A DNA stretch of 64,000 nt from Microcoleus sp. (GTDB taxonomy: Bacteria > Cyanobacteriota > Cyanobacteriia > Cyanobacteriales > Microcoleaceae). Both the position numbers and the translations under genes were made by a program. Position 1 is the stretch's first letter. Every line of letters starts with the position of its first letter. This document shows positions 1 through 64,000 of this stretch, one piece after another. The stretch is from NCBI GenBank assembly GCA_042408215.1, contig JAYFMW010000003.1, positions 320,001 to 384,000 of the forward strand, read 5' to 3'. The notes under the pieces are model-generated. The model was not told where the DNA came from, searched no databases, and saw nothing but the letters and a program-made list of their open reading frames with translations.

Positions 1-312
1 TTCCACTGTAGATTGAATCTGTTGTGGGGGGGGGTTCTTGCTGGCCCAAAGCAACAGGCAAGATGCCTGTTCCACTCGAAATTGAATCTGTTGTGGGGGG
101 GGGTTCTTGCTGGCCCAAGGCAACAGGCAAGATGCCTGTTCCACTGTAGATTGAATCTGTTGTGGGGGGGGGTTCTTGCTGGCCCAAAGCAACAGGCAAG
201 ATGCCTGTTCCACTCGAAATTGAATCTGTTGTGGGGGGGGGTTCTTGCTGGCCCAAAGCAACAGGCAAGATGCCTGTTCCACTGTAGATTGAATCTGTTG
301 TGGGGGGTTCTT
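1..312. repeat. 69-bp tandem repeat, about 4.5 copies, in frame within polA
   Basis: Units start at 1, 70, 139, 208 and 277 (TTCCAC..TTGAATCTGTTGT-G9-TTCTTGCTGGCCCAA.GCAACAGGCAAGATGCCTG). TGTAGA and TCGAAA variants alternate. Confidence 0.95.
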
Positions 313-1276
313 GTCCGCTCTTTTCTAATGGTTCTTCTACACCACCGAACCGTTTTTGAATTTGTTGGACTTTGCTTAAAAATGTCTTAAATTCTAATTT
401 TTCTAGCATCGGTATCAATGCTACTTCGTCAAAACCTTTGAGCTGGCAATCTGCTAAGTTAATTTCTAGGGGAACGTCTTGGACAATTGTCGCCATGCGC
501 TGAGAATGATAGGCTGCTTCTTTGCCTTCTTCTAACTTTTTCTTAGTTGCGCCTTTCAGCTCGTCTATAGCAGCATAAATTCCGTCGAGAGTTTTGTAAG
601 CATCCAACAGTTGAATAGCGGTTTTGTCGCCAATGCCTTTGACTCCGGGAATGTTGTCGGATTTGTCGCCGCACAAAGCTTTGTAATCTATTACTTGTTC
701 TGGTAAAATACCGAGTTTTTCTTTGACTTGTTCGGGGCCGTATTCTTGGGATTTGCCTTTTCCCGATCGCCTTAATTCATCTGTACTCAAATATAAAACA
801 CTAATCAGTTTTTCGGTGTCTACTAATTGAAACAAATCTCGATCGCCCGTGAGGATTTTGACCCGATAACCCGCCGCACTGGCTTTGTTGGCCAAAGTTC
901 CCAAAACATCGTCCGCCTCGTAGCCTGGAGCGGTGATTGCTGGTAAGTTGAAATAGCCGAGGAGTTCTTGCAGGTTTTTGAGATCGGGGATAAAGTCTTC
1001 TGGTGTTTCAGCCCGACCGGCTTTGTAGGTGTCGTCGGCTTCGTGGCGAAATGTGGGTGTGGCGGTGTCAAAGGCGATCGCCATGTACTGGGGGTCGTGG
1101 GTGGCCATTACTTCCAGCAGCGACTTGAGAAAGCCAAAACAGACGCTGGTGGGAATGCCGGTGCTAGTTCGCAAACCCCCATCCCGCCCTTTAGCAAAGC
1201 CGAAGTAAGAGCGAAAGGCCAGGGAGTGGCCGTCAACTAGGATGAAGGTGGGTGTTTGATTTGCCGACACAGACAC
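1..1276 (-). CDS. polA: DNA polymerase I, 5' part (5'-3' exonuclease domain plus repeat-containing linker); runs off the window start
   Basis: Manual minus-strand translation from GTG 1276/1270 reads TFILVDGHSLAFRSYF...GIPTSVCFGFLKSL...PTFRHEADDTYKAGR...GYEADDVLGTLA...ILTGDRDLFQL...KALCGDKSDNIPGVKGIGDKTA. There is no stop down to position 1, so it is absent from the ORF track. Confidence 0.96.
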   Translation of the reverse strand, partial: MSVSANQTPTFILVDGHSLAFRSYFGFAKGRDGGLRTSTGIPTSVCFGFLKSLLEVMATHDPQYMAIAFDTATPTFRHEADDTYKAGRAETPEDFIPDLKNLQELLGYFNLPAITAPGYEADDVLGTLANKASAAGYRVKILTGDRDLFQLVDTEKLISVLYLSTDELRRSGKGKSQEYGPEQVKEKLGILPEQVIDYKALCGDKSDNIPGVKGIGDKTAIQLLDAYKTLDGIYAAIDELKGATKKKLEEGKEAAYHSQRMATIVQDVPLEINLADCQLKGFDEVALIPMLEKLEFKTFLSKVQQIQKRFGGVEEPLEKSGQEPPTTDSIYSGTGILPVALGQQEPPPTTDSISSGTGILPVALGQQEPPPTTDSIYSGTGILPVALGQQEPPPTTDSISSGTGILPVALGQQEPPPTTDSIYSG

Positions 1277-1428
1277 GGTTATCGATCGCACGAAAGTATT
1301 TTCTCATTGTACTGTCACAATTGGCAGTCCGACAGGGCTTGATTGAGCGCGGATTGTGCAGCTTGCCTGAGAATAGTGGAAGATATGGAGTACGATCGCA
1401 CTTTTTCCCGCACTCGCGATCGAAGCTT

Positions 1429-2748
1429 ATGGCTGACATTAACCGATTTTACGAAATCCTCGAAATTGAGCCTGGAGCTTCTTTAGCAGAAATTCACCAC
1501 GCTTACAGGGATTTAGCCTTTGTGTGGCATCCCGATCGCTTTGCCCACAATCCTCGTTTGCAACAGAAAGCTCAACAAAGATTAACAGAAATTAATCAAG
1601 CTTACGAGCAGTTGGTGTTTTTTCTGAGTCAGCCTGAATTAAGTTCCATCGAACCCGATTTGCCGCAGCCGTCTCCTGCACCAGTACCTGAAATACTGAA
1701 CAGAAGAGGCTTGAGAAAGCCAGCAAGCAGGGGCGGTAGCAAAAAAAGCAAAATCAGCCCAAACCCTACCTCGAACAGCAAGAAACGATTTTCAACGGTC
1801 AACTCAAAGTCGCGAAACGTTGCCAGCTCCGCGCGACAATCTCAAAACTATCCAAACCCTACATCCCCAAGCCAGCAACGATTTTCAACTCAAAACTCTT
1901 CCAAGCCGATCGCGAAAACTAAGAAACGATTTTCAACTCAACACTCAGGGTACGCACGGGGGTACAGCCCCTACAGCACTCAAAACTATTCAATGTTCCC
2001 GATCGGCCCGCTGGCGATCGCAGTTGGGAGTTACGCTTTGACAGGCTGGATTTTGACGAAATCTGACGCCCCGCTGTGGATGTTGAGTTTAATCTGCGGT
2101 GCTGATTGGCTGTGGGCGGCGATTTTGGTGGCGGAGGGCTCAGCAACATCTGAAGTTTGGCTGGTGGCTTTAGTTTTGGCTGGGGCGGTGGGGGGCGCGA
2201 TCGCGGGAAATCAGGCGGGTGGTATGGTGACAGCGGTGGCTTGGGCGCTGGTAGGGGCTGGCTTGGGGGCGATCGCCAGTTTTGAGGCCGAGTCTAGGGC
2301 TGTGGCGGGAGTGTTGGCGGTGGCGTCGGTGGTGACAGTAGCGGGATTGATGGCGGGCACGGGTTCTCTTAATTGGGTGAGGGCGGTGGTTGAGGCGCTG
2401 TGTTGGGGGATTGCTGGCTTGATCTGTGGGCTAGCGGTGGAAGTAACTGTTAATTCCAGGGGCTCTGCGGGGCTTGGAGGTTTGATCGGGCTGGCGATTG
2501 GTACAACGGTTGGGATTGTTGCTGGGGCGGGTGTGGGTGCGATCGTCCAAGCTTTAGCCATCGCCGGCTCTAAGGGTATTTATGGGGCTTGGGCGGCGAT
2601 CGGAGTTATTGCTGGAGCGATCGCCAGGATGGTGGCTGGGGAAAGGTCGATCGGCTGTAGCAACGGGCTTTACACGTTTATCCTGTTGGTAGCAACTTCC
2701 GGTTTTGGACTGTGGCTGGGAAATTGGTTAGTCGATCGATTTTTTTGA
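1429..2748 (+). CDS. J-domain (DnaJ type III) protein with a Gly/Ala-rich hydrophobic C-terminus
   Basis: FYEILEIEPGAS...AYRDLAFVWHPDRF...EINQAYEQL contains the HPD motif; multiple hydrophobic segments follow. ATG 1429 is preferred over 1252, which overlaps polA. Confidence 0.85.
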   Translation: MADINRFYEILEIEPGASLAEIHHAYRDLAFVWHPDRFAHNPRLQQKAQQRLTEINQAYEQLVFFLSQPELSSIEPDLPQPSPAPVPEILNRRGLRKPASRGGSKKSKISPNPTSNSKKRFSTVNSKSRNVASSARQSQNYPNPTSPSQQRFSTQNSSKPIAKTKKRFSTQHSGYARGYSPYSTQNYSMFPIGPLAIAVGSYALTGWILTKSDAPLWMLSLICGADWLWAAILVAEGSATSEVWLVALVLAGAVGGAIAGNQAGGMVTAVAWALVGAGLGAIASFEAESRAVAGVLAVASVVTVAGLMAGTGSLNWVRAVVEALCWGIAGLICGLAVEVTVNSRGSAGLGGLIGLAIGTTVGIVAGAGVGAIVQALAIAGSKGIYGAWAAIGVIAGAIARMVAGERSIGCSNGLYTFILLVATSGFGLWLGNWLVDRFF

Positions 2749-2878
2749 ACTCTGCCGTGTCCCTGTAGGGACTGTAGGGACACGGCACTGCCGTGTCCCT
2801 ACCGGACATCTGTACTTCACTCAACTGAGAAATGCTATACAAACTATTGATGCTGATGGTGACCGGACTTAATCTTAA

Positions 2879-3616
2879 TTACTGGTTTTGGACATTACCA
2901 GCGTGCAAACCACACTCTTTTAAAGTCGCTTCTTCCCACCACCAACGGCCTTCGCGTTCGTGTTGGTTGGGCAATACTGCTCTGGTGCAGGGTTCGCAAC
3001 CAATGCTGATAAAGCCGCGTTCGTGCAATTTGTTGTAAGGCACTTCTAAAGCTCGAATGTATTCCCAAACCTCGGCGGAAGACCAATTTGCTAAGGGGTT
3101 TAATTTAATTAATTGATGGTCTTCAGTTGAGAAAGCAGTGTCAATTTCAATGACAGGAATATAGTTGCGGGTGCTGGGACTTTGGTCTTTGCGCTGACCG
3201 GTAATCCAAGCATCAAGGGTATTGAGTTTGCGGCGTAGGGGCCTGACTTTTCGGACACCACAACATTCTTTGTGTCCGTCTTGATAGAAACTAAACAATC
3301 CCTTGGCTTCTACGAGGGCTTGTACTTCCGCTGTATCGGGATACATTACTTCTAATTTAATACCGTAATGTTCTCTGACTTGTTCCAAAAACTGATAGGT
3401 TTCTGCGTGCAAACGTCCGGTATCGAGAGTGAAAACTCGGAAATCTTTGGTAATTTTTGAAGCAATATCGATGAGGACAACATCTTCAGCGCCGCTGAAG
3501 GAAATCGAGATATTATCAAAAGTTTCAAGGGCAAATTTGAGAATTTCTCGCGGTGTTGTTTGGCTGTATTTTGCTTCCTGGGCAGCAATATCTAATTTTG
3601 TCTGGGTAGCGACCAT
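2879..3616 (-). CDS. cysH: Adenylylsulfate/phosphoadenylylsulfate reductase
   Basis: SFSGAED, LDTGRLH, ECCGVRKV, WITGQRKDQS, SIGCEPCT, REGRWWWE and C-terminal ECGLH motifs. Confidence 0.95.
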   Translation of the reverse strand: MVATQTKLDIAAQEAKYSQTTPREILKFALETFDNISISFSGAEDVVLIDIASKITKDFRVFTLDTGRLHAETYQFLEQVREHYGIKLEVMYPDTAEVQALVEAKGLFSFYQDGHKECCGVRKVRPLRRKLNTLDAWITGQRKDQSPSTRNYIPVIEIDTAFSTEDHQLIKLNPLANWSSAEVWEYIRALEVPYNKLHERGFISIGCEPCTRAVLPNQHEREGRWWWEEATLKECGLHAGNVQNQ

Positions 3617-3954
3617 ATCTTCGTGTTCTCCGTGTTCTCGATCTTTGTAACTTTGAATTGTACTCGATCGGGGATACAGGCCGATCGATAAATTTTACGG
3701 TGAGAATGGTCGATCGACAAATCGGAGCACGAGTCAGCGGTTCAACAGTCACGCTTGCGATTGAAATCGCGTCTACACAAACGAAGTCCGCGCAACGCGA
3801 GACTGAAGAGAAGAGAGGGGATTTGGTATAGTGCGATCGTCGCGATCGGTGGTGTCGATCGCGAAATCCAGATTTTGTCACTGGTTTCGAGTAGTGATGC
3901 GATATAATTTAGAGCAAACCGGTAAACGGCTATTAGCAAAAAAAATTAATTACC

Positions 3955-4176
3955 ATGAACATTGCAGAGCTCAAGACAGCAGTAAGGGAACTTCCAGAAC
4001 ATGAACTCGCAGAGTTTATCGAATGGATTGAAGAATTTCAAGAAGCTCTCGCCGATCGCGAATGGATCGACTCTGTACGAGTTAAGATAGATGCTGCGGT
4101 TGCCATGTCCGAACATACTCCACCGATTGATGGCGAAACTTTTATTGCAGGGATTTGCGATCGTTTCCCAAAATAG
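3955..4176 (+). CDS. Small hypothetical protein, possibly antitoxin-like
   Basis: 73-aa ATG ORF in a TA-rich region; family not securely recognised. Confidence 0.45.
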   Translation: MNIAELKTAVRELPEHELAEFIEWIEEFQEALADREWIDSVRVKIDAAVAMSEHTPPIDGETFIAGICDRFPK

Positions 4177-4220
4177 CTTGTAGGCTGGGTTATTACTTTC
4201 ATCCCCAGATGGAGGCAATT

Positions 4221-4508
4221 TCATTCTTGTTCTTCATCGATCGAATCAGATTCATTCGTCGCCTTATTGTCACTATTTGACTCTTCGACTGTGCTGGTAT
4301 TTTGATGGATATTTTCCGATAAACTCGCCTGTTTTAACAAGTGTCTGAGTAATCCAACTTTTAAAGATTTATTACCGTGAATTGGCACAGAAATTCGGAT
4401 TTAACTTCCAGCTTTCCCGTAGATGTGATGACTACCTTGAACTCTTAATAATATCCAGTCATTACGCTCTAGCAGCTTTGCTAACTGTTTGCCAGACATG
4501 GAGTTCAT
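4221..4508 (-). pseudogene. hicA: HicA-family toxin with an internal stop
   Basis: Manual translation MNSMSGKQLAKLLERNDWILLRVQGSHHIYGKAGS*IRISVPIHGNKSLKVGLLRHLLKQA; TAA at 4401-4403; ATGA overlap with hicB. Confidence 0.85.
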
Positions 4509-4708
4509 ATCGCAATATCCATAATTTTGTCTCGCTCATTTGTCTCGATAGATTCAATATCAACACTAAGGCAACCTTCGATTGCGACCTAGAGGTTTTG
4601 CAGCAGTTCCTCGAAGGTTTCTCCCTCAGTTGCACAGCCAGGAATAGCGGGAACTTCTGCCCAGTATCCGCCTTCTTCTGCTTCGTGGATGATAATTTTG
4701 ATTTTCAA
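4505..4708 (-). pseudogene. hicB: HicB-family antitoxin with an internal stop
   Basis: Manual translation (TTG start, GGAG RBS) KIKIIIHEAEEGGYWAEVPAIPGCATEGETFEELLQNL*VAIEGCL; TAG at 4589-4591. Confidence 0.85.
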
Positions 4709-4761
4709 TTGATTCTCCTAATTTATTCTCAAAACTTACCTCTTTATTACTATACCAGACT

Positions 4762-5274
4762 TTACTCCTCCAAGTCCACCTGTTTAACCTGCTCTAAAGG
4801 TATATCTAGCGCTTCTGCAATTTGCTCGTCACTCAAGCCAAACTGCCGTAATTTATCTATTGTTTCAATCTTAGTTGGATTTTTGTTTTCCTCCTGTAAG
4901 TCGGGAGTTTTAGGCTGACTTATATCTGGGGTAGGAGTTGCTTGTTCGGAACCCATGTTTACACAGCCGATTATATGATTACTATTAAAACTTCGAGCGC
5001 CCAAATAAATATTTAGATCGCCTTGGCGTTCTATGACAGATTTAAGGTTTTTTTTATCAACTTCTTCATCAAAGATATCAGATAGCATTTGCAAAAGCTC
5101 GTAACCGACATCCTTAGCATGACCCGCTGAACAACCACAATTTTCTGCAATGTCATCATACTTTTGACGCTTCAGCGTGCCTTCGATAATTCCGCGCTGT
5201 AAGTCATTTAAACGTTTGCGTGTCTTGGCGTAGACAGCCTTATCGACAAATTGCAATATCTGAGGAGTGTCCAT
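4762..5274 (-). CDS. Winged-helix protein resembling the N-terminal HTH of cyanobacterial NB-ARC/vWA-MoxR-associated proteins, with a short C-terminal HTH-like tail
   Basis: KRLNDLQRGIIEGTLKRQKYDDIAENCGCSAGHAKDVGYELLQMLSDIFDEEVDKKN; tail GLSDEQIAEALDIPLEQV. Confidence 0.7.
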   Translation of the reverse strand: MDTPQILQFVDKAVYAKTRKRLNDLQRGIIEGTLKRQKYDDIAENCGCSAGHAKDVGYELLQMLSDIFDEEVDKKNLKSVIERQGDLNIYLGARSFNSNHIIGCVNMGSEQATPTPDISQPKTPDLQEENKNPTKIETIDKLRQFGLSDEQIAEALDIPLEQVKQVDLEE

Positions 5275-5477
5275 AGGTGGGATGGTGGGATAATTTTAGT
5301 TACTATACCAAACTTTTTCCAACTTTTTCCAACTTTTTGAGCTTCGCATCCCAATTTTAGGAAGTTCCAACTTTTTCCAACTTTTTTGGCTTTACAGGGT
5401 TGGTGCGATCGGTCTAGCATGGATGAGTCCGACACAAGCATCTTACTACACAAGCATCTTACTACAGTGTTTGCCAA

Positions 5478-5644
5478 TCAGCTTAAACCCTTTTCTAGCT
5501 AAGCCTTTACGCTGCTTGTTATTCCGTCAGCAACCATAAGTTTCCTGTACCACAAATTAACTGTCGAAAAGTTCGGAAATGCAGTTTGCGCCGATGTATA
5601 GATATTTAAGGCCTGATAAAAATTCGTTAGAAGGAAGTAACTAG
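5478..5644 (+). repeat. Duplicated ~167-bp leader, copy 1
   Basis: About 85% identical by eye to 6528-6695; ends in an AAGGAAG RBS before GTG. Confidence 0.9.
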
Positions 5645-6460
5645 GTGAAATCTAAGTGGACTGTTTATATCGGTATTTCGCTCTCTGTTTTAGCTATTAT
5701 AGTAGCTGTAACCACTCCCGAAGTTCGTTATCGTTTGGGACTTGAGACTAATCCATCTCCTAAAAATGCTGAAATCAAAGAGGTTCCTGCTCCTAAAGAT
5801 GCTGAAATCAAAGAGGTTCCTGTCATGGTTAGAACTGAATCTTTAGAACCTCTTGCAAGTGTTAACGTTGAATTTACATCGCAGAGAGGGCCAGCGACAG
5901 GATTAACTGATTCAAATGGCTACATCATAGTAAAAATACCTAGCACAAGAGATTTACAAATCACGCTGAGGAAAGAGGGATTTGAAACAATTAGTGAGAC
6001 AGTAGATCTAAAAGAAGATTCAGTCTTAACAAAAAAGTATATATTAAAAAAAAACCAAATAAAGGCTGATTTAAGAAGTTGCCGTGCAAACACTTGCACA
6101 GGACGTGCTCCCAAAAATCTTTGCGATCAAGACATGAGTATTTACACTACCGAACTCGTAAGTTTTCCAGAGTTAGGAGAAAAGTTCAAGAATCTAAATC
6201 TTGAGATAAAATACTCCGATAAATGTCATGCTCGTTGGGTCAAGATGCCAACAGTGCCTGGTGCAACGATTTATTTTGAGGGCAAAGATGGTGCAAAGAC
6301 TTACTTTGATGGCACAGATAAAAAACCATATCCGTCTCTGCGTATGCAAGAGGATTATCCAGAACCTCAAGTTACCGGTATGTTGTCTGGAGATATACCA
6401 TATACTCGAGCTTGCGTAAGTCGTCCAGGAAAAGATCCTCAATGTACAAGTCCTGAATAA
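5645..6460 (+). CDS. Membrane-anchored or exported protein with a PEGA/carboxypeptidase-regulatory-like domain and a C-terminal Cys-rich DUF2690-like domain
   Basis: N-terminal hydrophobic helix; TDSNGY...ITLRKEGFETI; CTGRAPKNLCDQD...LEIKYSDKCHARW. Confidence 0.6.
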   Translation: MKSKWTVYIGISLSVLAIIVAVTTPEVRYRLGLETNPSPKNAEIKEVPAPKDAEIKEVPVMVRTESLEPLASVNVEFTSQRGPATGLTDSNGYIIVKIPSTRDLQITLRKEGFETISETVDLKEDSVLTKKYILKKNQIKADLRSCRANTCTGRAPKNLCDQDMSIYTTELVSFPELGEKFKNLNLEIKYSDKCHARWVKMPTVPGATIYFEGKDGAKTYFDGTDKKPYPSLRMQEDYPEPQVTGMLSGDIPYTRACVSRPGKDPQCTSPE

Positions 6461-6527
6461 AGATGAGCGATCGCCTTACCAAAAAAAACTAAAGTGCGAT
6501 CGCCTGCCTCTATTTTTTTGAATTCGC

Positions 6528-6695
6528 TCAGCTTAAACCCTTTTCTCGATTAGCTTTCACGCTGCTTGTTACTCCGTCAGCAACCATAACTTTCCTGTAT
6601 CACAAATTAATTATCGAAAATTTCCGAAATGCACTTCGCACCGATGTATGGATATTTAAGGCATCATAAACAATTAGTTATAAGGAAGTAAATCA
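6528..6695 (+). repeat. Duplicated ~167-bp leader, copy 2
   Basis: Aligns along its length with 5478-5644. Confidence 0.9.
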
Positions 6696-7562
6696 GTGAA
6701 ATTTAAGTGGAATATTTACATCGGTTCCATCACTATTTTTCTGGCAATAATAGGTATTGTAGTAGCTGTTACCATACCCGAAGTTCGTCGTCTTATTGGA
6801 TTAGAAACCAATCAACCTCCTGAAATGAAAGAGGTTGAGCTCATCGTTAAAAGTGAATCTCTACAACCTCTTTTAAATGTTAACGTTGAATTCAAATCTC
6901 TGGGACCGCCAGAGACAAAAGACACTGATTCAAGGGGCTATGCAAAAATTAGAATACCTAGCACAACAGATGTACAAATCACACTGATGAAAGAGGGATT
7001 TGTACCAATTACTCAGGTAATTGATCTTAAAAAAGATCCAGTTTTAACAAGGACGTATACGTTAAAGAGTATCTCAGCCTCTACGCCGCAAACACATCCT
7101 GATAAACCAAATCCTGTCCCACTTAGCCCTCCTCCTACGGAACTTTCACCTAATCCAGTCTCTCCTATCTCGGCGAAGCCACCAAAAGTCGAGTGTAAAA
7201 CTTTTGGTGGTACCTTAGCCAGTGAGGGCGAATACACAGAGATAATTCCTGTTGCAAATAAAGCCGAAAAACCTGTATCAAGATTATATGTTACTGGAAA
7301 CAATCCTCGGTTGGTTGTGTGTCAAATTCAGAAAAGTTTTGGTGAGCTTCCTTTAGCATATGCCTTACCTGAAAATTCGCAATTGGATAGTATAGTAGCT
7401 AAAGTCTACATTGACGGAAAGTTACGAAAGAATATTGATTTGAATCGTGGTGAAGCATTGAGAGAAAAAATAGACATTAACGGTGCTTCAACATACAAAC
7501 TGGAGTTTAGTCTGCCTGATAAGTCAGACAAAAGTGACTATATTTATGCTCTTGAAAAGTAG
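6696..7562 (+). CDS. Paralogue of 5645..6460 with a Pro-rich linker and a different C-terminal beta-rich domain
   Basis: Shared N-terminus (VAVTxPEVR..GLETN, LxxVNVEF, TDSxGY, IPST, KEGF); the C-terminus is unrelated. Confidence 0.7.
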   Translation: MKFKWNIYIGSITIFLAIIGIVVAVTIPEVRRLIGLETNQPPEMKEVELIVKSESLQPLLNVNVEFKSLGPPETKDTDSRGYAKIRIPSTTDVQITLMKEGFVPITQVIDLKKDPVLTRTYTLKSISASTPQTHPDKPNPVPLSPPPTELSPNPVSPISAKPPKVECKTFGGTLASEGEYTEIIPVANKAEKPVSRLYVTGNNPRLVVCQIQKSFGELPLAYALPENSQLDSIVAKVYIDGKLRKNIDLNRGEALREKIDINGASTYKLEFSLPDKSDKSDYIYALEK

Positions 7563-7674
7563 AATATGGGTCTAACCAGAAGCTAAAAGTAAACAACGTA
7601 ACTGCAAATGCGATCGCCCTTACCAAAAAACTAAGGGCGATCGCCTTTCTGATTCGTCGCTAATCATGCTCGAA

Positions 7675-8121
7675 TCAGGTTGATAACAAACCTTTTCCCA
7701 CAATCTCTCTAATTTCTCTAACAAATTCTGCTGGAGTTTGAATGCTCAACCCGCTTTGTGCAGCAACTTCAGCCGTAAAATCCTTAGTATTTAAGCTCAA
7801 AAGGCGATCGACATTTGCCAAAACAGCCGCAGCTAAAATCGGGGTATCTTTAGCTTCAATAATAGCCGCCCACCGCGATGATTCTTCTAGTGATGGATCG
7901 GGTAGAATTTCCGGGTTAATAGTAGCTAGCAACTCTGTAAAAATTGGCAAAGCGGCAGGTATCTTTTTGCGTATATTGCGATCGCACTCCTCCAAAACTT
8001 GCTCAGATACAACCAACTTAAAAAGACCTATTTCCGCCATTGTCAGCACAGCACGACTAGCTCCAGTTCGCGATCCGCATCCGGCAATTAACACGCTGGA
8101 ATCCGCAAATATCCTACGCAT
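7675..8121 (-). CDS. PIN-domain toxin (VapC-like)
   Basis: IFADSSVLIA, SEQVLEE, KDTPILAAA and LSLNTKDF PIN motifs; ATG at 8121 overlaps the upstream stop. Confidence 0.85.
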   Translation of the reverse strand: MRRIFADSSVLIAGCGSRTGASRAVLTMAEIGLFKLVVSEQVLEECDRNIRKKIPAALPIFTELLATINPEILPDPSLEESSRWAAIIEAKDTPILAAAVLANVDRLLSLNTKDFTAEVAAQSGLSIQTPAEFVREIREIVGKGLLST

Positions 8122-8420
8122 CAAGACTGTTTCTCCTGCCAAATCGCCTCTCTCTCAGCTTCTAAACCCACCAATAAATCAGTCAATTCCAGATTTTCAT
8201 TTTCCATAATAGTTGCAATCCGATCGATTAGTTGCGGAGCTTGAGGTTGTTTGGGAACAAGCAAAATCAGATTACCTATTTGGAGTAGCACCAGCATATC
8301 TCCCTGATTAACATTGAGAGAATCTTGTAATAACTGGGGAATGGTAATTTCCCCTCCCTGTCCCAGAAGAATCTGGAATTGTTGAATTTCTAGATCCGTT
8401 TCTTGTGAAGTTATTGTCAC
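8121..8420 (-). CDS. AbrB/MazE-type antitoxin
   Basis: GQGGEITIPQLLQDSLNVNQGD signature; directly upstream of the PIN gene. Confidence 0.75.
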   Translation of the reverse strand: MTITSQETDLEIQQFQILLGQGGEITIPQLLQDSLNVNQGDMLVLLQIGNLILLVPKQPQAPQLIDRIATIMENENLELTDLLVGLEAEREAIWQEKQS

Positions 8421-8566
8421 GACCTTAACCTCAGCCTTTAGTGTTTGAATTTCAAGACTTCCTATTATAGCAATTTTTGGGCATTTTTTGTGAAACTCCC
8501 CTGGAAGTTGTCATTACTACGTTAAGCTGCTACCGTTAACATAGACGCATCGTAGGAAAACAACCG

Positions 8567-8767
8567 ATGACACTAACAGAATTACTCCCTACCATTAGAC
8601 AACTGTCTGCGATCGAGAAACGAGAGTTAATCCGCATTCTAATGGCGGAAGAGGATATCAGTGATGAACGCGCGTGGAAGGCTCAATTTGAAGCTACAAC
8701 AGATGCTCAGTGGGATAGTCTAACTGAAATAGTACGTCAGGAAATCGCTGCTGATATAATACTTTAA
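8567..8767 (+). CDS. Small hypothetical protein
   Basis: AGGA RBS plus ATG; MTLTELLPTIRQLSAIEKRELIRIL is typical of small TA-associated cyanobacterial proteins. Confidence 0.55.
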   Translation: MTLTELLPTIRQLSAIEKRELIRILMAEEDISDERAWKAQFEATTDAQWDSLTEIVRQEIAADIIL

Positions 8768-8852
8768 GTTCTAAGTATTAGGCTTAAGAGCGATCGCCCT
8801 TACCAGAAAAAAGCCCGTGAAGCGCAGCTATCCCGTAGGGAATCGCCCGCAG

Positions 8853-9248
8853 CTACCAAATCGTTTTAACGTGAGGATAGCTCAGAATTTTCTCATCGCA
8901 AGTAACCAACGAAATATCATACCGCCGCGCGATCGCTACTAAAATGCGATCTGCTGGATCTTTGTGAAAATCCCCTGGAAGTTGCGTACTTTCGATCGCA
9001 TCCAGCGGATTTAATGGCTCAATAACTATACCTGAATGAGTTCTAGCTTGTGCGTACCACTGTGCTATGGGCAACGGCAAAGTAAGCTTCCCCAGACTCG
9101 ATTTCACGGCTATTTCCCAAACGGAAATTGCAGAAACCAATAAACCGTTTTGGCTTTCCTCAGCCTCGATCGCACGATTTGCCGCCACAGACAAATTACT
9201 CGGATCGTGCAGCAGCCAAAGCCAAATATGTGTATCCAGTAAAATCAT
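8853..9248 (-). CDS. vapC: VapC-family PIN toxin
   Basis: MILLDTHIWLW, VSAISVWEIAVK, HKDPADRILVA, LVTCD. Confidence 0.92.
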   Translation of the reverse strand: MILLDTHIWLWLLHDPSNLSVAANRAIEAEESQNGLLVSAISVWEIAVKSSLGKLTLPLPIAQWYAQARTHSGIVIEPLNPLDAIESTQLPGDFHKDPADRILVAIARRYDISLVTCDEKILSYPHVKTIW

Positions 9249-9493
9249 GTACCCAGCGCATCCCATAAATCTGACATCGGCTCATCAAAATCCTCGGCAA
9301 TTACCAACGGCATCCCGCGCAGAGGATAATGCTTTTGCGCTGTCAATCCAGCACTCGAAATCTCAGCTAAATCGATAGACAGAGAAGGCTCATACTGCGA
9401 CAACCGTGTCTGACGCAAAAAACTCAATAGCACCTGAAGTACATCATCTGATGCTTGCTCAATCTCATGGATTAGTTCTTCCCGGATTGTCAC
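9245..9493 (-). CDS. Antitoxin, DUF2281-like
   Basis: C-terminal PLRGMPLVIAEDFDEPM; ATGA overlap with vapC. Confidence 0.75.
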   Translation of the reverse strand: MTIREELIHEIEQASDDVLQVLLSFLRQTRLSQYEPSLSIDLAEISSAGLTAQKHYPLRGMPLVIAEDFDEPMSDLWDALGT

Positions 9494-9708
9494 GATCGCA
9501 CATTCTCCTTACTAGACCTCATTAACCATTATATCCCAGAGGAACTTTATGCCATCCCACCACCTACGATACTTTTGGTGCTGGTGCAGCTTTGATGCAG
9601 TTAGGACTTACACATGGGGCCCAGAAACCGGGTTTTTTCCCAAATCTGCGGGTAACAACGAAGTATTCGTAAAAAAACCCGGTTTCGAGGAGTCGGAAGT
9701 ACGCCCTC

Positions 9709-10373
9709 TCATTCCATCACATCATCTGTTGCAGGTTCACCAGGATAAAAGCGATCGCTAAAAATGTCTTCCAACCCATACGGACAATTCTCTGGAAAAG
9801 TTTTTCGCGGCAGATTTGTTTCTCCCGAAGCTAATACCATTCCTTTGACGTAATACCAATTTAATGAGTCGTTGCACATATCTCGATCCCCCTAAATCCC
9901 CCTTAATAAGGGAGTAGGGTGTGAGTAGGGGTTGACGAAAGAGCAGAATCTTGTTCCCCCCTTATTAAGGGGGGTTAGGGGGGATCAGATTCTATGCAGC
10001 CTCATAAAAAACTGATGTAAGCTGTCTGGAGAGCTTCTTGTAGGTAAGGTTTAAGACTTGGATTCTCTTTGAGTAATTCTAATAAATCGAGCCGCTGGAT
10101 GCAAATTGTATTCACCCAACTGCGACTTCGTTGCGATACTTGATATTCCCATTTAAGCAAATGTCCAATCAAAATACTCAAGGGATTTCTTAATTCGGCG
10201 CGTTGTTGTTTTCCCAATGACTCAATCTCCTCGATTAAATTAGGTAAGTCAAGTTGACTCCATTCTCGATGTTTGAGGAGTTTTGCTTGTTCCTCAGTCC
10301 AAGCATAAAAATCAGTTTCATAAAGACTTTGTATTAAGGTTCCCGGTATTTGTCCAGTTTGTGGTGTTTCCAT
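9709..10373 (-). pseudogene. DUF29-family gene interrupted by a MITE
   Basis: LYETDFYAWTEEQA...LDLPNLIEEIESLG...HLLKWEYQ...ENPSLK. Removing 9854-10020 restores TAYVKGMVLASGETNLPRKTFPENCPY...* in frame. Confidence 0.9.
9854..10017. mobile_element. MITE family A, copy 1 (164 bp, TAA target duplication)
   Basis: TAA at 9851-9853 and 10018-10020; imperfect terminal inverted repeats; near-identical to 51768-51930. Confidence 0.9.
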
Positions 10374-10543
10374 AAAAATATCAAAATTTAGCGTTATTTC
10401 CTTAATTATACTTAACAGCTTCATGAACCGGCTTATTTCTTAGTCTCGCCTTGCGCGGACTTCGTTTTTGTAGGGGCATCCCCCCGTGATTGCCCCGGTT
10501 TCCACCGCCGAGTCATAAAGGGGGTAACTTTCCCCAAAAACCC

Positions 10544-12055
10544 CTATCCCAAAAACAACTTATAAGCCGGATTCTGACTCTCATCCCCATACTGATAGCC
10601 CAGGGTATCCAAAAAAGCCTGCCACTCCTTCATCTCATCAGGCGGCACCTGAATTCCCACCACAATTCGCCCGTAATCAGCCCCATTATTCCGATAGTGA
10701 AAAACGCTAATATTCCAGTTAGGACTCATCGAACCCACAAACTTCATCAACGCACCCGGACGTTCGGGAAACTCAAAGCGATAAAATAACTCATTATCTG
10801 CCAACAAAGAACGGCCGCCCACCATATGCCGCAAGTGCAATTTAGTTAATTCATCATCAGTTAAATCCAAAGTTTTGAAGCCACAATCTTCAAAACTTGC
10901 AGCTATTTTCACCGCATCCGCACGATTTTGAATTTGGACCCCGATAAAAATATGCGCTGCTTTCTCATCCGCAATTCGATAGCTAAATTCAGTTAAATTG
11001 CGTTGACCAAGACACTCGCAAAACCTGCGAAGACTTCCCGGTTGTTCGGGAATTGTGACTGCAAAAATAGCTTCGCGGCGTTCGCCAAACTCCGCTCTTT
11101 CTGCTACAAAACGCAGGCGATCGAAATTCATGTTCGCACCGCAAGCCACAGCAATTAACGTTTCTCCTGCGATTTGTTCCCGTTCGACGTAAGCTTTCGC
11201 ACCTGCGATCGCCAAAGCGCCAGCCGGTTCTAAGATCGATCGCGTCTCCTCAAAAACATCCTTAATCGCCGCACAAATATCATCCGTATCTACTAAAATA
11301 ATCTCATCCACATACTCCTGACAAAGCCGAAAAGTTTCCTCCCCGACTTCCCGCACAGCCACGCCATCCGCAAATAAACCAACCTGGGATAAACGCACCC
11401 GTTTACCCGCTTTCAAAGACTGATTCATCGCATCGGAATCGACAGGTTCGACACCAATAATTTTAATGTCCGGCCGCAACCGTTTCACATAAGCCCCAAT
11501 TCCAGAAATCAATCCACCGCCGCCAATTGCCACAAAAATCGCATGAATTGGTTTTTGATGTTGTCGCAGAATTTCCATGCCGATCGTACCCTGTCCCGCA
11601 ATCACATGGGGATCATCAAAAGGGTGAACAAAAGTCATGCCTGTTTCCGCCTCTAATTGGCGCGCAAAGGCGTAAGCATCATCGTAAGTATCACCATGCA
11701 AGACCACCTCTCCACCACGGGCTATGACCGCATTTACCTTGACCTGGGGCGTAGTTACGGGCATGACTATGACCGCGCGAGTTCCCAGGTGGCGGGCGGC
11801 GAGGGCGACTCCTTGGGCGTGATTGCCGGCAGAAGCTGCGATCGCCCCTTTTGCTAGCAACTCCGGCGAAAGTTGCGCCATTTTGTTATAGGCACCGCGC
11901 AGTTTGAAGGAAAACACAGACTGCATATCCTCTCGCTTCAGCAGGAGTTTATTGTTGAGTCGCGCTGATAGATTGGGGGCGGCTTCTAGGGGGGATTCTT
12001 GGGCTACATCGTAGACGCGGGCGGTGAGGATTTGTACTAGGTAATCGCAAAGCAT
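10544..12055 (-). CDS. ilvA: Biosynthetic threonine ammonia-lyase
   Basis: LKREDMQSVFSFKLRGAYN, ASAGNHAQGV, GGGGLISG, GANMNFDRLRF and C-terminal regulatory domains; start set at MLCDYL. Confidence 0.97.
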   Translation of the reverse strand: MLCDYLVQILTARVYDVAQESPLEAAPNLSARLNNKLLLKREDMQSVFSFKLRGAYNKMAQLSPELLAKGAIAASAGNHAQGVALAARHLGTRAVIVMPVTTPQVKVNAVIARGGEVVLHGDTYDDAYAFARQLEAETGMTFVHPFDDPHVIAGQGTIGMEILRQHQKPIHAIFVAIGGGGLISGIGAYVKRLRPDIKIIGVEPVDSDAMNQSLKAGKRVRLSQVGLFADGVAVREVGEETFRLCQEYVDEIILVDTDDICAAIKDVFEETRSILEPAGALAIAGAKAYVEREQIAGETLIAVACGANMNFDRLRFVAERAEFGERREAIFAVTIPEQPGSLRRFCECLGQRNLTEFSYRIADEKAAHIFIGVQIQNRADAVKIAASFEDCGFKTLDLTDDELTKLHLRHMVGGRSLLADNELFYRFEFPERPGALMKFVGSMSPNWNISVFHYRNNGADYGRIVVGIQVPPDEMKEWQAFLDTLGYQYGDESQNPAYKLFLG

Positions 12056-12221
12056 GGCGTTAGCAGTTGTTAGATGCGGGATCGTGGGATAATTGTACGG
12101 TATTTGTGTTAGTATTTTGCGGGGAATGGGCGATCGAGTCGCACTCAGGTGGATTACGATTACAATAAAATCAGCGTTAGATAGCAAAAGCGCGAAAATA
12201 TATAAAACATACAATCTGGGT

Positions 12222-12499
12222 ATGGAATTTGAATGGGACGAAATCAAAGCAGCTATCAATCTCAACAAGCACGGTGTAAAGTTTGAAGAAGCAAAGACAG
12301 TTTTCTACAATCCGCTTGCCGTAATTTTTGATGATGAAAAACATTCACAAGATGAGCGCCGTGAAATTATCATCGGTCACTCTCAAAACAATCAGTTGCT
12401 GCTAGTCAGCTATACTGAACGTGCAAATACAATCCGTATCATTAGTGCCGTCTAGCCACTATAAAGGAACGTGAAGACTATGAAGAAAACGCCTTTTAA
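12222..12499 (+). pseudogene. brnT: BrnT-family toxin with a 1-bp deletion near the C-terminus
   Basis: MEFEWDEIKAAINLNKHGVKFEEA...IRIISA then a stop; the shifted frame continues (R)LATIKEREDYEENAF*. Confidence 0.8.
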
Positions 12500-12722
12500 T
12501 GAATCTTCAAACTCGGAAGATGAGCTTTTGCCGGAGTACCGCTTCGACTACAAAAAAGCAAAACCCAACCGTTTTGCAAATCGCAGTGGAAAGCAACAAA
12601 TGACAGTCGTTGTTTTGGACGAGGATATTGCCCGGATTTTCTCAACACCGGAGGCAGTAAACAAGGTGCTTCGGGCGCTGATTGAAGCGATGCCCCAAGC
12701 AAGTAGTGGGGAAACAGTTTAA
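12480..12722 (+). CDS. BrnA-like antitoxin
   Basis: DELLPEYRFDYKKAKPNRFA...VVLDEDIARIF...VNKVLRALI; overlaps the brnT end. Confidence 0.8.
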   Translation: MKKTPFNESSNSEDELLPEYRFDYKKAKPNRFANRSGKQQMTVVVLDEDIARIFSTPEAVNKVLRALIEAMPQASSGETV

Positions 12723-12757
12723 AGTCCTAAAATAATGACTTTCTCTAGGTAAGACTT

Positions 12758-12972
12758 ATGCTAGACAAAACTCCTTTACTCGATCGCATTACTCAAACTC
12801 CCGGTAAATGTGGAGGCCGTCCCTGTATCCGAGGCATGAGAATTCGAGTTAGCGACATTCTAGAAACCCTAGCAGATAATGAGATCATGTGCCTGCTAGT
12901 GAAATTTTGGCAAATTTTCCAGATTTAGAACCTGAAGATATCCAAGCTTGCTTGCTTTTTGCTACAGGATGA
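12758..12972 (+). pseudogene. DUF433-family gene, frameshifted
   Basis: RITQTPGKCGGRPCIRGMRIRVSDILE, continuing in another frame as EILANFPDLEPEDIQACLLFA. Confidence 0.8.
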
Positions 12973-13058
12973 ATAGCTGAGAGATTTAGAACCCCGACTT
13001 CTTGAAAAAGTCGGGGACATAGACCCATAAAACCCGCCATTTCCCACTCTGCATATAT

Positions 13059-13628
13059 CTAATCTGGCCGTGCGAAACCCGTTCTAGGATCGTTGATAAA
13101 CAACCCTAAAACTAACGATTCCATCACCGTATCCCAGACAGGAGTCAAACGCTCTGCATCATCAACCCAGTAATCAAAAGTAATCAAACACTGAACATTA
13201 GAACCCAATCCAACACAGATTCGCGAATAAGCTTCCCGCTGTTCTGGAGGGTCAATAAACTTGAATTGAGTCCAAACAATGCGGGCAGTTTGCCGCTTCA
13301 ATTGTATAATTTCCCCCATATCGAACGGATTTCGGCTATCCTCTTCGGCCACCTGCTTTAATAGCGGATCCAACGGAAAATCGGCCCAGTTTCCGGGGGG
13401 AAGCAAATTAAACGAAACCTCTAAACAACAATCATCATCCGGCGGCTTTTTGTCCGTAAACCGGAACGACTTTGTATCCGGTTCAAAATGCCAATCTTCG
13501 GGGACATCAAAACGGACAGCACCTCTTCCTGCGACAAAGATGCGAGTTCCAGGTTTTGATGTCCAGTTATGATTTTCATTGAGTTCTAGGGTTTCCTTGA
13601 TCCATTCTTGCTTTTTGCGCTTAGACAT
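13059..13628 (-). CDS. Hypothetical protein
   Basis: 189-aa ATG ORF with protein-like composition. Confidence 0.75.
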   Translation of the reverse strand: MSKRKKQEWIKETLELNENHNWTSKPGTRIFVAGRGAVRFDVPEDWHFEPDTKSFRFTDKKPPDDDCCLEVSFNLLPPGNWADFPLDPLLKQVAEEDSRNPFDMGEIIQLKRQTARIVWTQFKFIDPPEQREAYSRICVGLGSNVQCLITFDYWVDDAERLTPVWDTVMESLVLGLFINDPRTGFARPD

Positions 13629-13809
13629 AAACAGAACACGAAACTGCTGCTAAGGTTAAGTTTTAGACGTTGTAAGAATATATTAACCCTATTTGGATCG
13701 CCCTTTGCTCAAATAATAACAATCCTTACAAAAATTATGAATCCCTCTCTTCTCCATTCCTCTGTGTTCTCAGCGCCTCTGCGGTCAAAAAATAATTCCC
13801 TTTCACAAT

Positions 13810-14676
13810 TTACAAATGTTTATTTTTTCCTTGAGGAATCACATACCTAATACCGCCTTTATTTCCCGTCGCATCCCCTCGGTAGCGTGGGATAATATGA
13901 ATAGCAGCATGACTTCGACTTTGACCCCCATCTTTATTAATATTTATCCCCACATTAAAACCATCAGGATGAAACTCTTTCTTTAAAAAATCTTGTACTT
14001 TATTCGCCATAAACCAGCAAGCAGATTGTTCTCGAAACGGGAGATCAAAATAATTAGCAACATGACGCTTCGGGATAATTAAAACATGACCTTTGCTGGC
14101 GGGATAACCATCAAACATAGCATAGGCTGTAGCAGACTCAGTTAGTAAAGTTAGATGTTTGTGCGGGTTGCAAAAAATGCAATTGTTAGCTGAATTTCTT
14201 TGATGATTGTAATGGACATATTCGTAGATTTCGCAATACTCATCTAAGTGCGCTGACTTAAATGGAAGTTTGACTATACACTGATAGGTCGGTTTTTTGT
14301 GGACGTAATGTTCTCGAAAGCCTTCTTTTTTGAGATCCCTTCTCACGGCAAAATATGCTTTACCTCCCGGTTTCAACAGGTGCGAGACTTCCATGAGGAC
14401 ATTAGCTTGTTCTTCGGGAAACAAAACATTCAAAACATAAAAACAAATTATTGTATCAAATTTATTTTTGGGAAATCCCGGGAAATAATAAGGATCATAA
14501 CCTGCAATATCAAATCCTTTTTGCTGCAATAATTTAACATCATTGCCAAAGCCGCACCCAAAGTCTAAAATTTTCCCTTGCAGCAAGTTTTTATCTAATA
14601 ATTGTTTTGCCGGAAATGACAGGTAAATTCTTTCTATTGCCGTCAGGTGGCTGAATTTATTTTGCTGCTTTTTCAT
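13810..14676 (-). CDS. Class I SAM methyltransferase fused to a HIT domain
   Basis: ILDFGCGFG, YDPYY, FYVLNV; then CIFC, DGYPASKGHVLIIPKRH, DGFNVGIN, HAAIHIIPR. Confidence 0.88.
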   Translation of the reverse strand: MKKQQNKFSHLTAIERIYLSFPAKQLLDKNLLQGKILDFGCGFGNDVKLLQQKGFDIAGYDPYYFPGFPKNKFDTIICFYVLNVLFPEEQANVLMEVSHLLKPGGKAYFAVRRDLKKEGFREHYVHKKPTYQCIVKLPFKSAHLDEYCEIYEYVHYNHQRNSANNCIFCNPHKHLTLLTESATAYAMFDGYPASKGHVLIIPKRHVANYFDLPFREQSACWFMANKVQDFLKKEFHPDGFNVGININKDGGQSRSHAAIHIIPRYRGDATGNKGGIRYVIPQGKNKHL

Positions 14677-14832
14677 GGTAGCATAAATTTTATTCTATGA
14701 TTTATATTAGTCCTGGACGCACTAATCACCTAATTATGTCATTCTGAGGGAACCGAAGAATCTCAAACCCTTGCCACACAGTTACAATGCGTAATTTCTG
14801 TATATTATAGATGGTGTTTACCAATTATTTAC

Positions 14833-15864
14833 ATGAATTTTTGTAGCGACAATGCAACGGGTGTTTCCCCGGAAATTATGGCCGCGATCGCAGCGGCTAA
14901 TTGTGGTACTGTTTTATCCTATGGAGATGATGAATATACGCAAGGTTTGCAAGTTAAGTTTTCCGAACTGTTTGAGACATCGGTGACTGTTTTTCCGGTC
15001 GCGACTGGTTCGGCTGCTAATGCTCTGGCGCTTGCGGTTGTGACGCCTCCTTACGGTGCGATTTATTGTCATGGGGAATCTCATATTAATCTTGATGAAT
15101 GCGGTGCGCCGGAGTTTTTTACGGGCGGTGCAAAGTTGGTGACAATAACAGGAAATCATGCTAAAATTGAGGCAGAGACTTTAGGAAAAATTCTCGACAA
15201 GGCTGGTGTAGGTGTCGTCCACCATGTACAGCCTGCCGCCGTCAGCCTCACTCAAGCAACGGAAGCTGGAACTGTCTACAATCCTGCGGAAATTTCGCAG
15301 ATTTCGGAAGTTGTTCGTCGCCACAATTTACACCTGCATATGGATGGTTCTCGCTTTGCTAATGCTGTGGCTAGTCTGGGCTGTTCTCCTGCGGATGTGA
15401 CTTGGCGGGCTGGTGTTGATATTCTCTCGTTTGGAGCGACGAAAAATGGGGCAATGGCTGCGGAAGCTGTGGTTTTTTTTAATGGAGAATTGGCAAATAA
15501 TTTTCCTTTTTACCGCAAGCGCAGCGGGCATCTGTTCTCGAAAATGCGGTTTTTGTCGGCGCAGTTGTCAGCTTACATAACGGATGATTTGTGGCTGATA
15601 AATGCGACTCATGCAAATAAGATGGCGGCTAAGTTAGCGCAAGGTTTGGCGGGTGTGGAGGGAGTGATTTTTTGTCATCCTGTCGAAGCTAATGAAATTT
15701 TTATTCAACTTCCCGAATCTGTAATTGCGGCGGTTTTAGCTGAAGGATTTCAGTTTTATCGGTGGGACAGCGAAACTGGATGTACTGTGAGACTTGTCAC
15801 GGCTTTTAATACTCAGGAAGCTGATGTTATTGCTTTGGTGGAATCTGTTAAACGCCATCAGTGA
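14833..15864 (+). CDS. ltaE: Low-specificity L-threonine aldolase
   Basis: NFCSDN, TGSAANAL, SHINLDECGAPE, HMDGSRFANA, SFGATKNG, SKMRF. Confidence 0.92.
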   Translation: MNFCSDNATGVSPEIMAAIAAANCGTVLSYGDDEYTQGLQVKFSELFETSVTVFPVATGSAANALALAVVTPPYGAIYCHGESHINLDECGAPEFFTGGAKLVTITGNHAKIEAETLGKILDKAGVGVVHHVQPAAVSLTQATEAGTVYNPAEISQISEVVRRHNLHLHMDGSRFANAVASLGCSPADVTWRAGVDILSFGATKNGAMAAEAVVFFNGELANNFPFYRKRSGHLFSKMRFLSAQLSAYITDDLWLINATHANKMAAKLAQGLAGVEGVIFCHPVEANEIFIQLPESVIAAVLAEGFQFYRWDSETGCTVRLVTAFNTQEADVIALVESVKRHQ

Positions 15865-15871
15865 TTTTTTT

Positions 15872-16612
15872 GTAGGGGCGGGTTTTACGAATAATATCTA
15901 ACGAGTACCAACCATCTAGATAAACCCGCCCTCCACAACAGATCGCCCACATCAACATTAAATTTGCATCGAATGCGGAAAATGTACATTGTGATTTTTC
16001 CTTGGGTGGGGGCGGGTTTGAGAGATGGTTTGTTCTGGGCAATTATTGTTGGTGAAACCCGCCCCTACGGTTGAAATATCAAACATATATGCGAGGGTTT
16101 TTCCTTGGGTGGGGGCGGGTTTGAGAGCTGGTTTTTTCGGGGCAATTATTGTTGGTGAAACCCGCCCCTACGGTGGAAATATCAAACATATATGCGAGGG
16201 TTTTTCCTTGGGTGGGGGCGGGTTTGAGAGCTGGTTTTTTCGGGGCAATTATTGTTGGTGAAACCCGCCCCTACGGTTTAATAGATTCAGCAACGGGTTT
16301 TGCGCTATCAGCGACAAGACGCTCTGTGTTGTTTATGTTATTATCGTTGAATTAGGTTGAAATATCGAAACCAGTCTGAAGAGGGGAAATAAGCATCGAA
16401 CTTAAAAAATATACCAAATTAGTATCAAATGTGAAAAATCTACGCGATGATTTACCGTTGGGTGGGGGCGGGTTTGAGATATTGTCTGTTATTAACAATT
16501 ATTGTTGGTGAAACCCGCCCCTACAGTTTATTATCGTTGAATTAGGTTGAAATATCGAAACCAGTCTGAAGAGGGGAAATAAGCATCGAACTTAAAAAAT
16601 ATACCAAATTAG
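15872..16612. repeat. Cluster of REP-like GGGGCGGGTTT...AAACCCGCCCCTAC hairpins: three units at 103-bp period, two more copies, and an ~85-bp duplication
   Basis: GGTGAAACCCGCCCCTAC at 16051, 16154 and 16257; block ~16338-16422 repeated at ~16528-16612. Confidence 0.9.
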
Positions 16613-16634
16613 CGGGATTAATCGGAGGACAGCT

Positions 16635-19118
16635 ATGAAGCTATTTAGCAAAGGTGTCACAGCCAGTATCATTTTTTTTGCATTATTTTACGGTGGCGGA
16701 GTCAGTGCCCAAATTGTGCCGGACGCGACACTGCCAAATAATTCTAATGTTATTAGAGACGGACTGCTTAATCGGATTACGGGCGGCACGGAGGCTGGAA
16801 ATAACTTATTTCATAGCTTTCGTGAGTTTTCAGTAACTACGAACGGGACTGCATATTTTGAGAATAACTTGCATATTCAAAATATCTTTTCTAGGGTAAC
16901 GGGAAACTCGATTTCTAATGTTGATGGGTTGATTCGCGCTAACGGAAGGGCTAATTTATTTTTGATCAATCCTAATGGGATTATTTTCGGGCCGAATGCG
17001 CGGTTGAATGTCGGCGGCTCGTTTCTGGGAACGACGGCGGAAAGTATAGTTTTTAGTGACCAAACTTCCTTTAGTGCGGCTAATCCGCAAAAGGCTCCGC
17101 TGTTAACAATTAATGTTCCCATTGGCTTGCAATTTAACAACAATCCTGGCCCGATTCTGTCTGTAGGAACTGGTCACGCTTTTTCCAGTCCCGATCCGAT
17201 TTTTGGAGTGACGCAAAAAGGTGATGCAGTCACGGGATTGGTGGCGCAACCGGGAACAAATCTGGCTTTTATTGGTGGCGATATATCTTTAACTGGCGGT
17301 ACTTTGTCGGCACAGGAAGGACATATAGAATTAGGCAGTGTTGGCGGGGGATTTGTCGGCTTTTCTGTTACCCCGTTGGGGTGGAATTTTGATTATTCGC
17401 AAGTGCCAAACTTTCGGGATATTCGGTTCTCGAAATTGGCGGCGGCGGATACTACTGGTGACGGGGGCGGCTTGCTGGTACTGCAAGGCCGGAACATTTC
17501 TACGATCGAGGGTTCTCAGATTTTAGTGCAGAATACGGGTACTCGATCGCCTGGTCAGCTTAATATTAATGCAAGGGAGCAAGTGACGATCGCCGGTACT
17601 GCACCGGATTTGCGAATTCGCACGGCTGTTGGGGGAACAACTCTAGGAACTGGTAATGGACCGGATTTGAACATCAATGCTAGACGGTTAGTAGTTCGAG
17701 ATGGCAGCACTTTGTCTGTCAATTCCTTCGGCCCTGGAACGGGAGGTAATTTGACTCTCAATGCTTCGGAATCGGTAGAAGTTAGCGGGTTTTCTCCCCT
17801 GAATCCGGCATTTTTTACTTTTGCGGGAACGCCGACTTTTGTTTCGGGAAAGGGGGGAAATGTTGTCGTCTCTACAGGCAAATTGCTGATTGAAGAGGGA
17901 GGATCGCTGGTAACATTAACTTTGGGCACGGGGGGCAAAGCTGGAGACATCACTGTTAATGCGCGAGATATAGAAATCAACGGATTTGAACCTACCTTTT
18001 TTCAACAAAGCGCGCTGACAAGTGCTTCTTTCGGACTCGGAGGTGCTGGCAATTTGACAGTTAATACCTCGACATTGACTCTCAGAAATGGAGCCTCTGT
18101 TGCTGCTAGCGCTTTAGCTTCTGGCGCTGCGGGCAGCGTTACAGTTAACGCTTCAGATTCTGTAGATATCAGTGGCTTTATGCAATTGCCCGATCGCGCG
18201 ATCGGTTCTAATATATCTTCTTCTGTGGAGATTTTGTCGCTCCCGGTGCAGCAGCGATTTGGACTGCCGCCACTGCCTTCGGCTGGCGGAGCGGATGTTA
18301 CAGTTAATACCAAAACACTGATAGCTAGAGACGGTGCGTTTTTGAATGTCAGAAATATCGGATCGGGAAATGCTGGGACACTGAGGGTAAATGCAGAGAG
18401 GATTTTTGCTAGTAATAATGGTGGCTTGGTAGCCACAACTCGATCGGGAGAAGGTGGCAATATTGTTGTGCAAGCTGATTCTGTAGAATTGCGAAACGGC
18501 GGCCTAATTACTGCTACCGCAGAAGGGACGGGCAATGGTGGTAATTTGAATATTAATGCAGGGGCGATCGCCGTCTTAGAAAACAGCAGTATTACCGCGA
18601 ATGCCGTGCGGGGAAGTGGTGGCAACATCCAAATTACCACTCAAGGGCTGTTTCAATCTCCCCAGAGCGCTATTACAGCTAGTTCCGAGCTTGGGGTTTC
18701 GGGTGCGGTGCGATTTAATACACCCGATCGCAATCCCAGCACCGAGTTAGTTAAATTGCCGGAAAATCCGATCGACGCATCGACTTTAATCGCTCAAGAT
18801 CCCTGTGCTGTGGCGGACGGGAGCAGCTTTGTCGTCGTCGGACGCGGGGGACTGCCTCCGAGTCCCGATGACGCCCTCAGTAGCAGCGCAACCGTCCTAG
18901 AATGGGCTCCGCCGGAGGGCGTGTCAGGTAGTTCTCGTGCTCCGGCTGAACCGACACAAAATCCCTCACCGCAAATCCCGGAGAGACTTGTAGAGGCTAC
19001 GGGTTGGGAAATTGCGGCTGATGGTAAAGTTGTTTTGACTGCCGATCGGCTTAATTCTCAATATAGTCCGCGAATAGTCGATCGCAGGTGTCGATCGCGG
19101 GTAGAAGATCGGAAGTAG
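16635..19118 (+). CDS. Filamentous haemagglutinin-family (TPS domain) exoprotein
   Basis: AQIVPDATL, NLFHSFREFSV, NIFSRVTG, ANLFLINPNGIIFG, GxGGNxxI beta-helix repeats, C-terminal GRGGLP and EATGW. Confidence 0.93.
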   Translation: MKLFSKGVTASIIFFALFYGGGVSAQIVPDATLPNNSNVIRDGLLNRITGGTEAGNNLFHSFREFSVTTNGTAYFENNLHIQNIFSRVTGNSISNVDGLIRANGRANLFLINPNGIIFGPNARLNVGGSFLGTTAESIVFSDQTSFSAANPQKAPLLTINVPIGLQFNNNPGPILSVGTGHAFSSPDPIFGVTQKGDAVTGLVAQPGTNLAFIGGDISLTGGTLSAQEGHIELGSVGGGFVGFSVTPLGWNFDYSQVPNFRDIRFSKLAAADTTGDGGGLLVLQGRNISTIEGSQILVQNTGTRSPGQLNINAREQVTIAGTAPDLRIRTAVGGTTLGTGNGPDLNINARRLVVRDGSTLSVNSFGPGTGGNLTLNASESVEVSGFSPLNPAFFTFAGTPTFVSGKGGNVVVSTGKLLIEEGGSLVTLTLGTGGKAGDITVNARDIEINGFEPTFFQQSALTSASFGLGGAGNLTVNTSTLTLRNGASVAASALASGAAGSVTVNASDSVDISGFMQLPDRAIGSNISSSVEILSLPVQQRFGLPPLPSAGGADVTVNTKTLIARDGAFLNVRNIGSGNAGTLRVNAERIFASNNGGLVATTRSGEGGNIVVQADSVELRNGGLITATAEGTGNGGNLNINAGAIAVLENSSITANAVRGSGGNIQITTQGLFQSPQSAITASSELGVSGAVRFNTPDRNPSTELVKLPENPIDASTLIAQDPCAVADGSSFVVVGRGGLPPSPDDALSSSATVLEWAPPEGVSGSSRAPAEPTQNPSPQIPERLVEATGWEIAADGKVVLTADRLNSQYSPRIVDRRCRSRVEDRK

Positions 19119-19321
19119 AAAACTCATGTTTCACTCTTTGCGTTTCAATAGTTTCAATAGTTTCAATAGAGCCCAGCCGAATGTAATTCGCGGCTACACC
19201 ATAGAACCCCGCCGAATGTAATTCGCGGCTACACCATAGAACCCCGCCGAATGTAATTCCGATGCTCCACAAACAAAGTCCACTCAAGCGCGGACTAAAG
19301 AGAAGAGTCAGCCAAATTTTT

Positions 19322-22079
19322 ATGAAAAAAATACCGATTTTTACAATTTGCATTTTGTCTGTTGCTAGCACTTTTTATACTCCAAAAGCCCTAGCTGTTA
19401 ACCCAGAAATATTTGCTCGCGCCGAACTAGGACAAAGTGCACAGTCCAATGAATTACAGGGTTTAGAACGACAGGCTCAACAAGAATACGAAGCTGAGAG
19501 ATTTGCAAGTTCGATCGAGCTTTTGCAGCGCTTAGTTGCTAATTATACCGCCCAAGGCCAGAAAATCGGTCAAGCCCGGACGTTGAGAAATTTAGGACTG
19601 GTTTATTCCCAAACAGGAGAAAGGTCAAAAGCAGAAGCCGCAATTGCTGACGGTTTCAATCAATTAAAAGCTATAGAAAATTCAGCGGAACGGACAAAAA
19701 TCTTAGCTCAAATTTTAGAAGTAAAAGGACAGTTGGAATTATCCGGCGGCCAATCGGAACAAGCTCTCGAAACCTGGAAACAAGCTGGCGATGCTTACCA
19801 AGAAATCGCCGATTTTACAGGAGTGACGAGAACTCAGATCGATCGCGCTCAAGCTATGCAACAATTGGGATTGTACCATCGGGCGATCGAAACTTTGACA
19901 GCAGTCGGAGCAACTCTGCAAAATCAACCGGATTCCGTACTGAAAGCGAGGGGACTTCAGAGTTTGGGCGAGTGTCTGCGGGTAGTTGGAGATTTGGAGC
20001 GATCGCAAGCAGTTTTGCAGCAAAGTTTGATTGTAGCCGAAAAAGTGCGATCGACCGAAGCATCAGCCGCCACCCTGATTAGTTTGGGCAATTTAGCCAG
20101 AGTTCGACAACAGCCAGAAACCGCCCTAGATTTTTATCAACGCGCCCTCAAAACCTCTACTTTACCTAATACTCAAATTCAAGCATTACTCAATCAACTG
20201 AGTCTATTAACCGACCAAAAACAATGGTCGCAAGCAAAAATTTTAGCTGCACAAATACAGCCTTTAATTGCCAAGATGCCGCCCAGCAGAACCGCCGTTT
20301 ATGCTAAAATAAACTTAGCGCGCAACTGGCTGAAAATCCTACAGCAAAACCGAGGTAAAACAGAAGATAGAGATCAAATTCCCAATACTTCGGCTACGTG
20401 GCCCCTTATCCCTTCGACTGCGTTTACTCTGAGCGTAGTCGAAGGGCATCAGGCTAAACGCAGTCGAAGGGCTCAGGATAAACTCAGTCGAAGGGCTCAG
20501 TACAAGTTCCCAATTCCCAATTCCCAATTATCAAGAACCCGCCCAATTATTAGCAGATTCAGTCCAAGTCGCCCACAGCTTAAAAGACCAAAGAGCCGAA
20601 GCTTACGCCCTGGGAAATTTGGGCCAAATTTACGAAGAAAACCAGCAGTGGCCCGAAGCCAGAAAATTAACCGAAAAAGCCCTACTTTTATCCCAAGCAA
20701 TTAGCGCCCCCGATCTGGCATATCAGTGGGAATGGCAATTAGGAAGAATCCTCAAAAACCAAGGACAAACACCAGGATCACTTGCCTCCTACACTCAAGC
20801 AGTCAGCACCCTTCAGTCTCTCCGTAGCGACTTAGTTACGATTAGCTCAGATGTACAATTTTCCTTTCGAGAAAGTGTCGAACCAGTCTATCGGGAACTC
20901 GTGAGTTTGCTGTTGCAACCCACCGCTAGTAACAAACAAATCGAGCAATCAGCACTAATTCAAGCGCGACAAGTAATTGAATCTCTCCAAGTAGCTGAAC
21001 TCGACAATTTCTTTCGGGATGCTTGCAGTCAAGTGCGGCCAATAGAAATCGACAAAATCGATCCGCAAGCTGCTGTTTTTTATCCGATTATTTTGCCAGA
21101 TAGATTAGAAGTAATTGTCAGACTTCCCGGTCAACCTTTGCGACATTACACCGCCTTTGTAGGGGAAGACAAAGTAGAAGAAACCCTCACGAAAATGCGA
21201 GTAGGTTTAACAAGAAATCTGCTGCGGCGAGCTTTAACAACTTTTCTCGAACCCTCACAACAGGTTTACAATTGGTTGATTCGTCCCATCGAATCAGATT
21301 TAGCAGCCAGCGGAGTTAAAACATTAGTGTTTATTTCTGACGGTTCCCTGCGAAATATTCCTATGGCTACCCTGCATAATGGCGAACAGTATTTAGCCGA
21401 AAAATACAGCGTTGCAGTGGCCCCGGCACTACAATTAGTAGATGCCAAACCTTTAGCCAAAGAGAAATTAAAAATACTCACCGGCGGAGTCAGCGAAGCT
21501 CGCCAAGGGTTTGATGCACTCCCCGGAGTTGCATGGGAATTGCAGAGTATCGGGGCCGCAATTCCGACCACAAAACTGTTAAATCAATCTTTTACAGAAT
21601 CGAATTTAAAAGCGGCAATAAGTTCTGTTCCTTTCTCGATCATTCACTTAGCAACACACGGCGAATTCAGTTCCAAATCTGAAAATACTTTTATTCTAGC
21701 TTGGGACGATCGAATTAATTCTAAAGAGCTTAATAATCTGTTGCAACGGAATAAAAAGGACGATCGCGCGATCGAGCTTTTAGTGCTCAGCGCCTGTAGA
21801 ACCGCCGTGGGAGACAGGCGAGCCGCCTTAGGTTTAGCGGGAGTAGCCGTGCGAGCCGGAGCCCGCAGTACCTTAGCATCTTTGTGGTATGTCAGCGATG
21901 ATGCAACTGCTGTATTAATGACCAAATTTTACCAAGAATTAGCCCAGTCTCAGACAACAGGAAATAGCATCACAAAAGCTGAAGCTCTCCGCCGCGCCCA
22001 ACAAGCGCTGATGCGGGATGAGAGATTTTCTCATCCCTATTTTTGGTCGGCTTTTGTATTAGTAGGAAATTGGTTGTAA
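19322..22079 (+). pseudogene. TPR-CHAT domain protein frameshifted by a 121-bp insertion
   Basis: TPR-like N-terminus and CHAT C-terminus (IIHLATHGEF, LLVLSACRTA, HPYFWSAFVLVGNWL). Deleting 20387-20507 joins the two ORFs in frame. Confidence 0.88.
20387..20507. mobile_element. Nested palindromic mini-insertion inside an STRR tract
   Basis: ACTT...AAGT ends, internal CTTCGAC and GTCGAAGGG arms, flanked by TCCCAAT heptamers. Confidence 0.75.
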
Positions 22080-22187
22080 TCCGCCTTATTTCTTAGTCTC
22101 CGCAGAGAGGAACGAAATTTTTTGTAGGGGCTATCCCCCCGTGGTAGCCCCGATTTCCATCGCCGAGTGACTGCAAACCGCTCGTTT

Positions 22188-22520
22188 TTAATGTTCGCTA
22201 ATATGCTTAATTCCCCATGGGTGCATCGCATCAAGAATCGGTTTGAGACTTTCGCCCAAAGGCGTTAGTGAATATTCAACTTTCGGCGGAACTTGCAAAT
22301 AAATTTCCCGATGCACAATCCCGTCTGACTCCATTTCCCGCAGTTGCTGCGTCAGCATTTTCTGAGTAATGCCGTTCAAAGCTCTTTGCAGCTCGTTAAA
22401 ACGCTTCACTCCTTGAAATAGCTCCCGCAGAATCAAGACTTTCCAGCGCCCGCCAATTACCTCTAGAGTTCGTTCTACAGGGCAATTTGCTCGATCGATA
22501 CTTCCTTCTTTGACTTGCAT
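22188..22520 (-). CDS. HxlR-family transcriptional regulator
   Basis: [47 protein letters not shown]. Confidence 0.93.
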
Positions 22521-22540
22521 AGTATCTTTTGAGTAACTAC

Positions 22541-22556
22541 CGCACTTAAAAGTGCG
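22541..22556. promoter_or_regulatory. Candidate HxlR operator
   Basis: Perfect inverted repeat CGCACTT-AA-AAGTGCG in the divergent intergenic gap. Confidence 0.5.
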
Positions 22557-22667
22557 TACTTCCCATAATAGCTTGACTCGGTTTAAAGTAGAAACATCCC
22601 AGAAATCAAACAAACTAAACCAATACATAGATTGCTGAATCTGGCATCAATCAAAAAGGAGAACACG

Positions 22668-22904
22668 ATGAGCGAACCCGTGATAGCTGATAAAAAACCC
22701 GCCGTTATGGAACTTGAACCCGGTACTTACTACTGGTGCGCCTGCGGTCAAGCTAAGAATCAGCCTTTTTGTGACGGTTCCCATAAAGGTAGCGAATTTG
22801 TGCCGCTAGCTTTTGAAGTAACTGAGAAAAGAAATGTAGCGCTGTGCAACTGCAAGTATACCGCAAATACTCCATTTTGCGACGGCGCTCATAGCAAACT
22901 TTAA
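22668..22904 (+). CDS. Two-domain CDGSH iron-sulfur protein
   Basis: WCACGQAKNQPFCDGSH and LCNCKYTANTPFCDGAH; AGGAG RBS. Confidence 0.93.
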   Translation: MSEPVIADKKPAVMELEPGTYYWCACGQAKNQPFCDGSHKGSEFVPLAFEVTEKRNVALCNCKYTANTPFCDGAHSKL

Positions 22905-23121
22905 AGGCAGCAATAATCCAGGAGAAACCAATCGCACATCAACCGCTTTTGGTTTCTTTTTCCAACTAAATAGGACTTAAGCATCAATACCAAAGAAACC
23001 GGGTTTTTCACCGATATTAAAGGCTGCAATGCACTATTTTCGTAAAAAACAGACGGTTTCTCCGTCCAATACGGCTAAACAAACACCACAATTTTCATGA
23101 TTTTTAAACTAGGAGTAGAAG

Positions 23122-23820
23122 ATGATTACTGTTCGCAAAAGTGAAGCCAGAGGACACGCCAATCATGGTTGGCTGGACAGTTATCACACATTTTCTTTTG
23201 CCAATTATTACGACCCAAATTATATGAGCTTTCGCTCTTTACGGGTAATTAATGAAGATATCATTAACCCCGGCAAAGGTTTCGGCACTCACGGCCACAC
23301 CGACATGGAAATCATTACTTATGTATTGGAAGGAGCCTTAGAACATAAGGACAGTTTGGGTACTGGTGCGATAATTAAACCCGGTGAAGTGCAGCGGATG
23401 AGTGCAGGTAAGGGCATCCAGCACAGCGAGTTCAATCCCTCGCAAACAGACCCGGTTCATTTACTGCAAATTTGGCTTTTGCCGGATACAAATGGATTGC
23501 CGCCAAGTTACGAACAGCGAGATTTTCCCCTAGCAGAAAGGCGGGGAAAATTGCGATTAGTTGCGGCGCGGGATGCTAGAGATGGTGCGCTGAAAGTGCA
23601 TCAAGATGTCGATTTATATGCGGCTGTTTTGGATAAAAACGCGCGGGTTTCTCATGCTTTGCAGTCAAATCGCCATGCTTGGGTACAAGTGGCTCGCGGC
23701 TCAGTTTTGCTCAATGGTTTGCCTTTAGAAAAGGGCGACGGGGCGGCGGTTAGCGATGAGTCTGAGGTTGTTGTTGAAGCGACAGCAGATGCTGAAATCT
23801 TGCTGTTTGATTTAGCGTAA
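23122..23820 (+). CDS. Pirin family protein (YhhW-like)
   Basis: RGHANHGWLDSYHTFSF, HGHTDMEI, QRMSAGKGIQHSE, LLQIW. Confidence 0.95.
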   Translation: MITVRKSEARGHANHGWLDSYHTFSFANYYDPNYMSFRSLRVINEDIINPGKGFGTHGHTDMEIITYVLEGALEHKDSLGTGAIIKPGEVQRMSAGKGIQHSEFNPSQTDPVHLLQIWLLPDTNGLPPSYEQRDFPLAERRGKLRLVAARDARDGALKVHQDVDLYAAVLDKNARVSHALQSNRHAWVQVARGSVLLNGLPLEKGDGAAVSDESEVVVEATADAEILLFDLA

Positions 23821-23833
23821 ATTTGAATGGGAA

Positions 23834-23864
23834 ATCCCCGACTTCTCCCAGAAGTCGGGGATTT
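23834..23864 (+). terminator. Stem-loop after pirin
   Basis: ATCCCCGACTTCT-CCC-AGAAGTCGGGGAT; a similar hairpin lies near 12992-13017. Confidence 0.6.
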
Positions 23865-24184
23865 GAGAACCCTCGGCGGTTGAAACCGCTACTACACAAA
23901 CGAAGTCCAATCTTAACGGACTAAGAAATTAAGACACCATCCAAGATTTTGTCCCAAAAATACCTGCTACAAGTTCAGGAATGCCAAAATCAACATCTAA
24001 TTTCTTTCACTCTTTTCTTTCTTACTCTCCACCCTCTGCGCTCTCTGCGCTCTCTGCGGTTAATCAAAAAAACTATTTTACAAATAACATAGGATTGCCA
24101 TAGCTGAAATTTGTGTCAAAATATGCCACAAGCCGGAAAACTTTTCCGTCAGTTGAGATATTGATATGTTAAGTTGAAAAAAAA

Positions 24185-25828
24185 ATGAATTACAGCAGAA
24201 CAATTCCGGCTTTTTTGAGTGCTACGATCGCCCTAAGTGCGATCGCCCTCATCCCAGTTACATCACCTCAAATCGCCCTAGCCTTAACCGCCGACCAAGT
24301 TAAAACCGTTGCTAAAGCTGTCACCGTCCGCATAGAAGGGCCAAAGGGCGGTTCTGGAGTAATTTTAGAAAAAAAAGGTAACACCTACTATATCCTCACT
24401 AACTGGCACGTTGTAGATCAAGCCGGCGATTATCGGGCGATAACTCCCGATGGTCGAGCTCACTCTGTATACTATACTTTGATCCGGCGAATGCCCGGTG
24501 CGGATTTGGCGATCGTCCCCTTCAGCAGCCCTGAAAGCTACCGCCTCGCGACCTTGGCTAATTCCCCAGCAACTGCGGGAAAAAGGGTTTCCGTGGCTGG
24601 CTGGCCGATATCCGGTGGTTCCCTCAGACAGCCGATTTTCATTGCCACAGAAGGCTTGCTCACCGGCCGCCAGACTCCCTGGAACGGTTATACATTGGTA
24701 TACAATAACTTAGTGAGAGCGGGGATGAGTGGCGGCCCAGTGCTCGACGATGGGGGGCGACTTGTGGCAATTAACGGCATTGTTAGGTTAGAGGAAAATT
24801 CGGATAAAATCGTGGCGGCGGGGATAGAAATCAATACTTTCATGAAATGGCGATCGACTATTTCGCTACCGGTAGTCCCCCAATCTCCAACCGCCACAAC
24901 TCCGCAAACTCCGGTTAACAATTCCCCCCGCAAACCTGCAAGTGCGATCGCCTTTGCTGCTACAAATACTCTCAAAGCGCCTTCTGAAGTAGTGAGTTCA
25001 GTTTCCCTGGCTGCTGCTTATTTTGCAACAGGAAATAGTAACGGCACTATCTCTGTCTGGAATTTACCGGGCGGAGAATTAAAAACTACGTTGCGGAGTC
25101 ACGGGGAATCAGTAAATGCAGTAGCAATGAGTGCAGATGGGAAAATTTTAGCTAGCGGTAGCGATGACAAAACTGTTAAAATTTGGAATTTAGAAACAGG
25201 TGCGGTAACACGCACTTTGAGCGGGCATTCCGATGCAGTTTCGACGGTTGCTATTAGTCCCGACGGTGAGTTTTTAGTTAGCGGTAGTTGGGACAAAACG
25301 ATTAAAATTTGGCAGGGGAAAACGGGGGAGTTGCTGCGGACTTTGACCGGGCATTCTGGGTTGGTGAATGCTGTTACCATCAGTCCCGACAGCCAAGTTT
25401 TAGCTAGCGGTAGCAAAGACGGTTCGATTAAGTTATGGGATTTAGCCACAGGTCAAGCAATTCGCACGATTAGTGGCAAGAATTTGTCTGTTTTGTCATT
25501 AGCTTTTAGTCCCGATGGCAAGAGTTTAGCGGCGGGAAACAGCAACGGTACAATTGGTTTGTGGAATGTAGGAAACGGGCAGTTAATTCGGCGTTTGAGC
25601 GGCCATACGGATGGGGTTTGGTCGGTGGCAATTAGTCGGGATGGTAGTACGCTGGTTAGTGGGAGTTGGGATAAGACTGTTAAGCTTTGGGATGTGCGAT
25701 CGGGTGATTTGAGGGGTACTTTGAGCGGGCATTCTGGCTATGTTAGTGCTGTGGCTATTAGTGGGGATGGTAAGACTATTGTTAGTGCTGGTTGGTTGGG
25801 GGAAATTAAGATTTGGAACAGGAGTTGA
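24185..25828 (+). CDS. Exported trypsin-like serine protease with WD40 repeats
   Basis: Signal peptide, GSGVI, LTNWHVV, DLAI, GMSGGPV; GH...SGSxDKTVKIW repeats. Confidence 0.92.
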   Translation: MNYSRTIPAFLSATIALSAIALIPVTSPQIALALTADQVKTVAKAVTVRIEGPKGGSGVILEKKGNTYYILTNWHVVDQAGDYRAITPDGRAHSVYYTLIRRMPGADLAIVPFSSPESYRLATLANSPATAGKRVSVAGWPISGGSLRQPIFIATEGLLTGRQTPWNGYTLVYNNLVRAGMSGGPVLDDGGRLVAINGIVRLEENSDKIVAAGIEINTFMKWRSTISLPVVPQSPTATTPQTPVNNSPRKPASAIAFAATNTLKAPSEVVSSVSLAAAYFATGNSNGTISVWNLPGGELKTTLRSHGESVNAVAMSADGKILASGSDDKTVKIWNLETGAVTRTLSGHSDAVSTVAISPDGEFLVSGSWDKTIKIWQGKTGELLRTLTGHSGLVNAVTISPDSQVLASGSKDGSIKLWDLATGQAIRTISGKNLSVLSLAFSPDGKSLAAGNSNGTIGLWNVGNGQLIRRLSGHTDGVWSVAISRDGSTLVSGSWDKTVKLWDVRSGDLRGTLSGHSGYVSAVAISGDGKTIVSAGWLGEIKIWNRS

Positions 25829-26459
25829 GTTTTTTTTTATTAACCGCAGAGGGCGCAGAGGGCGCAGAGGAGGAGAAGAGAGCAGAGGGTTTGCATTTGA
25901 TTGAGTAGTGTTATGCGATTATCTGTGGATGCTCCGGTAGTTAATCCCCAAGGCTCAATTTGTGATTGTTTTTAATGCTGAGTTCAACCTAGGCACTGCC
26001 CCTAGCAGTAGCGAATGCAGCTAGTTGAGGGTTGATTTTGAATGCGATCGCACTTCCATCTTATCCTCCCGGCCCGATCGCATTCGTAGTACCAGACTAC
26101 TGTCTTTCTTCTACAGTTTTTCCGATCCCCCCTAGCCCCCCTTAAGAAGGGGGGAACCGGAGTATTCTCAATGTCCCCCAACAATCAGGGGGATGCGAGG
26201 GGGATCGAGACTTCGATACAAGCGAGATAACACCAGCCCGAAACAAGCGTCCCGGTTCCAAGTACGATCGTCAGTTGTGATAAATTTGGTTATTGCCGGA
26301 CTAGAGTCAAAAATTAGTTCTAGCCCGGATGTTTCCATCGAAAATCCTTGCATCGCCCGATCGCAAGAATTGGGTCACAATCCCCCGGATTCATCTGTGG
26401 GTCGCCTTTAAAATCTAAAATCTAAAATCTAAAATCTAAAATCGCGTGACTTCTGAAAC

Positions 26460-29041
26460 ATGATTGAAGTAGAACACTTAACCAAAACTTACGGTTCCAC
26501 CGCAGCGATCGCGGATGTGTCTTTCTCGGTCGCATCAGGAGAAATTCTCGGGTTTTTGGGGCCCAACGGTGCCGGCAAAACCACCACCATGCGGATTTTG
26601 TCGGGATACTTACCAGCATCCAGCGGCACCGCCCGCATTGCCGGCCTCGATGTTCACGAACACTCGATGGCTGTCAGACAACGCATCGGCTATCTACCGG
26701 AAAACCCGCCGCTGTATCCTGAAATGACCGTTGAAGGATTTCTGTTTTTTGTCGCCCGGATTAAGCAAGTATCGGCGGGCGATCGCGCGTTCCGAGTCAC
26801 CTCGGCCATCGAACGCTGTGGCTTGGTCGAAAAACGCAAAGTTTTAATCCGCAAACTTTCCAAGGGCTTTAAGCAGCGAGTAGGCATCGCTCAGGCGATC
26901 GTCCATGACCCCCCGGTGATTATCCTCGATGAACCAACCGTCGGTCTTGACCCCCGCCAAATCATCGAAGTCCGCAATTTAATCAAAAGCCTTGGGGGAC
27001 AGCACACAATCATCCTTTCCACTCACATTTTGCCGGAAGTCAGCATGACTTGTAACCGCGTCACCATCATCAATCGCGGTCAAATCGTCGCCGCCGGTAG
27101 TCCCGAACATTTGATGGGAGAGTTGGCCGCAGGTTCGGGATATGAATTGGAAGTTGAAGGCGAGGCGGAGTTAGTACAAACTTTGCTGTTCCCGTCTTTG
27201 GAAAATTTACCTCGGAGTTCGATCGATCGAATTGATTCAAAACCAGGAATTTTTGGCTGGTCATTATCGGTTGCGCGCACTCTGCGAACCCGACATAGAA
27301 CCGGGCCGAGAAATTGCCGCGGCCATACTCGCGGCTGGGTTTGGACTCTGCGAAATGCGCCGGACTCGCGCCAGCATGGAAGATGTGTTTTTGAAGTTGA
27401 CAACCGCAGATAAGAAGCAGGGAGAGGTTTTAGTTGAAACCGAACCGGAGGTTGCTCAAAATCTGCAAGTTGCGGAAGATTTGCTTATTGCAGAAAGACA
27501 AGAGTCCATCGATAGTTTTCCAGCAGAATCAGAACCCATTGTCGAAGATTTGCAAGTTGCAGAAATCCCAGATGCGCTCGAACTTTCTGAACCAGAATCA
27601 GAACCGATTGCAGAAAGACAAGAGTCCCTTTACGATTCTAAACTAACACCAGAACCGATTGCGGAAATCCCAGATGCGCTCGAACTTTCTGAACTAGAAT
27701 CTGAACCGGTTGTAGAAACAGAAGATGCGCTCGAACTTTCTCAACCCGAATCTGAACCGGTTGCGGAAATCCCAGATGCGCTCGAACATTCTCAACCCGA
27801 ATCTGAACCGGTTGCGGAAACAAAAGATGCGCTCGAACATTCTCAACCCGAATCTGAACCGGTTGCGGAAACAAAAGATGCGCTCGAACTTTCTCAACCC
27901 GAATCAGAACCGGTTGCGGAAACAAAAGATGCGCTCGAACTTTCTGAACTAGAACCGGTTGCGGAAATCCCAGATGCGATCGAACTTTCTGAACTAGAAC
28001 CGGTTGCGGAAACAAAAGATGCGCTCGAACTTTCTCAACCCGAATAGAACCGGTTGCGGAAATCCCAGATGCGATCGAACTTTCTGAACCAGAATCAGAA
28101 CCGGTTGCGGAAACAAAAGATGCGCTCGAACTTTCTGAACTAGAACTAGAACCGGTTGCGGAAACAAAAGATGCGCTCGAACTTTCTGAACTAGAACCGG
28201 TTGCGGAAACAAAAGATGCGCTCGAACTTTCTGAACCAGAACTAGAACCGGTTGCGGAAATCCCAGATGCGCTCGAACTTTCTGAACCAGAACCTGTTGC
28301 GGAAACAGAAGATGCGATCGAACATTCTCAACCCGAATCAGAACCAGTTGCGGAAATCCCAGATGCGATCGAACATTCTCCACCCGAACTAGAACCGGTT
28401 GTAGAAACAGAAGATGCGCTCGAACTTTCTGAACCAGAACTAGAACCGGTTGCGGAAATCCCAGATGCGATCGAACATTCTCCACCCGAACTAGAACCGG
28501 TTGTAGAAACAGAAGATGCGCTCGAACTTTCTGAACCAGAACCTGTTGCGGAAACAGAAGATGCGATCGAACATTCTGAACTAGAACCGGTTGCGGAAAT
28601 CCCAGATGCGATCGAACTTTCTGAACCCTAGAACCGGTTGCGGAAACAGAAGATGCGATCGAACATTCTGAACTAGAACCGGTTGCGGAAATCCCAGATG
28701 CGATCGAACTTTCTGAACCCGAATCAGAACCGGTTGCGGAAACAAAAGATGCGCTCGAACATTCTCAACTAGAACCGGTTGCGGAAATCCCAGATGCGCT
28801 CGAACTTTCTCAACTAGAACCGGTTGCGGAAACAAAAGATGCGCTCGAACTTTCTCAACTAGAACCGGTTGCGGAAACAAAAGATGCGCTCGAACTTTCT
28901 CAACTAGAACCGGTTGCGGAAACAAAAGATGCGCTCGAACTTTCTCAACCAAAAACAGTTGTCGAAAATCTGCCACCTAAAAAAAAGCAACAAACTAGCA
29001 GCGACAACGAACCCACCCCTCTCGCCGACAATCCAGAGTAA
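26460..29041 (+). pseudogene. ABC ATP-binding protein (GldA-like) with a long Glu/Pro-rich repeat tail, broken by three frameshifts (may be assembly errors)
   Basis: GPNGAGKTT, LSKGFKQR, ILDEPT, STH. Frame breaks near 27213, 28045 and 28628; the last frame ends ...DNPE* at 29041. Confidence 0.8.
27553..28950 (+). repeat. Coding tandem repeat of 45-51-bp units, roughly 28-30 copies
   Basis: GAACCGGTTGCGGAAA(CAAAA/TCCCA)GATGCG(C/A)TCGAAC(T/A)TTCT encodes EPVAE(TK/IP)DA(L/I)E(L/H)S. Confidence 0.95.
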
Positions 29042-29093
29042 ACCATCCCCCATCCCCCATCCCCCATCCCCCATCCCCCATTCCCCATTCCCA

Positions 29094-29894
29094 ATGTTAA
29101 TAATGATCAGTAATATTGTCGCAATTTACCGCAAAGAACTGCAAAGCTATTTTGCTTCGCCATTAGCCTATGCGATCGCAGCAGTCTTTTGGCTCATCAC
29201 CGGCTACTTTTTAATCGCCATTCTCCTCGCCCCCGACGGATTAATTCCCCAAATCGCCCAGCGAGATCAAATGGGAATTACCGAACCACCCATCGACGTT
29301 CCCTACGAATTTCTGCAACTCTTCCTGCGAATTATGGGCTCCCTTTCATTATTCGTATTACCCGCACTCTCAATGGGACTTTACGCAGAAGAACGCAAGC
29401 GCGGAACCCTAGAACTATTAGCCACATCACCCTTAACTAACTGGGCAGTTGCTACCGGAAAACTCCTCGGGGTTTTAACATTTTACACCACAATGTTACT
29501 GCCCCTACTCTTCTGCGAGGCGATCGCCTTGAGTTCCTCAAACCCTCCCGTAACCTCCGCCGTTCTTCTACTAGGACACGGCGGCTTAATCTTGCTAGCA
29601 GCCGGAGTATTGTCCCTAGGAATGTTTATTTCCTCCCTCACAGACAGCACAATTTTATCAGCCATCCTTACCTTCGCTCTAGTATTATTTCTATGGGTGA
29701 TTGATGCAGCCGCAGTCGGTATCGGTGGGCCCTTCGGAGCAGCATTAGGACAACTTTCTTTGCTAACACATTACACCAATCTTGTCAAGGGAGTTTTCGA
29801 CACCAGCAGTTTAATTATGTTTGCCAGTTACATTATTTTAGGAGTATTTCTCACAGCCCAATCCATCGACACCTTGCGCTATCAACGTTCTTAA
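29094..29894 (+). CDS. ABC-2 permease (GldF-like)
   Basis: IYRKELQSYFASPLAY, MGLYAEERKRGTLELLATSP, GKLL, multiple TM helices. Confidence 0.92.
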   Translation: MLIMISNIVAIYRKELQSYFASPLAYAIAAVFWLITGYFLIAILLAPDGLIPQIAQRDQMGITEPPIDVPYEFLQLFLRIMGSLSLFVLPALSMGLYAEERKRGTLELLATSPLTNWAVATGKLLGVLTFYTTMLLPLLFCEAIALSSSNPPVTSAVLLLGHGGLILLAAGVLSLGMFISSLTDSTILSAILTFALVLFLWVIDAAAVGIGGPFGAALGQLSLLTHYTNLVKGVFDTSSLIMFASYIILGVFLTAQSIDTLRYQRS

Positions 29895-29982
29895 AAAAAC
29901 ATCAGGGACCAGGATCGTTGGTAGCCAACAACAAATAACAAATAACCCATAACTAATCACCAATAACCAAGTACATCAAACA

Positions 29983-30900
29983 ATGAAATTCATCAATCCC
30001 AAAATCGACTTAGCGTTCAAAAAGATCTTCGCTTCCAGCGACAGCAAAGACATTCTGATTAATTTTTTAAACGCCATTCTCTATGAAGCACAGCCCGTCA
30101 TCGAAGACTTAGAAATAATCCACCCCCAAACAGAAAACCCAACTGGCGGAGTCCAAGACACCTACCTAGAGATCAAAGCTAAAATTAACTGCGATCAAAT
30201 AGCTTTGATCGAACTTCAAATGATCAACGTGTCCTCCTTCGGAAAAAGACTTTTGTACAATGCTGAAAAAACCTATAGCCTCGAATTCACACCAGAAGAA
30301 CGCTACGAAAAACTCAAACAAGTAATCTCTTTAAAAATTGCCGACTTTGAAATGTTTCCTAATCAGAAACAATTCATTTCGCGGTTTGTTTTTAAGGAAA
30401 AAGAGCAACAGCTTGATTATCCAGATACTGAAATAGAATTAGTATTTGTCGAAATGCCAAAATTTAGCAAACAATTAGCAGAATTAGAAACAACCGCCGA
30501 CCAATGGATTTACTTTCTCAAAAATACTAGCACTTTGGAGACAATCCCCGAAAAATTGAGCGCAGTTCCCGAAATTCAGAAAGCCTTTCAACTGGCTAGC
30601 GACTCCAACTTCACTCAGCAAGAATTAAAGGAATTACAGCATCACGAATTGTGGGTTCACGACCAGCAGAGTGCCATAGATATGGCCAGAGAGGATGCGA
30701 CAAAAACAGCTCAATTATCGTTAATAATGCGTCAAATGGTGCGACGTTTAGGTACAATAGAGCCGGAAATAGAAAACCGCATCCGTCAATTATCCGTACA
30801 GCAATTAGAAAAGCTAGGAGACACCGTGCTAGATTTCAAAAATCTGTCAGATATCACAGCATGGTTGCAGATAAATCTGGTAGAAAATAACCTTCTCTAA
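29983..30900 (+). CDS. Rpn family PD-(D/E)XK protein with a DUF4351-like tail
   Basis: MKFINPKIDLAFKKIF, IELQ, KRLLYN, VEMPKF, WIYFLK; tail IRQLSVQQLEKLGDTVLDF. Confidence 0.88.
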   Translation: MKFINPKIDLAFKKIFASSDSKDILINFLNAILYEAQPVIEDLEIIHPQTENPTGGVQDTYLEIKAKINCDQIALIELQMINVSSFGKRLLYNAEKTYSLEFTPEERYEKLKQVISLKIADFEMFPNQKQFISRFVFKEKEQQLDYPDTEIELVFVEMPKFSKQLAELETTADQWIYFLKNTSTLETIPEKLSAVPEIQKAFQLASDSNFTQQELKELQHHELWVHDQQSAIDMAREDATKTAQLSLIMRQMVRRLGTIEPEIENRIRQLSVQQLEKLGDTVLDFKNLSDITAWLQINLVENNLL

Positions 30901-30929
30901 CCTCAAAATAGTCACCCAATATTTACCTT

Positions 30930-33152
30930 ATGAAAATTAGCCAAACCAATTGGAAATACATTTTTTGGCTGGGCCCTCTCCTCATCGCCGCGGGGGTGAC
31001 AGCAAGACTTGTATCCGCAGCATGGGAACCTCTGACAATCGGTCTAGTTATTGCTGGAATAGTGACGATCGCACTTTGGGTATTGTACATCTCCTACGAA
31101 CAAAGTTTTTGGGGGCGACGTTCCACCCAAGCCAGCACAAACGCCCTGATTTCCACCCTAGCCATCTTAGTGATTCTCGGAGTAATTAACTTCCTAGCCT
31201 TTCGCTATCCAACCCGCATCGACTTAACCGAAAGCAAAAAATTTACCCTCGCCCCCCAGACTCAGCAAATATTGCGAAACCTGCAACAGCCAGTCAAAGT
31301 TTGGGTATTTGACCCCACCCAAAACCCCGAAATTAAAGAATTGCTGGAAAGCTACAAACGTGAGGGAGGCGAAAAGTTCAAATTTGAATTTGTTGACCCG
31401 CTAGCCCAACCGGGAAAAGCCAGGGAATTTAGCATTACTAGCATCGGAGAAATTTACCTACAATCAGGTGACAAAAAACAAGTGCTTCAAAAAGGCGGCA
31501 CTGCTTTTGGTAGTGACCCAAATCAAGGGCTTTCGGAAATAAAACTTACCAATGGCTTAGAAGAAATTCTCAGTACGCGCAATCCCACTGTTTACTTTCT
31601 CCAAGGAAAAGGAGAACGCCCACTACAGGAAGGTCAAGGCGGAATTCAGCAAGCTGAAAAATTCCTAAAGGACAAATATTATACCACACAAACGCTGAAT
31701 TTTGCAGAAAGCAAAGAAGTGCCCGAAAATGCAGATGCTTTAATTATTGCTGGGCCGGAAAAACCCTTTTCAGATGCAGAAATTAAAGCAATTAAAGCTT
31801 ATCTCGATCGCGGCGGCAGTTTATTCTTGATGGTAGACCCAGCAGTTAACCTGGGATTGGATAAACTACTACAAGAATGGGGCGTAAAATTAGATACCCG
31901 TTTGGCCATCGATGCTTCGGGTACTGGTCAAAGATTCGGCCTGGGCCCCACAGTTCCTACTGTCAGACTTTACGGCCAACATCCGATTACTCAAAGTTTT
32001 GGTAGTGGCGTTTCATTTTATCCCTTTGCTCGTCCTTTGGAAACGACAAAAGTAGAAGGGATAGAAGCAAAACCACTGATTTGGACAAGTCAGGAAAGTT
32101 GGGCCGAAAGCGATTTGACGACTAAAAAGTTGGAGTTCGATCCCAAGACCGATCGACCAGGCCCGCTATTATTAGGTGTAGCTTTAGTGCGATCGATCAC
32201 TGGGAGTATCCCATCAACTCCTTCCCCCTCCCCAACAACTACACCATCCCCAACTCCTTCCCCCTCCCCAACAACTACACCATCCCCAACAACTACACCC
32301 TCACCAACAACTACTCCGACTCCAATAACAACACCATCCCCAACAACTACTCCGACTCCAATAACAACACCATCCCCAACAACTACTCCGACTCCAATAA
32401 CAACACCATCCCCAACAACTACTCCGACTCCAATAACAACACCATCCCCAACAACTACTCCGACTCCAACAACAACACCATCCCCAACAACTACTCCGAC
32501 TCCAACAACAACACCATCCTCAACAACTACTCCGACTCCAACAACAACACCATCCTCAACAACAACACCATCCCCAATAACAACACCATCCTCAACAACA
32601 ACACCATCCCCAACAACAACACCATCCTCAACAACAACACCATCCCCAATAACACCATCCCCAACAACAACTCCAACTCCATCGCCAACAACATCTCCCA
32701 CAGCTTCCCCCATTAGCTATGAGGTGATTGTCTCCCAAGAAGCTACGCCTCCAATCCCCCCAGAAACTGCGCCAACACCGACAGATTCCCCGACAGTTTC
32801 CCCAGAAACTGCGCCAACACCGACAACATCTCCGAAATTATCCCCCAGTCCAACTTCAACTCCTGCTATCCCTTCAGCGTCAGGGAAATCATCGCGATTG
32901 GTAATAATTGGAACCTCTCAATTTGTTACTAATGGTTGGTTTGACCAACAACTAAATAGCGACGTTTTTCTTAACTCTGTCAGTTGGTTGAGTAAGCCAG
33001 ACCAGCAAAGCTTTTCTATCAGCCCCAAAAAAGTTACCAACCGCCGCATTAATATGACTGTTGTTCAAGTAGGATTGCTGGTTTTAGCTTGGCTAATTTG
33101 GCCTTTACTCGGACTGGGAATTGGCGGCGCTATCTGGTGGAAGAGAAGATAG
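30930..33152 (+). CDS. GldG-family ABC auxiliary protein with a Pro/Thr-rich insert
   Basis: [50 protein letters not shown]- and C-terminal TM helices. Confidence 0.9.
32210..32710 (+). repeat. Coding Pro/Thr/Ser repeat with 18/36-bp period
   Basis: ACACCATCCCCAACAACTACTCCGACTCCAATAACA encodes [12 protein letters not shown]. Confidence 0.93.
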
Positions 33153-33633
33153 TCATTAGTCATTAGTCATTAGTCATTGGTCATTAGTCATTGGTCATTG
33201 GTCATTAGTCATTGGTCATTAGTCATTGGTCATTGGTCATTAGTCATTGGTCATTAGTCATTGGTCATTGGTCATTAGTTATTTACTAACAATTAGCAAT
33301 TCCCAATTCCCAATTCCCCATTCCCAATTCCCAATTCCCAATTCCCCATTCCCCATTCCCAATTCCCCATTCCCAATTCCCAATTCCCCATTCCCCATTC
33401 CCAATTCCCAATTCCCAATTCCCAATTCCCCATTCCCAATTCCCAATTCCCAATTCCCCATTCCCCATTCCCAATTCCCCATTCCCCATTCCCAATTCCC
33501 AATTCCCAATTCCCAATTCCCCATTCCCCATTCCCCATTCCCAATTCCCAATTCCCCATTCCCAATTCCCAATTCCCCATTCCCCATTCCCAATTCCCCA
33601 TTCCCCATTCCCCATTCCCAATGCCCCATTCCC
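33150..33633. repeat. Heptamer STRR tracts: (TAGTCAT/TGGTCAT)n then (CCCAATT/CCCCATT)n
   Basis: Directly visible. Shorter tracts occur at ~26409, 29044, 35727, 38460 and 39533. Confidence 0.95.
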
Positions 33634-33640
33634 AGTTATT

Positions 33641-34279
33641 ATGAAATTGCAGAAGAATACATTAGTATTGATAGCGGTCGCACTGAGCTTAACTGGGTTG
33701 GTTTCTTTATTCGAGATACAAGTAGCTCCAAAGCAAGAGGCGGCTAAGGAAGAAAAACAGAGAATTTTTACTTTCAAGTCCGATCGCATACAATTCTTTA
33801 CAGTAAAAACTCCTGAAAAGATCTTGACTTTTGAGCGAGTTTATGCTATAAAAGGAGGCGAATCTAGCTGGAAAATGAAAGTGCCAGTACAAGCAGCAGC
33901 AAATCAGGCATCAGTAGATTTTTTGCTCGACAGGTTGGCGACGGGAAAGAGCGATCGCACAATTAATATCACCCCCGCTCAAATGGCGGAATTCGGTCTC
34001 GACAAACCCCAAGCTACCGTAACAGTAAAGCTGGACAATCAGGAAACTCATCGGCTAGTTTTAGGCAAAACAGACTTTAGCGGTCGCTTCTTGTACGCTC
34101 AAGCCAACCCAGCCGAATCGCCTGCTCAAAATTCGTCCCAAAATTTGCCCGTGATTCTGGTACCTTTCGACTTTAAAAATGCCGTCCAGCGACCTTTGTC
34201 CGAGTGGAAAAAAGCAGAAGAACCCAAAACAGACAAAAAGCCAAAACCCTCTCCCACCGCAAGTCCCAGTAACCCATAG
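33641..34279 (+). CDS. DUF4340-like membrane-anchored protein
   Basis: N-terminal TM helix; W....P....[15 protein letters not shown]; follows the gldG-like gene. Confidence 0.75.
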
Positions 34280-34449
34280 ATTGACCCTAAATAAAATTGG
34301 GTATGGGACGCTGGGCTTTGGAGTTCGATCGGGCTGAGTTCTCAGGTAAAATGTAAAGAACAAAAACTTTAGCTTACACTTTGGAGTAAGTTTAAAGAAA
34401 TTTAAGTAAATTTTTGTGAACTGTAGCAAACCCCCAGGAACGGGCGAAT

Positions 34450-35580
34450 ATGTTTCAGACAGCACTCAACCAAGGTACTACAGCAACGGATACAGCGCTT
34501 GACGTTGAACTCCGCAAGGTCTTTAAGGTATTCAACGGCGAAACCGCAGTTCGCGGAGTTGACCTAGAAATCCATCAGGGAGAATTTTTTAGCATTCTGG
34601 GTCCCAGTGGCTGCGGCAAGACTACGACGCTGCGGTTAATCGCTGGCTTCGAGACTCCCTCGGCGGGCGAATTGATGATTCGTGGTCAGTCGATGACCAA
34701 TACTCCTGCTTACCGCCGTCCGGTAAATACCGTGTTTCAAAGCTATGCTTTGTTCGGGCACATGAATGTTTGGGACAATATCGCTTTTGGATTGCGGATT
34801 AAGAAGTTGGGGAACGCTGAGATTGAAGAACGAGTACGGGAAGTTTTACAACTGGTGAAAATGGAATCTTTCGCCAACAGATTTCCGGGCCAGATGTCGG
34901 GCGGCCAGCAGCAGCGGGTGGCTTTGGCCAGAGCTCTGGTGAATCGACCGGCGGTATTGCTGCTGGATGAACCGCTGGGGGCTCTGGATTTGAAGTTGCG
35001 GAAGCAGATGCAGTTGGAACTGTCGAATTTGCATCAAGAATTGGGGCTGACCTTTGTGATGGTGACTCACGATCAAGAAGAGGCGATGAGTCTTTCTGAC
35101 CGGATTGCGGTGATGAATGAGGGCAGAATTGAGCAAATTGGCTCTCCTGAAGAAATTTATGAGTGTCCGCAGACGGCTTTTGTGGCGGATTTTATTGGGG
35201 ATACGAATTTGTTTGCTGGTAATGTGGAGTCGATCGACCGATCGACCGTAACAGTTCGTACTCCCGCTGGCCTCAAAATAGTCGTGCAACAATCTGATAT
35301 GTGGAACGGGATAACGGGTGACTCTGTAGTGGTTAGTGTACGACCGGAAAAAGTATATTTGAATCTTTACCAGCCGGAAGTGTCGGTCAACTGTTTTGAA
35401 GGGCGGCTCAAAAATATCATGTACATGGGCACCCACGTTCATTACGTGGTTGAGTTGACCACAGGCGATCAAATGACGGTGCGGCAAGCGAATACCGGTG
35501 GCTCTTTCCCAGACCCGCACACGCCGATTTATGCTTACTGGGGAACTACTGATTGTCTCGTTTTGAGCGATCGGGGATAA
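34450..35580 (+). CDS. potA: Spermidine/putrescine ABC transporter ATPase
   Basis: [50 protein letters not shown]. Confidence 0.95.
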
Positions 35581-35844
35581 TTGGGAAACGAAGGAAGTTC
35601 GGCAACGGATTTTGTAACGGATGCAACGGATGTAACGGATGTAATGGAAGACCGAAGTTGGAAGAAGCAAGAAGAAATAAAAATAATTCAACCTTTTTCA
35701 ATGCCCAATCCCTCCGCTTCGCTCCGCCCAATTCCCAATTCCCAATTCCCAATTCCCAATTCCCAATTCCCAATTCCCAACCCCCAATTCCCAATCCTCA
35801 ATCCCCCAATCTAAAATCTAAAATCTAAAATCTAAAATCGAACT

Positions 35845-36975
35845 GTGCCTCCGACTAATCTACCAATTTCCAGGATTTCCAGGGCTAATTCTACACGCCG
35901 TCAGTTCCTAAAAAATTCGGCGGCGACAATCTCCGGCTTAGCCCTTTCTAGTTGCGGCTGGCGGCTTGCAGACGTACAATCTGCCCCTCCCGTCAAAGGT
36001 AATGCCGACCAACTTTTCATCTATACTTGGGCTGGCTATACAGACAAAGCTTTGCTCGATCGCTTTGCCGAAAAAACTGGTATCCGCGTCATCGCAGACG
36101 TATTTGACTCCAATGAGGCGATGCTGGCTAGAGTTCAAGCCGGTGGCGGCCGGGCCTATAGCATCATTTACCCGTCTGACTACATGGTGATTCAGATGAA
36201 GGAACTGGGGCTTTTGAGCCAATTAGACCACTCCAGTTTGGGAGGTATCGATCGACTCAAAAAACAGTTCCAAGATCCTGTATACGACCCAGGAAACCGC
36301 TACAGCGTACCTTTGAGTTGGGGAACCACAGGCTTAATTTACAACAGCGAACAGCTCAAAGAAGCCCCGGAAGATTGGGACTATTTGTGGAAACACAAAA
36401 AGGAGCTAACCAGGAGAATGACTCTAGCAAATGATGTTCGAGAAGTGATGGGTGCTGCATTGCGGATGCAGGGCTATTCTCTCAATTCTACGAACCCAGA
36501 GCAAGTCAAAAAGGCTTATGAGAAGTTAGTGGAGTTAAAACCGTCGATCGCATCTTTTACCACAGACGCTTGGCGGCCTCAAATGCTGACGGGAGATTTG
36601 AAGTTAGCTATGTGTTACTCTTCTGATGCTAATGAGGTAATTCCAGATAACGACAAATTGCGCTATGTTGTGCCAAAAAGCGGTTCTTCTCTGTGGACTG
36701 ACACTTTAGTAATTCCTAAAGCTGCTCCCAATCCCGAAGCGGCTTATAAATGGATCAACTTTATGCTGCAAGCGGATGTCGCTGCTTCTTTAGTAGAACG
36801 GCTCAGTTTCTCAACTCCTTCGGAAGATGCTTTTAGTTTATTACCGCCGGAAGTGCGGGCCAACGAAATTCTTTTCCCTTCGGAGGCTACTTTGAAAAAT
36901 TGCGAAGGTGTTGCTCCCGTAGGAAAATTTATAGACGTGTACGATCGCTATTGGACTAAATTAACAAGTGGTTAA
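35845..36975 (+). CDS. potD: Polyamine-binding protein with a Tat/lipoprotein signal
   Basis: TRRQFL, LSSC, YTWAGY, FDSNEAMLA, PSDY, WGTTGLIYN, WTDTLVIPK. Confidence 0.92.
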   Translation: MPPTNLPISRISRANSTRRQFLKNSAATISGLALSSCGWRLADVQSAPPVKGNADQLFIYTWAGYTDKALLDRFAEKTGIRVIADVFDSNEAMLARVQAGGGRAYSIIYPSDYMVIQMKELGLLSQLDHSSLGGIDRLKKQFQDPVYDPGNRYSVPLSWGTTGLIYNSEQLKEAPEDWDYLWKHKKELTRRMTLANDVREVMGAALRMQGYSLNSTNPEQVKKAYEKLVELKPSIASFTTDAWRPQMLTGDLKLAMCYSSDANEVIPDNDKLRYVVPKSGSSLWTDTLVIPKAAPNPEAAYKWINFMLQADVAASLVERLSFSTPSEDAFSLLPPEVRANEILFPSEATLKNCEGVAPVGKFIDVYDRYWTKLTSG

Positions 36976-37000
36976 TCTTAATTTTGTCATAAATTTCATG

Positions 37001-37508
37001 TACATTTCGATTTACCGTGGGTGAGGGCGGGTTTATGAGATTGTTCATTTTAGGCGATGATTGTTGGTGAACCCGCCCCTACATTACATTTCGATTTACC
37101 GTGGGGTGAGGGCGGGTTTATGAGATTGTTCATTTTAGGCGATGATTGTTGGTGAACCCGCCCCTACATTACATTTCGATTTACCGTGGGGTGAGGGCGG
37201 GTTTATGAGATTGTTTATTTTAGGCGATGATTGTTGGTGAACCCGTCCCTACATTACATTTCGATTTACCGTGGGGTGAGGGCGGGTTTATGAGATTGTT
37301 TATTTTAGGCGATGATTGTTGGTGAACCCGCCCCTACATTACATTTCGATTTACCGTGGGGTGAGGGCGGGTTTATGAGATTGTTTATTTTAGGCGATGA
37401 TTGTTGGTGAACCCGCCCCTACATTACATTTTGATTTATCGTGGGGTGAGGGCGGGTTTATGAGATTGTTTATTTTAGGCGATGATTGTTGGTGAACCCG
37501 CCCCTACA
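37001..37508. repeat. Six tandem 85-bp REP-like hairpin units
   Basis: Units start at 37001, 37085, 37170, 37255, 37340 and 37425; each has GGGCGGGTTTA...TGAACCCGCCC arms. Confidence 0.95.
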
Positions 37509-37539
37509 GATCAAAACTCAAAACTCAAAACTATTATTT

Positions 37540-38451
37540 ATGACTGTTTCCACCAAAGCTCCCCCTCCGATTCCTCCCAATTCTCCCTCAAAGGCTGAAA
37601 CTGTTTCTCCTTGGTCATCGTGGGCTGGGCCTCTGGCATTGCTCGGCCCTTCTGGTTTATGGTTAGCCCTATTATTAGTCGTACCAACTATAGTCATTTT
37701 TCAACTGAGTTTGGTGCCGAATATTAAGCCTGGAGATTTGGTGATTCCTTCGGGAATTGCTAATTATCTGCGAGTGTTTGAGCCTCTGAATTTGCAGGTG
37801 ATTGGGCGATCGATCTTTTTCGCAACAGGGACTACCATACTGTGTTTGGTGCTAGGATTTCCCGTAGCTTACTGGATCGCCCTCAATGTCTCGAAAAAGT
37901 GGCGGAATTTAACTTTGTTGGGCTTTGTTTTGCCACTGTGGACTTCTTCGCTGTTGCGATCCTATGCTTGGATTACAATTCTTCGTCCTACGGGGGTTCT
38001 CAACTCTGTGCTGGCACTTGTAGGCATCCCCCCGGTGGAATTGCTCAATCAAAGTTCAGCGGTTTTAATTGGCATGGCTTACAGCTATTTGCCTTATATC
38101 GTGACAATTCTCTATGCTTCTTTGGAAAAATTAGACCGCAGGTTGCTAGAAGCGTCTCAGGATTTGGGGGCGAATTCGGTGGAAACTTTCTGGAAAGTGA
38201 CTGTACCCCAGACGATGCCGGGAATTGCGGCGGGTTCTTTGCTAGTATTTATTAGCTGTTTGGGCGATTTTGTCGATCCAGAGTTGCTGGGCGGCGCTTC
38301 CAGCATGACGGCTGCTCGTTTGATTTACAATCAATTTTTGGGGGCGACTCAGAATTGGGGGCTGGGCTCGGCTTTGAGTATGGTGTTGATTTTTGCAGTG
38401 AGTATTGGAATTGCACTTTTGCTCAAATATGGCGATCGTAATGCAATTTGA
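37540..38451 (+). CDS. potB: Polyamine ABC permease
   Basis: GFPVAYWI, LPLWTSSLLRSYAW, EASQDLGA, NWGLGSALS. Confidence 0.93.
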   Translation: MTVSTKAPPPIPPNSPSKAETVSPWSSWAGPLALLGPSGLWLALLLVVPTIVIFQLSLVPNIKPGDLVIPSGIANYLRVFEPLNLQVIGRSIFFATGTTILCLVLGFPVAYWIALNVSKKWRNLTLLGFVLPLWTSSLLRSYAWITILRPTGVLNSVLALVGIPPVELLNQSSAVLIGMAYSYLPYIVTILYASLEKLDRRLLEASQDLGANSVETFWKVTVPQTMPGIAAGSLLVFISCLGDFVDPELLGGASSMTAARLIYNQFLGATQNWGLGSALSMVLIFAVSIGIALLLKYGDRNAI

Positions 38452-38686
38452 AGAAGTCCGTAGTCAGTAGTCAGTAGTCAGTAGTCATTAGTCAGTAGTC
38501 ATTAGTCAGTAGTCATTAGTCAGTAGTCAGTAGTCAGTAGTCATTAGTCAGTAGTCATTAGTCAGTAGTCAGTAACAAACAACAAACAACCAATAACAAA
38601 TAACAAATAACAAATAACAAATAACAAATAACAATTCCCCATTCCCAATTCCCCATTCCCAATTCCCCATTCCCCATTATCAAGAT

Positions 38687-39535
38687 ATGGAAAATACTAC
38701 CGAGAATCCACAGGAGGAAATACCCGCCGATATGTTGTACTTAAAGCCTAAATTTAAGGTTTCTTGGCAGGTTGTCTTTGCCGTTTTGATGTTTTTCTAT
38801 ATGTACCTGCCCATTCTGGTACTGACATTTTACAGCTTTAATAAATCACGTTTTAGCGCTGGCTGGGAAGGATTTACTTTAGATTGGTACGTTAAATTAT
38901 TTAGCGATAGCCGGATTTTAATTGCGCTGAGAAATAGTTTGACAGTGGCTATCTGTGCAGTTGCAATCTCGGCTGTACTCGGCACTCTGATGGCCGTGGG
39001 TTTGTCCCGCTACCGCTTTCCGGGTAAAAGCTTATATCAGGGAGTTTCCTATTTGCCGATTATTATTCCAGATATTGCCAGTGCTGTTGCGACTCTGGTA
39101 TTTTTAGCAGCCCTGGCTATTCCGCTCAGTTTATGGACAATTGTAGCGGCTCACATTGTGTTTTGTTTGGCTTATATTGCCCTAGCTGTTTCTACTAGAT
39201 TAGCAGACCTAAATCCGTCTTTAGAAGAAGCTGCTTTAGATTTGGGAGCTACACCAGTAGAGGCTTTTATTCAGGTTTTATTACCTCAATTATTACCTGG
39301 CATTGTTTCGGGTTGTCTCCTGTCTTTTGTCCTCAGCATGGACGATTTTTTGATTGCCAGTTTTACCGCAGGTAGCGGAACTACAACTCTACCGATGGAA
39401 ATTTTTAGCCGCATTCGGACTGGGGTGAAACCTGATATTAATGCTCTGAGTGTGCTGTTAATGGTAGGTTCGGGAGGATTGGCGTTTGCAGCGGAATATT
39501 TGCGCGGCCGCAGCGACCAAAAAAGGGCTAATTAG
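38687..39535 (+). CDS. potC: Polyamine ABC permease
   Basis: YLPILVLTFYSFN, GFTLDWY, EEAALDLGA, LSMDDF, PDINALS. Confidence 0.93.
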   Translation: MENTTENPQEEIPADMLYLKPKFKVSWQVVFAVLMFFYMYLPILVLTFYSFNKSRFSAGWEGFTLDWYVKLFSDSRILIALRNSLTVAICAVAISAVLGTLMAVGLSRYRFPGKSLYQGVSYLPIIIPDIASAVATLVFLAALAIPLSLWTIVAAHIVFCLAYIALAVSTRLADLNPSLEEAALDLGATPVEAFIQVLLPQLLPGIVSGCLLSFVLSMDDFLIASFTAGSGTTTLPMEIFSRIRTGVKPDINALSVLLMVGSGGLAFAAEYLRGRSDQKRAN

Positions 39536-39666
39536 TCATTAGTCATTAGTCATTAGTCATTAGTCATTGGTTATTTGTTATTGGTGAGGGTATACCAAGA
39601 ACCGATAACAAGTAACCAGCAACCAATGCCCTAGGCCCCATGCCCTAGGCCCCATGCCCCATGTCG

Positions 39667-40482
39667 CTATTGTTCTACAAGTTTCACTTTGGTGGCCAAA
39701 CCGAGTGCTTGCAGCACTTGAATTGTTATCCAAGTTGTGTCAATTTCCCACCATGTCATACCGTGACGGGCAGAGTATTGATAAGCATGGTGGTTATTGT
39801 GCCAGCCTTCGCCATAAGTTAATACAGCAACCCACCAACAGTTAGTAGAAGAATCTTTTGTTTCGTAGGTGCGGTAGCCAAATTTGTGAGTGGCGCTGTT
39901 AACAAACCATGTGCAGTGGTATACCACAACTAAGCGTACAAAAATTACCCAAACTACAAAAGGCCAACCTGCTGCTAAGTAGAGCAAGACACCAAAGGCG
40001 ATTTGAATTGGCAGAAAGTAATTTTGCAAAAACTGATAAAATGGGTCGCTTGAAATGTCTTTTGTGCAGCGGGGAATTTCATCGTGGGCGGGGCCTTTAT
40101 AAAACATCCAGCCCATGTGACTCCACCAAAAACCCTGCTGGGCATTGTGAGGGTCGAGTGCGCTTTCGTCGGAGTGGCTGTGGTGTAAGCGGTGCAATCC
40201 AACCCAATGAATTACTCCTCCTTGACAAGCAAGAGCGCCGCAGAAAACTAGGAAATATTCTAGCCATTTGGGTGTCTCAAAGCTGCGGTGGGTGAGCAGG
40301 CGATGCCATCCCAGAGTTATTCCTAAACCGCCTGTTATCCAGTGCATGAATACTGTTAAACCAACGGCTGTCCAGTTGAAGTTAGCAGGAAGTAAGGCGA
40401 ACAAAGCGCCGATGTGAACTCCGGCTAAAGCAATAATGTGTGCCCAATTGTATTGGAGTTTGTCTTGCGTTGCTATTGTCAT
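39667..40482 (-). CDS. desC: Delta-9 acyl-lipid desaturase, paralogue 2
   Basis: His boxes HRLLTH, HRLHH and GEGWHNNHH. Confidence 0.92.
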   Translation of the reverse strand: MTIATQDKLQYNWAHIIALAGVHIGALFALLPANFNWTAVGLTVFMHWITGGLGITLGWHRLLTHRSFETPKWLEYFLVFCGALACQGGVIHWVGLHRLHHSHSDESALDPHNAQQGFWWSHMGWMFYKGPAHDEIPRCTKDISSDPFYQFLQNYFLPIQIAFGVLLYLAAGWPFVVWVIFVRLVVVYHCTWFVNSATHKFGYRTYETKDSSTNCWWVAVLTYGEGWHNNHHAYQYSARHGMTWWEIDTTWITIQVLQALGLATKVKLVEQ

Positions 40483-40859
40483 GCGGTTTTAGATTTGAGG
40501 TTTTAAATTGAGTAAAATTCATATAAACTAGGTTAGATAGAGGTAAATAAACCCAAGCTAATCAAACATGAATTATGAAAGGCTATACCTGAAAAGCTAT
40601 AGATGAGGAATCCAGAGTATGTATTGTTGAAAGTTTTTGAAATTTACAAAATTCATCAGGTGAAAAACCTAATTGTTGGGATTCAATATCTATGCAATAT
40701 CTATGATAGTACATTCTGCTCCTGATTGGTGGGAGCGGGATGCGGATTTTTGCTGGATTTTATTCAGGCTAACCAATGTTGAAGAAATTAGATCGAAAAT
40801 AGGTTATTAGCCGTCAGTGTAAAACTAATGACTAATAACCTGTTACCTACGATCGCCAG

Positions 40860-41681
40860 TTACTTTTCTGCTATATCTGCTAATTTGACTTTGGTTGCCA
40901 AACCCAGTGTTTGCAGCAGTTGAATTGTCATCCAGGTGAAGTCGATTTCCCACCATTGGAGGCCGTGGCGAGCCGAGTATTGAAAGGCGTGGTGGTTATT
41001 GTGCCAGCCTTCGCCATAAGTCAGGACAGCAACCCACCAGCAGTTGGTGGAGCGATCGCCCGACTCATAGGTGCGATACCCGAATTTGTGGGTAGCGCTG
41101 TTCACCAGCCAAGTGCAGTGGAAAACCACTACAATCCGCATAAACACGCCCCAAACCACGAAGGACCAGCCGCCTAATAAATAGAGCAAGACACCGAAGA
41201 CTACTTGGATGGGGATAAAATATGCTTGGAGAAACTTGTATACTGGGTCGTCGCCAATGTCTTTTGTAAAGCGCGGGATTTCAACTCTGATCGGGAGATC
41301 CGAGAGCATCCAGCCCATGTGGCTCCACCAAAAGCCTTGATTGGAATCGTGGGGATCTGTTTCGGTGTCGGAATGTATGTGGTGTAACCGGTGCATTCCT
41401 ACCCAGTCTATCGGCCCACCTTCGCAGGAAAGAGTACCGCAAATAACTAGGAAATATTCTAGCCATTTGGGTGTTTGAAAACTGCGGTGGGTAACGAGAC
41501 GGTGATATCCGAGAGTAATTCCTAAACCGCCTGTTACCCAGTGGAGGAATACTGCTAGCCCGACCGCAGACCAGCTAAAATTAGCGGGGAGGAGAGCAAA
41601 TAAAGCGCCGATATGCAGAAAGGCCATAAAGCCTACGACAGGCCAATCAGGAGAAGTTTTTTTTGAAGTTGCGATCGTCAT
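40860..41681 (-). CDS. desC: Delta-9 acyl-lipid desaturase, paralogue 1
   Basis: His boxes HRLVTH, HRLHH and GEGWHNNHH; start MTIATSKK. Confidence 0.94.
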   Translation of the reverse strand: MTIATSKKTSPDWPVVGFMAFLHIGALFALLPANFSWSAVGLAVFLHWVTGGLGITLGYHRLVTHRSFQTPKWLEYFLVICGTLSCEGGPIDWVGMHRLHHIHSDTETDPHDSNQGFWWSHMGWMLSDLPIRVEIPRFTKDIGDDPVYKFLQAYFIPIQVVFGVLLYLLGGWSFVVWGVFMRIVVVFHCTWLVNSATHKFGYRTYESGDRSTNCWWVAVLTYGEGWHNNHHAFQYSARHGLQWWEIDFTWMTIQLLQTLGLATKVKLADIAEK

Positions 41682-41743
41682 GAAGATATTAGGTTTACAA
41701 ACTAAGCGCCGCATCTACGTCATAATAAACATCGCGCACGCAA

Positions 41744-42994
41744 ATGGTGACCGAGGTTTTGATGAATAGCATTTCACGGCTACAGGAAGCAGAACAGGGA
41801 CTCTTTCAGATTTTTTCTGGTATTGACGCGGCAGTCAAGCAAAATCTCCAACGAGTCCTCAAAGCTTTTCGCAGCCACCGGGTTGGAGTCCACCATTTTG
41901 CTGGGGTTTCGGGTTACGGCCACGATGATTTGGGTCGGGAGACTTTGGACGCGGTGTTTGCCGAAGTGGTTGGTGCAGAGGCGGCGGCTGTGCGGGTACA
42001 GTTTGTTTCGGGTACTCACGCGATCGCCTGTGCTCTTTTTGGCATCCTGCGTCCTGGTGACGAAATGTTGGCAGTGGCTGGTTCTCCCTACGATACTTTA
42101 GAAGAAGTGATCGGCTTGCGGGGGCAAGGTCAAGGTTCACTGATGGAATTTGGCATCCTTTACCGTGAGTTGGCTCTAACTCGCGAAGGGAGCGTGGATT
42201 GGCTGGCACTGAGCTCTACTATTTCTGCAAAAACTCGCCTGGTTTTGATCCAGCGCTCTTGCGGTTATTCTTGGCGGTCTAGTTTGTCTATTTCTGAGAT
42301 TAAAAAAATCGTCGCCATAGTCAAACATCAAAATCCTAACACAATTTGCTTTGTGGATAATTGTTACGGAGAATTTGTTGAGGATTGTGAACCTACTGCT
42401 GTGGGTGCGGATCTGATGGCTGGTTCTTTGATTAAAAATCCGGGGGGTACGATCGTCCCTGCTGGCGGTTACGTCGCCGGGAGGGCTGATTTGGTGGAAG
42501 CGGCAACTTGTCGCTTGACGGCCCCAGGAATAGGCAGCAGTGGCGGCGCGACTTTTGATTTGAATCGGTTGCTGTTTCAGGGTTTGTTTTTGGCGCCTGG
42601 GTTTGTGGGTGAGGCGATGAAGGGTAATCATTTGACTGCTTATGTTTTTTATAAGTTGGGTTATCGGGTGAATCCGACTCCTTTGGCGAAAAGACGAGAT
42701 GTGATTCAGGCGATCGAATTTGGTTGTCCTGATAAGTTGGTGGCTTTTTGTCGGGCTGTCCAGAAAAATTCGCCGGTGGGTTCCTATTTAGATCCGGTTC
42801 CTGGCCCGATGCACGGCTATGAAAGTCAGTTGGTGATGGCTGGGGGTACTTTTATTGATGGGAGTACGAGTGAGTTTTCGGCTGACGGGCCACTGCGGCC
42901 ACCCTATGTGGCTTTTTGTCAAGGGGGGACTCATTGGACTCATGTGTCGATCGCGCTTGAAGATGCGATCGATGCTGTGGGGCCGGCTAAGTAA
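41744..42994 (+). CDS. PLP-dependent YnbB/aluminium-resistance family protein
   Basis: GYGHDDLGRETLD, FVSGTHAI, PYDTLEEVIG, DNCYGEF, GSLIKNPGG. Confidence 0.9.
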   Translation: MVTEVLMNSISRLQEAEQGLFQIFSGIDAAVKQNLQRVLKAFRSHRVGVHHFAGVSGYGHDDLGRETLDAVFAEVVGAEAAAVRVQFVSGTHAIACALFGILRPGDEMLAVAGSPYDTLEEVIGLRGQGQGSLMEFGILYRELALTREGSVDWLALSSTISAKTRLVLIQRSCGYSWRSSLSISEIKKIVAIVKHQNPNTICFVDNCYGEFVEDCEPTAVGADLMAGSLIKNPGGTIVPAGGYVAGRADLVEAATCRLTAPGIGSSGGATFDLNRLLFQGLFLAPGFVGEAMKGNHLTAYVFYKLGYRVNPTPLAKRRDVIQAIEFGCPDKLVAFCRAVQKNSPVGSYLDPVPGPMHGYESQLVMAGGTFIDGSTSEFSADGPLRPPYVAFCQGGTHWTHVSIALEDAIDAVGPAK

Positions 42995-43147
42995 GTGGTA
43001 GGGGCCGTGCGGTACGGGGTTCCCTGGGTTTGCATGGTTCCAAATGGGGATTTTTTGACCGCAGATGTAGGCAGATTGACGCTGATGAACGCAGATTAGA
43101 AGATGTCTGCGTGGTCTGCTAAAATTAAGATCGCTGTATTTGCCAGT

Positions 43148-43780
43148 TTACTCGGCATTTTTGAGTGCTTCAATATCACTGTTCATAATCAAATTCACAT
43201 GGCGCGTAATCTTGTCAATTTCCCAATCCCACCACCGAATTTCTAATAATTGTGCAACTTCAGCATCGCTAAAACGCTGTTTGATTGAATGTGCGGGGTT
43301 TCCACCGACAATTGTGTAAGCGGGAATGTCTTTTACTACAACAGATTTGGCGGCAATAATCGCACCGTCTCCGATTTTGACTCCGGGCATAATCACGGAT
43401 TCATAGCCGAGCCAAACATCATTTCCAATGACGGTATCGCCTTTACTTGGCAGTTCTATTAATAAATTCATGGCTGTTTCCCAACCATTCCCAAAAACAG
43501 GAAAAGGATAAGTTGAAATCCCGTCTAGTTTGTGATTTGCACCGTTCATCATGAATTTGACGTTGGTGGCGATCGCACAAAACTTGCCAATTATTAATCG
43601 CTCGTTTCCGTAGTTATAAAGTACATTTTTCTCAAAGTTTTCTGGAGCTATTGGATCGTCGTAATATGAATAATCGCCGACGATAATCTTGGGGGATTTA
43701 ATCAAGTTTTTGATGAAGCAGACGCGCCGCTGGTCTGCCATCGGATAAGGTCGGTTTGGATCGGGCCCAATTTCTGTCAT
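43148..43780 (-). CDS. Vat/CatB-family hexapeptide O-acetyltransferase
   Basis: VGDYSYYDD, IIGKFCAIA, NGANH, STYPF, IGNDVWLG, WWDW. Confidence 0.9.
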   Translation of the reverse strand: MTEIGPDPNRPYPMADQRRVCFIKNLIKSPKIIVGDYSYYDDPIAPENFEKNVLYNYGNERLIIGKFCAIATNVKFMMNGANHKLDGISTYPFPVFGNGWETAMNLLIELPSKGDTVIGNDVWLGYESVIMPGVKIGDGAIIAAKSVVVKDIPAYTIVGGNPAHSIKQRFSDAEVAQLLEIRWWDWEIDKITRHVNLIMNSDIEALKNAE

Positions 43781-44127
43781 AATTTTCAATCCTTAAAGGT
43801 TCGTAGTCAGGACTAAAGTCCTGAGAACGAGTATGAATTTTCAGAATTTTTCCGGCATTTGGTGTGCGAATGAAAGTTTGATTTAGTTCGGTTTGCGCGC
43901 GCTTTACTTGGGCGATCGCACTTTTAATTTACGCTTCTGCTTCCATAACACATACTGGTAGAGTTTGTCAAGGGGTGGGTGAGAAATTTTTGGTCGATCG
44001 CACCGTGAGGCATTGAGAGTGCGATCGAACTCACAAAATTTCCAATTCTATCGAAATTCTGAAATCTTTTCATAAGTAATAGCAAAGATTTTATAATCAG
44101 AGTTCCAACAAAAGTCTGACAACAATT

Positions 44128-45210
44128 ATGGGAAAACAAAAGTGCATCGGCATCCTCACCAGCGGCGGTGACTGTGCAGGTTTAAATGCTGTGATTCGAG
44201 CCGTCGTTTACCGCGCAGTCGGAACTTACAATTGGAAGGTTTTGGGAATTCGTCAAGCCACCAAGGGCTTGATGAGCCGTCCCCCTCAAGCAATTCCTTT
44301 GGATATTGAGAAAGTAGACCCCTGGCTGACCATTGGCGGCACAATGTTAGGCACGACAAATGAGGGAAATCCTTTTGCTTTTCCGATGTCTGACGGGACA
44401 TTGCGCGATCGTTCTGATGAAATTATTGAAGGCTACCATCAATTAGGTATTGATGCCTTAATTGGCGTTGGCGGTGACGGCAGTCTCGCCATTCTCAGGA
44501 AGCTTGCTAAACAAGGCAATTTAAACTTAGTTGCTATTCCTAAAACTATTGATAATGATGTTGGAATTACCGAGCGTTCCATCGGCTTTGACACTGCTGT
44601 CAATATTGCCACAGAAGCACTAGATCGCCTGCATTTTACCGCCGCAAGTCACAGCCGCGTCATGATTCTTGAAGTCATGGGGCGCGATGCCGGACATATT
44701 GCGATTAGTGCCGGAATTGCTGGGGGAGCTGATATAATTCTGATTCCAGAAATTCCTTACAAAATTTCCCAAATCTGCCAAAAAATCCGAGAACGTCAAG
44801 AACAGGGGAAAAACTACTGTTTAATTGTAGTAGCGGAGGCAGTTCGCACTGAAGAAGGCGAATTATTGATGCACACAAATCGATTAGGTCAAAGTCGGTT
44901 GGGTGGAATCGGTCAGTATTTAGCTGATACAATTTCTGACTGTAGCGGTGCAGAAACGCGGGTTACTGTTTTGGGACACGTTCAGCGTGGGGGTACACCT
45001 TCGCCGCTAGAAAGATTGATTGCTTCGGCTTTTGGCATAGCCGCTGTAGATTTAATTGCTGAGGAGAAATACGATCGCATGGTAACTTGGCAGCAGCGGG
45101 GAGTGATGAGCGTTCCTTTGGAAGATGCGATCGCCAAATACAGAGCTGTGGAACCCGATTCTACTCTGGTGAAAACAGCTCGCGGTTTGGGAATTTGCCT
45201 GGGAGACTAG
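44128..45210 (+). CDS. pfkA: 6-phosphofructokinase
   Basis: LTSGGDCAGLNAVIR, GGDGS, PKTIDND, EVMGRDAG, LGHVQRGG. Confidence 0.95.
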   Translation: MGKQKCIGILTSGGDCAGLNAVIRAVVYRAVGTYNWKVLGIRQATKGLMSRPPQAIPLDIEKVDPWLTIGGTMLGTTNEGNPFAFPMSDGTLRDRSDEIIEGYHQLGIDALIGVGGDGSLAILRKLAKQGNLNLVAIPKTIDNDVGITERSIGFDTAVNIATEALDRLHFTAASHSRVMILEVMGRDAGHIAISAGIAGGADIILIPEIPYKISQICQKIRERQEQGKNYCLIVVAEAVRTEEGELLMHTNRLGQSRLGGIGQYLADTISDCSGAETRVTVLGHVQRGGTPSPLERLIASAFGIAAVDLIAEEKYDRMVTWQQRGVMSVPLEDAIAKYRAVEPDSTLVKTARGLGICLGD

Positions 45211-45331
45211 AAAATTTAGGACTTACACAAGGGAGCAATTTTTACTCTATCTGTAGGTGTGTACTGCACACCTTACTACTACAGATAGAGCCATCGCATT
45301 CAAGAATTCCTCTGAAAAATAGGGAGAATTT

Positions 45332-45793
45332 ATGAGAGTACGAATCTACGAAATCGGTGATCCCGAAGAAATTGTGCAACTGTTTTACGACACCGTACAC
45401 GAAGTAAATATTCGGGATTACACAAAAGCACAAGTAGATGCTTGGGCACCCAAAGATATTGATATCGCAAGTTGGACTAAAAGTTTAAGCAGTAAATTTA
45501 CTTTCGTAGCAGAAGAATCTGACAAAATTTTAGGTTTTGGGGAATTAGAAACAAGCGGCCATATCGATTGCTTTTACTGTCATAAAGATTTTCAAAGACA
45601 AGGAGTCGGCAGGCACATTTTAGCACAAATTGATGCAAAAGCCCGATATTTAGGAATTCAAAAGTTATTTACAGAAGCCAGTATTACAGCTAAAGCTTTT
45701 TTTGAAAGCCAGGGATTTATTGTAGTTAAACAGCAAGAAGTAGAACGGAGAGGACAAAAAATTATCAACTTTGCAATGGAAAAACTTATATAG
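45332..45793 (+). CDS. GNAT acetyltransferase (YafP-like)
   Basis: DYTKAQVDAWAP, QRQGVG, EASITAKAFFESQGF. Confidence 0.9.
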   Translation: MRVRIYEIGDPEEIVQLFYDTVHEVNIRDYTKAQVDAWAPKDIDIASWTKSLSSKFTFVAEESDKILGFGELETSGHIDCFYCHKDFQRQGVGRHILAQIDAKARYLGIQKLFTEASITAKAFFESQGFIVVKQQEVERRGQKIINFAMEKLI

Positions 45794-45897
45794 GACTTAC
45801 GCATAAATACCAAAGAAACCGGGTTTTTGGCCGTTTCTGCGGATGTAACGCGTCTTTTCAGAAAAAACCCGGTTTCTGACCACCCATGCGTAAGTCC
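45793..45897. mobile_element. 105-bp MITE (family B) flanked by TA
   Basis: GGACTTACGCA...TGCGTAAGTCC terminal inverted repeats, TA on both sides, internal GAAACCGGGTTT...AAACCCGGTTTC. Decayed relatives lie at ~9602, ~22971 and ~55953. Confidence 0.75.
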
Positions 45898-45971
45898 TAT
45901 TATATAAAAAGCGTTGGCATGAAGCTAAGATGTAAAATTAAATCAAAGAGTTTTGCAGAGGAGTTGCGATC

Positions 45972-46340
45972 GTGACAGAGGCTACAAATGTTCTGGGCGG
46001 AAAATTAGAGACTTGCTGCACTTCGCCAATGACGGGCTATTATCGAGACGGCAAATGCAATACAGGTGGCGGTGACTTCGGGGCTCACACCGTTTGTGTT
46101 CAACTGACGGCAGAGTTTTTGCAATTCACCAAAAGGAGGGGAAATGATTTGAGCACTCCTGTTCCCGAATTTCAATTCCCCGGTTTGAAGCCTGGGGGTT
46201 GCTGGTGTTTGTGCGCTTCGAGGTGGAAAGAAGCTATGGATGCGGGAGTTGCGCCGCCTGTGGTTTTGGCCGCGACTCATGTCTTAACTTTGGAATACGT
46301 TTCTTTGGCTGAATTGAAGCAGCACGCTGCTGATTTGTAG
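45972..46340 (+). CDS. DUF2237 family protein
   Basis: NVLGGKLETCC, TGYYRDGKC, GNDLSTP, WCLCASRW. Confidence 0.9.
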   Translation: MTEATNVLGGKLETCCTSPMTGYYRDGKCNTGGGDFGAHTVCVQLTAEFLQFTKRRGNDLSTPVPEFQFPGLKPGGCWCLCASRWKEAMDAGVAPPVVLAATHVLTLEYVSLAELKQHAADL

Positions 46341-46441
46341 GGAGGAATGTGCGATCGCTTTTAGTCAATAAGGGCGATCGGGTTTTAAAGGCGAGCTCGC
46401 GACTGAAATGTTTAAGTGCGATCGGGTGTCATTCTCAAGTT

Positions 46442-47923
46442 TTATGGTTGAGTTGGTGGTTCCCACTTACAGATAGACTTTGGCTGGAGAGGACAAGTTT
46501 TGGGGGCGATCGGATTTCCGCTGAGGCGGAGCTCTGTCAGGTTAGTCAAAGATTGCAAGGGTTTGATATCGCTGATTTGATTTTTTTCGAGCCAGAGCTC
46601 TGTCAGGTTAGTCAAAGATTGCAAGGGTTTGATATCGCTGATTTTATTGTTGCTGAGGCGGAGCTCTGTCAGGTTAGTCAAAGATTGCAAGGGTTTAATG
46701 TCGCTGATTTGATTGTTGTTGAGGTAGAGCTCTGTCAGTTTAGTCAAGGATTGCAAGGGTTTGATATCGCTGATCGGATTTCCGCTGAGGCTGAGCCAAG
46801 TCAGTTTAGTCAAAGATTGCAAGGGTTTGATATCGCTGATTTTATTGTTTCTGAGGCTGAGCCCAGTCAGGTTAGTCAAAGATTGCAAGGGTTTGATATC
46901 GCTGATTTGATTGTTGTCGAGGACGAGCTCTGTCAGGTTAGTCAAAGATTGCAAGGGTTTGATATCGCTGATTTGATTGTTGTCGAGGCGGAGCTCTGTC
47001 AGGTTAGTCAAAGATTGCAAGGGTTTGATGTCGCTGATTTTATTGTCGTGGAGGCTGAGCAAAGTCAGATTAGTCAAAGATTGCAAGGGTTTGATGTCCC
47101 TAATTTGATTGTTGTCGAGGCCGAGCCCAGTCAGTTTAGTCAAGGATTGCAAGGGTTTAATGTCGCTGATTTTATTGTCCCAGAGGAAGAGCACAGTCAG
47201 ATCAGTCAAGGATTGCAAGGGTTTGATGTCGCTGATTTGATTGTTGCTGAGGAAGAGCACAGTCAGATCAGTCAAGGATTGCAAGGGTTTGATATCGCTG
47301 ATTTTATTGTCCCAGAGGTCGATCACAGTCAGGTTGGTCAAAGATTGCAAGGGTTTGATGTCGCTGATGTTATTGTTGCGGAGGTCGAGCTCATACAGGT
47401 TAGTCAAGGATTGCAAGGGTTTGATGTCGCTGATTTTATTGTTGCTGAGGAAGAGCTGAATCAGGTTGGTCAAAGATTGCAAGGGTTTGATGTCGCTGAT
47501 GTTATTGTTGCTGAGGTCGAGCCAAGTCAGTTTAGTCAAAGATTGCAAGGGTTTGATGTCGCTGATTTTATTGTTGCTGAGGCGGAGCTCTGTCAGTTTA
47601 GTCAAGGATTGCAAGGGTTTGATGTCGCTGATTTTATCGTTGTAGAAGTTAAGTTCCCTGAGACTCGAAAGTTTCCGATTGGCTGCATCGCATTCAGTAG
47701 TCTCAGCTTTCTGCAACAGCACCTCAACAGTATGTTTAGCTTCAGGAGTCAAAGAATCCCTCATGCGACACCAATCAGCAAATGTTCGTCCACTGTTTCC
47801 CGATCGCTTCTCTGCGACTAACGGGGAAAATCCATTTCCACATGATGCTAGGACGATCGCACTAAAAGCAACTACTATCAACCTTTGTAAATTTATATGT
47901 TTGTCTGCAACTATAAGTGTCAT
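46442..47923 (-). CDS. Internalin-like LRR lipoprotein with 18 repeats of 22 aa
   Basis: Lipobox LASC; cap FADWC...ECDAA; repeats LTxLxxLxLxxNxISDIKPLQS; C-terminal cap NPIAPKTCP...C. Confidence 0.93.
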   Translation of the reverse strand: MTLIVADKHINLQRLIVVAFSAIVLASCGNGFSPLVAEKRSGNSGRTFADWCRMRDSLTPEAKHTVEVLLQKAETTECDAANRKLSSLRELNFYNDKISDIKPLQSLTKLTELRLSNNKISDIKPLQSLTKLTWLDLSNNNISDIKPLQSLTNLIQLFLSNNKISDIKPLQSLTNLYELDLRNNNISDIKPLQSLTNLTVIDLWDNKISDIKPLQSLTDLTVLFLSNNQISDIKPLQSLTDLTVLFLWDNKISDIKPLQSLTKLTGLGLDNNQIRDIKPLQSLTNLTLLSLHDNKISDIKPLQSLTNLTELRLDNNQISDIKPLQSLTNLTELVLDNNQISDIKPLQSLTNLTGLSLRNNKISDIKPLQSLTKLTWLSLSGNPISDIKPLQSLTKLTELYLNNNQISDIKPLQSLTNLTELRLSNNKISDIKPLQSLTNLTELWLEKNQISDIKPLQSLTNLTELRLSGNPIAPKTCPLQPKSICKWEPPTQP

Positions 47924-48069
47924 AATCCTGTACCTCTAATTTTCTGATACATGAAAAGCGGAAAACTGCCCAACACATTTATATCTGATTATACTAATTC
48001 CTAGAGTGCTTCAGTTTGCGTTATCTGATCTGCGAAGCGAGGATATTTCTACTGACGCACCCTACTCAA

Positions 48070-49089
48070 CTAATTAATATCAACTCCCACCAAATCTGCC
48101 ACAACTTTCTCCAATCCAGCTATCACCTTCGCCGTCCGTTCCCAATCAACCTTATCCGGCGTATCCTCAGAAGTATGATAAAAAGGATAACGATAAGGAG
48201 CCGTATCAGTCACCATCAAACCCGGATAACCATGCTGCCAAAAAGCCCATTGATCTGACCAACCAACACCGGGAATCACACCAGGAATTGCTGCACCTTC
48301 CGAGGGAAATTGAGCATGGCCGCGGAAAGATGCGATCGCATCCCTCACCAGTTTACTTGAGCCAGTATTACCAATAAATCCGATAAAATTCCCAGAAGTA
48401 GGATAAAGTAGACTTAAGGGCGCTGGATATTTCTGACTATCCTTAACATCTGAATAATAACCAATTGTTTCTAAACTCAACATCCCCACAATCTTTTCAT
48501 TACGTTCTCTGCATCTTTTCGCATAAACCAAACTCCCCATATCCGCAGTCCAGAAAAAAGGCGGTTCTTCATTGACAAACTCAACAAAACGCAGTGTCCT
48601 GTTAGGCTTTTTATCCGCAAACATTCTCGCTAAAGCCAACACTCCCACCGCCCCAGTTCCATTATCATTGGCCCCTGGACTACCTACCACCGAGTCATAA
48701 TGTCCGCCAATTACCACAATTTCATCCGCATTTTTACCACCGGGAATTTCCACCTCAATGTTATAATAAAATCTATCATCAACTTTGTATCCTTGTCGTT
48801 CAACTTGATAGCCAGCAGCCTGAAATGAAGTTTCCAAAAAATCAGCAGTTGCGGCAAGTTTCTGATATTGAATAAAATTGCGTTCTCCAATTTCACCAGC
48901 TAACTTTTCCCCATCGCGGCGTAAAGCATCACGCATCACAATTTCCTGTGGCGTTAAAGGAGGAATTGTCCCGCTATAGCTTTTTCCAGGCATTGCAATC
49001 ATAGTCAAATATCCCACACAAAGCAGAATAATTAGGACAATACTCAGGATAGAAAGTCTAATTAATGCAGCGCGATCCCATAATTTCAT
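48070..49089 (-). CDS. M28 family peptidase
   Basis: GGHYDS, PGANDNGTG, NEEPP, SDQW, YHTSEDT. Confidence 0.9.
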   Translation of the reverse strand: MKLWDRAALIRLSILSIVLIILLCVGYLTMIAMPGKSYSGTIPPLTPQEIVMRDALRRDGEKLAGEIGERNFIQYQKLAATADFLETSFQAAGYQVERQGYKVDDRFYYNIEVEIPGGKNADEIVVIGGHYDSVVGSPGANDNGTGAVGVLALARMFADKKPNRTLRFVEFVNEEPPFFWTADMGSLVYAKRCRERNEKIVGMLSLETIGYYSDVKDSQKYPAPLSLLYPTSGNFIGFIGNTGSSKLVRDAIASFRGHAQFPSEGAAIPGVIPGVGWSDQWAFWQHGYPGLMVTDTAPYRYPFYHTSEDTPDKVDWERTAKVIAGLEKVVADLVGVDIN

Positions 49090-49335
49090 TTTTATTTGTC
49101 GCATCAGTTTTCTATTGTGAGTTATGCTTTAATTAGACAAGACTTACACACTCAATGGCCGTGTTGCAAGGGTTTGAGATTATTCGCAACACTTGCGAAT
49201 GACAGAATTACGTTAGCACCCTACATTATACCAAATCCGGCTCTAGACCCCCTGATCTTTCTCCTCTTCTTTGTGTCCTTCGCGTCTTCGCGGTCGATCA
49301 AAAAAAGGGGGTTAGGTCAGCGGATTTGGTATTAC

Positions 49336-50538
49336 TTAAGATTCTGGCAACTTATACTGTCCCACAATCCGCTTAGCAAATTCCGGTACATGATCCTCCA
49401 ATTTCTCCGGGTAATTCCGCTTCACGTACAGATAATTGCGAGTGAAATGAGAATCAATCGAAAACCGAGCATATTCCAAACCCTTCGGCCCAATTCTCTC
49501 AATAAAAACTCCCATTAACTTCGCCGCCCACATCGGCAAAGTTACTCCCTTTTCATAAGCCGGAATACTCTGCTGAACCGCCGGCATCCTATTACCTTGA
49601 GACATCACCGGCTGAGTATTTAACTGCTCCATTACTAAGTCTAACATCTCTTGTCCCGTATCATTTCGCACCACAATCCACTGCCAGCCAAAAGGTGCGC
49701 CCATGTAGCCCACAACTAAATCTGCCAAGGAATTAACATAATCAAAACAACTCAAACAAGAAGGAGCAAAAACATCTTTCAATTCCTTAGTATTCAATCC
49801 AAAAAACGGCACTTTTTCCACCGAACCATCTTCATGTTTGAAGTGAACGTTAAAGTCTTGCATAAACTCGTAAGACAGAACTGTTTCGGGAGAACGGCTA
49901 GTGGTGTCTAGGAATTTCTGCAAGCCCGCGCGGCTGACATTATCGACGCAGGGAGTTCCCAAAACGTAGAGCTTTTCTAAACCGAGTTTTTTCTCGACTG
50001 TTCGCAAGGCTTGAATTTGACAGCCGACACCAATTACTAACAGCCGCTTCATCCCCGATTTTTCGATTTGTTCCAATACTGAAAGGTTGGGAGAGAGAGT
50101 TGGTTTGTTGACTTTTGCTGCGAGAATCTCTTCGCGAGTTGTCGCAATAATCGGCATCGGTTGAAAGCGGTCTTCTTTGGTAGTTTGGACGCAAACAACG
50201 CCTTCTACAATGCCTTTTTCGAGCATTTCAATGGCAATTGTGCTGACGATTCCCGTCCACTGAGCGCCCTCGATCGGCTCTTTTTTCCGGGCGGCCATCA
50301 TGTTTTGACTGACTCCGAAATACCAATCGTCGGGATTGTCGAGATTTCGCGATCGCCCGTGAATCTCTGCTTCCAGTTCCGCGATGTGCTGTGTTAAGAA
50401 AGCACAAGATTCCTTGACATAGTGGATGTAATATGTATCGCATAAACCGCACTCGCTACAAAGTTCTTTAGCGGGGCGGCGGCTACCCGGTTTGAGGGCT
50501 TTGGATTTTTGGTGCTTAGCAGAATCTGTTGCGGTCAT
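49336..50538 (-). CDS. bciB: FrhB-like ferredoxin-dependent 8-vinyl (divinyl chlorophyllide) reductase
   Basis: LCSECGLCDT, GAQWTGIVS, GVGCQIQALR, GTPCVDN, SCLSCFDYVNSLADLVVGYMG. Confidence 0.85.
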   Translation of the reverse strand: MTATDSAKHQKSKALKPGSRRPAKELCSECGLCDTYYIHYVKESCAFLTQHIAELEAEIHGRSRNLDNPDDWYFGVSQNMMAARKKEPIEGAQWTGIVSTIAIEMLEKGIVEGVVCVQTTKEDRFQPMPIIATTREEILAAKVNKPTLSPNLSVLEQIEKSGMKRLLVIGVGCQIQALRTVEKKLGLEKLYVLGTPCVDNVSRAGLQKFLDTTSRSPETVLSYEFMQDFNVHFKHEDGSVEKVPFFGLNTKELKDVFAPSCLSCFDYVNSLADLVVGYMGAPFGWQWIVVRNDTGQEMLDLVMEQLNTQPVMSQGNRMPAVQQSIPAYEKGVTLPMWAAKLMGVFIERIGPKGLEYARFSIDSHFTRNYLYVKRNYPEKLEDHVPEFAKRIVGQYKLPES

Positions 50539-50766
50539 CTAAATTACTTATTTTTATGGAGATATGGCTTGTACGAGAATATCACACCAATTTGGGTTAA
50601 TTTATTTCTTTATTCTTTTTTTCAGTCCGCTTGGAGTGGACTTCGTTTGTATAGCAGCGAATTCCATTCGCCCGGAATTCGTGGATCAAACATGAGGATT
50701 TATCCTGAAATAGGGGGCGATCGCAGGAATTATTCGACAAATAAAGCTCTGGGATAAATCGTAAAA

Positions 50767-51318
50767 ATGTTTGTAAAAACAGCCCTCGCGGGCATCATTT
50801 GCAATCTCGCAATTTCCGGCTTAGGATTTGCTGTTTTAATTCGTCCTATTCCTGTTATGAATCCAACTCTTGCTACTCTAGAAACAATGCTGACAGCTAC
50901 ACAAAACCCGATCGCCCTTAACTATTCGCGGATGGGAATTGGTGGCGTTCGGTTAGGGATGTCTGTAGAAGCAGCAAAACGCCAATTGGGAAAACCGCAA
51001 CGCGACGAAACTAAACCGGCTGGGCCTGCAATTGGCGGCAAGATTCGCACGCTAACTTACCAAGGTTTGACAGTGGCAGCATGGGAGGGAAAAGTTTATT
51101 CGATTTCCACTGACAATCCCAAGTTTACTACAATTGATGGTGTCAAGGTAGGAGATAGTAAGCAAAAAGTCATTAAAACTTACGGTTCTGGGTCGCCATC
51201 TGTTGAGGGTAACGTGACTCGGTTGATTTACAGCAATGACCAAAAGGCTTCTAATTTGATTTTTGAACTCCGGGGCGATCGCTTGCAAAAAATCATTTGC
51301 GGTACGCAGCTAAACTGA
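50767..51318 (+). CDS. Hypothetical exported protein
   Basis: Hydrophobic N-terminus; GVRLGMS...LGKP and GVKVGDS...YG repeated motif. Confidence 0.7.
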   Translation: MFVKTALAGIICNLAISGLGFAVLIRPIPVMNPTLATLETMLTATQNPIALNYSRMGIGGVRLGMSVEAAKRQLGKPQRDETKPAGPAIGGKIRTLTYQGLTVAAWEGKVYSISTDNPKFTTIDGVKVGDSKQKVIKTYGSGSPSVEGNVTRLIYSNDQKASNLIFELRGDRLQKIICGTQLN

Positions 51319-51546
51319 AATGTGTTACACCAGATTGCAAACATCCAGTTTGCAGGCTTCATTCCTCTTCGTCATCAACAGCCAACTTTTCCATTTCCTC
51401 AGCAATTAGCGTCTGAAATTCCTCTCCGCAGTGAACGTTCAGTTGAATTGCAGCAATGATGAACTCTGCTAGAATTTCAGCTTTTTGTCGATCGCTCAAA
51501 TCAGGTAACTGAAGCTGATGGGTTAAAGTAATCACATTTTGAGACT

Positions 51547-52017
51547 CAGTACCCAATTCATCAATTAATGCGATCGGCGTAGAATTAGTTACATAAATTG
51601 TCCGATCGCTAACTTGCTTCTTTACTTGTGTTTTTTTGGAATAATTTAACCGCAGAGAGCGCAGAGGACACAGAGGAAGAGAAGAGAGAGATGAATAATT
51701 CCGATACCATCAGTACCCAATTCATCAATTAATGTTCTCAGCGTAGAATTAGTTACAGAATCGCTAATACCAATTTAATGGGTCGTTGCATATATCTCGC
51801 TCCCCCTAAATCCCCCTTAATCAGGGAGTAGGGTGTGAGTAGGGGTTGACTTTGAGCAGAATCTTGTTCCCCCCTTATTAAGGGGGGTTAGGGGGGATCA
51901 GATTCTATGCAGCCTCATAAAAAACTGGTATAACTTGCATCTTTACTTGTGTTTTTTTGGAGTAATTTAACCGCAGAGAGCGCAGAGGGCACAGAGGAAG
52001 AGAAGAGAGGGATCAAT
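51547..52017. repeat. ~165-bp tandem duplication whose second copy carries MITE A
   Basis: CAGTACCCAATTCATCAATTAATG at 51547 and 51711; both copies continue to ...AACCGCAGAGAGCGCAGAGG.CACAGAGGAAGAG. Confidence 0.85.
51768..51930. mobile_element. MITE family A, copy 2 (163 bp, TAA target duplication)
   Basis: TAA|TACCAATTT...AAACTGGTA|TAA; the empty site CGCTAACTTGC is present in the adjacent duplicate. Confidence 0.92.
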
Positions 52018-52101
52018 AAAAAAAGTAGAGGTGCGATATCGCATCTCTACAAAAAATCAAAGTAAGGTGCGACCGGGCGCACCCTACAAATTACCTACAA
52101 A

Positions 52102-53586
52102 TTAGTAGTTCTGTGAAACCGGAGAATTTGAGGCTCCTGAAAAAGTCGGTGACACACTATTACTCGGTCCCGTACCATTCTTAGGCCGCTTCTTGATCAA
52201 GATCGGCTTGACACCGTTTTCGGCGATCGGCGCATCTTCCTGTTGAGCATAATCAGCGCCCATCCAAGCCGGACGGCTTTGATCGAAAGCCATTTGCAAT
52301 GCCGCAGCCGCGATCGCGTGGGAGTCGTACTCCTCGGATAGCTGAGACACCAGAGGTAAGAAAGATGCCATCCGTTCGCCAGCCAAAGCTTCGCGAACTT
52401 TACCCTGCATCTTTTCCAACTGACGCGCTTCGATTTGTGCCCGTGTCGGAATGTTTCGCACTGTTAAGCTCGATCGAACGTGGCGTTCAATTAAGCGCAG
52501 TTTCCGGCGATCGACTGGTTGAATCAGCGTAATCGCTGTCCCTTCCCGGCCAGCCCGGCCCGTGCGTCCGATCCGGTGAACGTAGCTTTCTACGCTGTCT
52601 GGTAAATCGTAGTTAATCACGTGACTCAAGTGATCCACGTCCAAACCACGGGCAGCGATATCAGTCGCTACTACCCAGCGCACCTGACATTGGCGGAACC
52701 GGTGCAGCAAACGTTCCCGCTGTGCTTGGTTCAAATTACCGTGATACTCATCAACGCTGTGGCCTGCTGCTTGCAGTTGGCTGGTGAGTTCTGCCGCCGA
52801 CTGCCGAGTCCGCACAAAAATCAGCGCCGATTCCGGGTCTTCCATTTCTAGAATTGGCTGTAAAGCTCTTGCTTTCGACCAGCCCCGCGGAATCATGTAC
52901 ACGCCTTGGCTGATCCGCTTCGGCGTTGCTTTCGGCTGTTCTACGGTGACGTTGACTGGGTTACGCAAATGTCTCGCCACCAATTTGCGAATCGTAGCTT
53001 CCATCGTCGCCGAGAAAAACGCTGTTTGCCGCTCTTGTGGTGCTGCATCCAGAATTTTTTCGACATCTTGGATAAAGCCCATGCTGAGCATTTCGTCAGC
53101 TTCATCCAAAACCAGCCACTTCAGCTTGTCTAGTTTCAGGCTGCCCCGACTTAACATATCTAATATGCGTCCGGGTGTACCGACAACGATGTGAACGCCG
53201 CGCTTCAAACGCTGCATTTGGCGATCGATCGACTGACCACCGTACACTGTCAGAACTTGCAGAGAGCGGCCGATTTTCACCGGGCCATCGCTACTGATAC
53301 CGCTCAAATCACGGATGGCTTCAGTCACTTGCATCGCCAATTCGCGAGTTGGTGTCAGCACCAGTGCTTGCACCGCAGTTAAGTCAATATCTATCCGCTC
53401 CAAGATGGGCAATGAGAATGCTGCTGTTTTGCCTGTTCCTGTTTGGGCTTGACCCACAACGTCGCGGCCTGCTAGCAAGTGAGGAATTGCTTGTACTTGA
53501 ATGGGAGTAGGTTCTGTAAAGCCTAGTGTTTCCAGATGGAGAACGAGTTCTTCCGAAAGACCTAAGCCTTCAAACAATAAATTCAT
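52102..53586 (-). CDS. crhR: DEAD-box RNA helicase
   Basis: PTPIQ, AQTGTGKT, PTRELA, TPGR, DEAD, SAT, ARGLD, HRIGRTGR; lies downstream of rimO as in other cyanobacteria. Confidence 0.92.
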   Translation of the reverse strand: MNLLFEGLGLSEELVLHLETLGFTEPTPIQVQAIPHLLAGRDVVGQAQTGTGKTAAFSLPILERIDIDLTAVQALVLTPTRELAMQVTEAIRDLSGISSDGPVKIGRSLQVLTVYGGQSIDRQMQRLKRGVHIVVGTPGRILDMLSRGSLKLDKLKWLVLDEADEMLSMGFIQDVEKILDAAPQERQTAFFSATMEATIRKLVARHLRNPVNVTVEQPKATPKRISQGVYMIPRGWSKARALQPILEMEDPESALIFVRTRQSAAELTSQLQAAGHSVDEYHGNLNQAQRERLLHRFRQCQVRWVVATDIAARGLDVDHLSHVINYDLPDSVESYVHRIGRTGRAGREGTAITLIQPVDRRKLRLIERHVRSSLTVRNIPTRAQIEARQLEKMQGKVREALAGERMASFLPLVSQLSEEYDSHAIAAAALQMAFDQSRPAWMGADYAQQEDAPIAENGVKPILIKKRPKNGTGPSNSVSPTFSGASNSPVSQNY

Positions 53587-54135
53587 TAATGCTCCTAGTA
53601 ACGAGTTTTAGCCTTCTAAGTTGCCCAACTCGGATGCGGATTTCTGCTTTAGGGCAGGAACTCATAAGAGTTCTGTATGGTGCTGCGCCGGGACGCCCAC
53701 TTTCTTAAATAGCAATCGAGTATAGGGCATATCTGTCGAGGGTGACTAATTTACCCACTCGACAGCAGTCTTTGATTTTGTGATCTAGCCTACATTCACC
53801 GCAAGCGGTTTCTGTCGAGGCTTCCAACAATCCTGAACAGGATTTATTGGACTTCCTTTGAGGTATTCGCCAGTTGTCCCTCTCGGGCTTTTTATAGTGA
53901 GGATCATCCGCAGCCCCACTTTACTACCAGCGTAGTAACAGCTTTGTTGGTTTAATGGCGATCGGGCAATGCTTTGCCTGCAATGTTGAGCTGGGAATGG
54001 GCCGATGGTCAGCGCCTATCCATCTCAACACTTCTTCGGGATACCGTTGTGGTGTGGGTCGGACGGCTCGCACTTCGACTACGATCGGTGACCCGTGGTG
54101 GAAGCTGGTTTCTGGCTTTATATTAGCATAACTCT
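53587..54135 (-). promoter_or_regulatory. Long, probably structured 5' leader of crhR
   Basis: About 550 nt with no convincing ORF, several stems, a candidate -10 near 54120-54132 and an AGGAG RBS. Confidence 0.45.
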
Positions 54136-54155
54136 TTACATTCAGAAACAAAACA

Positions 54156-54507
54156 GTGAACTACCTGACGCTGACATAAAGGTACAGCACGGGCTTCCCA
54201 ATTCATTGGCAACAGCCACCAGAACTCCGTAATTCTATTGGTCTTACATTGCCTCCAAGGGCAGGAGTCCTGGTTCCCAAGACCCATACTTTTTCTGGCA
54301 ACACGTACCTATGAGCTTGGTTTTCGCTTACGGCATTGGTGGTCAAGATGTACCAATTTTATCATAAGAATTGCTCGTTTCCTCATCCACCCCGTCGCTG
54401 TTTCCCGCTGCGCTTGGAATTCGACTCGCGGGAGTGGAATCGTCAACTCACTGGCATTCATCCCGACGCGAGGCTACGCTCCTAGCGCGGGGCTGATGCT
54501 GCTTTAG
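54156..54507 (-). mobile_element. Non-autonomous IS200/IS605-family element with a tnpB 3' remnant and probable omega-RNA end
   Basis: On the minus strand it starts right after TTAG, has a left subterminal hairpin, a remnant frame WVLGTRTPALGGNVRP...*, and ends GAAGCCCG...CAGCGTCAGGTAGTTCAC. No target duplication. Confidence 0.75.
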
Positions 54508-55842
54508 CTAACGAGACAGTTCCAGCGATACTTTTACTTGACCGTGAAGGTCGTAGAAATCTGCGTCAGTAATTTTCACAGATACGATCGAACCCAACCT
54601 CGCCTCTCCTTCCACATAGACCAATCCATCTACTTCTGGGGAGAACCGGGCGGATCTACCAATCAACTCACCTGTCTCTGGGCGTTCTTGTTCTATCAGG
54701 ACATCAACTACCTGACCGACAGACTCTTGATTCTTTTTCAATGATATAGGTTGTTGTGCCGCCATTACTGCATTTCGCCGCATTTCCATTATTTCTGCTG
54801 GTAATTGCTGAGGCAAACTGTAGGCTGGGGTGCCTTCTTCGGCGGAAAATGTGAATACTCCGACGTGATCGAATTCGTGGCGCTTGACAAATTCCAGCAA
54901 GTGTGCTGCGTGTTCGTCTGTTTCGCCGGGGAAGCCGACAATAAAAGTTGTCCGCATCACGGCACCAGGAATTGATGCTTTCAGTCGATCGACTATAGCA
55001 TCATTAATCCCAGCTTGACTAGGCCGATTCATCGCCCGCAGAATTTCGGGATGGGAATGTTGCAGGGGTAAATCCAAGTATGGCAAAACGTTGGGCGTTT
55101 CTCGGATGGCTGCGACAACTTGCGGAGTCAAACCCGTGGGATAGGCGTAGTGCATCCGAATCCAAGGTACATCTACTTTACCCAAAGCCCGAAGCAGTTC
55201 TGCCAGTTTTGGTTCGCCGTAGATATCTTTGCCGTAGTTGGTGGTAATTTGAGAAATTAGGATAATTTCTTTTACCCCTTCCGAGGCCAATTGCTTAGCT
55301 TCGGCGACAATAGATTCGATCGTCCGCGATCGCTGATTTCCGCGCAAGTGCGGGATAATGCAAAATGCACAGCGGTAATCGCAGCCTTCTGCTATTCGCA
55401 GATAAGCGACACCTTCCGATGTCGTGCGGTAGCGGGGAGTAGTTTCATCAGCGATGTAAGTTGGTTCTTTCGAGACGAGAGAAACTCGATCGCCCTTTTC
55501 AACTCTTTGAATGACATCGACTATTTTATGATAATCGCCAGTGCCGACAATTGCGACTGCTTCCGGCAATTCGTCCAGCAATTCCTGTTGAAAATGCTGT
55601 GCCATGCAGCCGGTGATGACTACTTTTTTATTAGCTTCGGCTAATTCTACCAGGGTGCGGACTGATTCTTCTCGCGCAGCTTGGATAAAACTGCAAGTAT
55701 TGACGACGACGTAATCGGCTAATTCTTCATTAGAATCGACTTGATAGCCTGCTTGAGCCAGCAAGCCAATCATGTGTTCGGTGTCTATGCGATTTTTTTC
55801 GCAGCCGAGGTGGGTAAATGCGATCGTTGGCTTCGTTGCCAT
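54508..55842 (-). CDS. rimO: Ribosomal protein S12 methylthiotransferase
   Basis: [35 protein letters not shown]-terminal TRAM domain (SPEVDG). Confidence 0.96.
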
Positions 55843-56209
55843 GCAGTAATTAGTTGCTGTTGCGATATTTCTAAGAACGTTTTATGATATCACACAATTT
55901 GAGAAGTTGCAATGTGTAGGTGGATGCGATCGGGGAATTACGCACCAAAACCCAAGAAACCGGGTTTTTAGGAGAATACTTGGTTACGATCGCACAAACG
56001 CGAAAAAACCAGGTTTCTGACCACCCGTGCGTAGATGATTCGGCGGTTGAAACCGCTACTATACAAACAAAGTCCGCCTCCGCGGACTAAGAAATAAAGG
56101 CTTTTTGGTTTATTGCTGTCAAATTTAAGTTTTTTTAGTTGATGAAATAGTAGCCAACCCATCGTAATATCATCGAATCCTCGATCGCCCTTTGCATAAT
56201 TTGTACTCG

Positions 56210-56833
56210 CTAGTTTGGCAAGCCAGCAAGAAAAATCTTTTCTGCCGTTAATTTCAATTCTGGAAAAGCCAGCGACTCAACTATGTCATTTTCCCGAAAC
56301 TGACTGATTTGATATTCCCCGTCAACCAACTGGTAAACCGAGATAGTAGGTTGTTTCGGATTGCCAATGAAGCGTCTGCCGCCCAAAGCAGCATAATCCA
56401 CAACCCAATATTCCGAGATACCCAATCTTTCATAATCAGCTACTTTTACCAGGTAATCATCTTGCCAGTTCGTGCTGACTACTTCTACAGCCAGTCGCAC
56501 CGAAGACCCCATCGTGATGACGGATTCTTTTTTATAGCGCGATTCGTTTGCAAGTGCGGTTCTGTCTAGGATTATTACGTCTGGTTGATAACCTGCTTCG
56601 TCACGGGAAAGTTTGAGTAAGCAGTGACCAGGGATTGAGTAGGATAATTGCAGTCGTCTGATTTCAAAATTGATTTCACTGGAAAGAAAACCTATAACGT
56701 CGGCATGGTCGCCAGTTCCTAAAGACATTTCAACAATTACTCCATTGTGTAGTTCGTACTTGTGGACAGAGTTCTCTGGATACCAAGCAACGAACTCATC
56801 AAACGTGATTGTTTTGGATATGGTTTGGATCAT
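56210..56833 (-). CDS. Uma2-family endonuclease-fold protein
   Basis: YELHNGVIVEM, QPDV, VEVVSTNW, GISEYWVVD. Confidence 0.92.
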   Translation of the reverse strand: MIQTISKTITFDEFVAWYPENSVHKYELHNGVIVEMSLGTGDHADVIGFLSSEINFEIRRLQLSYSIPGHCLLKLSRDEAGYQPDVIILDRTALANESRYKKESVITMGSSVRLAVEVVSTNWQDDYLVKVADYERLGISEYWVVDYAALGGRRFIGNPKQPTISVYQLVDGEYQISQFRENDIVESLAFPELKLTAEKIFLAGLPN

Positions 56834-56984
56834 GTTGTGGTTTCCTCTGTCTCGTGATTAGTATGCGGAAAGCTCAAATATTACACAAGGGTTTACGACA
56901 ACGTTGTTCGTAATCCTTGACATAGGAAGTGAAGTTTGGTATAGTCTCGCGTCCATAATATCAAAATACCGATCGCGCCGATCG

Positions 56985-57162
56985 ACTAAATCTGAAAGTT
57001 GATCCGTAGGGTGCGTCGCTGCGAGATCTTTGATATAACTGGCAGATTATAGATGGCGACGCACCCTACTTGCTAAATTTGAAAGTTGATCCGTAGGGTG
57101 CGTCGCTGCGAAATCTTTGATATAACTGGCAGATTATAGATGGCGACGCACCCTACTTGCTA
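56985..57162. repeat. Two tandem 87-bp REP-like hairpins
   Basis: GTAGGGTGCGTCGC...GCGACGCACCCTAC occurs twice. Confidence 0.9.
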
Positions 57163-57208
57163 CCCAAAATAATATTGTAGGGAAACGGCACTGCCGTGTC
57201 CTAATTTA

Positions 57209-58246
57209 TTAGTTATTTGGGATTTCACATAAGGCATTTTGCAACATACTCTCAAAAAAAGTATCCAGAGAAGTCCCTGATGCTTTGGCCATAGTAGAAA
57301 GCACACTTTTCTGAGCAAAAGAACAGTACAGCCCCGCTTCCAAGAACCAAGGTTGTCCCTGGGGATCGATGCGAAAATCAAATAGACTATAATCGCGACA
57401 GCCCAAAGCGATGTGGCATTTTCTGGCCATCGCCCAAACTCTCTCAGTTACCGGATCGCTGATGTCAACTATCCACGATTTGGTACTATCTTTAGCGGCA
57501 TAACCCAAGCTTCCATCATCATTTTGTTTGAGCTTATCAGCATAACTCCGAATCGGTTTGGTATCAGCATCTAGAGCATACTCTTCTAGCGGTAAACAGA
57601 CTAACTCGCCTGCTTTGACGATAATTCCACAGCGAACTTCTCTACCCAATTCAATGAATTTTTCTACTAGCACTTCATCTGAATGAGTCAATGCTATCTG
57701 CAAAGCTGCATCATAGTCAGCAGCATTTTTCACGAAAGCCACTCCAATGGAATTATCACTATTCACTGGCTTAAGTACGGCTGGGAAATCAATCGAAGGT
57801 CGATCGCCCCCACGGACAACTTCTCCTAATGGTACACTTACCCCAGCGGCTGCTACCACTGCTTTAGCCTTCGCTTTATCAGCCACCAGCGCCATCAACT
57901 CTGCGGGATTACCCACATAAGGAATACTCAGCAAATCGAACAAACTGCGGTATTGAGTCATGCCGGGGATGCAAAACATCTGGGGGACCATTACGTCAAT
58001 TTGGAGGTCGGTCAGCACCTGCACAGCGCCCGCTAAAGACATGGGATTAGCGGCCGCGATCGCACTCGGCTCCAGAGATGTCGGAAAACGCCATTGGCGA
58101 TCGGGAGAAATATAGGCAATATGAAATTCATACAGTGCTGAATTAGCCGTATTCTCCAAACAATCTTGGGCATAAAGCCGCGACAAATTACAGTAAAAAT
58201 CACTGACAGCCGATCCAACTAAATGCAAAACCCGTAATACTGACAT
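57209..58246 (-). CDS. mysD: D-Ala-D-Ala ligase-like mycosporine amino-acid ligase
   Basis: LHLVGS..DFYCNLSRLYA, PQMFCIPGMT, FIELGREVRCG, YSLFDFRIDP, EAGLYCSF; last gene of the cluster. Confidence 0.92.
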   Translation of the reverse strand: MSVLRVLHLVGSAVSDFYCNLSRLYAQDCLENTANSALYEFHIAYISPDRQWRFPTSLEPSAIAAANPMSLAGAVQVLTDLQIDVMVPQMFCIPGMTQYRSLFDLLSIPYVGNPAELMALVADKAKAKAVVAAAGVSVPLGEVVRGGDRPSIDFPAVLKPVNSDNSIGVAFVKNAADYDAALQIALTHSDEVLVEKFIELGREVRCGIIVKAGELVCLPLEEYALDADTKPIRSYADKLKQNDDGSLGYAAKDSTKSWIVDISDPVTERVWAMARKCHIALGCRDYSLFDFRIDPQGQPWFLEAGLYCSFAQKSVLSTMAKASGTSLDTFFESMLQNALCEIPNN

Positions 58247-58248
58247 AC

Positions 58249-59640
58249 TCAATCTCCCCCTATTTCCACAAGTTTGCCAATATTAAAATCAATCCGAATC
58301 CACTCTTTCGGCTTCTGCAAATTTCCCCATAACAACAATGGAATTTGCCAATGATGCACCATCAAAAATGGTAATGGATCGTCCCAATCGAAGATAGCAT
58401 CTTTGCCTTTGGTGATAATTTGTAACCGCTCAAAAACTAGCTTTGGCGATCGCAAATGAGTCACCAAGCGCCAAATTTCATGGTAAATCCAGTAAGTCGG
58501 GCGACTAGATGCCAAGGGCTGCACAGTCTCAGGTAGAGCATCGTGTTCTAAATAAGCCTTCGCTACATCGGGATGGTTGTAAAACATCGTGATGGCTGAA
58601 TGGGTGCGGGGATTACATTCGATCGCATAAATCTCTCCATCATCCGCCGCCTGAATGAAATCAAAGGAAACTTGTCCAGTCAAATTGAGACTTTTGGCAA
58701 ACTGACGAATCCAATTTTCGATATCCGGGCGATCGACATTTTCATAGTTTACCTGAAATGCCGATGATTCACAACAACAGTGCAACTGAACATGACCATC
58801 ACGGATGGTACTGTGAGTGCAGAACTCTTGCCCCGGAATATACTCTTGCATAATCCAAGGTTTACCCTCAGAAATTGGTAAAGACTTGACAAAAGCGGCA
58901 GTTTCGGCTGGGGTTTCGCAGGGTAATTTAGTTAAGTCTAATCTGCGGATAGAATCGTAGGGAATACTTTTGATAATGTATTGGCGCTGTGCATCACTAA
59001 AATCAAAATCGATTACTTGCTGGGGATTGGTAATCCGGTAGGACTTCGGGACTCGCAGCCCCAATGCGATCGCAGTGGCAGCAAATGTATACTTATCATC
59101 CAATCGTTGCAGCATTTCCACATCGACGTGCATTACCGTACAGTGGGGAGAAAGCACGCTTTGGACTTCGGCATCGTAGTAACTGGCGACGGGACTACAC
59201 ACGGGAACATAAACATTCACTCCCTCTTTTTGGACAATTTTTAAGAGAGCTTGGGGGTATTCCTCTGTCTGGGGATTTGGTACTGTGTAAAAGCGATCGA
59301 TCGCCCAAGAGTAACGATGACCTGTCAGCCAGTATTTCTCGGTTTCAACCAAAATTACCCGATGACCGGCCCTATGGAACGATCGGGCTAGCTGTAATGC
59401 CTTAGTCATCTTGCCGCCACCGATCAAAATCGTTTGCGGAGTGGTTGTAGTCGATCGCGACTGGAACGGTTTAGTAAGTATAGCTCTGAGTAAGGCTATT
59501 ATCGTCAAAGCGAGATTCAGGGGCATTACTAAAAGCAGCAAAGTCAGAGTTGCTATTGTTTTAAGTGCTGTTTGGAAGCGCCGATTCCCCGCATTTGTCT
59601 CCTGTTCAGATGGCATCGCTGCAACTGAAATTGTTTTCAT
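58249..59640 (-). CDS. mysC: ATP-grasp mycosporine-glycine ligase
   Basis: GGKMTKALQLARSF, IIKSIPYDSIRRLDLTKLP, AIECNPRTHSAI, IDFNIGKLVE. Confidence 0.94.
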   Translation of the reverse strand: MKTISVAAMPSEQETNAGNRRFQTALKTIATLTLLLLVMPLNLALTIIALLRAILTKPFQSRSTTTTPQTILIGGGKMTKALQLARSFHRAGHRVILVETEKYWLTGHRYSWAIDRFYTVPNPQTEEYPQALLKIVQKEGVNVYVPVCSPVASYYDAEVQSVLSPHCTVMHVDVEMLQRLDDKYTFAATAIALGLRVPKSYRITNPQQVIDFDFSDAQRQYIIKSIPYDSIRRLDLTKLPCETPAETAAFVKSLPISEGKPWIMQEYIPGQEFCTHSTIRDGHVQLHCCCESSAFQVNYENVDRPDIENWIRQFAKSLNLTGQVSFDFIQAADDGEIYAIECNPRTHSAITMFYNHPDVAKAYLEHDALPETVQPLASSRPTYWIYHEIWRLVTHLRSPKLVFERLQIITKGKDAIFDWDDPLPFLMVHHWQIPLLLWGNLQKPKEWIRIDFNIGKLVEIGGD

Positions 59641-59753
59641 AATAATTTTCTGGTATGACATACTAACGGGAGCGTCCCGATTTTGCAAATATACTCGTAG
59701 GGGCGAAGCCTTCCGGCAGTAAATCTCTGGTTATGACGAATTAATTCTCTATG

Positions 59754-60089
59754 TTAATCGACATCTAAATGCAGTTTTAGAGCAATATTTACAAACTGCA
59801 TAATTTCCTCATTTAAACTCCCGACTGCATCGCTGGTAATTCGCTGTTAAATTGTCCGTATTTGCTGTACTTGCACTTTAGAAGATTTGGATAAACCGCT
59901 ATCCTCTGGATTTAGCAATACCTCGAAAGGGTAGACACGGGTTATATTCGAGGTAATTGGTAGAATTGTAACTGTATTGGCGGCACGGTTATTAGCATCA
60001 TTGCTTACCACCAATACGGGACGGCTTTTGTCTATCTCAGAACCGACTGTAGGACTGAGATTCGCATAGTAAATTTCACCACGTTTCAT
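59754..60089 (-). pseudogene. mazF: PemK/MazF toxin with an in-frame stop
   Basis: MKRGEIYYANL..GSE..KSRPVLVVSND..PITS; TAA at 59847-59849, after which the same frame continues QRITSDAVGSLNEEIMQFVNIALKLHL. Confidence 0.88.
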
Positions 60090-60300
60090 CTGTTAATCCA
60101 TCGGCAACTGTTAAATCCCAAACGGAGTCTACTTCGCTAGATGCTTGTCGGTAAGCAGATTCTAGTTCTTGATTCCGCAACAATTCCAAAGCTAATTCAA
60201 TTACTTTGGATGGCGATTTGCATCCTTTAGCAATTTTGTAGCTTTCAATGAACTGTAGTAGTGATTGTGATAGGGAAATTGATATTTCTTTAGCTTGCAT
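60076..60300 (-). CDS. RHH/CopG-type antitoxin
   Basis: ISISLS..LLQFIE..S.VIELALELLR..LESAY..WDLTVADGL; overlaps the mazF start. Confidence 0.85.
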   Translation of the reverse strand: MQAKEISISLSQSLLQFIESYKIAKGCKSPSKVIELALELLRNQELESAYRQASSEVDSVWDLTVADGLTDETW

Positions 60301-60371
60301 TATCTTAGCAATTGGTAATTACAAAGATTTCTACTTAACTATAGCACAAGTAGTAAATCAGGAGACGGCAG

Positions 60372-60577
60372 TGCCCATTAGTGTCAACTTAAGCCCGAAA
60401 GCCATGATAAATCTGGTTTTTACCATAGTCCAGATCCCCCTAAATCCCCCTTAATAAGGGGGACGAGAGAAAAGACTCCTGTCCCCCCCTTCTTAAGGGG
60501 GGTTAGGGGGGATCTGGATTTAATAGTCAAACAGCAATCTCTGACTGGATTTGAGCTTAAGTTGACAGCTATGGGCA
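60372..60577. mobile_element. ~206-bp MITE-like element (family C)
   Basis: Terminal inverted repeats TGCCCAT..TGTCAACTTAAGC / GCTTAAGTTGACA..ATGGGCA; internal CCCCCTAAATCCCCCTTAA...TTAAGGGGGGTTAGGGGG palindrome. Confidence 0.75.
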
Positions 60578-60600
60578 TTCCCGTGTCCTTATTAACATTG

Positions 60601-61404
60601 CTAAACGCGCCGAATCAAGGTAATCCCATCTCTGAGCGGCACTAACACTTGCTCTACGCGGGGATCGTCAACTAGAGCCTGATTGAATTTAGCGATCGCA
60701 ACTCCGTTAGCAGTAGCAGTACCGGACAAATAGGGCTGTCCCTGCATCAGAGTATTGTCGGCACAAATCAAGCCATTGGGAGCCAACAGCCCAGTGGTGA
60801 GCAGTAAATCGAGATAATCTGTGTATCCAGCTTTATCAGCATCGATAAACACCAAATCGAACACTTCTCCAGCAGCAGCCAATTGTTTCATGGTTTCTAG
60901 GGCTGGTGCGACTCGCACTGAGATTTTGTGACCAACCGTCGATTCCTGAAAACACTTTTGGGCAAATTGTGCGACGTAAGTATCTACTTCGCAGGCTACT
61001 ACTTCTCCATCAACAGGAAGGGCTTCAGCCATCGCTAGTGCTGAGTAGCCAGTGAACATCCCGATTTCCAGCACGCGCTGTGCTTTGGTGAGATGGACGA
61101 GAAATTTCAGCATTTGCCCCTCCACATGGCCGGAGAGCATCTCTTGTTCCAAGTGGCGCACTGTCTCGCCGTCGGAGAATCGCTGACTCCAATCTTCTGA
61201 TTGGGTGCGTTTTACTAAGGTGGCTAAATCCGCAGATTCCGCTGTGGTGCAAAGGTTCAGGTAGGGATCGAGACCATTTGCTAATTCGTAGGCTTGTTGC
61301 AATTCTGCCTTGAAAGCTCGATCGATCCCATCTTGAGACTCTACCTGCTGGACAAGACTTTCCAGTAAAGAGGCTAAAATCCCGACTGGGGTAACAGGTC
61401 TCAT
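60601..61404 (-). CDS. mysB: O-methyltransferase for 4-deoxygadusol synthesis
   Basis: RPVTPVGIL, LEQEMLSGHVEGQ, VLEIGMFTGYSAL, FIDADK, PLRDG. Confidence 0.94.
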   Translation of the reverse strand: MRPVTPVGILASLLESLVQQVESQDGIDRAFKAELQQAYELANGLDPYLNLCTTAESADLATLVKRTQSEDWSQRFSDGETVRHLEQEMLSGHVEGQMLKFLVHLTKAQRVLEIGMFTGYSALAMAEALPVDGEVVACEVDTYVAQFAQKCFQESTVGHKISVRVAPALETMKQLAAAGEVFDLVFIDADKAGYTDYLDLLLTTGLLAPNGLICADNTLMQGQPYLSGTATANGVAIAKFNQALVDDPRVEQVLVPLRDGITLIRRV

Positions 61405-61406
61405 CT

Positions 61407-62645
61407 TTATACCCCGGCTGTGGAAAGAGTCCCAACTTTGTCCAATACCACGTACATATTCTCGCCATCACCATTGCGCGGATAGCCATGACAGATTTTT
61501 TGATGCACCGCTAGGGCTTCATCCAACTCAGTTCGAGTCAAATCGTTCATGAAAAAGCAGTCACCAATGGGGCATGGAGCCGCCGCGCGTTGAAGGCCAT
61601 CGCGGGTACGGGCGATGGATGTTGTGGCTTTCCAGAGCAGTTCTGATGTGAGATAGGGGCTATCAATTGCTAGTCCGAGCCGACTCATTAATCCTAGGAT
61701 GCGATCGCGATCGGCGATCGAAATGTAGCCCCGTTGTTGAGCAATCGTCGCCGAAAAAGCCATGTCGATAGCGACACTGTGGCCGTGGAACATCGGAATT
61801 TCCGGTGTTAGTTCCAGCGTCGGACTCCAAGTGTGACCATAAGCAATCACTCGATCCAAGTCTAGCTCGTGTAGGTTTGGTACTTCTAATGCCAGCATTG
61901 ACTCAATGGCGTTGTAGGTTAAGCGATGTGCTACTTCGCGCAGTTCAGATGTGCCGTCTAGATACCCAAAATGGCTATGCAGCAATGCTTCACCGTAGTT
62001 TTCCAGCAACTCAAAGATTTCTTTGTTCCCAACAACCGCGATCTTAATTAACTCTGCCATGCCGTTGCGTATTTGGTCGATCGGCAGAGTTTTTAGGAAG
62101 GAGAAATCTAAAATTACTTTCTTTGAAGCGTGGTAAGCACCGAGGCGGTTTTTCAGTTTACCGTGGTTCACGGCTACCTTGATTGCCACACTGGCATCAA
62201 TCAGCCCAATTAGGGTTGTCGGTACGCGAATGTAGTTGGTCCGACGGCGATAGGAGGAGCAGGCGAAACCAGTTACGTCAGTAGTCAATCCACCACCAAC
62301 CACCAACACAGGTTCTTTCCGCACGAGTCCGAAATCAACGAAGGCATCTATGATGCTTTCAAAAGTTGTTAAGGTCTTATCCGGTTCCTTGATATTCACT
62401 GGAAAGACTGTTAAATCTATCTCGTGATATTTGAAATAAGCCTGCATCTGCTTGCCATACAGACCATACACTGTTTCGTCTACAACCATTAAACAGCGAC
62501 CAAATTGGCGGTAACTATCGGCAATTTCTGGATTTTCAAGCTTGAAAGCACCATCTACATAGAGCAAGCTGAAATCAATTTTTTCGTACCCTTCAATATG
62601 AAAAGCGCGATCGGTAGATGTAAACGTAGCTTGAATGTCACCCAT
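61407..62645 (-). CDS. mysA: Demethyl-4-deoxygadusol synthase (sedoheptulose-7-phosphate cyclase)
   Basis: [56 protein letters not shown]. Confidence 0.95.
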
Positions 62646-63141
62646 AAAATTTTTGCACTTTCGTGTTGATAAGTAACTGTAAGTATCCGGGCGATCGTCA
62701 AAACTATCCATCCTTTTGCTGGCCAACTTCCTAGGCATTAACTTGACAAATTTGTCATTTAATATGATCTTAACAATCCACCTAAAAATTTACTTTCAGA
62801 GCTGTTTGTTAAGAATAGGTTAAATACTGCTTTTCGAGTATTTATACTTAAAGTCCTGCTAGGAGCAAGTTTAGATCGCCTCAATACTTGCACAAAACTT
62901 AACATAACGGATTTCTCATATTTATGCAACCTGATGCCACAAAATCCGATAAAACTGTTGAGAAATATTAGAGAATCGGCGACGATCAGTTCAAAACTTT
63001 ACAATCAATCAGTATTTGACAAAGTTAATGTGTTCTAGAATACTCAGTAAATCCAAGGGCGATCGCTAGCAGAAATAAATGTATAAACTTATACAGAAAG
63101 TTCTATGAGTGTTTGAAATTGACTTAGATCGTCAATTCAGC

Positions 63142-63639
63142 TTAGGCTGGAAACACCAAGGATAAATCTAGGGACTCGGGAAACCCCGGAATTACGACAG
63201 TCTCATCAGGGAGAAGAACTCGTTGCGATCGATAATTGAAATCACCTTGTCTTTTTCGATCGGGTTCGCTGTGCATTTCCAGTTGATTGTCAACCAAATT
63301 AAATATCCAAGAATTAGCAATTCCAGCTTCAGCATAGAGAGATAACTTAGTTCTTCGATCGTACTTTAAAGTAGAATCAGAAACCTCAATTACTAACAAG
63401 ATATCCGCAGGTTCTGGGTGAGAAGATAAATAATTATCAGAGCGATTGCGGGCGATAACCACATCAGGTTCTGGTTCGCTATTTGTAGTAGATAAAATTC
63501 TCGGCTCTTGTACGCGCAAATGAGCAAGTCTTGCGAGTATAATGACTAATTACCGAAGTAAAAGACTGTTACAAACAGAGTGAAACCTACCTTTAGCAGC
63601 CATTTTGATAATTTCTCCGCGAATCAATTCAACTCGGTC
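63142..63639 (-). pseudogene. Uma2-family gene with an internal stop, cut off at the 5' end by the repeat array
   Basis: DRVELIRGEIIKMAAKG..LLR*LVII..RVQEP..EPEPDV..IEVSDSTL..YAEAGI. Confidence 0.82.
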
Positions 63640-64000
63640 AATCGATTTGAGATTTGAGATTTGAGATTTGAGATTTACCCCACGTATAAATGCGGGGGCT
63701 TGAGGATTTTAGATTTGGGATTTTGGATTGATTCCACGGATCAATCCGGGGGCTTGTACCACCTTTGAAATTATTGGTCAATCGATTTGAGATTTGAGAT
63801 TTGAGATTTGAGATTTACCCCACGTATAAATGCGGGGGCTTGAGGATTTTAGATTTGGGATTTTGGATTGATTCCACGGATCAATCCGGGGGCTTGTACC
63901 ACCTTTGAAATTATTGGTCAATCGATTTGAGATTTGAGATTTGAGATTTGAGATTTACCCCACGTATAAATGCGGGGGCTTGAGGATTTTAGATTTGGGA
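63636..64000. repeat. 140-bp tandem composite repeat (at least 2.6 copies, runs off the window)
   Basis: Units start at 63636, 63776 and 63916; each has (GATTTGA)4 plus two CCACG.AT.AAT.CGGGGGCTTG hairpins. Confidence 0.93.

Follow-up and report, generated by a model that had tools for sequence, protein, structure and literature searches.

Related repeat systems

Lamprey VLRs are LRR solenoids in which a conserved scaffold with Cys-containing caps carries a variable concave face, and they are assembled somatically from flanking cassettes; in InlA, the ligand is bound by the concave face. The HIC repeats of fungal NLR-like proteins (WD40, ANK, and TPR types, for example those of Podospora HNWD/het-e) are near-identical in DNA, polymorphic in number, and subject to concerted evolution, with positive diversifying selection acting on a few of their positions, which map to the binding surface; the cut-off for internal conservation was 85%, and no LRR was found in fungal NLRs (PMC4986451, for the part of that paper drawn on here). 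Term searches of PMC7159879 and PMC8195603 returned no statement on near-identical hypervariable repeats in bacterial conflict systems, and full-text searches of the literature returned no description of the cyanobacterial LRR family to which the gene discussed below belongs.

This gene encodes a predicted exported LRR protein and lies in a window of 64,000 nucleotides, the whole stretch of Microcoleus sp. DNA analysed here (contig JAYFMW010000003.1, positions 320,001–384,000; all positions below are those of the window). Near-identical repeats with a hypervariable binding face are a known kind of arrangement, as in the fungal NLRs, and the Microcoleus gene is a further member of this kind. 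Like the HIC repeats as that part of PMC4986451 presents them, the array is internally very uniform (86% matches by TRF, against the 85% cut-off) and its framework has changed little (dN 0.007, dS 0.17); its repeat number varies and its evolution is concerted, both of which are seen here between species only, and the concave-side codons 9, 11, and 13 have an omega of ~10.6, a pairwise NG86 estimate. Unlike the NLRs described in the same part of that source, the repeats are of the LRR type and belong to a small, predicted-exported bacterial protein that has no STAND NTPase (NACHT/NB-ARC) or effector domain; the RIP mutagenesis of the fungal system is inapplicable to this gene. The protein resembles the VLRs in being an LRR solenoid with a variable predicted concave face, a conserved scaffold, and Cys-bearing caps, but it differs from them in that the window genome has no cassettes and array pieces from three public runs match the window exactly.

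The LRR protein and its gene

The gene occupies positions 46442..47923 on the minus strand, ends with its stop codon at 46444–46442, and encodes 493 amino acids; it was delineated from the ORF, Pfam matches, and an AlphaFold2 model. The Pfam matches are to LRR families only (LRR_4, E = 7.3e-92 in 10 stretches; LRR_8, E = 2.6e-44), and no Ig-like inter-repeat, GTPase, NACHT/NB-ARC, or effector domain was found in that comparison. Bacterial lipoprotein signal peptides close with a lipobox of the form [LVI][ASTVI][GAS]C. The translation of 47840..47923 (minus strand) has a basic n-region and a hydrophobic h-region followed by L25-A26-S27-C28, so that, by this motif, the product fits the bacterial lipoprotein pattern and is a predicted lipoprotein. 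Residues 29–43 are predicted to form a flexible tether (residues 1–43 have a pLDDT <50 in the AlphaFold2 model).

The N-terminal cap comprises residues 44–103 (47615..47794, minus strand), as defined by alignment columns and by the helices in the model, which cover residues 48–86. It contains the invariant C52 and C78 and a degenerate unit 0 (residues 82–103); the columns F48, W51, C52, and C78 are invariant in the alignment of 20 family members, and the dN/dS of the cap is 0.30–0.69 against seven relatives. Next come seventeen 66-bp (22-aa) LRR units with the consensus LQSLTNLTxLxLxxNxISDIKP (46493..47614, minus strand), delimited by TRF, by the units set in register, and by dN/dS. The C-terminal cap (46445..46519, minus strand), GNPIAPKTCPLQPKSICKWEPPTQP, was defined by the family alignment and has the invariant C477 and C485; its motif is present in nearly all LRR genes of the syntenic loci discussed below. 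The protein ends in ...CKWEPPTQP and has no LPXTG motif. Because it has a signal peptide and because C52, C78, C477, and C485 are invariant in the 20 aligned family members, we infer that the protein would be extracytoplasmic and disulfide-bonded, with the two conserved Cys pairs forming the disulfides.

A scan of positions 46250–48200 gave 0 promoter-like and 0 terminator-like sites, and a defence-system search with PADLOC gave one weak match only (E 0.0018). In public RNA runs, 8–17% of the sampled words were present. Antisense to the gene, a 490-aa open frame (46349–47821, plus strand) extends across the entire repeat array; it seems to be a mirror effect of the repeats, given that the LRR is encoded on the minus strand.

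The repeat array and its variable codons

TRF reports a single array at 46520–47642, with a period of 66, 17.0 copies, 86% matches, and no indels. The units are numbered 1–17 here and correspond to repeats 2–18 of the original prediction, which had described 66-bp repeats that are near-identical even at synonymous sites and vary at x-L-x-L-x. This description is borne out by TRF and by the in-register units, and all of the accompanying codon counts were reproduced. All 17/17 units have NNG at codon 9 (GAG 9, GTG 3, TGG 2, GGG 2, CAG 1, TTG 1). At codon 11, 16/17 have NNC and unit 16 has TGG; at codon 13, 13/17 have NNC and the other four have TGG (two units), AGA, or GAA; the Leu codons that lie between these variable codons are CTC in 33 of 34 cases and ATC in the remaining one. 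Codons 14, 16, 6, and 8, which had not been mentioned before, vary as well, third base included, with 14 and 16 varying less than 9, 11, and 13. The array varies chiefly at the first two bases of codons 9, 11, and 13 (base diversity is 0.40/0.65/0.00 across the three bases of codon 9 and 0.79/0.65/0.12 across those of codon 11). Third-base diversity is zero in 9 of the 15 framework codons, and third-base changes are seen at codon 13 (AGA, GAA, TGG) and at codons 14, 16, and 6.

Some of the units are extremely similar to one another. Units 6 and 7 are 5 nt apart, units 10 and 11 are only 2 nt apart with both differences within codon 11, and the 3′ half of the array has a common silent-site haplotype. 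Such near-identity of neighbours, above all that of units 10 and 11, suggests that units were duplicated recently. Some otherwise identical units are separated by two-base changes in a single codon (units 10/11, CGC/GTC; units 10/15, GAC/AGC), and these are explained less easily by single hits than by short conversion patches.

Predicted structure and class

The AlphaFold2 model, which was built on 20 family members, has a mean pLDDT of 90.3 and a pTM of 0.83. It is a solenoid with one short strand in every unit, at unit positions 9–11 (DSSP), and codons 9, 11, and 13 map to this strand of the concave side. Profile matches and the exact 22-aa spacing over 17 units place the protein in the 22-residue internalin-type LRR class, and the presence of a concave-side β-strand in each unit (model and Foldseek) makes it a curved solenoid. 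The nearest solved folds in Foldseek are the Chlorobium Roco LRR (5il7) and InlA, with a TM of 0.70 and 42–48% identity. With InlA (1o6s/2omv) and the Chlorobium tepidum Roco LRR it shares the 22-residue LRR class and the solenoid fold (Foldseek E 2.4e-38 to 1e-36; phmmer E 6e-91 to 3e-85). It differs, however, from the Listeria class 1 internalins in scoring 400.3 bits against the NCBIfam internalin_A cut-off of 1600, from InlA in having neither an Ig-like inter-repeat domain nor LPXTG, and from Roco in having no GTPase; unlike both, it has Cys-pair N- and C-caps that are specific to the cyanobacterial family, and its repeats are far more uniform in DNA.

Selection on the predicted binding face

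Within the gene, the framework has a dS of 0.169 and a dN of 0.007 (dN/dS 0.04), whereas codons 9, 11, and 13 have a dS of 0.094 and a dN of 0.989, an omega of ~10.6 that becomes 4.7 once codons 14 and 16 are added; these are pairwise NG86 values over related, possibly recombining units treated as independent, and recombination can inflate such estimates. The comparison across the repeats separates ~10.6 at the three variable codons from 0.04 in the framework, in agreement with the diversification that had been proposed from the codon pattern. That proposal coupled diversifying selection with recombination or gene conversion on the binding face, and it is supported by the dN/dS values, by the variation in gene copy and repeat number at the locus, and by units 10 and 11. 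Among 105 arrays of at least 8 units, first- and second-base diversity at codons 9, 11, and 13 has a mean of 0.62 (range 0.38–0.76) and is high even where the framework third-base diversity is 0.02; third-base diversity at the same codons tracks that of the framework (rho 0.72). In 683 units from loci with the family N-cap, the entropy at unit positions 9, 11, and 13 is 3.98, 3.74, and 3.42 bits, respectively, and it is ≤0.8 bits at most framework positions. These three positions are frequently occupied by W, Y, D, N, S, or R, and richness in such residues is typical of binding surfaces.

Could these values arise with no positive selection at all? The surface positions would then be unconstrained and saturated, gene conversion would erase synonymous differences in the framework, and homogenisation would produce the high dN/dS artificially. 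That the array was homogenised or recently expanded is clear from a framework dS of 0.17 within the gene and of 0.47–0.73 between species, and the first- and second-base diversity of the variable codons is alike in young and old arrays (the 0.38–0.76 range and 0.62 mean above), as such an explanation would have it. Conversion tracts, however, would take in the variable codons together with the framework; a dN of ~1 stands beside a dS of 0.09 in the same codons, and therefore either selection against homogenisation or selection for change is needed. Units that are only 2–5 nt apart differ almost solely at the variable codons, and the richness in W, Y, D, N, S, and R at those positions also speaks against unconstrained, saturated positions. 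We regard an explanation that dispenses with positive selection as unlikely.

It is instead likely, in our judgement, that in this gene for a predicted exported and lipid-anchored LRR protein, mutation and positive selection reshape the predicted concave binding face and unit turnover and recombination keep the scaffold uniform. The mutation would be of the ordinary kind and the selection strong, and the turnover would consist of unit duplication and loss that, with recombination, likely keep the scaffold DNA uniform. Given its lipobox and two Cys pairs, the protein should lie outside the cytoplasm and may bind a variable ligand via the concave face; candidate ligands are phage or competitor proteins and surface molecules of neighbouring filaments. 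The gene clearly exemplifies, in a bacterium, the combination of a uniform scaffold and a hypervariable predicted binding face, and its near-consensus LRR scaffold may interest designers of repeat-protein binders.

The fixed third codon base

Codon bias was considered as a cause of the NNG/NNC pattern and is ruled out, since the codons used are a genomic minority: these G- and C-ending codons have shares of 17–46% each in the 1,730 long ORFs of the genome, and the pattern has log10 P values of −8.9 and −8.7 against genome codon usage. Under a null model of stepwise accepted single-base, amino-acid-changing substitutions that start from one ancestral codon, simulation retains the third base as often as is observed (P = 0.18 for codon 9, 0.46 for codon 11, and 0.66 for codon 13). 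Only 24 of the 105 related arrays have a third-base diversity at the variable codons that is within 0.1 of the framework value, and the base that is fixed differs by gene; for example, it is T in 14/14 units at codon 11 in array L016 and T in 14/15 units at codon 13 in array L024. Because the synonymous diversity of the array is near zero, the simulation reproduces the pattern, and the pattern is not family-wide, the fixed third base, which is not unusual under the stepwise null, needs no special mechanism.

The third base of NNG and NNC would simply be inherited from the ancestral codons of an array that is young or homogenised. Third-base changes at the variable codons would mostly be silent, conservative, or stops, and would leave nothing there for selection to fix; those that usefully alter the residue do occur, as at codons 13, 14, 16, and 6. 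The comparison shows that NNG/NNC arises as a side effect of the genetic code in a young repeat array, with no sign of a new mutagenesis system. Internal stops were also examined as a possible sign of hypermutation and rejected as such, as only one of the five flagged loci (L021) has a true in-unit stop and the others are gene boundaries. The L021 array, from a genome of another genus, has 13 uniform units and a framework third-base diversity of 0.14, and one of its units has an in-frame TAG at codon 9 where the sister units have TGG; this marks either a newly formed pseudogene or an error in sequencing.

Templated mutagenesis and cassette exchange

The original prediction had also raised a DGR-like mutagenesis acting in trans, in which an RT copies a template with AAG/AAC codons and writes NNG/NNC into the units. 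The 17/17 NNG and 16/17 NNC codons do resemble the outcome of adenine mutagenesis of AAG and AAC, and DGRs are known in multicellular bacteria including cyanobacteria (PMC10907252, in the part used here). The protein also resembles the DGR targets described in that part of the paper in being a putative binding protein, possibly lipid-anchored, with few variable codons in which the third base is kept. The genome, however, does not bear this mechanism out. When one 66-bp unit was compared by blastn with the 7.36-Mb draft genome (30 contigs, 99.98% complete), all 17 significant matches lay inside the gene, and the best match elsewhere was 37 nt at 78% identity (E 0.08), so the whole-genome search for paralogue cassettes or a template yielded no copy of the unit outside the gene. 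All four RVT_1 matches in the genome are group II intron RTs, which carry an RVT_N domain, a QGGxxSP motif, and/or a maturase-HNH tail, and none is a DGR-clade RT. Of these four RT genes (L001–L004, on contigs C30, C6, and C17), two encode full-length proteins of 571 and 579 aa that end in an HNH tail, and L002 and L004 appear broken, the former by an in-frame TGA and the latter by having its RT and maturase/HNH parts in separate frames.

The pattern of variation is also at odds with a templated process. In each unit 13 A columns and 11 T columns never vary, and adenine-directed mutagenesis on either strand would reach them; these invariant columns are incompatible with it unless all changes of this sort were purged by selection. 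Third-base variation also occurs at codons 13, 14, 16, and 6, and elsewhere in the family the third base is fixed as T or G, or is not fixed. Unlike DGR targets as that part of PMC10907252 describes them, the gene is accompanied by no DGR RT or template repeat and has no adenine specificity, its variable sites are spread across 17 units where a DGR uses one VR, and the fold is an LRR where a C-type lectin fold is usual for the DGR variable repeat. We give this mechanism next to no credence.

Programmed cassette exchange of the VLR or antigenic variation type would need silent donor units elsewhere that are copied into the expressed gene. The combinations of variable codons are in fact reticulate among units (TGG occurs with GAC and with AGC, and AGC occurs with GGG, TGG, and TTG), and relatives hold tandem clusters with up to about 30 family matches per genome, both of which would fit such a system. 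The window genome, however, has no further DNA-level copy of the unit, and its only two paralogues have diverged repeats and 61–62% protein identity. None of ~1,710 foreign units exceeds 92.4% identity with any window unit across 66 nt, and three runs from two studies, which may be the source clone, contain array pieces that match the window exactly. Cassette exchange is accordingly an exceedingly improbable source of the variation.

Assembly, strains, and public runs

The order and number of the units rest on the draft assembly, and public contigs confirm pieces of the array of up to 211 nt, with none spanning it. The comparison with public runs used assembled contigs, which drop rare variants, and gaps of cover in single bins carry no weight in it. 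In three runs from two studies, the array pieces and flanks are identical to the window; these runs may be the source clone and hence give no independent support. If the array were an assembly artefact, several LRR genes would have been collapsed or joined into a chimera by mis-assembly; the genome is indeed a 30-contig draft, and public contigs break within the array. The frame, however, is open over 493 codons with the N- and C-caps intact, the listed pieces from the three runs all have 0 differences (including pieces of 196–211 nt across three units), and the genome has no other gene able to supply these units; an artefact is very improbable.

In the microbial-mat run X4, the flanks differ from the window at 6/455 positions, and the array pieces, 277 nt in total, comprise 195 nt with 1 difference and 82 nt with 0 differences. 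Two other array bins have no cover in X4, and the contig ends continue into different sequence. Taken as a whole, these observations argue weakly against rapid hypermutation and fit unit-level differences between strains. One X4 contig joins ~46380 to 47731, which skips 1350 bases of the LRR gene; its 150 fitting nt include 10 differences, and it may derive from a strain or relative with another form of the gene at this site. A search of metagenome contigs with an exact 31-mer from the N-terminal region gave 3 contigs, all ~77–85% identical and none from a same-species strain, so that these are other species or paralogues.

The locus and the family in Microcoleus

Matches to the flanking genes locate the syntenic site, between frhB(-M28) and DUF2237-GNAT-pfk, in 10 other Microcoleus species. 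The number of LRR genes at the site is 1, 2, 3, 4, 2, 3, 2, 3, 1, and 2 in these species, and each gene has about 4–15 units, compared with 17 in the window gene. The frhB-DUF2237 site is a chromosomal hot spot, a birth-and-death locus for LRR genes. Framework dS is 0.17 within the window gene and 0.47–0.73 against the syntenic-locus units of the 10 other species; because the value within the gene is below those between species, the array is younger than the species splits or has been homogenised since. The flanking genes frhB and DUF2237 have a dS of 0.31–0.40 between species. A special cross-species constraint on the framework was considered and rejected, since its mean dS of 0.47–0.73 is not below that of the flanks. 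The single best foreign unit matches are 96–100% identical over 45 framework nt.

Family matches occur in 24/24 sampled genomes of the genus, with up to 31 per genome, and the window genome has this LRR gene and two diverged paralogues only. The signal peptides alternate among family members between a lipobox and a type-I-like form. The exported LRR family is expanded and quickly turning over across Microcoleus, an ecologically important former of mats and soil crusts, and identification of its ligand could point to phage, neighbour, or kin recognition by filamentous cyanobacteria. It is possible, if on balance doubtful, that Microcoleus maintains, through gene birth and death, a repertoire of exported LRR receptors located at one fixed hot spot and in a genus-wide family, with concave faces that evolve at a dN/dS of ~10. 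These would be a bacterial cell-surface counterpart of the recognition receptors of plants and fungi, with which this bundle-forming, multicellular cyanobacterium would recognise phages, competitors, or kin filaments.

A gene for an M28-type peptidase (48070–49104, minus strand) lies 146 bp upstream of the LRR gene on the same strand. Of the 10 other species, 6 have M28 at the syntenic site, and its pairing with the LRR gene is not fixed. At one syntenic locus (L028 of genome G003, positions 2299–3041), the LRR gene and DUF2237 are separated by two small genes of 111 and 139 aa that the window lacks and whose products may resemble XisI/XisH-type proteins. At another locus (L022, on contig C131 of genome G022), two family genes appear to be fused in one frame, with a second N-cap motif (TFADWC...) after the first array and no intervening stop.
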